From the human T2T-CHM13v2.0 reference genome, Homo sapiens, in assembly GCF_009914755.1 (NCBI RefSeq), contig NC_060946.1: a stretch of DNA of 64,000 nt; one strand, given 5' to 3'. This document shows positions 1-64,000 of this stretch, piece by piece (position 1 is the first letter of the stretch; each line of letters opens with the position of its first letter). The position numbers and the translations under genes are program-made. The notes below the pieces were generated by a model. That model worked only from the letters and a program-made list of their open reading frames with translations. It was not told the DNA's origin and did not search any database.

Positions 1-1066
1 GCCCATCCTCCAGAGCAGCATCATGCCTTCAGCCCAGGGAGGATAAGAGGACAGCATGGTCTGCCCAGACAAATAGAAAGCCCTGAAAATGAACAGGAAA
101 AGGGAGAAACAGCAGAAGAGCTGGTCAATAGAGCAGCCCTTTAAAATGATTTTACCTTGCAAATTCAATTGCAAAGACAGATGGATGTTTTAGCAAGGCT
201 GGAGAGCAAATTATGAAATCTGTGTTCCCAAGGCAATCGGGTCTGAAAAGCTTCCTTTTAAAAATTCACACTGGATGGAAATTCAAACTCTATGATTGTG
301 TGAAGTGTTCTAGCTAGATTAAGCATAATGCTATCAAAACAAGTGATTCACATATTCTGCTCATTTTTCTGTTAGTATATGGGCTTTTGGTTAGGGCAAT
401 TTCAAAAACACTGAAAGGAGCAAAATGGGATTAAAATTGTGAATCCATTTACTGCTTTCAGTTTTTCTTCCGTTTCTGTTTAATTGAGAGGAACTTACAT
501 AGGAAATTGGAGGCTCCTGAGGCTGGCTCACTTATGCACATCACAGAGATGCTATTTAAACATGTTTTCCTAGAAAGCTCTTGTAATCCACTTTAAATCT
601 GAAACCCCATTTACCTCTTTATTTGAGCTGTAGACTCACAGGATTACAGAAACCTGTGAAAATCACTTGAACTTGGGCTTCCCAAGACATTTGTTGGTTC
701 ACAGTGAACCTCAACCCTACTACATACATCAGGAAGGGTGGGTTCCTTTGCCTAACTATTCTGCCAGACCTTCTTGTCTACATGCTTATCTCCAGCCAAC
801 CACTTCTTCCATGCATATGTAAATAAAGAAACCACCCAGTTTTTCTCCCTCTGATCACTTACAGCAACGAGTGAGGACACTAAGGCAGAATATCACTAGT
901 CTCAAGACCTAGAGCAGACAACTTTACTGCTTCTGTGGCTTTCTTTTAGTTTTTGTTGTTGTTGTGCATGCTTTTGAATTATTGAGATTGTATAGCAAAT
1001 TCAAAATTGAACTAAAATTGAAATTTAAAAAATTTCTGTTATGAAAATACTAAATTAAAAAATGCT

Positions 1067-1850
<784 letters not shown>

Positions 1851-2319
1851 AATGTAGAAAATATTTAAAAATACAGAAAAAATCCCTATGTATCTATCTT
1901 ACCTGATGACTGAAGATAATCATTGTTAACATTTTAGAGTAGTTCTGATAATCTTTATGGGTTTTGCTGTTGTTAGTGGTTTCATTTTGTTTTGATATGG
2001 GTTGTTTTGTTTACATTACTGAAATCATATTATATGCACTGATTTCAAAACATAAATATAATAAGACCAGGTTCTTAAAGGCAGATAATAATAAAAAAGA
2101 CTTTGATGACAACTATTTGCCACTAGGTCTTTGCTTAGATTTAGATCATTCGTTATAGATTTAAGGGATGTATACAATCATTTTCTCAAAGTTTCTAGGT
2201 AATAAAAATGATCACTATATTGTTGTCTACAGCTCTCTTTTGTAGAATAAAAATTGTTTTAGTTTAGTAACTCTTCTAATAATATTCTCACCATGTAAAA
2301 ATACCTAAGCCGTTCTTAG

Positions 2320-2964
<645 letters not shown>

Positions 2965-3108
2965 TCCCGCTGTATCAGTTCTTCTCAATTCTACCTTTAT
3001 TGCACACTTTACATTTTAGGGTCCTTACGATCTTCCTTCTATCATCCATCTTTTTTTATTCAACCCCTTTCTCCCGTATCAACCTGCCTTCTCAATATTT
3101 TTACTTCT

Positions 3109-3426
<318 letters not shown>

Positions 3427-3576
3427 TCATGTCTTTTTGTATCCTACTAAGGATGCCAAACTTTTATACATTTTTCCCTTCATTCTTACAGTAAGCAACT
3501 TTTAAAGGTCTGCTTGTCTTCTGAGAATCACTGTTGCCTCTCCCTTATTCTGTAGCAATTTTTCACTTATCTCTCT

Positions 3577-3609
<33 letters not shown>
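3577..3609. repeat. (TTG)11 microsatellite
   Basis: Read directly; source of the poly-Q in spurious ORF 3502-3747. Confidence 0.95.
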
Positions 3610-3612
<3 letters not shown>

Positions 3613-3834
3613 GTTTTTTGTTTTTTTCCTGTTTGACCTCAAAGAAAGCAAGCTGTATCTAGGCCCAATATTTACCCAAAACAAAGTATGTGGCTTGTGC
3701 TCCAATGGAGTTTGGCCCCATTCTCCAAGTGGTTGGGTGCTAGCCAAATCCCTGTCTCAGATCTATAGCTAGATGATAGAATGATAATATATATAGTGCT
3801 CAGCTCAATTCCCAGTATATAATAATATCCATTC

Positions 3835-4050
3835 TAATAGCTAAAATTATTGAAACCTATGTGCCAGGCACTATTCTAGGCATTTTACATTTGTTAATTT
3901 AATCTCACAAGTGGGTTGTTAAATGCTGTAATTATCCTATTATTTCAGATGAGTCAGAGATGCTACAGAACTTGCCGTAGGTCACACATCTAGAAAGGGC
4001 AAGCCCAGGAAGTCTGATTCTATAGTTCAAGCTCTTAACCAGTACACTCA
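3835..4050 (-). mobile_element. MIR
   Basis: tatgtgccaggcact..tttaatctcacaa..cagatgag..aacttgcc..ggtcacac. Confidence 0.75.
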
Positions 4051-6066
4051 AATAGCATTAAATGACATCTGGGCAATAAACCAAGGCTTCTGTAAGCAAG
4101 ATACAGGAGAGAAGGTAGGATTTAGGGAGACACTATCTATGTCCAGTGATTTACAAATCATCTCTAGATAGCTCACCTGAGACCTAGTCATGGGTCTCCA
4201 GTTGTCTCAGGCTGTCACTTCATGCTCCTAGAACTTGGAGTTGAGGTAGAAGGTAGAGGTAATTTTTTAGGACAAAGTCCTATAGGTTCCCCAATTCAGA
4301 AAAGATGTATTCTAAACTGGGCTCACTGTGCCTAACCAGTCTCATTTTCCATGTCTCACCAACATGAACTCTCTATTCCAGCTAGCTTTCTTCTGTGTTC
4401 TTCGAGGAATAAACTGAATACATTGCATACCCTAGAAAAATAATAGTGGCGATAATGATGACTGAGTGTTACATATACCTTTCCTCCAAAGAGCTCACCA
4501 TGCTCTCATGCCTCCCCTTTATCATTACCGTATTACTTGGAGGGATGCAAAGTTACTAATCATTTGTTTTCCAGATGGAGAATTGAAGTACAAAGAAGGG
4601 TCACAACCTACCCAACATTAGAGAGCTGGCTACTGTTGGTATGAACCTGTTTCTTAGCTTAGCTCCTTAGGATCAGGTTCTCTGAGCCCTCCAGAGTGAA
4701 AAATACCTCGATTTATTAATCTCTGTTGGCTTGGACTTAATTTTCTAAAAATGCCTTTATCATTCTTTCAACAAACATTTACTGTAGTACTACAGGCGGC
4801 ATCAGGGATAAAAGATGATGAACACGGCTTCCTGCTCACAACCTCAAGGCAGACCCAATCACAACTCAGGGTAGTAACTGTAGAAATGGAGGCCCAAACA
4901 CAATATGCAACACCCCCAGCCATCAGCTCACTGTAATTACCACCAATGCTGCCAAAGGCAAAAGAACAAAGAATGGTTTTACATCTTGAACTTTGGAAAC
5001 ACAAAACAGTACAGATCAATACTGTGTAGGCTAACAACAAAAGGATTCATATTTCCTTTATGATGTGCTTCTTATAGGCAGTAGTTCATAAAGATCTGCT
5101 TGAAAAAGAATTATCACCAATCATTAATAAGACAAGCCAACTGGCTGAACAGTGATTTTTTAAAATCATTAATAAAATTTATTCAGCATAGAAATATGTT
5201 CATAAGTAATTCAGTAAAGCTTCATCTGTTAAATAAAAAAAATGTTGCATAGCTCATTACAAAAAACTGGGTAAGAGACAAAAGAATGAGTTTTCTCTTA
5301 TGAGGCATCTGCATAAAGTAGGTGAAAAAAATACTACTCTGGGGGCTTAGAAACTGCACATACCCATCTACAATCCTTAGAGGATCTGGAAAAAATGGAA
5401 ATTAGAAAGCGGCAAAGTCACTGTATTCTCTATTACTGAAAGACACTGTACCCCTGAGGCAAAAAACAACATATGAAACGAGAGGATGTTTTGGTCCTAG
5501 AGAGGATTGGAGAGGACTAAAAGAGAATGAATTTGGCTCTGTGCTCCAAATAGATATGAAATAATTTACTGCAGCATTACATGGTTTCTCCATTGACAAG
5601 AGTCCCTCTCCTTAATATAATAAAATAATCGAACCACAGAATTGTTTAATTACTGGGCTGGACCCTGGATATGTCATTCAGATTGATCAAAATCATCACA
5701 AACGTAACTATGGCTGGGGTTGGCCACGGAGAACTACGAGTTTCCAGTGTTTTATAATCCAGTGTTGAGTGGCAATTTCACAATCTCACGGTATTTGAGG
5801 TTAATCCACACTCTTCATTCTTCCAATCCTGCTCTCTACAATGGTTCACTTAAATACAGAGTGACTCTAGTCTAAGTAGTTGTAAAGACTGTACTTCCAC
5901 AGAAATGTCAGTTCTCAAGGTCTGCTGGACTGAATACCCACTCTCTAATCCCCACTATGTTGATTTAGATGGAAAAAGGAGTTCTGTGCCTTATTCTTCT
6001 AGTGGGAAAGGCAGTCATTATACAAATATAGGGTCAGCAAAGTAACTGAAGTGATCTCCTAGTTCT

Positions 6067-6337
6067 GTGTTTTCTGAAACTTTCTCCACAGAGCAGCTGT
6101 GTCTCATAAGATGTTAATACTGCAGATGTCCTGAGAAGTATGTGTCTTCCATGGTCAAGTGAGTATGAAACACTGGATTAAACAAAGTTAATACACGACT
6201 TCTCAGAGCCCTTCATATACTAATATGCAGAATGAATTTCCTGGAGAGGAATCTAGAATTCCAAATTATTTGATTGCAGGGATATGACAGCCTTATCCAC
6301 ATGTCCTGGAAGAAGAGTTCTATAGAACACAATTTGT
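6067..6337. mobile_element. hAT-Charlie-type MITE remnant
   Basis: ttaaacaaagttaa..gacttctcagagcc..taatatg; ccaaattatttga; subfamily uncertain. Confidence 0.45.
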
Positions 6338-6344
6338 GATTTAG

Positions 6345-6435
6345 CTTGCTCATGCTGGCCTCGAACTCCTGGGGTCAAGCAATCCTCCTGCCTCAGCCTC
6401 CTGAGTAGCTGGGACTCCAGGCCACTGTGCTAGGC
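6345..6435 (-). mobile_element. Alu monomer (FLAM/FRAM) fragment
   Basis: gctggcctcgaactcctgggg..cctcagcctcctgagtagctggga. Confidence 0.8.
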
Positions 6436-6892
6436 TCCAAATTTTAAAAATATCTTAATAAATTAAAGCAAAACACTTATTGTTTAGATTGATTCTTAAA
6501 AGGTTTGACATAACTATAACCATTGCAAAGTCAGGCCCTGTTAAAAATATTTGGTACAGACAGAAAGAATCAGGCCCTACTAAAAATATCTAGTACAGAC
6601 AAGACTGGGCCTTGGAGATACAAGTAGCTTTTCTGTACACTAGGCTAGAAAAAGGCTGTCATGAACTGGAATCTTAAGTCATTTTGCTAAAACTTTGATA
6701 TATGAGAACATTTATAACTAAGGGTCACTAAGAAGTGTAAGGCATGATTTCACTGGGTGCAGGGATAAAGCCTGGGGAACACAGCATTACACTTACTCCA
6801 GTGTAATGGTAGCAACAACCAACCAACCTCCCCTAATCCTTGCTCCCCTCAACAATAAGGAAGTTGTGCTTTCCTCAGTGCTTCTCTAGATA

Positions 6893-7160
6893 ATACTGTC
6901 CAATAACATAGCTGAGCACTTGAAATGTGGCTAGTCCAAACTGAGATATGCAGTAATGTAAAACAGACACAGGATTTCCAAGACTTCGTATGAGAAAAGG
7001 AATGTAAAATGTCATTAATTTTCATATTGATTACATGGTGAAATAATATTTTTATATACTGGGTTAATAAAATATATTATTAAAATTATTTCATCCTTTT
7101 TTAACTTTTAAAATGCAGCCACTAGAAAAATTTAAATTACGTATGTGCCTCACATTTTCT
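6893..7160. mobile_element. MER33 (hAT-Charlie)
   Basis: ctgtccaata..tgagcacttgaaatgtggctagtcc..gaatgtaaaat..ctagaaaaatttaaattac. Confidence 0.8.
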
Positions 7161-7168
7161 TTCCATAG

Positions 7169-7440
<272 letters not shown>

Positions 7441-7488
7441 ACCTTCTTCATTTCTAGATACCTGTAACTTAGCTCAGAGTCTGGCTCA

Positions 7489-7773
<285 letters not shown>

Positions 7774-7945
7774 CTATTTTGAATTATTTTGAGTTGAATC
7801 ACAGTTCTAGCAAACTGCTTAATTTCTGTGAACCTCAGTTTGCTCACCTAAGAAACACGGTAAGGTAAGGATTAAATGAATAAGTAAAGCACACAGCCAA
7901 TTCCTGTCAGCAAATTATGGAGCAGGATAGAACTTTGGTATCTCC

Positions 7946-8251
7946 TTATTTTTTTATTTTTGTTTTTGAGACAGGGTTTTGTTCTGTCACCCAGGCTGGA
8001 GTACAGTGGCTCAATCTCGGTTCAATGCAACCACTGCCTCCCAGGCTCAAGTGATCCTCCTAACCTCAGTCTCCCCAGTGGCTGGGACCACAAGCACATA
8101 CCACCATGCCCGGCTAATTTTTATATTTTTTGGTAAATATGGGGTTTCACCATGTTGCCCAGGCTTGTCTCAAACTACTGGGCTCAAGCAATCTGCCCAT
8201 CTCAGCCTCCCAAAGTACTGAGATTACAGGTGTGAGCCACTACACCTGCCC
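7946..8251 (-). mobile_element. AluJ
   Basis: Full dimer, reverse orientation. Confidence 0.92.
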
Positions 8252-8658
8252 TGGAATTTATTTTACACAATTTATCTAACACTGAGACTCACTTGCAGAC
8301 CTAAACACGAGATTTTAAGTAAGTCGTACCTGACAATGAGAGCTAGATTGTGTAAGAAGTAAGACAACTGAGGAAATCATCATGTTCAGAGAACTGTGCT
8401 CATAAAGATTGCAAAAGATGCCTAACTGCCTTGGACATTTAGCCAGATCTAGACAGCCATATTCAATCTCTCTCTCCCTGAACATGATGTGATTGTTCCA
8501 TGTAACAAGTACCCAAATGCTTTAGGTACTTACGCCACTACTCCCAATGACAGCAATCTCAAAGTTTACCCATATAATAAGTGAAGGGAGGCAGATGAAC
8601 TGTTCCCGATGGAAATCCCATTAACAGGGGCAAACTAAAGGTTAGCCAGTCCATAAAC

Positions 8659-8829
8659 CAGAAATTCTCAACCTTGGGGTAGACACTGGGATTGCTGAGA
8701 AAGATTTTTAAAATCCCAATGTCAGATCTAGATCCCAGACCAATTAAATCCGAATCTCTGAGAGTGGGCATCAGTGTTTTGTAATGCTCCCCAGGTAACG
8801 CCAAAATGCAGCCACAGCTGAAATCCACC
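8659..8829. mobile_element. MER5A-like
   Basis: ttctcaaccttgg..cccagaccaattaaatc.gaatctctg..gctccccaggt..atgcagcca. Confidence 0.75.
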
Positions 8830-8889
8830 TTTGTAATCCCTTTCTCATTCCAAGATGTTCTCAAACACTTGCAAAGAGCAGGAGCTTGG

Positions 8890-9100
8890 CGGTCAAGGAT
8901 TTAATCTGGCTCTGGCATTTCCTGGCTGTGTGATCTTAAGCAAGTTACTTACCCTCTTGAACTTCATTCTCCTCAACTGTAAAGTGGAGCTAGTATTACC
9001 TCCCTCACGAGGTGTGGTAAGGATGAGGTGAATACTTAGGTAGAGTGCCTGGCGCACAGTGTAGACTTAAAGAGCAGTAGTTGCTACCATTATCATTATT
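8890..9100 (+). mobile_element. MIR
   Basis: gctgtgtgatctt..gcaagttactt..ctgtaaa..gtgcctggc. Confidence 0.75.
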
Positions 9101-9211
9101 CTCTTCACCTCAGGGGAAATGATTCCTGCATGTGGTAAGGTTGATGTCACTTTTTCCTATGTTTGCACTACATTGGCGGGGGAGATGATGCACGTAAAAG
9201 TATTTTGTAGA

Positions 9212-9379
9212 CAGAGGCTCCTCTGAACTTAATGTGAGTAAGAATCACAGGGGACCTTGTTAACATACAGTGGCTGATTTCCTAGGTCTAAGGTGAGGCC
9301 AAGGGAGAGTCTGAATTTCTAACAAACTCCCAGGAGATGAGATGCTGTTGATCCATGGGCCACACTTTGAGTACCAAGA
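9212..9379. mobile_element. MER5A1/MER5B-like
   Basis: agaatcac..gaccttgtta..atttctaacaaactcccagg..ccacactttgagta. Confidence 0.7.
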
Positions 9380-10707
9380 CTGTAGGTGGTAAAGCTCTTT
9401 ACAGAAGTAAAGCACTACTATTATTTCCTTAACATGGTTTTGGGAAATACCACCATATTACCTATTTTGTTTAATCTTCTGTTTATGAGACTTTATAGCA
9501 AGCTTAAAACCTACAAAAGAACCACCTAAATCAGATATCCTATATGGAAAATTCAAAGTTTAAGCAGATTCCTTTTACATTATAGTCTTTCCTTTCTCTT
9601 TTTTTTGCCATTAGTCAACATTTGACTCAATTTAATGAACACATACCTAAATCACAAGTGTGGAAAACACACTTGTCTTCCCCCACTCCCCAAATTAAAG
9701 ATATTGCTCCCTTTGCTCCCAAGGAAAAGCAGAAGATTCATTACAGTCTCTCGGGAGCTTGAGGCTTCTTCCACCACTTTATAACAATAAACTGCCACTT
9801 TGATGCTTCAGAAACTTCCTAGTTGTATCTTCATAATGATATGGTGTTTCTCAATAATGTCAATAATTTTGTTTTAGCATAAAATTATTAGCATAATCCT
9901 GTGAGTACCCTATCAGAATGATAGTGACATTTTGTTTTATACATATGTATCTAGCTTTACATATAAATATGTCTTCAAGAAATTGGGCATGAAACACTTC
10001 TGGGTGAATGCAGATGCAGAAAGAATGCAGATGCAGAAAGATAGCTGGCTATTTAAGGTTTTCTATGAAAGATAATTTTGAAAACCAGCCTTGAAAGTCT
10101 TTTGGAAAATCTGGAGATTCCTTTTGCTGCATGAGTGGACTGGATCACCTCAATTGTTGATCACTTCTATAAGGTTCCTTTCAGTCCTGTGGGTTCTGTT
10201 TTCTGGGTTTTTTGTTTGTTTTTGTTTTTTACTTTTTACTCTGGTGACAACTTTATCTGTCACCAGAGAAGAGCAGACAGGATAAAAATTAGTTTAGATA
10301 CTTTTTTCCCAAACTACAATATATAATTCTAAAACATATATAGCTTCTGCCTGAGGAGCCAAACGTCATTTCTGTCAATTACTCAGAATATACTCAATTA
10401 TCCCTTTTATCAAGCCCTTCTGTCATGAGGTGATTCTGACTAACAATGGCAATAGCCAGGGTAGCCAGCAAATACTGGTGATGCCTACTATGGAAGCATG
10501 TATCTCAGTGCTAGGTGGTGGAGATGTTCAGGCAAGGACGGTGAATTTAGAAATCCAATAAGGCCTTTTTTATTTGAAAGGTTTATCTATTAATTTAGTA
10601 TTATGTTGAAAGGCTTGGTTCTGTTTCTAAATTAAAAACACATTTTTTTTTCTCTAAGGTACATGCTGTTGGCTGAAGATCAGTCCCCTATTTAATTTTG
10701 TGAGATA

Positions 10708-11077
10708 CAGAGATGTTGCTTGACTTGAGATGGGATGTCCCAATGAATCCATCATAAATTGAAAATATTTTAAATCAAAATGGTCATTTTGTAGACAATG
10801 ATGGGCTATGAAAAACAAAATACAATATCCAGAAATCACTGGCAACACACTTCTGTACACCGTAGCATGCTGGTTGTTTACCATCATGATCTCACAGCTG
10901 ACTGGGGGCTGTGGCTCACTGTTGCTGCCCAGCATCTCAAGAGCATATCATACCACTTATCACTAGCCTCGGAAAAAAATCAAAATTTGAACAATGGTTT
11001 TTACTGAATGTATCACTTTTGAACCACTGTAAAGTCGAAAAATCTAAGTCAAGTCATCCTAAGTCAGGGACTGTCTG
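10708..11077 (+). mobile_element. MER47B/Tigger5-derived MITE with TA target duplication
   Basis: TA|CAG..ctgactggg..cccagcatc..aaagtcgaaaaat..gggactgtCTG|TA. Confidence 0.8.
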
Positions 11078-11079
11078 TA

Positions 11080-11265
11080 TATGTACTAACTCTGTGACCT
11101 TGGGTATATTATTTGCCCTGTCAAAGTGTCAGTTTCTTCATCTGTAAAATGGTGGTAATACGTATTAGAAAGGGTTGTTTTATGGATTAAGTGAGATCCA
11201 GATTCAGGGTTTAGCACAGCTCCTGGAATGGAATCAGGCTCAACAAATGGCTACTATTATAATTT
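11080..11265 (+). mobile_element. MIR
   Basis: ctgtgaccttggg..cagtttcttcatctgtaaaatgg. Confidence 0.75.
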
Positions 11266-12249
11266 TTATTATTAATATATAGCCTGAATATTCAATTGTT
11301 TTAATGATTATTTTCTTCTGCCCTTGAACTAATCCCTAAAACAGCACTGGAGAGGACACCACTCATTATTCAAAAGATTCAAAAAATTCAATTTCAGAAA
11401 TTTAAGGCCATTATGCCAAGTAAGCCACAGGCAAACCATTGGTGTTGTGATACCTTGTTGACCACAATTCCCAACAGTTATACTCTAAGAAAAAAGAAAA
11501 ATGCTCAGCTATCTGCAATAAAAAGAGAGACAAGGAAGGAATGAGAAGATACAAGACAATGAACTACAAAAGTTGAGATCTTGGAGTCTAATACGTGAAT
11601 TGCTATAGATACATATACTTGAAGGTGTCCTGTTGGAGGCCATTATGCATTATCAGATTTGTAGCTTCATAAAGTTACACATTTTAATAAGACAAATCTT
11701 TTGATATGGAAAGACTGAATGGAGAGACACATTTATCACCAGTCATCCAGCAGTCTGAATATACTTCAATTAGCACAATTCTCAGCCTGGTGACTTCAAC
11801 AGGACGCTGATTATGGTACAGCAATATACTAAGCCAGGAGAAATGCGTTCTCTTCTTGGCTCAGTATAAATCTGTTGTGTGATCTCATGTTAGTCAAAAA
11901 GCCTCCCAAAACATTACTTTTTTCATCAGTAAAGTAAGAGTTAGACTGAATATTTTTCAAAAAACCCTTTCCAGTTCCAACATTCCATGGTTCTAAGATT
12001 CCTTTAACTCTAGCTTATACCAATGTTCTGATTTTCTAACACGACTCTGACAATATCAGGAAGTACCCCACTGAGAGCTTTATTCAGATCATTGGCTAAC
12101 TGTACTAAAGGGCAGAGGCTACCTCAAATCCTTCAGCAAATACGACTGTACCAAGTAGTGTAGTGAAACCACTTACACAGCAGGTGCTACAATAACATTA
12201 TTTCCTTCAATGCCATTTTGTTAATGAGTAAAAATAATTGGCTGCTTCA

Positions 12250-12315
12250 AACATTGTTTCTCTAAAAGTCACAGTTTCCAAGAACCCTATAGACAATGTT
12301 AAATAAGGACTTACT
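12250..12315. mobile_element. MER82-like Tigger terminus
   Basis: aaagtcacagtttccaagaacc.tatagac..tgttaa.t.aggacttact. Confidence 0.55.
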
Positions 12316-12316
12316 A

Positions 12317-14208
<1,892 letters not shown>

Positions 14209-14660
14209 GGATAATTTTAGTTCTAAACTTTCCATCTGGTTTTTCTTTATATCTTCTACATCTTTGCTGAGACTATATTTCTGTGTGGAAGTTGTCCATT
14301 TTTTCCATTTGTTTCAAGCTTATTCATAATTGCTCACTCATGCATTCTTATAATGTTTACTTTAAAATCTTTGTCAGATCTTTTGAGCATCGGTATCATC
14401 TCAGTGTCAGTATCCATTGGCTGTCTTTTCTCATTAAATCTAAGATCTTCCTAGTTCTTGGTATGATGAGTGATTTTCTATTGAAACCTAGGTATTTTTG
14501 ATATTATGCTATGAGATTTTGGATCTTACTTGAATGTTGTGTTTTATCAGGTCTCCTCTGACACCACTCTGTTGAGTGAAGTGAGGTAGGGGTGGGGGAC
14601 TGCCATCCTGTTACTACCTTGGGGTGGAAGTCAGGTTCTCTACTTGGCCTCTGTTGAGGG
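14209..14660 (-). mobile_element. Old L1M 5'/ORF1-region fragment
   Basis: Resembles reverse-complement ancient L1 (ttttagttctaa..ttccat..tctttgctgagact..aaatctttgtc..). Confidence 0.55.
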
Positions 14661-15355
14661 AACTCAACACCAGTGAGCTCACCACTACGTCATTCTTTGG
14701 GTTCTCTTTTATGGGTAAGAAAATGCTTATTTATATTATAATAGGATTATTTACAAAATATGCACAATAACTTATTAAATCCATTAATGAATTAAATTTC
14801 AAAAATTTTACCCTCTAAATGACTTACACATAGCTTTGAATAGGCAGAGTTGTTGAGGAGTAAAACGCCAGAGCTAGGAGGAGTTTTAGAAGGCAAGTAA
14901 AGGAGAAATCCCAGGAAGGCTGTGTGGCAGACAGGAGAAGGAGTTCAAATAAGTCAAGTAAGAGGACAGGTCAACTGACTTGACATTTAGAAAATCACTG
15001 ATGACTTTAGCAAAAATAAATTTAAAAGAATAGTGGTGGGGGGAAAGTCAGATTTCAGACAGTGGAGAAGTAAATAGAAGTTGAGGAAGTAGAACTTTGT
15101 AAAAGAGTACCTAAGAGAAGCAGGAAGAACATGTGAAGCCAAGTTGGAAAGTGAAGGGGAGAAAACACAGGGAATTCACATCTGATGTTTTCTCTTACCA
15201 CTGTAATTGTTTATTATATTAGGGTCATTTCAAAGGAAAGATCAAGAAATCTTAGAAACACAGTAGATATATGAAATTAATACAAAAATATCCAAAATTA
15301 ATTACCCTTATAACTATATCTTCCTAAGACTGATTTGAATGTACATATTATAAAG

Positions 15356-15948
15356 CAGTGCTCCTCAAACTACACTGATGAAGGGTCAGTTCTGGGGTTT
15401 TTTGTTTTTCACAATCAATTGCAGAATAATACTATTGTAAAACACAATAAAATATCACAGCAATGACCAGTTGCTATAAAAGTTTCAAAATGCTTACTAT
15501 TTTTTGATAAAATAAAATTTCTAAGCAATGACTAGTTGCTATTAAAGTTTCAAAATGCTTACGTTTTGTTTTTTGGTATGGGGTCTCCCTCTGTTGCTCA
15601 GGCTAGAGTTCAGTGGTGTGATCATAGCTCATTCTAGCCTGGAACTCCCAGACTGAAGCAATCCTCCCACCTCAGCCTCTCAAGTAGTTGAAAATACAGG
15701 CATGCACCACCACACCCAGCTAATTTTTAAAATTTTTCTGTAGAGATGAGGTCTCATTATGTTGCCTAGGCTGGTCTCAAACTCCTGGCCTCAAGCGATC
15801 CTCCTGCCTCAGCCTCCCAAGGTGCTGGGATTATAGATGTAAGCCATAGCACCCAGCCCAAAATGCTTATTTTTGATTCTGCACTTCTCTCCTCATGGAC
15901 AGGTAATATATAGTTCATGAATTGGCACTGGCCTACACTTGGAGCAGT
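15356..15948. mobile_element. MER5C-like element with internal ~39-bp duplication, interrupted by AluJ
   Basis: cagtgctcctcaaact..gtaaaacacaataaaat..ttgctataaaagtttc; duplicate copies near 15459 and 15524. Confidence 0.55.
15563..15858 (-). mobile_element. AluJ
   Basis: TSD CAAAATGCTTA at 15551-15561 and 15859-15869. Confidence 0.92.
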
Positions 15949-16984
15949 CCTCTTCTCTAAAGCTGAACTCAAGTTGTCCAGACCTTAAATTCAAAATCTA
16001 ACTTCTCAAATAAGCTCTAGATGTCCAGGGAAATGTCTAACATGAGAGCATTCCACTTCTGTGTCCCTGCTTGAATTAGTCAGGGAAGGAGAGGTTATGG
16101 TGTCACAAAGAGTGCTCCAGTCTCAAAGGTTTACATGTTTAATTCTTGTTCACTTTGCATGCCCAAGGTGATTCAATACAAGGCTCTGTTCTGTATACCC
16201 ACTACTTTAGTGGCCATGGCAGGTACACAGAGACTGGAGAACTGCACACATGCTTTCCATGGCCTCACATTTTATCAGCCAGAAGTAGTAATATGTCTTT
16301 GCCGAGGAAGCTGGAAAACTTGGGAGTACCGCTTAAATCATAAGCAACACAGAGGATGGACTGCTGAGGTTCCACTGGAAAACAAGTATAAAACTACTTT
16401 TCTCCTCACTCCTCCAGGGCGCTGAATTAAGGGGCATGGAAAGACACATGTGACTCTTAACCAGTATTCTCATGGCTGTTGCTGGCTGTTAGCCTCAAAC
16501 TGACTGGCCACTAGCATCTAAATGCTAGCTGCATTTGCTGGAGTCTTGTATAAGTTCTTTGGAGCCCCTATGGAGAGACCTATCCATGGCACAATTCCCT
16601 GATGTGAGAACTCTCAGATCCCACCTGCAGAGTTACATTCCACAGTCTCATGCTGCTGAGGCTTCCTCATCCTGAGGCAGCGCTCTTGAGAAATGTTCTA
16701 GGGAGTTGTCTCAAGCTAACTTCTATACTGATTCACAGGAAATTCATGCATCCACAACTGTCCAAAGAGTGCCAGTTCTCTTTACTGACCTCTCTCTCTC
16801 TGCCTTTCCTCTCTCGCTTCTCAGAAGCGTACAGGTAGCAGACCAGCAAGTTAACTACATAATCACATCTCTCAGTAGAACGTGACTACCATTCCTGCAA
16901 GAACCTTAAACAAACACTGTGAGTAGTTCTCTTGGAGGGCCCTCTTGGTTTGGAGGGAGAATATCCCATTCTGTTCTCCACAGG

Positions 16985-17553
<569 letters not shown>

Positions 17554-20341
17554 TGCTCCTTAAACACTTTCTAACAAGTTTAATTCATTCTGTGGAATGA
17601 ACTACAGTATCAATCAGCCAGAGTCTGAAGCAAACAAATATCTGACACAGAAATCATTATAATTTTGAGATACTGTCGAAAGCTGTTAGAACTCTTTATT
17701 TTTATGAATGCTTAATAATGGGTAAAGGGATGCACTGCTAGACTCTTGGGAAATGAGATCCAAAAATTTTCAAATGCTCCAATAAATCTCTTTCTGTCAC
17801 ATATTTTAAAAAACACTAAGCAAATGTTTACAAGTATTTGCACAAGGGAAGCTTTAATGACTAATAAAATAAGAGTTAAAAGTGTAATATTCCTTATCTT
17901 TTCTTCTACCCAGTATCACCATCAAGATGCCTATTCTGGCAGAAGCCCATTCCTCCATCTGCATGGATGATCAGAACAGAAAACAATCCGGGAATATGTT
18001 GCTGTTTAGAATTGTAAGTATACTGATTTGGTCAGTACAGCCCTGGCTTTAATAGTTTGGAAAAATCCTGAGGCTTATCAAGGCCAAACAACTTGTCCAT
18101 AGAAAACCCCACAGGCAGTACGTGAGAGACCCTGTGCCCCTCTGACTCCACAGCCAGAGTCCTTTATCCCTAGGCAGCGTTTCCTCTCCAAAACACCAAA
18201 CATTAACTCAATGTGTAGGAAAGATCTGAGGTGGCTTCTATTCCATTAAAAGGAAATCAATATTGTTGAACTGAACTCAGATACGAACAAAGAATCGAGG
18301 ACAGTTCAAGTGAATAGAGAATAACAATGACCACTAGTTCTCAAAATACAGATACTTAAAAAGACAAATATAAGCATGAATCACAAGGCTCCAAATTTTC
18401 CTGTCTGTTAACTATTAGGATTGTATCTTGATTTCTGAGGTGGGGGGATTTTTATCCTGATTTTGGGGGTTGGGGAGAGATGGGGTGGAGTTGAAGCGAT
18501 TGAAGGAGATGGAGTATAAACATGCTACCAAAACAAACACATTTAATGATGCCTTCTGTGGATCATGCATTGTGCTGGAGGACACAATCCTGAGTCTCGA
18601 AAGGCCTAGTACCAGGCCTTCAGAAGAAATTCACAGCCTGGATGTGAGGAGAGGCATGTAGGGAAATAAGAATAATGCATTATAATACATGAAACAACAG
18701 AAAACAAAACACAGTTTGTAAGAAAGTAGCAACTGCTTCCAAGACCTGGTGAGCTCCATTTCTGTGGTACATTCATGAATTAAAATGACATTGGTAAGGA
18801 GGATAAATCCACAGTAACAAGGATAGGATGGCCTTAATCATTGTTCTTATTATTTTGATTAAGGGCATTTTAATCAAGACTGCTTTTAGGAACCATGAGC
18901 ACTAGGATGAACAATTTAAAAATATCAAACTGTCAAAATGTAAAGGGCTTTCCATTGCAGCAGGGAAAATAAGGAGAGTAAACTTGATACCAGGAAGGAA
19001 AATACTGCAAGGAAGGAAATGCTTTTGCCCCAGCATTAGAAACATCAGGTTTCTACAGTACTTGGTCACAAACCAGCTGTGATTTAAATCCCTTAGCTTC
19101 TCTGAGCTGAAGTTCCTTTTTTTTTTTTTTCCTAAACATTAAGGGGACTGGAGTATACAATCCCCACAGCGCCTCTCCAGCTCCAAAATTTGTAATCCTA
19201 ATGATGTTCCAAGGAAAATCTCTTTCCCCTCTGAAGTGCCATCTCTCTCTGCACAGCTCCCTTTAGCTTCAGGGCCTGAGTCAAATCTCCTCTCTATAGG
19301 CTAAATTCATACACATGACTGGGTTCACAACACCAACTATAGTCACCCACATAATTTCTGTAGAAAGATCTGCCATGTGTCAGCAGCTCCCATGATGAGG
19401 AGGGTTGTCTTTCCCAGCAAGGTGGCCAAGGTAAAACACTTGCTTATGGGCTCAGGTCTGGGTGTAGTCCTGGCTGCCTGGGTGATCTTGGATGTGTGAG
19501 TTCCTCCCCCATAAGGTTGAGAGGGTCTGCTCTGACTCTCTGCAGGGTTGTTGTGAGGACAAACCGAAGTGATTCATAAAGCACTGTACAAATTCAGAGT
19601 ATCACAGTGATGACTGAACACTCTGGATTCAGGAAATCCTTCAGCTGGAAGTCTTGCTAGGACAGAGGTATGTGCTGTATTGCTCCCTGAGAGGAAACCT
19701 GATGTAAAACAAACTCAGCCTCAAGGCTGATGTGCCTCTGAATCTCCCCTCAGAGCAGCTAACGGCTCTAGAACTAATAAGGTCCCAGTGGACTTTTTCT
19801 TTAAAGAAGCTTTTAATGTTACCAGGAACTGACAGCAACGCTGTCCACATCAATCCCACTCAGACCCCAGCCTCTGGAAGACATGACCTTAGAAACTCTG
19901 CAGAACTTTTCTGTCACGTTCCACCTATGTCAACATTCATGCCACCCACTGTCCCATGTCGAGTTCTAAGAAGTTAAGATCTGTACCTGTTAAAATGGAC
20001 TTCTAGATTTCCAAAAAAGAGTTTCATGGGACTGTGGGCATTTCACATAGTTAGGCTATCCACGGGCCTGGCCTTTCCAGAAATGGTCAACTTCATGTAA
20101 TCTTCTTATCCATAAAGGCAAAGATTAATTAAATGTGTAACTAAATATAATTAATTTTTATAACTCTCTTACATATTTATTTAAATAAACCCATAAATCA
20201 GAAATGACGTTTTTTTTCCTCAGACTGATCTTCTTGAGACTTGATTTTTTTACTTGGAAAATATAGTTACTGTAAATACTATAAACTCTGGTTAACCAGC
20301 ATGTTCAGAGAATATAAAGCTGTAGTAACCTTTAAATGCAA

Positions 20342-20397
20342 AGGAAGAGGAGGAGGAGGAGGAGGAGGAGGAAGAAAAGGAAGAGGAGGAGGAAGAG
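20342..20397. repeat. (GGA)n purine tract
   Basis: Read directly. Confidence 0.9.
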
Positions 20398-20549
20398 TGA
20401 TAATTAATATCAAATACATTAATACAAGCAGGTTTTATTAACTGTACTTTTAACAGATGATGAAACACATTCAGAGAGACCCAACAGCAAGTAAATTACA
20501 ATGCCAGAATTAGAACCCAAATTTGGCTCACTCAGAGGCGCTCAATCTC

Positions 20550-20852
20550 TGCTTCATTCAGGTCTCTGCTCAAACATTACCTCCTTACAGAGGCCTTCCT
20601 TGACCACACGATTGAAAATGTCCCAGCTGTCAGCCTGGCTCCCTCCTTCCCTGCCATCAACTTGCTGTCTTTTTCAGTCCCCTTACCTGGCTTTAGTTTC
20701 CTTCATAGTACTTAGCTGTATGTTTGTTTAAAAACATGTCTCCTGTTTGATAGAATGCAAGTTAAGCAGGGATTTTAAATTATTCACTGCTTTATCTCTA
20801 ATGCCTAGAATAGTGTCTGAGACATAATTGGTACTAAATGAACAAACGAATA
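20550..20852 (+). mobile_element. L2 3' fragment
   Basis: cattcaggtctctgctcaaa..agaggccttcc..ttcactgct..gcctagaa.agtg. Confidence 0.7.
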
Positions 20853-23479
20853 AAAGACCCTAAAATGCATGCATTTTTCATTACGTCTCACTGAAAGGGA
20901 ACAGTAAGAAAGCGGATACATATATACACTGCATTATGTCATAATTCTTTCATGATCTGGGTGGTATGATTATAGAATAAAGGTTCAAATTGATTGTGGA
21001 GATCACTCATTAATATTTCTACTAAGGGAAAAGAGTAGCTGTCTCCTAGAAACTGAAGGAACCCTTTACAACTGTAGCAGTGTGCTCTTTTTCACACTCA
21101 CAATCTCTCCTTCCTATCAACTCTGACATAAGAATACACAGGACTCTTTTCACGACAAGTCCAAGAATTTGGTTAGATTATTTTTGCCATATAAAGGACC
21201 ATTTAATACCAAAACAAACCTCCCACATCAAACAGTTAATTCCACAACCACGAAACCTCTTCTGACTCACCAAGAAAAGCCACATCAACACAGGCACAAG
21301 GGATTCATTTATTACACCAAAAGAGTCTCTTCAGTACTTCTTAAGTAACTATAATTTTTGGTCATTTAAATAATTTTGCATTTAATGTAGGCTCTACTTC
21401 CAGATTTTTCTGAAACTGATGGAAGACATACCTAATAAAAATGCATTTCAAGAAAAAGAAACAGATTATGAACATCTCGTTTCATCTGGGTTTATGTGAG
21501 ACTTAACATTCACTATTCTTACTAGACATTCTCCCTGGGAAGGTAAAACTTTTTTAAAAAGTAATGCCTCCAAGGTACATCGTGAAGGCAGACATCTGCT
21601 TTATTCAGGCAAAGTAAGTGCCCAGTAAGTGTTGGCTCACCAGATCATGTATGTCTTTCACATAGCAAATATTCCGAGTTCTAAGTCACAAATCGAATAC
21701 TCAACAATTCCGCCTAGAATAGAGGAGTAACCATGTCTGTGGGAGGGGGAAGGGTTGGGAAGAGATCTGTTCTTCTTCCTGATACCCATGAGCAGAATAC
21801 TGTCACACAGACCTATTTTGTGTTTTTATAATTACCCAAATTCTCTTCTTTTGTCAGAATTCATTCTCAGTAACAGCTTGAGCAATGTAGCAATCGTGCT
21901 CTGAAATGACTTGTAAACCACAGACACAAATATTTGGGCCAAGAATGTGGAATCCATTGCTGTCACATTCCATTATTTCTGGTGGAGCAATTCACTAACA
22001 TTTTGGAATCTAGATCATAAATTATGCAGAGCCTCAGCAAAAGAGCTGAGGAAACAAACTGCTGTAATAAAACTCCTGTTACTGGAGCCATAAAAACAGA
22101 ACAAAGGAAAGGCAAAGAAGAAAAATAGTGGTTGGACTTTTCTGACATGCCTTGTCCACCATTGTTACTGGTTTCAAAAATGATAATGTAACAATCGGAA
22201 AACCATCAGGCAAGCCAAAAATGATACAATAGGCATACTGTCATTCATAAACATCACCACCACCATGAGAGTCCCCAGAATAAAATTAGCTTTTTGAAGA
22301 ATGCCTGAATGTTGACATAAATTAAAGTGCCTAAATGTACATACAACCAAGCCATCTGTACATTTTTCATGACTCTCCAGGGGTGTGAAATGTCCTTCAA
22401 CAACAGCACTTGGATAGTGGTCGCATTTTCTGTTGGGACATATCATAAATGTCAGAGGGAGAAAGAGATCTGTGTCACATGTGAACTGAAGCAGGTCCCT
22501 TTCCCTCTCTGTGGAAACTGACTTAATGGCAGAGCTGGGACTAAAACCCACATCTCTTGACTCCCAAGATAAGAATGACTTTTATTTTGCAGTATGATGC
22601 CTAGAGCATGGTAGGGGCTCAAAAATTACTTTGTGAACGGAAGAATGACAGAATGAATGGATAGGTGAGTAAATGAATAAATGGACAAATGAATAAAGAA
22701 GTAACAGAACCATTCCCTGTGGTTTGATGCTTACAGTCAGAAAAGGTCAAAAAGGGACATATCATTGAAACACTTTAGAAATAAAATAGAGAACTGAAAA
22801 GCCAGATGGTCCATGCTTAGCAAACATTCCAAAAAGCCACTGCTAACTCCAAGAACTCTTTCTTTTCAATTATAACATTGTGTTGGAGAGCACTGGTGTA
22901 TCTATCTCAAGAGAAATAATGAATGTGAGAATAAAAATGGGTGAACATGTTTCTTAAATAAGACTGCTATAATTTAACACCCATTTAGTATGACTCCCTT
23001 TTTCAAGATTTAATGTAAATGAGGGAGAACAGAGAGCGTGAGGGAGGGGCCAAGGACAAAGATGGACTAAAAGTCAGGCATGCACTTTATGAGCACAGCA
23101 CTGCTTGTGCAATTATTACAAACATATTTAGAAGAAAACAAAATGCTTTTCAAGATCACACAGAAGGTCTAAAATGTTAAAACAGGGAAAAAGGGCTCAG
23201 CAAAAGTTAAAACCATATAAGGGAAGAAAGTTATTTTTTCACCAGCAAAGGAAAAAACTTTTCTTCCAGCGAATCTTACAGCACAAAAGACACTGGCCTC
23301 AATCACCTGTTTAAGTCAGGAATCTTCAAATTTTTTTACGAAGAGAAACTATTTAAAATTTTCCCAGAGCCTCGACATTATTCAGAGAAGGAGGGAAAGA
23401 GAGTAGAGAAAAAGAAGGAAAAGAGCCTAGTGGTGCCAGTGGTACCTCCAAGGCAGAAGGAAGTTTCAGTCCAATACCA

Positions 23480-23730
23480 GCCACTATTTCCTGAGCCTGT
23501 ACTGTGCCAGGCACCATGCAAAATGCTTCACATACATCAACTCATTTAATCCTCACAAGAGCCACACCCTTCATTGCTATCCTAGAGATTCTAGTCTTAA
23601 TTCTATTTTACATCTTACATAACTTTCCCCAGGCCACACAGCTCATAAATGGCAGAGCTACAATTCAAACCAGGGCCTGTCTAATACCAAGGCTCAGGTT
23701 TTTCTGTCTCCTGGCTGCCACAGACTCCTT
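23480..23730 (-). mobile_element. MIR
   Basis: ctgtgccaggcac..ctcatttaatcctcacaa..ggccacacagct..ggcagagc. Confidence 0.75.
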
Positions 23731-24599
23731 CTGAGAGAATCTCAGGAAGCCAACCATGGCTTTACCAGGCTTAATAGTGGAAGATGGTTTGGAAAGCTAT
23801 CAGGTATACCTTCAAGTTCTTTCAAAACTATAATTGGAGATATGAGTTTCAGAAATCTGGGTTTACCATTACAAAACAACTGGCAGTTTTCTTTCTTTGG
23901 TAAAAATGTTCTGGAGAGCCAAAATTGCTGTGCTATGGTCATTCCTTAGCCAAGTCTGCATTTTAACATCCAACTAATTGAGATGAGTGGAGACATCTGT
24001 AAGCTTATTTTAAAAAAGACAAATCTCTCGATGTGTAATAACAGCAGTACCATTTACTGAGGGCTTGCTATGTGCTAAGCACTACTTGTCAATTTACGTG
24101 GCATCAAAGATTAACAAGCTGAGAGCTAAGCACTAGGAATACAAATGCATCAAATGGGGAGCCCGTAGCATAGCCTCTTTGGAGGCTTACAACCTTAATG
24201 GGGAGACAGACAAGCAAGCTGACTGCTGCAGGGGAATATGCGAAGGGTGCGCCTCACCATCTGGGCACAAAGCACTGCAAGGTGCAGAAAAGCACTGGTT
24301 TGTATTTGAAAAAGCTTCTTAAAGGAAGGGGTGTTTCCTCACAACAATCCTATGAAGTTGGGAGGAACCTGATGGTCAGAAAGGTTAAGTAATGCAAAGG
24401 TACACAGCTATGAAATAAGTTGAGCCCAAGGTCACCTCACTTTGAAGCCACACTTTCCATCAGTTCCTGTGGCATCACAGAAAAATAATCTCCTTAAAGC
24501 TCTTGCCACATGATTACTTTTACCTTACAGGGGAAAAAACAAAACAAATACCGACACTAACTTCTAGGTACTCCTTAGAGTCATATTAATACGGCTCTA

Positions 24600-24810
24600 G
24601 TCATTAAAGCGTTTTCACATTCACACTTTCATTTGAGTCTAATGATCTTGTGAGAAGCAAATATATTATTATTGTTCCCCTTTTTTACACATCACAAAAC
24701 TGAGGCCCAGGAAAGTAATATAACTTGTTCAGGGTCATGCAAAAGGTAAGAGCTCACGTTAGGCTGCTTGAATGTCTAACTCCTAGGTCAGCCGTCTTGG
24801 CACCACAAAA
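24600..24810 (-). mobile_element. MIR
   Basis: aaactgaggcccag..taacttgttcagggtca. Confidence 0.65.
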
Positions 24811-25209
24811 CATTAGATACACCACCTACTTGAGTCTCTCCTTGTTGGTACCTACAATTGATTGCCTTACTCCGAGATCAATGAACGGTGGGGGCAGAGT
24901 TAGAATCTGGGGCGGGTTTCTCCTGGTCAGCGTTTTGATTTGGATTATTTTATGGATCTCTTTCATTTGAAATGTCTTGTCAGAAAAAATGTCAGCCAGT
25001 CATAATGGAGAGTTTGTCAGCAAGAGATGAAGACATCAAATAACAACATGTACTTCTAGCCCCTGATAACCACCTGCAACTTTCAAGGGATCAGAGTATT
25101 GTGAAGGATAAGAAATGTTATGTATTTCAGTAGCATTTTCACCTTTCTTTTAGCACTTGGTTTTGTGTGAACAAATGATACACTCTTTCGACATATGATA
25201 CAAACTACA

Positions 25210-25460
25210 ATGATAATAATGATTACAACAGTTTTGAGTGTTTATTATGTGTCATTGTTCTAAGGGCTTTATACATACTAACTCATTCAATCCTCACAGC
25301 CACCTCATGAGATGGGTGCTATAATTGTCCCTATTTGGGGAGGATGAAGAAACTGAGGCAGAAATCAGCTAAGCATCTTGTCCAGGCTCAGGAAGCCAGA
25401 AAGCGGCATAGTTAGGATCTAAAGCCAGGCCATCTGATTGAAAGCTCATGTTCCTCACAG
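25210..25460 (-). mobile_element. MIR
   Basis: ctcattcaatcctcacag..gatgaagaaactgaggca. Confidence 0.75.
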
Positions 25461-26959
25461 AATGCTACATGTAGGGGGATTCTATATCCCAGTGGTGTGT
25501 GGGGCTGTCCCAGTGATAAATGATAAGGTCACTCTAGCTATAACAACACTGTAAAAGCCCCTAACTTGGCTTGTAGGCAAAATATTTGTATACAGGCTTC
25601 TTGGTAATCAAAATGGAGAGAAATCAGCACTGAAATCCAGTAGTTTCTCTGCTACAAGAAGAAGGGAAAAGAACAGTCCAATAGGATGTTTACGCAGAAT
25701 ACCAGAGCCACAGGGGAGAACGATCATGAAAACGCTTAGTAAAGGATTTAGCACATAGGTGCTTCTTATTCCCTCTGTCCCATGCACAGTTGTGTGAGTT
25801 CTTCACTGACGAACTGACACAAAGAGGATGTCTTTCTCCATCAGGCATTTAAGAAGTACCAGGAGTTGTCAAGGCAGACATGCCAGCTCGCCGGATGGTG
25901 CCACAAACTGGAGAATGCCATCTGTTTTGTCAAGGTTGACAGTCTGAAATTTCTGGTTAAACTCCAGATCTCCTTGTTGTGAAGGGCTTGATAACTTTTA
26001 GTCCATTACCTTCTGTTTACTGAGTCACAGAGCATATCATATCTCCCTCTAGAGCACTCCAACAGCTGGGCCATGTTATAAGCTGTCTTTGTCTTATTCG
26101 GGATTAGATAATGGATTGGTGGAACCTTCCATTTGAATCAGGGAAACAATTACAGAATAACTGTTGTTTCAAATAAGTGGCCAGCTCTGACAATCTGGCT
26201 CAAGAACACAAATCCATTACTTTTTTTTTTTTTCTTGCCACTGGGCTGTTCTGATGAGGGCTTGCTTTACAAGCATGTTGGGCACATAACAACAAAGCAT
26301 TTACTTCACTTTTTAATTGCTCTTGGAAACATTTTAAATGGCACCAATGCAATTTTTACCAGAAAATGAAAGCATTCACTCCCAGAGTAACTTAACTCTT
26401 CAGTAGGATGGCATAAAGGACCACTTTCAGAAATCTGTTGAAAACTGAGAGCCTGTATTCAGGAGCTAACAAAGCTATTTGAAAGTCAAGTTGAGAACAG
26501 GCTTAGTCAGCAATATGAACCAAAAGTTGCATTCCAGCTTTCATCTAATTCAACAAATGTATTTTCTGCTGTGTCAGAGACAGCCTTAAGAAGAATTTCG
26601 GTCGGGAACAACATGCAGAAACTGGTTCTCAGTAAAAAAGCTACTTTTTGAAGTTACCATGAAATTACTAATTATGCTGAAGAGTCTTAAACACTTGTGT
26701 CTCTTGTGGATTTCATGCTGGAAAAGAGGGGAGACTTCAGGTGGCAGTGTATGAGCAGCCACGTTTCCACCTTGCATTAGGTCTGTATGTGTGCTTAAGT
26801 ACAGCCGTTATGAAATAGGGATGAGTGAACGAGGATGAAAATAAGCTGTGGGTAAAGAGAAATGCTCAATTTCCAGTTACAATGTCACATTGTCCTACTC
26901 ACTTAGAAATGCTACAGCTTTATCTCTTTTCTCCATAATTTTAGACATTTTCTTTTGAG

Positions 26960-27220
26960 AGGTGGTGTAACATAAAAGAGCACTGACTTTTGATTCTGAC
27001 AGCTCTAGGCCCACACCCCAGCTCTGCCACACACTTACTATGAGATCTTTGACAAGTTAACCTCTCTGTTCTTTGGGTTTTTGATTTCTAAACAGGAATA
27101 ATAAGCCCTATCTTTCTGAATTATTAAATTAAACAATGAATCGCTGCATAAGAAGCTACACCAAGTATAGTGTTCACATACTGGAGGCATTCAATAAGTG
27201 TCATTCCTTTATCATTATTA
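26960..27220 (+). mobile_element. MIR
   Basis: aagagcactg..cccagctctgccac..caagttaacctctctg. Confidence 0.7.
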
Positions 27221-27743
27221 TTGTGACTTCTAAGCCACTTCAAATGTGTGCTGGAGGGATCACAAAGGCCTTTTCATATATTCTCAATGGAAGCTGTTAT
27301 TTGAATATCTAGAAAAGTGGAACTGCATTAGTTTCCTAAGACTAGATGTTAAATACAGAGAATAGACTATTAAGTTCATGTACTTAAAAGAAGAAACAGT
27401 GTGATATCCTAGTGATTTTCTTGTCTAAAAGTCATAAATATTAGGGTTCTTCAAACCTGCACAAAAGACTTCATTTTAGTCATGCTTTGTAAACTTCTTG
27501 GATGAAGATCCAAAAAGGTTAATATATTATTTAGTTAGCCTGCTAATCAGACTCTCATTTAGCTATAGGGCAAAGGACCATGTAAAGGAGGGAGAAAATT
27601 CTCCTCAATTCAGTCTTCCTACTAACTGTAAGGAGTAAAATTAAAATGATATCATAAAACCTAATCACTGCCTGCTAGTTTAACTATTTCTCAAGTTCAT
27701 TATATTTCTGGTTCACGTAAAAGGCTTTAAGAATGAAGTTCTA

Positions 27744-28056
<313 letters not shown>

Positions 28057-28392
28057 CTATATACAATTCTCTTTCCATGGAAAAAATCATAGAATTTCAG
28101 CTTTCTAGAGTATTAAAGAATTTTAGGTATTGTTTACACCAATGAGAATGTCAAGGTATAATATAAAATGTACAGAAATTGCCATTGCTCCCAGAACTAG
28201 TCTCCCTGGTCTCTGGGGTCAGAAGCAGCAGGAATGATATCTAGACTTAATGACAGTAGTAAGGCACAAATAGATGAACATAGTAAATATGAAAGATATG
28301 GGTAATTATTTGAACTTTACACTCCAGTTATAAGTCCTAGCACTTCCCATAGTTCTTAGCTCTCATCATCCTTCATCCATTCAAGACATACA

Positions 28393-28620
28393 CAGTAATT
28401 AATGAGTCACTTAACAATGAGGAATACATACTGAGAAACGTGTTGTTAGGTGATTTCGTCATTGTACGAACATCATCGAGTGTACTGACACAAACCTAGA
28501 TGACATAGCCTATTACACACCTAGGCTATATGGTGTAGCCTATTGTTCCTAGGCTACAAACCTGTACAGCATGTTGCTGTATGGAATATTGTAGGAAACT
28601 GTAACACAATAGTAGATGTT
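28393..28620 (+). mobile_element. Tigger3 (Golem/MER7) left end
   Basis: CAGT..cacttaacaatg..ctgagaaa..caaacctagatg..cctaggctacaaacctgtacagcatgtt resembles the Tigger3 terminus. Confidence 0.8.
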
Positions 28621-28689
28621 TTAGCTGGAAGTCAGATCTGGTTTGGAAAGTTGGTGCACCATGGTGAAAACCACAGGCATGAATGGGCT

Positions 28690-29468
28690 CAGTATGTGGA
28701 GGAGATATCTGCACTTCCATGTTCACTGAAGCATTATTCACAATAACCAAGATACAGAATCAACCTAAGTGTCCATCATGGATGAGTGGATAAAAAAATG
28801 TGGTATATATACACAACGAAATACGAAACAGTTTTCAAAACAAAAAATTCTGTCACTTAAGACAATATGGATGAACCTAGGGAATGCTATGCTAAATGAA
28901 ATTAGCCGGGCACAGAAAGACAAATACTATGTGATATATGTGAAATCTAAAAACTTGTTAAACTTGTTAAAAACTTAAGACATGAACACATACATTAGCC
29001 TAGGCCAATGCAGGGTCAGAATCATCAATATCATTGCTTCCACCTCCACATTTTGTCCCACCAGATGGTCTTCAGGGGCTATAACACACATGGAGCTATC
29101 ATCTCCTATGATAACAATAGAAGCAGACAATAGAATGGTGGTTACTAGAGGCTGGGAGGTGGGGGATGCAGAGAAGGGAGATGTTCATCAAAGGGTGCAA
29201 ATTTCCAGTTAGACAAGAGGAATAAATTTTAGTGATCTGTTGCACAGCATGGTGACTGTAGTTAATAATGTATATTTCAAAATTGCTAAAAGGGTAGATT
29301 TTAAATGTTCTCACCAGCAAAAAAATGGTAAGTAGGTGAGCTGATGAATATGTTAATTAGCTTGATTTAATCTTTCTGCAAGGTATACATATATCAAATA
29401 TCACATTGTATCCCATAAATATATATACTTTGTCAATTAAAAGTTAAAAAGGAAAAAGAAAAAAGAAA
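28690..29468 (+). mobile_element. L1MA7/8-like 3' end containing an internal Tigger3b fragment (~28964-29118)
   Basis: L1MA 3'UTR in two colinear parts (..tgtgaaatctaaaa | atagaagcag..) ending in an A-rich tail; the intervening sequence resembles internal Tigger3b. Confidence 0.8.
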
Positions 29469-29514
29469 GGCATATGATTACAATCCTACTCTGCCCCAGA
29501 GTGCAATGTGTTTT

Positions 29515-29655
29515 TAAAATTAAGCCTTTAAATAGAGTATAAAATATTGTCAGGAAGGTATAAAATCATAAGCATAGAGCTCAACAAATTTTCATAAAGT
29601 TGAGGACAGCTATGTAACCCTACCACTCAGATCAAGAAGCAGAACATTACCAGAG
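29515..29655 (-). mobile_element. L1ME-type 3' end fragment
   Basis: ..gctcaacaaattttcataaag..tgtaacc..cactcagatcaagaa..agaacattaccag. Confidence 0.55.
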
Positions 29656-32600
29656 CCTATGAAACATACTTCTTTTTATCATCAAAGACATTTACTGCCA
29701 CAATCATGTTGGTGGCTTAGAAACTTGGAATCTTCATCTCTAAATATTATCTTCAAATAGAATTCTCCAGGAAGGAGAACAACGGAGGTGATCTGAATAA
29801 TCGTTTGTTAAATCACCTCCAAATGTCTACCTAAAAGATCTGATTCTGATGCTCTATATTTTCTGCTGTTATTTTGATTTTCTCAAAAAAAATCATTCAA
29901 AAGCAAATTCCTCTAAAGTCACCCCAAAACAGATGGATTCCTTAAGGAATGAACATAAGACTAAAAGCAGAGCCAAATGATTCCAGAAGAAAGACCCCAA
30001 AGCTCAGTGCAGTCACATGGCATAGGTCCAGGGTGCAGTGTCCAGCACAGATGGCAGAACCCAGGGTCACATCTGCACTCACCATTGCTGGCAAAGCAAA
30101 GGGCTACACAGGAGCTGTTGCAGATGGAAAGATTTAGGGACAGGCAGGTGTGGGAGGTGCCAGTGCCAGGTGTGGGTTCAGGAGCCAATGACTAACCCAT
30201 TGCAAGGCTCCCAGGTTCACTGCATAGTACCAGGCAGCACTGCTCACAAAACATGGCCAAAGAACAGCCGAAGGTAGGGTGAGCACCAAAGTGGCAGTAC
30301 CCCCAGGAAGTAGTGCCCACCTAGGTCTAGGAAAACAAAATTGTGTTCAGAAATAAATATTCTCCAAAGTGATCACTCAAATATTCCTTTCTGAAGTCCT
30401 AACAGAAGTGTTATCAATGCTCAGAACTGGGCTGCCTAACGGGAAAAGTCCCCATGGGGGGTTTTTGACTCATAAACCTATTCAGCCTCATATGTTCATA
30501 ATCATTTGTGTAAAGAAGAAAAAACCTCCAAGCACTAATTAGAAAGATAGAGCTGTTGTGTTTTCCTCCTGATCACCTTATCTTCTTTATTCAGTTCTTG
30601 AAGACTCAGCTATTAAAAGAAATTAAGTAATTCATCAAGCCCATTTCAATTACCTGCTGCTGATAACATCAGATTACAATTAGCATCTACAAATGAACCA
30701 AGTGCCAACTGCCAAGCTGAAAAACATAAGCTAATTTACTGCCAGACTCTGCCTGCTGGAGACACAACTATGGGACCTGGCAGCGAGCAGCTACTTCATT
30801 ATTCCAGCAACAGTTTTGCAGCCTCTCTTGCAACAGTCCAAAGTGCAGCTCTGACCAAAATTTACTGCCCCGTCTTCCTCTGCTCACATGTTTACAGATG
30901 CACAGTATCTGTAAGCAAATCACAGCTCCTTTTAAATAGCAATGTCTAGACAAGCTGGGTGACAAATCTTGACCTAAAGGAGAGAATAAATATTATTAAT
31001 ATGTATTAGGCACCGATAGGTGTGGGGCACAGCACAGGATGCGCATGTCATAACCTTAATGAGGGTGTGAATCATTTTCTGCAAGGCCTCTGGTGCTTGG
31101 TCAGAAAAATCTCCTGCTTTGGTTGATGCTCTCCATTTCTCTTTTCTCCTTTTACATGGGGATAGGACATTCTTGTTCCTTTCTTTTAGATGTCTAGAAA
31201 AATCTGTTTCAGGGCCTGTGATATCTCAATTTTTTACATTTATATTTTCCCTTTTCATGGCCCTTAATAGGAACTGCTTTAGATGAAAAGCTGAGGTGTG
31301 CAGTTTGGCTTCCTACATCAAGGGCATTATTAGACTTTGACAGTTTGTGTAGTCTTGTCTATGCCTCTCAAGTAGAAGAACTAACTGGTCAATAAATGTG
31401 TGGGGCTCAGAGGGGGCCCGCAGGCTGTAGCAAAAGACAACATGAAGATCTGAATTTGGATCCTGCCTCTGCTGCTTATAAACTGTATGAATTTGGGCCA
31501 GTACCTTTACTTTTATGCCAACCACATAGCTTTGTAATGAGAATTAAATGAAATAATGTTTGCAAAGTGCCTAGCTCAATGCAAGTAATCAATAGACAAT
31601 AGCTTCTCTAGGAAAAGAGGAGAAAGGGCCGCTCCCTCCTGGTGGTGCATATACTCCTCTAGGAATGCTTGCTGTCTTCTCCCTGGGCATGAACAGGGAC
31701 CACTGCTTCAGGGTGGCCCATAACTCTTCTAGTGGTGCTTCCTTTTTCATCTTCTTGTGGATGGAAGAAGGGAGAAGGAGCGTCTTTGGCCTTTAGCCCT
31801 AGCCCAGGTAATCCTAGCATGGCTCCCACTCAGATCCACAATGGGGCATGTTCTCTTGTGGAAAGATCTGTGGACTTGGAATCCAAGAACTCAAGTCTTA
31901 TCCTGGCTCTCCCTCATACTCTATAATCTCAGGTGAGTCACAAATCTCTGAATCGTCATCACTAAAATAGAATAATAATGGTTTACCTCCTAGGGCTACT
32001 GCGAGAACAAATAAGTACTATAAAACACAAATATCATGGATACACTTCTATGTGAGGTCTCACAGACCTTTTGACATATTAAGAGGTTATTTAGAATATG
32101 ACCCCATATATCATTCTGAGAATCTCCAAAGGAAAACATCTGGTTAGTGTACTGACTACCTATAATTAGAAACATTTTACCTATAAAGCTAGGCCTCTTT
32201 CCGTAGAAAGATTCCATAAAATATCATCAGGTTTCCATAGATTTCCATAGCAAGATAATCCAATGTATAACAATTAAAATGTAAAAAACATTAAAGAGAG
32301 TTATTGCTATATTATAGAAAAATTTTTCTCCTACAAAAGTAATTTTTTAAAAATTTTTATTTATTTAGGATACTAGGTTTCGTGTGTGTTCACAGTAATG
32401 ATTTCATTCATAAACTCTATTTAGGAATAAAATATAGCTAAGGTACGATATGGATGTGTATTATATAGATAATATGTAACATTATTCCACCTGACCTTGG
32501 GAATCCAGAATTTTCTGATTCAGATTACCAGATTTTAATGTTCAAATATGATTTTATAAAAGTAATTTAAGTAATATTTCTTAAACCCTTGACTTAGAAC

Positions 32601-33681
32601 AGCTGAGAGTCACCATTTCTGGTGACTATCATTTTGCTGCACTGTAAATAAGAGGAATAATATATAACCACCACAATTGCTACCAAACTTTTACTCCAAC
32701 CCATGACTCCCAGGATGGTTTGAAAATAGGAGAAAAAGAGGCTAAGCATCATTTTATGAGATCTTAATGAGCTTTTATGCTTTGGGTATCCAGAAACTCA
32801 AAGAATTAAAAAAAAAAAAAAAAAAAAAAACCTTCGTTTTTTGTTTTTTGTTTTTTTTTTAAACTTACTTGGACCTTGATTTTTCTCATACGTAAAATCA
32901 ATTAGTATTCTCAACCTCATAGGTTTTGAGAAGAATTAAATATGAAAATGAATATAAACATGTGACACTGAGTAGGTTTCAATAATCACTTGTTGAATGA
33001 AAAACCATAAGCTCTATGGGGGTAGGAGATATTAATATGTCGATTTTATTCATTAAAAGATAGCACAGTATCTACCACATAACTAATGTTCGACAAATAT
33101 TTGTTGATCAAAAGAATGAATGAACAGGTGAACAAATGAACTAACACTAGTCTTGTTTCCCTTTTCTTTCCAAATAAGTTACTTTCTAGATATAAAATGT
33201 TTTTCTGACTAAAAAGAGACAGTTGTTTTTAAACTGATTGTTTTCCATAGATGAATTATTAGGTATCTGACCTCAGGCCTTGGTGGGAAGCACCTTCTAC
33301 CTCTCGTATTTGACCCAATACTAGAGGCGATCAGGCCTGAAACTGATGTGTGTGGGAAGTGGCTCCTGAAATGTACTCACCTTTGTATCTATGGCAGGTG
33401 TATACTAAGTCACCTTCATCAGAGAGAGAGAGAGAGAGGAGAAACTGAGTCATGATTCTCATTGTCTCCCTACTGACTTTCCTAATTGCAGTTCATCCTA
33501 AAGTGAGATGAGAGATAATTCTGCCTGGTTTCCCAGTAAATAAGATTCATGGTTTTCAGTGTGAGAGGACTTTAACTGAGCCTTCAGTCTAGTAACCTAC
33601 TCTGCAGCACATCTGAGGTTTGACTCCAAACTGCCTAAATTAGAATGAGAAAGAAGGCCACCAAAAAACCAGAGGCTATAG

Positions 33682-34060
<379 letters not shown>

Positions 34061-35504
34061 AAGATGGCCATTTTCTAAGCCAAAATTTATATTAACATTA
34101 TTTTCACAAGGAGGACAGACATAGAAAATAGCTAGGCTACACTTTATTGTTCCTAAGAAATCTAAAGACTTTAAATCATTTTAAATTATTTTATTATAAA
34201 ACAAATAAAAGGTGAATAATAAATATTAGTACATGCTGACCACCAAAGAACAAAGACTTCCTGTCATCTCTATCTTCTTTCTTTTTCTCCTTCTCTACAA
34301 GTTCTACCCACTTCACCTTTACCTGTGCACAGGAAGCTTCTATTGTCCAAAAACCTTCTTAGTGACTCAAATCTCATTTTCCTTGGCTTCTTTGATATAA
34401 ATGTTACATCATCTACATCGTGGAAGTTCTCTTCTCCCTGAGCTCTCCCTGGATTCCCCCGACCCTCTGTGAGCCTGATTCAGTCTCCCTGGCTGGCTTT
34501 TCTATGTATCTCATAGATGTTATTAGGATGATGTTATCTTAACATTTGTTTCCAGTTCTATTTGCTTACATTCCATTAAGTGAAAGAAATACATACCAGG
34601 AGTATACAGAATCAAACAAATCATGTGCTTTCCCTAACTAGTTGCCCCTCTTAGCTTTTCTATTTCTTTCCAAAGGCATGACCATCTTCCAATTATTCCA
34701 ATCACTGTGGCACAACATCGTGATATAAGCTTTAACTCATTCAATCTAACCATACAAATATTTTTGTGTAAGGAGTTACACTCACTGATATGGAAACCAC
34801 AGAGTAGAACATAGTTCATAGTTCCAATGAACTTCAATTCAGCAGAGGTAAGTATACAAGTATACAACTACCTATAATTTATGTTCAAATATAAATAGAA
34901 TAAGAAGAGAATTTTAAAAGTGTTATTAGGGCTCAGACTAAAGAAGTTATATTGTTACTAAGAGAGGCTTCAAGTAATGAATGGTATTTGGGATAATCCT
35001 AAAAAGATGGGTGACAAGACAGGAACACAGGAATTATATGTGGAGGAAAGCTTAAGGAAATGTATTGAAGCAGGAAAACATGGCCAATGTGGTGAGATTA
35101 GTGAAAATGGAACACCTCAGTTTTAGGTAAACGGTATATACAGAGAAGTAGTGGAATTTAAAAATGGAAAATCAGACATGTCTGTAATCACAACAGCCTT
35201 CATTTAGGGTGAGGACTCTACCTATAATGTGGCATACAATATGTGGCAATGAATGACTTGAGTACAGCTTTAGGAAGATCAATCTAGTACTGATGTGTGG
35301 GATGGAAGAGACATGGGAAGAAGGGAATGGAGATAAGGAAAACTCAACTAGTAGGTTGATGCAACAGACTGGGCAGCTAGGATGGTGCAATAATAAAAAA
35401 ATAATCTTCATGAGAAAATGTATTTGGCAACTGTTAGGTTGGGAGTCAACTGAAAAACAAGAAAATAAATCAAATGATGACTTCAGAGTTCTAAGTCAGG
35501 ATGG

Positions 35505-35956
35505 TATGGCAGGCTGAATAATGACATCCCCTGCAATGTGTCTATGTCCTAATCTCCAGAACCTGTGAATGTTACCTTACATGGCAAAAGGGACTTTGCA
35601 AATTAAGAATCTTGAGAAAGGGAAATTATCCTAGACCATCCAGGTGGGCCTGATGTAATCACAACAGTCTTTATTGGAGAAACGCAAGTCAGGGTCAGAA
35701 GAGAAGGTGATGTGATGACAAAAGCAGAGACTGGAGTGATGTATCCTGAAGGAGGAAGATGGCAGCTGACAGGGGCAAAGAAATATATTCTCCTCTGGAC
35801 TCTGAAAAAGGAACTAGCACTGTCAATATCTTGACTTTAGCCCAGCGAAGCTGATTTTAGACTCCTGACCTCCAGAGCTGTAAGAGAATAAATTTGTGTT
35901 GTTTTAAACCACTAAGTTTATGGTAATTGGTTATACAGGAATAAGAAACTAAGGCA
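35505..35956 (+). mobile_element. MLT1D-like LTR
   Basis: gaacctgtgaatgttaccttacatggcaaaagggactttgca..cctccagagctgtaagagaataaatttgtgttgttttaa. Confidence 0.85.
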
Positions 35957-36192
35957 GATGGCAAGAGGAGTGGGGCTGTCAAGGGAATTAAGAAAGCTAG
36001 GAGTTAACCTAGAAAAAAGGATGTTCCACGTGTGGGCTCACTAACTTCAACAGATCAACATCAAAACGAGACGGAATATCTACTAGGCAGTTGGAAATGT
36101 GAAAGTGATGCTCAGGCAGGAAAGAAGTCAGAGCTGGTGAATATAGAGTTGGAAACACTGTGTACTGGAGCAGTTGTCAAAGGTTGGGGGTA

Positions 36193-39772
<3,580 letters not shown>

Positions 39773-40479
39773 AAAGGTTGGGGGTAAAAATGACAAAAGG
39801 ACATATACAAAGAAATAACAGAAAAGAATCAAGGAACAAAATATGACAATTCCCACATTTAACAAGTGGCAATACAATGGAAAGGAGCCATTAAAATAAT
39901 GTAGGATATCTGAATAATGAGATACAGGGAAGCCTAGGAGAGGAGGCAGAGTAAAAAAGGCAGCTTCAGAAAAGTATGTATGTTACAATCCAAGATTTGA
40001 AAAGGGAACACAATTTATACACACATGTATATATATACATATATGATTACACTGACATGTGTTTATGTATATAGTAAAAAGGTCTGGAAAGATTATAACC
40101 AAATTATTAACAGTAGTTGACACTGAGGAGTGGGACAAGGGAAGATATTAATGTGAGGGGGTGAGCCTCCTTTTTCTATTTTATACATTTTTATATGTTA
40201 AGAATTTTTTACAAAACTAAGTGCCACTTTTGTAACTTTTAAAAATTGTTTGTTTTTTGAAGGGAGCATCAAAAGCCAATGCAGAAGATACAGAAGGAGC
40301 AGCCAGGAAGAAAATCAGGACAGTGGTGTTTCACAGAAACCTAGAGAGAAGAGAATTTCACAGAAAAATTAGCAGAGCATGCCAACTACTGATACTGATT
40401 AGGGAAATTTAGAAATGTCAAAAATCTTCTAACTCAGCCATGAAGAGATCACTGCTGATTTTCTGTCAGGGAAAAACCC

Positions 40480-40655
40480 CAAATATTTTTATATTAAACA
40501 CTTCATGAGTCAAAGAGAAATCACAAATCAACTCAGAAGATTTTAAAAACCCAATAAAAGTGAACATAATACATAAAAAATTATGGGATGCAGGTCAAGC
40601 AGTGTTTAGAGAAAATTTTGTATCTGTAAATGCTTGTAATATAAAAAACAAAGAA
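40480..40655 (+). mobile_element. Old L1M ORF2 fragment
   Basis: ttatgggatgcag..aagcagtgtttagagaaaatttt..taaatgctt. Confidence 0.55.
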
Positions 40656-40657
40656 TC

Positions 40658-41060
40658 ACCAAGTGCAGTGGCTCATGCCTGTCATCCCAACACTCTGGAG
40701 GCCAAGGAGGGAGGATCGTTTGAGGCCAGGAGTTCGAGACTAGCCTGAGGAACATAACAAGGCCTCACTGCAACAACAAAACAACAAATGAAAATTAGCT
40801 GGGCATGGTGGCTGATGCCCACCATGGGCAGGTTGCTTGAGCCCAAGAGTTTCAGACCAGCTTGGGCAACATAGTGAGACCATGACTCTACTAAGAAAGA
40901 AAGAAATTAGCTGGTCAGGGTGGCATGCACTGCATCTATGGTTCTAGCTACTCGGGAGGCTGAGGTGGGAGGATCACTTTTGCTCAGGAGTTTGAGGCTG
41001 CAGTGAGCCATGATTGCACCACTATACTCCAGCCAAGGTAATAGATGGAGACCCTGTCTC
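40658..41060 (+). mobile_element. AluJ composite (left arm, deleted left arm, right arm)
   Basis: Two successive left-arm-like segments, each ending in an A-rich linker, followed by a J-type right arm. Confidence 0.75.
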
Positions 41061-41351
41061 AAGAAAGAAAGAAAGAAAAGGAAGAAAAGGAAGGAAAGGA
41101 GAGGAGAGGAGGGGAAAGAGGAAAGGAAAGAGGACAGGACAGGACAGGACAGGACAGGACAGGACAGGAAAGGAAAGGAGGAAGGAAGAGAGGAATGGAG
41201 GAAGGGAGGAAGGGAGGGAGGGAAGGAGGGAAGGAGGGAGGGAGGGGAAGGAAGAAAGTTAAGAAAGGAAGAAAGAGGAAGGAAGGAAGGGAGGAAGGGA
41301 TGAAGGGAAGGAAGGAGGGAGGGAGGGAGGGAGGGAAGGAGGGAGGGAAGG
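41061..41351. repeat. ~290-nt polypurine tract: (GAAA)n, (GACAG)n, (GGAA)n, (GGGA)n
   Basis: Read directly; grew from the Alu tail. Confidence 0.95.
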
Positions 41352-42083
41352 TGGCTAAGTTTTACATTCTGCTGCTACTCATATCTGATAAGCATATCAA
41401 TAAGGTCAACTTCTCTTTGTCCTCTCCCCGTCCTGAATCCCTATAGGCAAAGAACAAACCATGTGGTGCCAGGCACAGGGATAAGTTTAGCTCATACTTC
41501 CAAACACACCTTCCATTCATTATGTACCCACATCTGTTTGAATACAGGGATAAGATAATATCTTCTAAAAAATTGCCAGTTACCAATTACTTGTCTCTTA
41601 CCACTACATATAAATTCCCCCAAATTATGAATGTTTTAATTGTAACCAAGTACTATCAAAACAGTGAATGTAAATCTATCATCTTTAAATAGATCTTTCA
41701 CAAAAATAATTTTGCATTTACATTAAAACTATTAATATTATTTTTTGAATACACATAATTTTGAGGAAAAAATGCATTTCCTGTGGGGTTAATTCACCAA
41801 GTAAAGAAATCCCTGTAAGCAAAAATCCTTTCATGTTCTCATCTACTGATGACTGCTTAGCAGCTTCTCTTTCATTTAAACCAAACATAGCCTATATCAT
41901 CATTTCATGCCTCTTCTCTCTAATTAGATAAATCTGGTTGCTCTTCTCTTTCTATACATTAAAAGGTTGGGATGTTTTGTTTTTCCAGTATCTCAGAATT
42001 CTAATCCTTACAGCACCACGATGACAGGAAGAATTGTGTGATTTAGAGAAGGCAGGATCCAAGGAAATATATCTAAAGAAAGA

Positions 42084-42380
42084 GGCCAGGTACGGTGGCT
42101 TATGCCGTAATTGTAGCACTTTGGAAAGCCGAGGTGGGAGGATCGCTTGAGCCCAGGAGTTCGAGACCAGCCTGGGCAACATAAGAAGACGCCCGTCTCT
42201 ACAAAAAATTTAAAAAATAGCCAGGTGTACTGGCGTGTGCCTGTCGTCCCAGCTACTCGGGAGGCTGAGGTGGGAAGATCACTGCAGTGAGGTGTGGTTG
42301 TGCCACACCATCCTTGGCCTGTGTACTCCATCCTCAGTGACAGATGAAGACCCTGTCTCAAAAAGAAAAGGAAAAGAAAA
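42084..42380 (+). mobile_element. AluJ with rearranged right arm
   Basis: gggaggatcgcttgagcccaggag; tail ends ~130 nt from the exon donor. Confidence 0.9.
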
Positions 42381-42507
42381 GAGCACACACAATAAGGATA
42401 TTCTTTTAAATATAAACACACAGATTCCTATAAAAGATAGTGATCTACTCCAGCTATTTCCAGCTCATGACTTTGACCTGGGCTCTTACAGGCAACCCTG
42501 TTCTTAC

Positions 42508-43015
42508 CTAGATTGGAGGATGCTCGCCCCTCTGCAGCCCGGTCCTTCAGATCCTCAGCAATGCCCAGCTGCTGCTCATGGTATTGTTTAGCTCTCTCCA
42601 AATCCTGCATGCACCTGGCAGCATGGCCTAGTCCAGCATAGGCCCGCATCTCAATAGCCTTCTCCATCAACTCCTGTGCCAGCTCCAGGACATAGTTATG
42701 GTAAGACATGGCCTTGTCAAAGTTCCTCCGGTAGTGATAGGCACTGCCCAGGTTGCTATAAGCCCGGGCCTCTTCTCGCTTGTTCCCCAGGTCCTTGGCT
42801 ATCTTCAGATGCTGCTCATGGCACTGCACAGCATTCTCAAAGTCACCCATGGCAATATACACAGCTCCCATGTTGCCAAGTTCTCGGGCTTCAGAAAGTT
42901 CATCTTTGGATTGCTTGGCAAGAAGAACACACTGTTTGTGACTGGCCAGTGCATTGGGGTAGTCTCCAATGGCTGTGTACACGTGGCCCAGACTGCTCAA
43001 GGCTGATGAAGCTGC
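42508..43015 (-). CDS. TTC28: Internal coding exon (508 nt, phase 0 in, phase 1 out) of tetratricopeptide repeat protein 28, probably exon 6
   Basis: Translates to four 40-aa TPR units (AASSALSSLGHVY.., SEARELGNMGAVY.., EEARAYSNLGSAY.., IEMRAYAGLGHAA..) plus AEGRASSNL. Acceptor ccttttctctccAG|GCA (AG at 43017-43016); donor CTAG|GTAAGA (GT at 42507-42506). Peptide recognised as TTC28; exon number is from memory. Confidence 0.93.
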
Positions 43016-43058
43016 CTGGAGAGAAAAGGATAAAGTGGAGAAATGAAAACACATCAGA
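43016..43058 (-). promoter_or_regulatory. TTC28: 3' splice site: polypyrimidine tract and putative branch point
   Basis: Minus strand reads TTCTGATgtgttttcatttctccactttatccttttctctccAG; yUnAy (CTGAT) puts the branch A at 43054, 39 nt upstream of the exon. Confidence 0.7.
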
Positions 43059-43099
43059 ATGGTTTTGGTATATTTTGGCAGATAAAATTTTACAGGTTG

Positions 43100-44101
43100 C
43101 AAGATGGCCGAATAGGAACAGCTCTAGTCTACAGCTCCCAGCGTGAGTGACGCAGAAGACGGGTGATTTCTGCATTTCCAACTGAGGTACCGGGTTCATC
43201 TCACTGGGGAGTGCCGGACAGTGGGTGCAGCGCACCGTGCATGAGCTGAAGCACGGCGAGGCATTGCCTCACCTGGGAAGCACAAGGGGTCAAGGAATTC
43301 CCTTTCCTAGTCAAAGAAAGGGGTGACAGACGGCACCTGGAAAATCAGGTCACTCCCACCCTAATACTGCACTTTTCCAATGGGCTTAACAAACGGCACA
43401 CCAGGAGATTATATCCCGCACCTGGCTCAGAGGGTCCTATGCCCATGGAGCCTTGCTCATTGCTAGCACAACAGTCTGAGATCAAACTGCAAGGCGGAAG
43501 CGAGGCTGGGGGAGGGGCGCCCATCATTGCCAAGGCTTGAGTAGGTAAACAAAGTGGCCAGGAAGCTCGAACTGGCTGGAGCCCACCACAGTTCAAAGAG
43601 GCCTGCCTGCTTCTGTAGACTCCACCTCTGGGAGCAGGGCACAGACAAATAAAAGACAGCAGTAACCTCTGCAGACTTAAATGTCCCTGTCTGACAGCTT
43701 TGAAGAGAGTAGTGGTTCTCCCAGCACGCAACCTGAGATCTGAGAATGGGCAGACTGCCTCCTCAAGTGGGTCTCTGAACCCCGAGTAGCCTAACTGGGA
43801 GGCACCCTCCAGTAGGGGCGGACTGACACCTCACATGGCAGGGTACTCCTCTGAGACAAAACTTCCAGAGGAACGATCAGGCAGCAGCATTTGCAGTTCA
43901 CCAATATCCACTGTTCTACAGCCACTGCTGCTGATACCCAGGCAAACAGGGTCTGGAGTGGACCTCCAGCAAACTCCAACACACCTGCAGCTGAGGGTCC
44001 TGACTGTTAGAAGGAAAACTAACAAACAGAAAGGACATCCACAACAAAAACCCATCTCCACGTCACCATCATCAAACACCAAAGTAGATAAAACCACAAA
44101 G
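43100..44101. promoter_or_regulatory. L1 5'UTR with sense and antisense promoter regions, YY1 site and retained ~129-bp ZNF93-bound segment (~43847-43977)
   Basis: YY1 motif CAAGATGGCCG at 43100-43110; extra segment between GGGTACTCC and AACACACCTGCAG, which is deleted in L1HS/L1PA2. Confidence 0.75.
43345..43527 (-). CDS. L1 ORF0 homologue (60 aa, prematurely stopped); expression unproven
   Basis: GCA ATG ATG GGC..; MMGAPPPASLPPCSLISDCCASNEQGSMGIGPSEPGAGYNLLVCRLLSPLEKCSIRVGVT*. TGA likely from CpG decay of CGA. Donor-like sites CAG|GTGCGG (43422/43421) and CAG|GTGCCG (43337/43336). Confidence 0.55.
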   Translation of the reverse strand: MMGAPPPASLPPCSLISDCCASNEQGSMGIGPSEPGAGYNLLVCRLLSPLEKCSIRVGVT

Positions 44102-45155
44102 ATGGGGAAAATACAAAGCAGAAAAACCGGAAACTCTAAAAATCAGAGTGCCTCTTCTCCTCCAAAGGAACACAGTTCCTCACCAACAATGGAACAAAGC
44201 TGAATGGAGAACGACTTTGACAAGTTGAGAGAAGAAGGCTTAAAATGATCAATGACGAGTTGAGAGAAGAAGGCTTCAGATGATCAAACTACTCTGAGCT
44301 AAAGGAGGAAGTTCGAACCCATGGCAAAGAAGTTAAAAACCTTGAAAAAAAACTAGACAAATGGCTAACTAGAATAACCAATGCAGAGAAGTCCTTAAAG
44401 GACCTGATGGAGCTGAAAACCATGGCATGAGAACTACGTGATGAATGCACAAGCCTCAGTAGCTGATGCGATCAACTGGAAGAAAGGGTATCAGTGATGG
44501 AAGACGAAATGAATGAAATGAAGTGAGAAGAGAAGTTTAGAGAAAAAAGAATAAAAAGAAATGAACAAAGCCTCCAAGAAATATGGGACTATGTGAAAAG
44601 ACCAAATCTACATCTCATTGGTGTACCTGAAAGTCATGGGGAGAATGGAACCAAGTTGGAAAACACTCTGCAGGGTATTATCCAGGAGAACTTCTCCAAT
44701 CTAGCAAGGCAGGCCAACATTCAAATTCAGGAAATACAGAGAACACCACAAAGATACTCCTCGAGAAGAGCAACGCCAAGACACATAATTGTCAGATTCA
44801 CCAAAGTTGAAATGAAGGAAAAAATGTTAAGAGCAGCCAGAGAGAAAGGTCGGGTTACCCACAAAGGGAAGCCCATCAGACTAACAGCTGATCTCTCGGC
44901 AGAAACTCTACAAGCCAGAAGAGAGTAGGGGCCAATATTCAACATTCTTAAAGAAAAGAATTTTCAACCCAGAATTTCATATCCAGCCAAACTAAGCTTC
45001 ATAAGTGAAGGAGAAATAAAATCCTTTACAGACAAGTAAATGTTGACAGATTTTGTCACCACCAGGCCTGCCCTAAAAGAGCTCCTGAAGGAAGCACTAA
45101 ATATGGAAAGGAACAACTGGTACCAGCCACTGCAAAAACATGCCAAATTGCAAAG
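44102..45155 (+). pseudogene. Disrupted L1 ORF1
   Basis: MGKIQSRKTGNSKNQS.. stops at TGA 44201-44203; 35-bp duplication at 44218-44287; RRM fragment KRPNL..ETLQARRE ends in TAG at 44928. Confidence 0.92.
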
Positions 45156-45216
45156 ACCATCCAGGCTAGGAAGAAACTGCATCAACTAACCAGCAAAATA
45201 ACCAGCTAGCATCATA

Positions 45217-49035
<3,819 letters not shown>

Positions 49036-49621
49036 TCAGAACACATGGACACAGGAAGGGGAACATCACACACCAGGGACTGTTGTGGGTTGTGGGGAGC
49101 GGGGAGGGATAGCATTGGGAGATATACCTAATGCTAAATGACGAGTTAATGGGTGCAGCACACCAACATGGCACATGTATACATATGTAAGGAACCTGCA
49201 CATTGTGCACATGTACCCTAAAACTTAAAGTATAATAATAATAAAATAAAATAAAATAAAATAAAGAACCTGATTAAATTGGGGAATTTTAAAATAAAAA
49301 CAGGAAGCACATCATACTCTTAAAAAAAAAATTTTGCAGGTTGCTTGTAATTATCCAATCCAGTTGCTAATCGTACTTCTATCAGTTTTCCACAGACCTA
49401 CGCAGAATTGATAAAGAACACATCCAAACAGCAAGTTCCTAATAAAAAACAATGGTACTTTAATCAGTAACTTTCTATACCTCATCTCCTAGAAACAAGT
49501 TGTATAACATATGTCATTTTAAGGACTTATTGACATTTCTAACATTAATTATGATATTACATCTCTGTTAATACCTATTAACCTCTGTCATATAGGAAAA
49601 TGTATAAGAAAATGGAAATTA

Positions 49622-49939
<318 letters not shown>

Positions 49940-52239
49940 TTAATTACTACATATAACAGACCACAGGAAATTCACAGGAGAAATCCATGCTTGGCTTTTT
50001 GCACTCCTGGGAATATCTCTCTTCTTGTCTTCTTCCACGGTAAATGGATATCTTAATGGTAAGAGAGATGTTTACCATGATGACTGATGATTCTGTGACC
50101 GAAGGCTCACTGGAGAGGGTCCTGCTCTCTTATCTTTGTTCCTTCAATGCAACTTCATCAGTGTTGGTTACTCTGGAGGGCTTAGATTTGGATGAGTCTC
50201 AGAGGAAAAAAATGGGTGGGTTACAACCTGTACTGTACTCTGAGTGGGGTGGTCTCCATTAAGCCTCACCACCCCCTCTCAGGCTCACCCAGCTCTTCAA
50301 CCATTTCTTTTCCTGCCTAGAAGCGCTTCTAACCCCAGCCTCTCTGTGCAGAGAGATGCCATCTTCCTAGGCCTCTCACATTGCTTGCCACTCATTCTTT
50401 TTTTTTTTTTTTTTCTTATTTTGGCCAAGGAAAAGCATGCAAACCCTTTTTGTCTTAAAGGTTTTAATGAAACTGACTCTATGCTGGTGTACTGAACCAC
50501 AAAGGGACAACAAAAATACAGGAGATGTTACATGGTTTCTAGAATCTTAACAAATACTTAACAGTCTTATATTCTAGTCTTTGGTTTCCAATTTATTTGC
50601 AGATATAAAAGGGAAGTTATGCTGGGATTTTTCTGCCCTTCTTTTTATCCTAAAAGTTGGAAGCTTGCCTACCCTTTCTTTCCTTCATTACCGGCCTATG
50701 GCTAGAGCCATGTGGCTGCCTTTCTTCATGAAGTTCCCTCTTAGTAAGTGAGCATGTGATCCTGCCAGAACAAAGGGTGTACTCTGTTACACATGGGCAA
50801 GTAATTTTTCTAAGGGCCTCCTGGCTAGGGAATAACAATGAGGGGATGCTGTCCCTCCTGGAGTAAGGGCATTTCTTTACGAAATGTGTTCTATGTCTGT
50901 GCACTTCAGAACACTTTTATTAATATTTTATAGATATGAGTGATTTTCTACCCTATTTTCTTTGCCTGTGAAATAGCAGTTCTTGATCAAAATGACTGAG
51001 GAAACTTTTTTAAACGGTGCTTGCAAATGGCATATTTGCAAAAAAAAAAAAAAAAAGCCCCATATTGTTTTAAGTTGCTTTTATCATTTCACAGATGTTC
51101 TAACAAAAAGACTTAGAAAATAGAGAGGAAATAAATACTTAGAAATTTACTTTTCTGTTTCTTTTTTTCTGAGTGGTAGAGAGCAGAAACAATTCCACAC
51201 AAGTCACAATGCTGCAGCAGTGTGCTTCTGGCAGAAGCAGCAATGAAGTCAACAAAGAGCATGTCACTTGGTTGTGTACTGGCCTCAGGTTCCTACTTTG
51301 TGAGCCTCTTTGGGGCTGAGGTTAGGACTTCATGTCAGCACATTGTACAAGGAACTTTCTACTGCTTCCACCTCCACCCATACCCTATCCCCCAAATCTT
51401 TTCTTCCTCCTTTGCTGCAGGCCTAGAGACTCAGCCTCTTTCCTCTACTTCAGTAGTTGGCCCTCCCCACCTTATTCTTTGTGGGTTCTTCTCCACCACC
51501 TGGCTAGGGAGGACACAACCCACTCCCACCCAGAAATCTTTGTTACCCTCAAAGCGAAACATGCAGGCTCTTTGACTATGGAGCTAGTGTAGCTTAGAAT
51601 CAGATACACTTTGTTCAGAACTGCACTGCCCTTTACTAGCTCAGAGAGCTTTAGCAACTTAACTTCGCTGAGCCTTGGTTTTCCAGACATTTTTAGGCCC
51701 AAGCAGCAAGCCAGGAAAGAGAATTTTCAAACCCAGCCATGAGCCCCTGTCAAATATGTAAACCATAAATAATTCACTAGATAATTCCAAATAGTAGATC
51801 TGGTTGGAGGCAATGAGCCTTTGAACACTGCATAGGATGGATTTATAAGTCTCAGGGCAGGCACAACACCCCAGGCGTCGCTGTTCTCAGGAACTTCTGG
51901 TTTATGGCAACTCCAAATGATAGCCCTGGCATCTTCTGCTTCTGGTTCTTCATTTCTCTAAATGCCAGGGAGACATAGGAGCTGCTTACTAAAGCTCTCT
52001 GAACATAAGGAAGGGAATATTTGGGCATTTCCCCTCTGGGGTGTGGGAGAAAGAGGGAAAGACTATTACATTGGCTCTTTCCTGGCATCCTCCAGTTACC
52101 AGGCAGTGCTGTCAGGCTGGGACTCTCCGTGATGGGTGTCCTGGAAGTCCGTATCTCTAGAAAGGATGTAATTTATGAAGCACACATCATTGCCTCTGAA
52201 ACTAGAGAGGCAGCTTGCTATATACTATAAGAATGGAAT

Positions 52240-52420
52240 AGGATTTAGCATCAGAGGCCCTGGCTATGTAACACTAATAAGTATTTTACTTCTTCACTCC
52301 TGTTTTCTTTATTTGTAAAATGTTGCTAATGACAATACTGTACATACTTCACAGGGCTGAGATGGCATCAGATGAAGCAGTGCATGTGAGTGCCTTCAGT
52401 AAACTATAGAGTGCTCTGTG
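52240..52420 (+). mobile_element. MIR
   Basis: tttgtaaaatg..acttcacagggctg. Confidence 0.55.
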
Positions 52421-53539
52421 AATGCATCACTAAGGTGTGGATGGATGTTTTATGATTGCAAGACGGCTAGGCTGAGTTCTGCTACCAAGCAGAAGCTAGT
52501 AATGGCAACTGAAAACATCAATCATTATGACCAAACACCTATATTGCTGTCAGTTGCTACAGGAAATAAAGTCCGGTATTTTACAGCCCCTGGGCAAATA
52601 ACATGTGATGATACTTATCAGCTAAGTGAATCACAAATTAATCACTTGTCTTTGTTCCTGTTCCTGTAGAATAAGCTTAGATCTGAAACGTGGTTTCAGG
52701 CTGTTAATGAGAATCTGAAGACCCACTATCTATGGGGAATCACAGGCTCCACCTCAAGCAGATGCTGCATTTGCCACTAAGGTTCATGCTGCCTTTGTAT
52801 ATTAATCTCTTTGAGATTTCTGTGCTAAAATAGCAGCAGCTGCTTCCCACAGTGGAAATACTCTGGAACATCTGTATTTGAATACTAAAATGCATACAAA
52901 CAGTTATGCTAACAAACTATCTAGTTGGAATAAGACAACACTTTTCTCTTTCTACAAGATATAAATTACTCATGTTCTTGCCAAAATATAATTTCCAGCT
53001 GCAGATTTAGGCGCATAAGAGTCAGTCACCTCTTGCTCTGTGACCTGAATATTTGCAGAAGAATTGCATCTGACAAGTTAGATTCATGGGACATAAAACC
53101 AGAGTAAGAAATTTGTTCATATTTCTTCAAACCACCTTTTAAAGGTTTTTAGTTTGAGAAATAAAGTTTAAACTACCCAAACTATAACCACATCGATGAC
53201 ACTACCATTAAATATTATGCTGAAGATTTAAACACGTTTTCCTTCCATCTAGCATGTTTTTCCCTTACCATATGTATTTATCATAAGGGTTATATTTTGT
53301 GGGAGGATTACATGCTTACAGTGTTATACACAGAATATTCAATATAATTGCTGATTGATTCACTACATGTCATTGGAAAAATGGGAAATGTACCTGCGGC
53401 TAGTACCAGAAATATTGCATTTCTCTTTTACTGCTCAAATCTACATGCTCCATGTATTCTCTGCCAGTTCAGCGCCCATAAACCAAAGTCCTAGATTAAC
53501 TACCCACAACCCAATAGGAAGAAATACATAGAAGAATAA

Positions 53540-53740
53540 GGATAGACTCTGGAATCAGGCACACACTGATTCAAATAACACACTGTGATAACACACATTT
53601 GTAACATCTTTGAGACTTAGTTTCCTCATCTGTGAAATGGGAATATTAATATCTCACAGAGCCTTCATGAGTACTAAATAATACAGTATTTATAATGACC
53701 CTGGTTCAGAACTCAGCAATAAGATGCTCAAAAATTTTAG
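53540..53740 (+). mobile_element. MIR
   Basis: agactctggaatcag..agtttcctcatctgtgaaatggga. Confidence 0.7.
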
Positions 53741-53994
53741 ATTTTAGTTTTTCTTCCTATCCCAACCAAGATAATACGCACTTAGCTTTTATTCATTTCA
53801 AAGATGTGATAGAAGATAACCAGAAAATAAACCATAAGGTTATGTCACCACAACTAAAAAGACAACACAAGAAGTTTGCCCCAGTGATGGTCAAAAATGT
53901 CATCAACTTCGTACACTGAAGACCAGCATATGATTCATACTGCTCTTCTGCAAATATATGCATAAGAAAATTCACCCTTGTAGCGCAGCACCAC

Positions 53995-54147
53995 TGGTGG
54001 GCACCTGTAATCCCAGTTACTTGGGTGGCTGAGGCAGGAAGACTGTTTGAGCCCAGGAGTTTGAGGCTACAGGGAGCTATGATCACGCCACTGCACTCCA
54101 GCCTGGATGACACAGCGAAACCCCATATCTTAAGAAAAAGAAAAACT
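53995..54147 (+). mobile_element. FRAM or 5'-truncated AluJ right arm
   Basis: TSD aagaaaat(t/c)caccctt near 53964 and 54148. Confidence 0.85.
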
Positions 54148-54359
54148 AAGAAAAATCCACCCTTTACTTAGGACATTTTGGAATCCAACACATATCCAAC
54201 ATATAATTCAACACAGGTACAATTAGGTGTATATCCAACACATAATCTTGGTAAATACACTTCACTTCAAGCAGTGAAAGTTTAGGCCGGCATTGGAGTG
54301 TTTGGGGTCTGTTGGTTGGTTCCTTTGTTCATTCATTCTTGCATTCAAGAAAATTGTTT

Positions 54360-56148
<1,789 letters not shown>

Positions 56149-56149
56149 T

Positions 56150-57587
56150 GAGAATTCTCCAGACTCACATAAATATAATAACTAATCTTTGACAGGGTAC
56201 AAAGGTAGTTACATGGAGAAAGGATAGTCTTTTCAACAAATGGTGCTAGAACAACTAGACATCACATACAAAAAAATGAATATAGACACAGACCTTACAC
56301 ATTTAACAAAAATTAACTGGAAATGGATCAGACCTAAATGTAAACTGCAAAGCTACAAAATTCCAAGACAACATCAGAGAAAATCTACATGACCTTTATA
56401 TATAAGACCAAAAATATGTTCAATGAAAGAAAAAATTAAGTTGAACTTCATTAATATTTAAAACTGTGTTATGCAAAAGATACTGTTAGGAGAATGAAAA
56501 GTCAAGTCACAGACGGCGAGAAAACATTTGCAAAACACATAAATGATAAAAGACTTATATCAAAAATATAAAAGCTCAACAAGAAAACAAACAATTAAAA
56601 AATAACAAAATATCTGAAGAGACAGCTCATTAGAGAAGATATGCAGATGGCAAGGAAGTATACGGAAAGATGTTCAACATCATATGTCATTAGGGAATGG
56701 CAAACTAAAACAACAATGAGATACCACTACATACGTATTAGAACAGCTAAAATCCAAAAGAACTGACAATATCAAATGCTGACAAGAACATGGAACAATA
56801 GAAACTCTCATTCATAGTCGGAAGGAATGAAAAATGATACAGCCACTTTGGAAGACAGTTGGGCAATTTCTTAGAAAACTCAACATGGTCTTACCATGTG
56901 TTCCAGCAACTGTGCTCCCATGTATTAACTCAAATGAGTTGAACACATGTCCACACGAAAACCTGTGCATGACTGTTTATAACAGTTTTATTCATAATTG
57001 CTAAAAACTGGAAGCAAATAAGATGTCTTTCAAAAGGTGAATGGAGAAATAAACTGTGGGATATCCATACAATGGAATATTATTCAGGGCTAAAAACAAT
57101 GGTCTATCAAGCTGTGAAAAGACATGAAAGAAATTTTAAATGTATACTGCTTAGTCAAAGAGGCTTGTCTAAAAAGGCAACATATTGTATGATTTCAACT
57201 ATATTACATTCTGAAAAAGTCAAATGTATAGAGAGAATAAAAAGTTCAGCAGTTGCAAGGGAGTTGGGGGAGTGGAGGACAGATGGAGCACAGGGGATTT
57301 TTAGGGCAATGAAACTATTCTGCATGATAATACTGGACACATGACATTATAAATTTGTCAAAACCCACAGAACTGTACAATACAAAGAGTGAACCCTAAT
57401 GTAAATATTGAACTTTAGTTAATAATTATATATCAATATTGGTTCATCAGTTGTAATAATGTACCATACTAATGCAGGATATCAATAACAGGAGAAAACG
57501 ACTGGGGGAGAGAGAAAGGGTATGTGGAAACTCTATACTATTTGTTTAATTTTCTGTAAACCTAAAACTGCTAGAAGAAAAGTATAT
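56150..57587 (+). mobile_element. L1MC1/2-like 3' fragment
   Basis: A second ORF2 C-terminal remnant and L1MC 3'UTR (..ttttctgtaaacctaaaactgct..). Confidence 0.8.
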
Positions 57588-57588
57588 C

Positions 57589-57916
57589 GGGCCGGGCACG
57601 GTGGCACATGCCTGTAATCCCAGCACTTTGGGAGGCCGTGGTGGACAGATCACCTGAGGTCAGGAGTTCGAGACTAGCCTGCCTAACATGGTGAAACGCC
57701 GTCTCTACTAATAAATACAAAAAAAAAAAAAAAAAATTAGCCAAGCCTAGTGGCACATGCCTGTAATCCCAGCTACTCAGGAGGCTGAAGCAGAATAATC
57801 ACTTGAATCTGGGAGGCGGAGGTTGCAGTGAGCCGAGATGGCACCATTGCAAACCAGCCTGGGCAACAAGAGTGAAACTCTGTCGAGGGAGAGGAACGGG
57901 GGAGGGGAGGGGGAGG
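57589..57916 (+). mobile_element. AluSq/Sp with G-rich tract in place of the poly(A) tail
   Basis: Dimer to ..gaaactctgtc, then GAGGGAGAGGAACGGGGGAGGGGAGGGGGAGG. Confidence 0.9.
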
Positions 57917-58564
57917 TAATTTGAAAATATATAAATTGGAGTTTTCCTCCTTGGGGGAATGGCTAATTCTAGGAAATGGAAACAGCATGAGCAAAGACAC
58001 AAAGTATGTCGGAGTGTGTTATGATTGGAGAATAAGAAGGCATTTATACCTGGGAGCAGGGGTAGTGGCTGGAGAGGAGTTTGTAAAGGTAAGTTTAGAT
58101 GAATTCTGTCTGTCCACCAGTTTGTAAAATCTAAAGCATTTTTCATATATGTTGTTTCATTGATCATTATAATAAACCTTTTAAGTGTACGTTATTATTA
58201 CACCCATTGGTGAGATAAGGCTAGACTCAAAGAGGCAAAGACTCAAAGAGATAAAGTGGCATATCCAAAAGTACACAATTAATAACACCACCAGGGTTCA
58301 GATCCACATATGTGAGACTCTAGCCCTTCTGCTCTTTTGACTACATAGTTTAGCCTCTATTGATGAATTTGCAATCCCCACAGATGGGGAATGGGAACCA
58401 CAAAAGGTTTAAGTGGGGAAGCGACATGACCATTTGTACTTTCACATATTTCCATGGAGTAGACGAAAACTAGGAAGATCTGTAACAAGAACAACAAAAT
58501 ACTGTATAAAATAATGACTAATTAGAATACAATTGGGTCTATTTTAAGCACTAATGGTACTTAG

Positions 58565-58878
<314 letters not shown>

Positions 58879-58889
58879 TAGGGCGGTTT

Positions 58890-59238
58890 TTAAGGCCATT
58901 CACAAATGCTGACTTCTCTCTGTCCAGGCAGGTAAGATTGCACATTGCTGCCTGCATGAAGTCAGGTGTGGGCGGCTATGTGACCTGCTGTGGCTAATAA
59001 ATAGGATCACTTCCAGGTAAAGCTTTAGAAATCAATGCATGTGTCACCACATTCTCTTTGCTACAGACTGTTCCAACAGAGTTGGTCTTCAAGGGAGAAT
59101 CATGGCAATGTGGAATAGATCCCTGGCTGATCTGTAATGAATATACAGTGGGCACAACAAATAAATCCTTGTTGTTTTAAGCTACTAAAATATTGAGATT
59201 GTTATTACAGTATATCCTGGCCAATCCTGACCAATACA
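58890..59238 (+). mobile_element. MLT1H/I/J-like LTR
   Basis: tgaagtcaggtgtgg..atgtgac..tcacttccagg..aaataaatccttgttgttttaagc..ctgaccaataca. Confidence 0.65.
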
Positions 59239-61226
59239 ATACTGAGCATAAATTAATAATTTCATGCTCCAGTTATCATAGTTATAGTTGACACTATCTA
59301 GTGATTCTATATGTACCAATTAACACAGGTTTCTGGATGATAAAATTTTGCACATTTTTATAGAAAAAACAAATTTAAGAATACCGTTCTAAAATCAGAG
59401 ATTTAGCTAATCTTTAAAAACTTGTATTTATTAACAAAGGTCTGCCTGGTAGTAATTTATCTTTGCATAATTAAAAGAAAACCCCCTGATTGCAGGGTTT
59501 TCATGGGGAATCAATAGCTACTCAAAAATAAACCTGTAGAAACAGAAAACTGAATCATGTTCTTGGAGTTTAGTCTTAAATGATATATACTCTCTATTTA
59601 ATGAGTGTATTGCTGCCTGAAAATCTACCCTTAATCAGCAACTGAGCTGATGAAATAATTGTATATAAAAGGTTAAATAATGTTCATAAACTTTGAGTTG
59701 CTTACTCAATAGTCACACAAAATTAATTGCACCACAATAACCAAATAAATTTTATAATCTATATTGTTGAAGACATTGGCCATGATATCACCCAATATCA
59801 TCTTTACAAGGATGATGGAAAAATTTTTTCAGATCTCAGTGCTTCCACCGAGCAGCTACTGTGATTTTATCTTAAGAAAAATGTGAATCTTTGAAGCGAT
59901 CACGTTTACTTCTTTGTCGGGGCCACCAGTAAGCTTGTGACCAGATGCAGAGCCTCCCTTTAACAACCAGATAGAATCCCAAAATATGTACATAGTCTGC
60001 CCTAGTTTCAGCCCATCATTTGATCCTAATCCCTTCATTATTCTGATCTCTCCCATTTTAGGATTTGCTCCCACCGATTCTTCTTGGATCAAAGTGGACC
60101 AATCAATGAAATACACACAAAAAGCACAATTAAATATTAAGAATCTTGGTAGGGAAAAAACTTCCTGAGTGGGATCTCTAAGAACTGTGAACTCACATCC
60201 ATGGCCTACAAAGAAGAGGCTTAAATACCACATAAACAGGGAAATTTTTAATTACATGGTCTTTAATGGTCTTAAATTATTTCCTTACTGTATGTGCTCA
60301 ATAGCTGGTGTCGGATTTACTACCATCAATCTAACCAGTTTGTTCCAATGCCTAAGCCTAGGGTTGGAGGGATATTTTGCAATCCTTACTGAAAAGAAAA
60401 CAGTGATTTGTACATATCTAAATTCTTTTCTACCTTAATAGTGGGAATAGTTGGTTTTATTCTATTACTCTAAGCTTAGAGAGCTGTTAGTGATAGTTAC
60501 AGCTTCTCCATGGTAACCTGTCAGCCTTTTCCAATGCTGTGGGACCAGAGGAGCTTTCATAATAATTATTTTTATCAAAATTATATTAGGGTTGGAAGAA
60601 CAATATGTCAGAAAGATCTATTACCTAGACCTAAGAGTTACTATCACAGGTGATAAATTATTTATAATGCACAGCATTAATACAGCAATGTTTTCAAATC
60701 AAGAATCTGTAAATGTCCTTTGCAGATGTAAATTAACAGATTAATAAGAAAACAAGCTTTCTGGTATGAGAAGCTGGAATGACAGATTAGCTATTAAGTG
60801 CAATTTATAGGTCATAAGATATGAAAGTTGGCAAGAAACACTACCTCTCCTGGCTCTATAAATAGTAAAACTGCATTTAGTTTCCCAGAGGTATCCTGTT
60901 AGACATTTTAATTACACCATAAAAACTGCCAGAATTTATAATGATTTCATTTTTTTTAAAACTTGATGCTCAATGTAAACTTGATGCAATACAACAGGCA
61001 TCTGTGCTATGTGTTATAATTGCCAACTTGCAGCCAATGAAGAATGCCTGCTACTTCCTCCTGAAGGACTATAAATGGTGAGGCTGATGAAAACATCAGA
61101 GGAAATAAATGTTACTCCTTGACACCTCCTCCAGGATACTTAAGGATTCTCCTATCTCACATGTTAACACCTTCCACTGTAGCCATGCTATCTATTTAGG
61201 AAGACGTTTACCAAAGACTGCCTTCT

Positions 61227-61330
61227 AGCTGGGCATGGGGAGGCCGAGGCTAGAAGGATTGCTTGAGCCCAGTGAGACCCTGTTTCTCAAAAACAAACAA
61301 ACAAACAAACAAAAAAAACTAGAAAACAAA
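61227..61330 (+). mobile_element. Heavily deleted Alu monomer with (CAAA)n tail
   Basis: gctgggcatgg..gaggccgagg..ttgcttgagccca..gtgagaccctg. Confidence 0.7.
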
Positions 61331-62472
61331 AAATGAACTCCATTCTATGTAGCTCTTTGGCCACAAAATGATGACCAAGTAAAGCTTCTAGAGACTTCAT
61401 AGTTCTATTAGGGAGAAACACTTGAGAACTTCTGGCTTCCATCCATGAAATATTAGAGAGTCGAGTTTGTTTGGGGTTAAATTCTCTCACTCACTTGAAA
61501 TAATTAGTTAGGATTATTTCTGGAAATTTATTTCCTACTCTCAGTCCCACCTACATTTTCATTTTTACTTGGGGGAAGTGGAGGGTGTGTAACCTAGCTT
61601 CATAAGCATTTTCAATGACACAATTCACTACAGTTTCCTATGGAATAATTTGACCTGGATTAGGAAACATATTCTATCACAATGCTATCCAATCAAAACT
61701 GTTCCAGTCCACACTTGCCAGCCAACCTGAATTTCGGTGGGCTATAAAACATTATTCTGTAGGGGGTTGGAATGTAGTCGATCACCCTTCAAAGACAGTA
61801 TTTACACCAAATCATAAAATCTGGCTTTGGCAGGGCAGGATATATTGAAGAAACTCAGAGAGAGAGAGATGGAAAACACACACATGTACAAGTGCACATA
61901 TGAGAGGCAGAGAAAATGTTTCTGGAAGGAAGAAACAAGAAATCTTTAAATTGGGTGGAAAGGGATCCTCAAGGATCCTGGAGATATTTTAGAGAATTAA
62001 GAAACAACTAAGAACTTCTGGCTTCCATCCATGAAAGAATATCATTACAGCCCCCCTGCTAAAAAAGGTAGCTCCTAATATAGGCTAAGATCTCCTGAAA
62101 TGCATGGCTTTTGAATGCTCAGGAACAAATGTCCCCCAGTCTCAGCTCTCTGTACTTTCACTAATTCTAGCAGGTTTAACCTCTATCCCCTGTTGAATGA
62201 TTCCAAACCCAGATTTCACAACAAACAAGAGACAGAGAATTTTACAGCTGGAAGAGGCCTTACAGATCACCTAATCCACAGATTTTCAAACTTTGTTTAA
62301 ACCAAATTACAAATACATGTGATCTGTATTATTAAAAGTATAGCTGTTTAGGTGAAGTTGGACTAGGATCTACTTTTCTCCTCAAGCAGCCCTTAAGGAA
62401 ATCTGGCACTCTGTAGGACTCTTCAGAGCAGAATTTGAAAACCACTTAGCAATAAACCCCTTCAATGTCTTT

Positions 62473-62776
62473 TTTTTTTTTTTTTAAATGTTGTAGAGAC
62501 TGAGTCTCGCTCTGTCACCCAGGCTGGAGTACAGGGATGTAATCATAACTCACTGCAGCCTCGAACTCTTGGGTTCAAGTGGTTCCCCCCACCTCAGCCT
62601 TCTGAGTAGCTGGGACTACAGACACACACCACTATGCCAAGCTAATATTTTTATTTTTGGTAGAGATGGGGTCTCACTACGTTGCCCAGGCTGGTCTCCA
62701 GTCTGGCCTCAAGCAATCCTCTCACCTTAGCCTCCTGAGTAGCCAAGATTTCAGGGGTGAGCTATCATGCTTGGCC
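62473..62776 (-). mobile_element. AluJ
   Basis: TSD TCAATGTCTTT at 62462-62472 and 62779-62789. Confidence 0.9.
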
Positions 62777-63434
62777 CCTCAATGTCTTTAGGTGTAGAAA
62801 CTAAGGACAAGAGAGTTCAACTATCTTGGCTGAAGGTCAGCCTACTAATGACCAGTGAAGGCAGGACCAGAGCCAGGTCTTCAGGACCCCAGCTGGTACC
62901 CTCCTCATTCTGCTTTGCTGACATTCTATCAGGCCATTTCCCTGTCACCTCAAATCAAGTCCTCATTGTCTTTGCCAAGTCTCTTCTACTCTTTTGGCTT
63001 CCATAACTAATATAAGAGGCAAGTGCTGTCACTATTTCTTCCAGTCAAAAGCTCAGCATTATCATTGCCTTTTTCCTGTTCTTTGACACATTCGTTTGGC
63101 AGCCATCCAAGACCAGCTTTATTAGACTCCTGAAATTATAATGATACTAGTTTTCATTTAATTATATTTATTTTAATGCCAATTATCTATATGCAGGATC
63201 TATTTAGAATTTCTGACAGTTTTACTTTAAATAATAATTAAAAAAATTAATTTAACAATGTTAACAGATGGTATTTTAATACATTTTAAAACATAGTACT
63301 ATGCTCTTTAAAATCCCAGCCAGCTATTAGTGGCAAATTCAATGGCAAACTTAGATAACTTCAATTAAACTTTAGTAACTTTTCTAACAACTACTGATTC
63401 TGTTCCCTGCATAATAATGGACTTAGCAACCATA

Positions 63435-63650
63435 AGGTAATACAGTGATTAAAACTGCCTAGGTTTGAATCCTGTGTCTACTGGCTACTTTCCCTTAATT
63501 AAGGAAGTTACTCTCTCTGTCTCTGTTTCCTTATCTATAAAATGGGGGTAATGATATCCACCTTATGGGCTTATTATGACCACACATTTAAAGAGCTTAG
63601 AATTGTGTCTGACACATAGCAAGTATTTAATCACTAGTAGCTATTATTAC
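63435..63650 (+). mobile_element. MIR
   Basis: ctgcctaggtttgaatcc..tttccttatctataaaatgggg..gcttagaa..gtctgacacatag. Confidence 0.75.
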
Positions 63651-64000
63651 AGATAGTAAATACCAATAAAACTGAGTACATTAAGCAATTTTAAAGTCAT
63701 ATATTTATATTAATCTGTTTTGTATATTTGTTTAACATTTAAATGTACCAAATTACTGCCCTCCTTCTTCCTCATTATATTAATAAAAAATCCTAGAAAT
63801 GTCATTTCCCTTGTGTGGCATTTGTCAGTGTTCCTTTGGCACAGAAATTATTTGGGCATGCAAGCGCATAAATATTCCTTTTGGAAATCCCCAAAGAAAG
63901 GAGTCATTATGCCCAGATCTTAAAACAGAACATAATATGTTCACTGAAGAAAAATTAAATTTTTAATTAAGATCCTAAGTTACATTTTTAAATTTTTTTT

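What the first reader, a model, noticed from the sequence alone, without database searches (positions are those of the whole stretch)
42508..44101. L1 antisense promoter poised ~85 nt upstream of a TTC28 coding exon: candidate primate-specific internal promoter
Seen: the L1 5' end (43100) is 85 nt from the acceptor and about 46 nt beyond the putative branch point. The L1 is antisense to TTC28, so its antisense promoter would fire in the TTC28 sense direction straight into the exon. Both ORF0-region donors are present (CAG|GTGCGG 43422/1; CAG|GTGCCG 43337/6). Donor 1 is phase 1 against a phase-0 acceptor, and ORF0 stops before donor 2, so no in-frame ORF0-TTC28 fusion is predicted. The exon has an in-frame ATG in strong Kozak context (AACATGG, 42871-42869), although two out-of-frame ATGs precede it. 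Known: L1PA antisense promoters drive chimeric host transcripts (e.g. L1-MET) when demethylated. Inference: an N-terminally truncated TTC28 isoform in embryonic, placental or tumour cells.
Basis: partly seen in the sequence, partly recalled or inferred. Interest (0 to 1): 0.8.

Follow-up and report, generated by a model that had tools for sequence, protein, structure and literature searches.

The report
Old L1 beside a TTC28 exon
A roughly ape-age, coding-dead L1 retrotransposon sits 85 bases upstream of a TTC28 exon with its antisense promoter pointing into the exon, but two published genome-wide screens did not see it used and any transcript from it would translate TTC28 poorly, so it looks ordinary.

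Summary
The repeat is a full-length, coding-dead L1PA4 on the + strand. It has a 17-nt target-site duplication, a short 3' transduction and a 128-nt 5'UTR segment where the ZNF93-evading 129-bp deletion would lie.

The functional reading has no support so far. A published RNA-seq screen of brain and glioma tested this element among 9123 and did not list it among 1677 chimeras. Three of its four + strand neighbours in the stretch of that list I saw, and a fourth TTC28 L1 further on, were listed. A spliced-EST screen covering 988 genes has no TTC28 entry from it.

Any such transcript carries 6 to 11 upstream ATGs, including a 60- or 73-codon ORF0 frame, before the in-frame ATG.

Verdict: an ordinary catalogued intronic L1 with a latent antisense promoter. 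No CAGE or RNA-seq data, other primate genomes or the other ten RefSeq transcripts could be consulted.

The parts
42508..43015 (-). TTC28 coding exon, 508 nt, phase 0 at the acceptor, TPR repeats. Corresponds to residues 315-483 of a 2512-aa TTC28-like representative.
   Evidence: frame; TPR_12 E 3e-30; 80% identity to P0001 315-483; hub gene table
43016..43099 (-). Intron remnant between the L1 and the acceptor. Holds a pyrimidine tract and branch-point-like CTGAT (A 43054) and TTCAT (A 43044).
   Evidence: printed string; motif matches only
43084..43100 (.). 5' copy of the 17-nt target-site duplication. It is preceded by T, giving a T/AAAA endonuclease-type site.
   Evidence: 17 nt with 1 mismatch against 49328-49344; 13 of 2000 random segment pairs reach this
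43100..44101 (+). L1PA4 5'UTR, 1002 nt, starting at consensus position 12. The YY1-box string AAGATGGCC is at 43101-43109. It has 22 CpG (observed/expected 0.31).
   Evidence: RepeatMasker row in Pinson Table S1; YY1 at L1 13-21
43488..43688 (-). Stretch homologous to L1 positions about 400-600, the classical antisense promoter region. Holds 4 CpG and a TGTGGT motif at 43590-43585.
   Evidence: position arithmetic (ASP regions +300-500 and +150-250; filter 400-600)
43345..43527 (-). ORF0 homologue, 60 codons, cut short by a private TGA.
   Evidence: TGA at this place in 0 of 12 related copies and not in the intron-1 L1, whose frame runs 71 codons
43416..43424 (-). Antisense donor 1, CAG|GTGCGG, 7 of 9 consensus positions, phase 1 in ORF0.
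   Evidence: exact in 3 of 12 copies, GT kept in 9 of 12
43331..43339 (-). Antisense donor 2, CAG|GTGCCG, 6 of 9 consensus positions, 8 nt after the ORF0 stop.
   Evidence: exact in 6 of 12 copies, GT kept in 12 of 12
43267..43275 (-). Third donor-like site, CAG|GTGAGG, 8 of 9 consensus positions.
   Evidence: identical in the intron-1 L1
43845..43972 (+). 128-nt 5'UTR segment that is absent from the young L1 in TTC28 intron 1. It lies where the 129-bp deletion that evades ZNF93 would be.
   Evidence: alignment gap; Repeat Browser paper, passages. That it is the same segment is inferred from size and place.
44102..49265 (+). L1 body. ORF1 is stopped after 33 codons and carries a 35-nt tandem duplication. 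The longest ORF2 piece is 564 aa with a partial RVT_1 match. Followed by the 3'UTR and an A-rich tail.
49266..49327 (+). 3' transduced flank (about 52 nt with AATAAA) plus a second tail of 10 A.
   Evidence: (93% match to chr13)
49328..49344 (.). 3' copy of the target-site duplication.
43052..43054 (-). ATG in frame with the exon through retained intron bases (13 extra codons), weak context.
42869..42871 (-). In-frame ATG in context AACATGG, codon 49 of the exon. It is the Met of an Asn-Met-Gly TPR motif.

Best explanation
This is an ordinary, fixed, full-length but coding-dead L1PA4. It inserted by target-primed reverse transcription into a TTC28 intron 68-85 nt upstream of the acceptor, antisense to the gene, and left the branch-point and pyrimidine tract untouched. 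The exon is still spliced into the selected transcript.

Its 5'UTR still has the sequence of an L1 antisense promoter, so it is a latent co-directional promoter. Most likely it is not used at a biologically meaningful level.

If it fires at all, the expected product is a rare, mostly unspliced L1 chimeric transcript. That transcript would run through the 85 intron bases into the exon. Upstream reading frames would then block translation of TTC28.

Shown: the anatomy, the frames, and absence from two screens. Inferred: silence elsewhere, and repression by ZNF93/KAP1.
For: **Anatomy**
- 17-nt target-site duplication, T/AAAA cleavage site and two A tails.
- Broken ORF1 and ORF2.
- RepeatMasker row: L1PA4, consensus 12-6152, 5.1% diverged.

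**Expression**
- The element is in the list of 9123 ASP-bearing L1s screened by CLIFinder in 3 brain and 8 glioma samples. It has no row among the 1677 chimeras.
- Of the five + strand L1s that the fetched passage of that list shows between hg19 28.48 and 28.61 Mb, three have chimera rows. This one and an L1P1 fragment do not. A fourth TTC28 L1, at 28.92 Mb, also has a row.
- In that study only 2.9% of such transcripts were spliced at the 5' end.
- The EST screen required a start antisense in an L1 plus overlap with a RefSeq exon. It lists only TTC28-AS1/L1MC5, and no row carries a coordinate beginning 28559 or 28560.
- Full-text searches for TTC28 with antisense promoter, L1PA4, ORF0 or chimeric transcript returned 12, 6, 7 and 14 papers. 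I opened TTC28 passages in five of them. In each, TTC28 referred to the intron-1 L1HS or to a citation of it.

**Coding**
- Spliced models have 4 L1 ATGs plus 2 exon ATGs before 42871.
- The donor-1 product is a 73-codon frame ending at 42900, 29 nt before that ATG.
- The unspliced model has 11 earlier ATGs.

**Repression**
- The 128-nt segment at 43845-43972 is retained.
- ZNF93 arose in the ape ancestor against L1PA4, and the 129-bp deletion evades it.

**Retrocopies**
- The exon is single-copy in the assembly, so no retrocopy of a chimeric mRNA exists.
Against: - Nothing in the sequence disables the antisense promoter. Its 5'UTR has 22 CpG, within the 16-28 of the four TTC28 L1s that do give chimeric reads.
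- The TGTGGT motif is kept, whereas one of the positive neighbours lacks it.
- Identity to the intron-1 L1 across the promoter region is 90.5%.
- Read counts for the positive neighbours are only 0-10 per sample, and the authors say detection was not saturated, so a miss is weak evidence.
- L1PA4 elements are among those expressed in induced pluripotent cells, and about a hundred L1-dependent transcripts were found there. That paper's supplementary gene list could not be opened.
- ESTs are sparse.
- No embryonic, placental or pan-cancer data were seen.
Confidence: 0.68

Rival explanations
1. Context-specific L1 chimeric transcript without a protein product. In cells where L1PA4 promoters escape repression (pluripotent, placental, germ-line, hypomethylated tumours), the antisense promoter fires reproducibly. 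Transcripts enter the exon, mostly unspliced, and join the downstream TTC28 exons. They behave as non-coding or decay-prone RNAs because ORF0 and other upstream frames are translated first.
For: - The geometry is confirmed.
- 17% of L1PA1-7 elements with a 5'UTR gave such transcripts in brain and glioma alone, and this activity tracks host-gene activity when both are on the same strand.
- Four sister L1s in TTC28 do so.
- L1HS to L1PA4 elements are expressed in pluripotent cells and act as alternative promoters.
- The promoter region looks no more decayed than in the positive neighbours.
Against: - Not detected in the 11 samples where its neighbours were.
- No spliced EST.
- The ZNF93-target-like segment is retained.
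- No paper names it.
Confidence: 0.25
2. An ape-specific internal promoter yields an N-terminally truncated TTC28 protein lacking roughly the first 350 of about 2500 residues. Translation would start at ATG 42871, or at ATG 43054 in unspliced transcripts.
For: - ATG 42871 is in frame in context AACATGG, and ATG 43054 is in frame through the retained intron bases.
- The rest of the TPR array would be kept.
- The EST study cites ELAPOR2-type and UVRAG-type precedents for L1-started coding isoforms, and the pluripotent-cell study reports such cases.
Against: - Everything listed against the chimeric-transcript rival applies here too.
- Six to eleven upstream ATGs come first, one of them (43524) in a strong context.
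- A 60- or 73-codon upstream frame ends 29 nt before, or far upstream of, the start.
- The exon ATGs at 42954 and 42903 open a frame that overlaps 42871.
- ATG 43054 has a weak context.
- The Kozak-like context is explained by the Asn-Met-Gly codons of a repeat motif.
Confidence: 0.05

Closest known systems
L1 chimeric transcripts (LCTs) from L1PA1-7 antisense promoters, including four in TTC28 itself (Pinson et al. 2022, PMC9396940; sections and supplementary tables read)
   Same: Same gene, strand arrangement and kind of element: full-length L1PA3-5, + strand, antisense to TTC28, with the 5'UTR intact over positions 400-600.
   Different: Those four have supporting read pairs. This one was tested in the same data and has none. 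This one lies 85 nt from a coding exon. I did not determine that distance for the others.
L1-MET (as described in the Background of Criscione et al. 2016, PMC4908685)
   Same: An intronic L1 antisense to its host gene, downstream of the normal start codon. Its antisense promoter makes a transcript joined to downstream host exons.
   Different: L1-MET is experimentally documented and methylation-controlled. Here no transcript has been seen. That the L1-MET element is younger is my recollection, not a call result.
Gene-breaking by antisense intronic L1 (Wheelan et al. 2005; seen only as a reference entry, paper not held)
   Different: The upstream half needs antisense polyadenylation inside the L1. 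This copy has only one AATAAA and one ATTAAA on the TTC28-sense strand. No truncated upstream transcript is known to me.
L1 antisense promoters as alternative promoters in pluripotent cells, e.g. ELAPOR2 and PPP1R1C (Cell Genomics 2025, PMC12791003; passages read)
   Same: Hominoid-age L1 (L1HS to L1PA4), antisense in an intron, driving the exons downstream of it.
   Different: Those cases are shown by loss of downstream exon signal on L1 silencing. TTC28 appears in that paper's main text only in a reference, and its supplements could not be opened.
The 22q12.1 L1HS-Ta in TTC28 intron 1 (the 'hot' L1 of cancers)
   Same: Same gene and same antisense orientation.
   Different: It is a different element, about 500 kb away. 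It lacks the 128-nt segment, has 36 CpG in the aligned 5'UTR against 22 here, and has a 71-codon antisense frame against 60 here. It is known for sense-strand activity and retrotransposition. This one is coding-dead.

Membership tests
Full-length L1PA4 retrotransposon insertion | Classified as L1PA4 over nearly the whole consensus | tested here: met
   RepeatMasker row in Pinson Table S1: hg19 chr22:28559671-28565818, + strand, L1PA4, consensus 12-6152, 5.1% diverged. The link to the window rests on an offset from recalled gene coordinates. Position (within 5 nt), strand, length and neighbours corroborate it.
Full-length L1PA4 retrotransposon insertion | Target-site duplication, endonuclease-type site and A tail | tested here: met
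   17-nt duplication with 1 mismatch; 13 of 2000 random pairs reach this. T/AAAA at its start. A-rich tail plus a second A10 after a transduced flank.
Full-length L1PA4 retrotransposon insertion | ORF1 and ORF2 (reverse transcriptase) sequence | tested here: met
   RVT_1 match E 1.9e-26 on a 564-aa piece. Both frames are broken, so the copy is dead.
L1 antisense-promoter chimeric transcript locus (LCT) | L1PA1-7 element with the 5'UTR covering positions 400-600 | tested here: met
   The element passes that published filter and is in the published list.
L1 antisense-promoter chimeric transcript locus (LCT) | Antisense promoter co-directional with a flanking unique sequence or exon | tested here: met
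   L1 on +, TTC28 on -, exon 85 nt beyond the L1 5' end.
L1 antisense-promoter chimeric transcript locus (LCT) | [quoted passage not shown] | tested here: not met
   No row among 1677 chimeras from brain and glioma, and no EST row. This covers only those tissues and libraries.
ORF0-host exon fusion | ORF0 open up to a donor that joins an exon in frame | tested here: not met
   Donor 1 is phase 1 against a phase-0 acceptor, giving a 73-codon frame that stops at 42900. ORF0 stops 8 nt before donor 2.
ZNF93-targeted L1 (L1PA4 to older L1PA3) | Retains the 129-bp 5'UTR segment deleted in younger L1s | tested here: inconclusive
   A 128-nt segment is present here and absent from the intron-1 L1. 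Identity with the published 129-bp region is inferred from size and place. Binding was not tested.

The most novel reading that the evidence does not exclude
The L1PA4 antisense promoter is an ape-specific internal promoter of TTC28. It would be used where KRAB zinc-finger and methylation control lapse, such as placenta, germ line and hypomethylated tumours. Its transcripts enter the exon and yield a TTC28 protein lacking about 350 N-terminal residues, from ATG 43054 or 42871.
Probability: 0.05. Interest if true: 0.4.

Novelty: already known. Interest (0 to 1): 0.12.

Why it matters
If the promoter were used, TTC28 would join the roughly one hundred genes with an ape-specific L1-started isoform. 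It is a large TPR protein that I recall being linked to mitosis; no call checked this. That would be a modest addition to a well-described class.

As it stands, the value of this check is negative. A striking geometry, with an L1 promoter 85 nt from a coding exon, is what chance placement of thousands of such L1s should give dozens of times. On my own round numbers, about 8700 ASP-bearing L1s and about 200,000 internal exons give a few tens within 100 nt in the right orientation. Here that geometry comes with no sign of use.

Tried and rejected
1. **Short library proteins as isoform evidence.** Several start at or near the exon, for example a 184-aa entry that begins exactly at the in-frame Met. 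After the exon they run on into intron-like sequence, so they are ORF-calling products from genomic DNA. Rejected.

2. **Retrocopy of a chimeric mRNA.** The exon is single-copy in the assembly. Nothing found.

3. **Sequence reason for the missing chimeric reads.** I compared this copy with 12 relatives: the 7 nearest of 40 scored hits, the 4 positive TTC28 L1s, and an L1P1 fragment in the window. CpG counts, donors and the TGTGGT motif do not separate it from the positives. No explanation found.

4. **Dating from the transduced flank.** The local alignment shows a few mismatches over about 60 nt against chr13, and the genome search gives 93% over 61 nt. That is too few sites to date the insertion.

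5. **Methylation data.** The locus-level L1 methylation tables (PMC10879037) have 18 TTC28 hits but no row beginning 28163 or 28164 in hg38. That file was cut when stored.

6. **Closed or missing sources.**
   - Wheelan 2005 and Khan 2006 are not held.
Gene lists there may bear on the pluripotent-cell and neural cases.

7. **Splice-site scoring.** No MaxEnt-type scoring was available. Only matches to the 9-position donor consensus were counted.
Full report
**Observation**

- The exon 42508-43015 is 508 nt and open only in the frame that starts at its first base. It is preceded by a long pyrimidine tract and CAG, and followed by GTAAGA.
- Its 169 codons are TPR repeats (TPR_12, E 3e-30).
- They align at 80% identity to residues 315-483 of a 2512-residue TTC28-like representative.
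- The two antisense donors are at the stated bases: CAG|GTGCGG with last exon base 43422, and CAG|GTGCCG with last exon base 43337.
- The ORF0 homologue runs from ATG 43527 to a TGA ending at 43345.
- Donor 1 is phase 1.
- The ATG at 42871 is in frame in context AACATGG, after two out-of-frame exon ATGs.

- A better donor-like site, CAG|GTGAGG, lies at 43273/2 and matches 8 of 9 consensus positions.
- An ATG at 43054 is in frame with the exon through the last 39 intron bases, in weak context.

**What the repeat is**

It is a single L1 insertion with clean hallmarks.

- *Target-site duplication.* A 17-nt duplication with one mismatch lies at 43084-43100 and 49328-49344. Only 13 of 2000 random segment pairs of the same sizes reach this. 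It begins right after a T, which gives a T/AAAA cleavage-type site.
- *5' end.* The duplication fixes the L1 5' end at 43100/43101.
- *Effect on the intron.* The insertion added sequence 68-85 nt upstream of the acceptor and left the branch-point candidates (A 43054, A 43044) and the pyrimidine tract intact.
- *Size.* The 5'UTR is 1002 nt, with the ORF1 ATG at 44102. The element runs to an A-rich tail ending near 49265.
- *3' transduction.* About 52 nt of foreign sequence with an AATAAA follow, then ten A.
- *Source of the transduced flank.* It matches chr13 of the same assembly at 93%. No L1 lies upstream of it there. The progenitor locus therefore survives only as an empty site in this genome.
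- *Coding state.* ORF1 stops after 33 codons and carries a 35-nt tandem duplication. The longest ORF2 piece is 564 aa with a partial reverse-transcriptase match. The copy is dead.

**Subfamily**

Supplementary Table S1 of Pinson et al. 2022 (PMC9396940) lists hg19 chr22:28559671-28565818, + strand, L1PA4, consensus 12-6152, 5.1% diverged.

I linked this row to the window through an offset of 65,433 between T2T and hg19. The offset comes from my recalled hg19 coordinates of TTC28. Three things corroborate it:
- it predicts the L1 start within 5 nt;
- it predicts the neighbouring L1PA3 within 7 nt of a search hit;
- strand, length and the 11-nt 5' truncation all fit.

**Comparison with the intron-1 L1**

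I compared this copy with the L1 at the place expected for the well-known 22q12.1 L1HS in TTC28 intron 1.

| Feature | This L1PA4 | Intron-1 L1 |
|---|---|---|
| 5'UTR identity | 90.8% between the two | — |
| CpG in the aligned 5'UTR | 22 | 36 |
| Antisense frame from the homologous ATG | 60 codons | 71 codons |
| 128-nt segment at 43845-43972 | present | absent |

The Repeat Browser paper (PMC7110667, passages read) makes two relevant statements. A 129-bp deletion fixed in L1PA3 and younger families evades ZNF93. ZNF93 arose in the ape ancestor to repress L1PA4. By size and place, the 128-nt segment is probably that target. This is an inference, and binding was not tested.

It fits an ape-age insertion and predicts KRAB zinc-finger silencing in early embryonic cells. 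No other primate genome was available to check the age.

**Is the antisense promoter intact?**

Positions 400-600 of the consensus map to about 43488-43688. I compared named sites pairwise with 12 related copies. These were the 7 nearest of the 40 hits scored (out of 6073 first-look candidates), the four TTC28 L1s that give chimeric reads, and an L1P1 fragment elsewhere in the window.

| Site | Exact match | Key bases kept |
|---|---|---|
| Donor 1 | 3 of 12 | GT in 9 of 12 |
| Donor 2 | 6 of 12 | GT in 12 of 12 |
| TGA that ends ORF0 early | 0 of 12 | also absent from the intron-1 L1 |
| TGTGGT motif at 43590-43585 | 9 of 12 | one positive neighbour lacks it |

- The early TGA is therefore a private change at a former CpG.
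- The TGTGGT motif is what I recall as the RUNX site of the antisense promoter. No call confirmed that name.
- CpG counts in the 5'UTRs of the 12 copies range from 16 to 30, and from 16 to 28 in the four positives. This copy has 22.

Nothing in the sequence marks this promoter as broken. Nothing marks it as special either.

**What a transcript would encode (with an arbitrary start at 43700)**

- *Spliced from donor 1.* The ORF0 start gives a 73-codon frame that runs into the exon out of frame. It stops at 42900, 29 nt before ATG 42871.
- *Spliced from donor 2 (and, by my reading of the table, from the third donor).* ORF0 ends inside the L1. Two out-of-frame exon ATGs then open a frame that overlaps ATG 42871.
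- *Count in the spliced models.* Six ATGs precede the proposed start. One of them (43524) has A at -3 and G at +4.
- *Unspliced.* Eleven ATGs precede 42871. The first in-frame one is 43054, in weak context.
- *The Kozak-like context of 42871.* It is the codon string Asn-Met-Gly. GNM or NMG occurs three times in the TTC28-like representative: LGNMG, aligned to the exon's own Met, plus two further GNM. Protein constraint explains it.
- *If a protein were made.* It would lack about the first 350 of roughly 2500 residues.

**Expression evidence in print**

*Pinson et al. 2022 (sections 5, 6, 15, 16 and two supplementary tables read).*
- They screened the first 500 bp of 9123 L1PA1-8 elements in stranded total-RNA data from 3 brains and 8 gliomas, and listed 1677 chimeras.
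- This L1PA4 is in the tested list and has no chimera row.
- The four TTC28 rows belong to other L1s: L1PA3 at 28479519, L1PA4 at 28587311, and L1PA5 at 28605174 and 28924935. They have consecutive identifiers and 0-10 reads per sample.
- In that study only 2.9% of such transcripts were spliced at the 5' end. Unspliced run-through is therefore the expected form if this promoter ever fires.

*Criscione et al. 2016 (PMC4908685; passages and supplements searched).*
- They found 988 genes. TTC28 is absent; only TTC28-AS1 with an L1MC5 appears.
- No row has a coordinate beginning 28559 or 28560.

*Full-text searches.*
- TTC28 together with antisense promoter and LINE-1, with L1PA4, with ORF0, and with chimeric transcript returned 12, 6, 7 and 14 papers.
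- I opened the TTC28 passages of five of them. In each, TTC28 referred to the intron-1 L1HS or to a citation of it.

*Against my reading.*
- The authors say detection was not saturated.
- ESTs are sparse.
- L1HS to L1PA4 elements are expressed in induced pluripotent cells, where about a hundred L1-dependent transcripts exist.
- I could not open that paper's supplements or those of a neural study.

**Verdict**

The anatomy is real and correctly read. The element is an ordinary, catalogued L1PA4 with a latent antisense promoter. My odds are:
- 0.68 that it has no reproducible promoter use;
- 0.25 that it gives a context-specific, non-productive chimeric RNA;
- 0.05 that it gives a truncated TTC28 protein.

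The closest known cases are the L1 chimeric transcripts of the same gene, L1-MET, and the L1-started isoforms of pluripotent cells. It shares their architecture. It fails the one defining test that could be made here, which is evidence of transcripts.

**Limits**

No CAGE, RNA-seq, methylation or ChIP data were available for this locus. I could not see the other ten RefSeq transcripts, any other primate genome, or a splice-site scoring model.

Noticed in passing
window 49266-49327; L010 1503-1560 (T2T chr13:78,640,558-78,640,618): The L1 carries a short 3' transduction with its own AATAAA and a second A10 tail. The transduced flank matches chr13 at 93%. No L1 lies upstream of it there, so the progenitor locus is an empty site in this assembly: the progenitor was lost, or was never fixed.
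   Followed up: partly
window 44218-44287: A 35-nt tandem duplication (91% identical copies) lies just downstream of the premature stop at 44201-44203 in the ORF1 reading frame of the L1.
   Followed up: no
window about 12660-14215 (L015): A second ASP-bearing L1 5' fragment (L1P1, 3'-truncated, + strand) lies in the same TTC28 intron region. Like the L1PA4 it has no chimera row in Pinson Table S2. Published methylation rows show it less methylated in three of twelve cell lines (values 0.32-0.76 against 0.91-1.0), as far as the fetched passage shows.
   Followed up: partly
T2T chr22:28,544,945; 28,652,7xx; 28,670,6xx; 28,990,3xx (L011-L014), outside the window: TTC28 hosts at least four further full-length L1PA3-5 elements, all antisense to the gene, that give low-level chimeric reads in brain and glioma. 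The gene is unusually rich in co-directional L1 antisense promoters.
   Followed up: partly
proteins P0018, P0019, P0114 and others: The 1.84-billion-protein library holds short 'proteins' that are this exon plus translated intron sequence from mammalian DNA. One starts exactly at the in-frame Met. They are gene-calling artefacts and could mislead a search for isoforms.
   Followed up: yes
window 43845-43972: A 128-nt 5'UTR segment is present here but absent from the young L1 in TTC28 intron 1. It lies where the published ZNF93-evading 129-bp deletion would be.
   Followed up: partly

What the first reader, a model, noticed from the sequence alone, without database searches (positions are those of the whole stretch)
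49237..49344. Fossil L1 3' transduction: two tails, an extra AATAAA, and the TSD only after the second tail
Seen: the L1 end (~49236) is followed by a decayed (TAAAA)n tail to 49265. Then come 56 nt of non-L1 sequence (GAACCTGATTAAATTGGGGAATTTTAAAATAAAAACAGGAAGCACATCATACTCTT, 49266-49321) with AATAAA at 49293-49298, 23 nt before an A10 run. The 3' TSD copy (49328-49344) follows and matches 43084-43100 at 16/17. Foreign sequence inside the TSDs with a properly spaced poly(A) signal is the signature of 3' transduction, and it barcodes the parent element. TTC28 is known as a transduction donor through a different, young intron-1 L1; here it appears to be a recipient.
Basis: partly seen in the sequence, partly recalled or inferred. 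Interest (0 to 1): 0.7.

Follow-up and report, generated by a model that had tools for sequence, protein, structure and literature searches.

The report
L1 copy tagging a vanished parent
An old, broken LINE-1 jumping gene inside TTC28 ends in a 61-base piece that matches one spot on chromosome 13 where no LINE-1 now lies, likely the empty seat of its lost parent element; this is a clean example of a well-described process.

Summary
A near-full-length, inactivated L1 (43101-49236, L1PA3-long/L1PA4 class) is followed by a decayed tail, 61 nt of non-L1 DNA (49260-49320) with AATAAA, a short second tail and a 17-nt TSD (16/17). The tag has exactly one other match in the genome, C13:78,640,558-78,640,618 (57/61 identical). 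No L1 lies in 15 kb around it, and no sibling carries the tag. The donor segment starts at an L1 endonuclease-type site (5'-TTCTT/AA, 6/7 to consensus) and ends 22 nt after AATAAA, ahead of a U-rich tract. Best reading (0.88): a 'parentless' 3' transduction, from a source L1 at this chr13 site that was likely never fixed and was lost. That class is published for dogs and primates, and the length is about the human median (63 nt). Main rival: template switch from a cellular RNA (0.07). A side finding: this L1 shares a private 35-bp ORF1 duplication, a stop codon and rare substitutions with an inverted L1 174 kb away, concentrated in about 600 bp, which points to non-allelic gene conversion. Ape genomes would decide the parent question.

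The parts
43084..43100 (+). 5' target-site duplication (17 nt); nicked strand reads 5'-ATTTT/AT (5/7 to the EN consensus)
43101..49236 (+). Near-full-length L1 (lacks about the first 11 nt seen in peers), antisense to TTC28; L1PA3-long/L1PA4 class; ORF1 and ORF2 broken (longest open ORF2 stretch 46842-48683)
43845..43972 (+). 128 extra nt in the 5'UTR relative to the young TTC28 intron-1 L1; matches in size the 129-bp ZNF93-bound segment of L1PA3/L1PA4
   Evidence: PMC5860796 passages
44190..44800 (+). Likely non-allelic gene-conversion tract shared with the inverted L1 at C22:28,795,274-28,801,437: 35-bp duplication (44218-44252), ORF1 stop at 44201-44203, 6 of 9 rare substitutions
49237..49259 (+). 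First tail, decayed to (TAAAA)n; inferred to be the parent's own poly(A) tail
49260..49320 (+). Transduced 61-nt segment, 57/61 identical to C13:78,640,558-78,640,618 (+); its first bases would be the parent's 3' TSD
49293..49298 (+). AATAAA, 22 nt before the last base shared with chr13; chr13 continues with a U-rich tract (GGGTTTTTATTTT) 16 nt further on
49321..49327 (+). Second tail (T + A6), contiguous with the 4 A's that open the TSD
49328..49344 (+). 3' target-site duplication (16/17 to the 5' copy)

Best explanation
This L1 carries 61 nt that match a single L1-free site on chr13, and it is likely a 'parentless' 3' transduction from a source L1 that would have sat at C13:78,640,558 and was likely lost from the human lineage. 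Inferred steps: (1) an L1PA3/4-class element inserted at the chr13 TTTT|AAGAAAG site. (2) Pol II read through its own tail into the 3' TSD and flank and was cleaved and polyadenylated 22 nt after the flank's AATAAA. (3) This RNA was copied by target-primed reverse transcription into the TTC28 intron, giving L1 + tail + tag + tail inside a 17-nt TSD. (4) The daughter was kept and decayed; the parent allele most likely never fixed, so today's genome holds the pre-insertion chr13 allele. Shown directly: the anatomy, the unique chr13 match, the absence of L1 there, the EN-like junction and the poly(A) signal spacing.
For: Unique donor: 2 of 2 matches genome-wide are chr22 and chr13 for a 64-nt query and for a 201-nt chr13 query. 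A 25-nt pattern with up to 3 mismatches gave 6 matches: chr13 (0 mismatches), chr22 (1) and four 3-mismatch hits that reach only 30-36/60 over the tag (the reversed control gave 2). No L1 homology above 30 nt in 15 kb around the donor. The donor start reads 5'-TTCTT/AA on the nicked strand, 6/7 to the consensus TTTTT/AA (consensus quoted in PMC13141329); 831 of 145,098 background positions score this well, and 86 of 638 A-rich starts are preceded by TT. AATAAA to last shared base is 22 nt, with a U-rich tract downstream. Tag divergence 4/61 (95% CI 1.8-15.9%) fits the L1's 5-7% divergence from its peers. Parentless tags are the majority in dogs: 17 of 18 (PMC7980453) and 24 of 27 (PMC13141329). 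A class with no donor L1 within 5 kb is described in apes and macaque (PMC4862182). The human median tag is 63 nt (PMC9311842).
Against: The parent is not seen, so steps 1 and 4 are inferred. The EN-site argument is modest: it rests on one G>T change at 49262; if the junction is 3 nt later the site scores 4/7, and 13.5% of A-rich starts pass the TT test by chance. No sibling shares the tag. The donor lies about 6 kb from a CpG island, on the strand that I recall as the lncRNA RBM26-AS1, so a cellular RNA with this end could exist. The second tail is short, and chr13 has its own A-rich 10-mer at the same place, so internal priming is not excluded. DNA search of the genome is a lower bound by the tool's own statement.
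Confidence: 0.88

Rival explanations
1. Template switch: no L1 ever sat on chr13. L1 reverse transcriptase began on the poly(A) tail of a cellular RNA ending at the chr13 AATAAA (a transcript from the CpG island 6 kb upstream), copied 61 nt, then jumped at the A-rich AAGAAAG onto an L1 RNA tail.
For: No L1 at the donor; no siblings; the donor is downstream of a CpG island whose minus strand carries an exon-1-like ORF (identity as RBM26 with RBM26-AS1 is recalled, and a PWI family search gave no chr13 match); the junction is A-rich on both templates.
Against: The junction falls on an EN-type site (6/7). There are 16 other A[A/T]TAAA hexamers between the island and the tag, so this end is not obviously favoured for an upstream transcript. 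Transduction is common (about 15% of full-length human L1s, as cited in PMC13141329), whereas chimeras of this polarity are much rarer (recalled).
Confidence: 0.07
2. Same transduction, but the parent was fixed and later removed precisely by recombination between its TSDs.
For: It gives the same empty site; precise deletions exist (PMC10531181 passages).
Against: They are very rare: 12 cases among 54,037 Alus in primates and 0.003% in whales. No L1 remnant at the site.
Confidence: 0.02
3. Chr13 is itself a recipient (an orphan transduction), and both copies come from a third locus.
For: An A-rich 10-mer follows the tag on chr13, and a 12/14 direct repeat (L002 1433-1446 and 1568-1581) brackets it.
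Against: That repeat would enclose 51 nt of non-L1 DNA upstream of the tag that chr22 lacks; 7 short direct-repeat families occur in these 321 AT-rich bases; no third locus was found.
Confidence: 0.02
4. Variant of step 2 only: the read-through RNA ran further and was primed internally on chr13's AATATAATAA stretch, which later homogenised to A's.
For: BLAST aligns the chr22 A run to this stretch through to the following TT (66/74).
Against: It needs about 3 changes in 7-10 nt against 1 for a true poly(A) tail; a canonical AATAAA at 22 nt and a U-rich downstream tract point to cleavage here.
Confidence: 0.1

Closest known systems
'Parentless' L1 3' transductions (Halo 2021, PMC7980453; PMC13141329; class 1 source loci of Tica 2016, PMC4862182)
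   Same: Unique tag inside the TSD that maps to a locus with no adjacent L1; explained by a parent that segregates apart from its daughter.
   Different: Those are young, dimorphic insertions whose parents probably still segregate. This one is 5-7% diverged from its peers with both ORFs broken, so its parent is likely extinct in humans.
Reference-genome L1 3' transductions (Hoyt et al., 10.1101/2021.07.12.451456: 183 top-confidence L1 events in CHM13; Halabian 2022, PMC9311842; Pickeral 2000, Goodier 2000 and Szak 2003, seen only as references)
   Same: Two tails, poly(A) signal 10-40 nt before the cleavage site, interchromosomal, length about the 63-nt median.
   Different: No progenitor at the source. 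Whether this event is in Hoyt Table S13 or in Szak 2003 could not be checked.
TTC28 intron-1 hot L1 (Pitkanen 2014, seen only as a reference title)
   Same: Same gene, same strand, transduction involved.
   Different: That is a young element at about C22:29,124,700-29,130,750 lacking the 128-nt 5'UTR segment, and it is a donor. This old element is a recipient with an unrelated tag.
Non-allelic gene conversion between retrotransposon copies (for SINEs in PMC7980453 passages; for L1 recalled)
   Same: A patch of shared private variants between two copies that keep their own TSDs.
   Different: Here between two old full-length L1s 174 kb apart in inverted orientation, and it copied inactivating lesions.

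Membership tests
Parentless L1 3' transduction | L1 3' end followed by an internal A-rich tail | tested here: met
   49237-49259
Parentless L1 3' transduction | Unique non-L1 sequence and second tail inside one TSD pair | tested here: met
   TSD 16/17, the only pair in the window; second tail short (T+A6)
Parentless L1 3' transduction | Poly(A) signal 10-40 nt upstream of the tag's end | tested here: met
   22 nt; range from PMC9311842
Parentless L1 3' transduction | Tag maps to one other locus with no adjacent L1 | tested here: met
Parentless L1 3' transduction | Donor segment begins at an L1 endonuclease site (the parent's TSD) | tested here: inconclusive
   6/7 at the preferred junction, 4/7 if 3 nt later; 86 of 638 A-rich starts pass by chance
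Parentless L1 3' transduction | Parent found at the site in another individual or species | not testable with these tools
   no other primate genome is held
3' transduction with identified progenitor | L1 directly upstream of the source sequence | tested here: not met
   no L1 in C13:78,631,000-78,646,000
Transduction family (several offspring) | Other L1s with the same tag | tested here: not met
   the searches are lower bounds
L1PA3-long / L1PA4 | 129-bp 5'UTR segment lost in L1PA2/L1HS | tested here: met
   128 extra nt at 43845 against the young TTC28 L1; feature from PMC5860796
L1PA3-long / L1PA4 | Assignment to one subfamily by diagnostic sites | tested here: inconclusive
   The 5' part is closer to an L1PA3-labelled neighbour (91.9%) than to L1PA4- (86.7%) or L1PA5-labelled (82.3%) ones; the 3'UTR CCAAC site matches the L1PA4- and L1PA5-labelled ones, not the L1PA3-labelled one (labels from the PMC9396940 supplement). 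No consensus library is held.
Non-allelic gene conversion tract | Private variants shared in a bounded patch, not along the whole element | tested here: met
   6 of 9 inside 44190-44800 against 1 of 37 outside within the first 2.35 kb (Fisher p 6e-5, bounds chosen after seeing the data); overall identity 93.7%, like unrelated peers
Non-allelic gene conversion tract | Flanks not exchanged | tested here: met
   each element keeps its own TSD

The most novel reading that the evidence does not exclude
No parent ever existed on chr13: L1 reverse transcriptase started on the polyadenylated end of a promoter-derived non-coding RNA and switched onto a full-length L1 RNA, producing a perfect mimic of 3' transduction. 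Then some 'parentless' tags would not mark lost source elements at all.
Probability: 0.07. Interest if true: 0.55.

Novelty: new member of a known kind. Interest (0 to 1): 0.3.

Why it matters
On its own it is one more 3' transduction. Its modest value is that it gives a base-precise address for a source L1 that is absent from this human genome, roughly 12-18 million years old by recalled subfamily ages, and that address can be looked up in the complete ape genomes. Collected genome-wide, such tags in old L1s would give a census of source elements that produced lasting offspring but were themselves lost, which bears on whether active full-length L1s are purged. The side finding shows that inactivating lesions can be copied between neighbouring old L1s, so shared private variants do not by themselves prove that two L1s are siblings.

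Tried and rejected
Siblings by tag: none; four weak pattern hits did not extend. Sibling by body: the L1 at C22:28,795,274-28,801,437 shares the ORF1 duplication (40 of 2206 candidates scored) but has no tag, its own TSD, different 5'UTR indels and 3'UTR sites, and 93.7% overall identity; rejected as sibling or parent in favour of gene conversion. It does share 8 exclusive non-CpG substitutions in ORF2, the highest of 21 pairs (others 0-5), so a related source lineage or further conversion tracts is not excluded. Nearest relatives by 5'UTR: the best of 40 scored (of 7125 candidates) are 91-93%; no close relative. 3' ends were fetched for 12 of the 39 relatives; 8 windows held an L1 3' end and none shows the tag in the 220 nt printed after it. 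Chr13 as an orphan copy: rejected. A parent remnant on chr13: none. Confirming the chr13 gene by the PWI family: 0 of 12 matches on C13, so the name RBM26 stays recalled. Old-repeat continuity across the donor junction: no informative match among fetched sequences. Antisense-promoter chimeras for this L1: 0 of 4 TTC28 rows in the PMC9396940 table are this element (coordinate offset checked), and the 3 rows in PMC4908685 are TTC28-AS1 with an L1MC5. Literature for this locus: RBM26 + transduction + LINE-1 gave 0 papers; the listings showed no title or abstract about this element.

Full report
1. Observation. The TSD copies at 43084-43100 and 49328-49344 match 16/17 and are the only 2 such 17-mers in the window at up to 2 mismatches. 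Between them lie an L1 (43101-49236), a (TAAAA)n-like tail, non-L1 DNA with AATAAA at 49293-49298, and T+A6. The L1 lacks about the first 11 nt that peers show. ORF1 has a stop at 44201-44203 and a 35-bp duplication, and ORF2 is in pieces, the longest 46842-48683, so the element is inactive.

2. Source of the tag. A 64-nt query found 2 matches in the 3.1-Gb assembly: itself and C13:78,640,561-78,640,618, same sense, E 3.1e-17. A 201-nt query from the chr13 side found the same 2 places. A 25-nt pattern with up to 3 mismatches gave 6 matches against 2 for the reversed control; the 4 extra ones reach only 30-36 of 60 over the tag. Ungapped, 49260-49320 matches chr13 at 57/61, with differences at 49262, 49281, 49310 and 49314, the last at a CpG. 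Comparing the whole L1 with 15 kb around the donor gave only 7 hits of 16-30 nt at E 0.09-0.32: no L1 and no remnant. The tool states that its DNA search is a lower bound.

3. Anatomy of the donor. The shared segment begins inside a purine run that follows TTTT. On the strand that L1 endonuclease nicks this reads 5'-TTCTT/AA, 6/7 to the consensus TTTTT/AA; 831 of 145,098 background positions score as well, but 86 of 638 A-rich starts also follow TT, and a junction 3 nt later scores 4/7. This favours an old insertion site only modestly. The segment ends 22 nt after AATAAA, and a U-rich tract starts 16 nt further on, the layout of a usable poly(A) site. No convincing TSD-plus-tail brackets the segment on chr13. 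A CpG island lies at 78,633,500-78,635,000 with a 24-codon exon-like ORF on the minus strand. I recall this as RBM26 with RBM26-AS1 on the plus strand; a PWI family search did not confirm it.

4. Subfamily and age. The 5'UTR has 128 nt more than the young TTC28 intron-1 L1, the size of the ZNF93-bound segment of L1PA3/L1PA4 (PMC5860796, passages). Against three neighbours labelled in a published table, the 5' part is closest to the L1PA3-labelled copy and one 3'UTR site agrees with the L1PA4- and L1PA5-labelled copies. Identity over the first 2.35 kb is 92.3-94.3% to 26 of 29 peers (L018 gave 89.8%, and L014 and L036 were dropped at about 70%), and 93.9-94.9% to 6 copies over the 3' body. The tag's 4/61 (CI 1.8-15.9%) agrees with this. 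Ages of about 12-18 million years for L1PA3-4 are recalled.

5. Mechanism. Shown: anatomy, unique donor, empty donor, signal spacing. Inferred: a parent at chr13, read-through and polyadenylation at the flank signal, TPRT into TTC28, and loss of the parent allele. Loss without fixation is preferred to precise deletion, which is very rare (PMC10531181, passages). The template-switch rival cannot be excluded from one genome. It gains from the nearby promoter and the lack of siblings; it loses from the EN-like junction, from the 16 other A[A/T]TAAA hexamers between island and tag and from the frequency of transduction (about 15% of full-length human L1s as cited in PMC13141329). Internal priming on chr13's own A-rich 10-mer is a minor variant.

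6. What is known. 'Parentless' 3' transductions are named and counted in dogs, 17 of 18 (PMC7980453, passages) and 24 of 27 (PMC13141329, passages). Tica et al. report source loci with no donor L1 within 5 kb in 13 macaque, 9 orangutan and 1 chimpanzee events (PMC4862182, passages and section 14). The median human L1 tag is 63 nt (PMC9311842, passages). Hoyt et al. list 183 top-confidence L1 3' transductions in CHM13 (10.1101/2021.07.12.451456, passages); their Table S13 is a preprint supplement that I could not see and may hold this event in a lower bin. Szak 2003, Pickeral 2000 and Goodier 2000 were seen only as references. Searches that found nothing on this locus: (0 papers) and the listings. 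PMC12791003 gave one reference-list passage and PMC12058530 one passage with no mention of transduction. One peer (C4, L046) appears to have the same two-tail layout with about 20 nt between the tails, which fits the view that such ends are common.

7. Side finding. The 35-bp ORF1 duplication is spanned by one other scored copy, at C22:28,800,196-28,800,315 (98%; 40 of 2206 candidates scored). That element is full length, inverted, 174 kb away within TTC28, with its own 17-nt TSD and no tag, and 93.7% identical overall. It shares the duplication, the ORF1 stop and 6 of 9 rare substitutions in 44190-44800, against 1 of 37 elsewhere in the first 2.35 kb (bounds chosen after seeing the data). An active parent is unlikely to pass on a stop and a frameshift in ORF1, so conversion after insertion is the likely cause. 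In the 3' body the three chr22 neighbours form the top three of 21 pairs for exclusive non-CpG substitutions (8, 5, 5 against 0-4). With only 7 sequences and somewhat longer branches in these copies, this is a lead and no more.

8. Verdict. New member of a known kind; interest 0.3.

Noticed in passing
window 44190-44800 and L057 (C22:28,795,274-28,801,437, minus strand): Likely non-allelic gene conversion between two inverted full-length L1s 174 kb apart in TTC28: shared 35-bp duplication, ORF1 stop and 6 of 9 rare substitutions.
   Followed up: yes
window 45350-49236, L057, L062 (C22:28,547,300-28,551,300): The three chr22 neighbours are the top three of 21 pairs for exclusive shared non-CpG substitutions (8, 5, 5 against 0-4), a hint of repeated local conversion; small sample.
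   Followed up: partly
window 43015-43101: The L1 5' end lies 85 nt from the splice acceptor of the TTC28 exon 42508-43015, and its antisense promoter would fire in the gene's direction. It is not among the 4 TTC28 rows in the PMC9396940 table or the 3 TTC28-AS1 rows in the PMC4908685 table.
   Followed up: partly
L046 (C4:59,856,600-59,857,300): A peer L1 has two A tails with about 20 nt of other sequence between them, before a 19-nt TSD-like match: a possible second short transduction.
   Followed up: no
C22:28.54-29.13 Mb: TTC28 holds several full-length old L1s: this one, L038/L062, L063/L064, L065/L066 and L057, plus the young intron-1 element; all fetched ones except L057 lie on the plus strand, antisense to the gene.
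   Followed up: partly
L062 3851-4001: A second L1 3'UTR fragment directly follows the tail of the L1 at C22:28,544,946.
   Followed up: no
L003 2500-4000 (C13:78,633,500-78,635,000): CpG island with a minus-strand exon-1-like ORF about 6.7 kb from the donor site; recalled as the RBM26/RBM26-AS1 promoter, not confirmed.
   Followed up: partly
window 12652-14206 and 36225-38735: Other L1 pieces in the window, 85.6% and 69.4% identical to L057.
   Followed up: no
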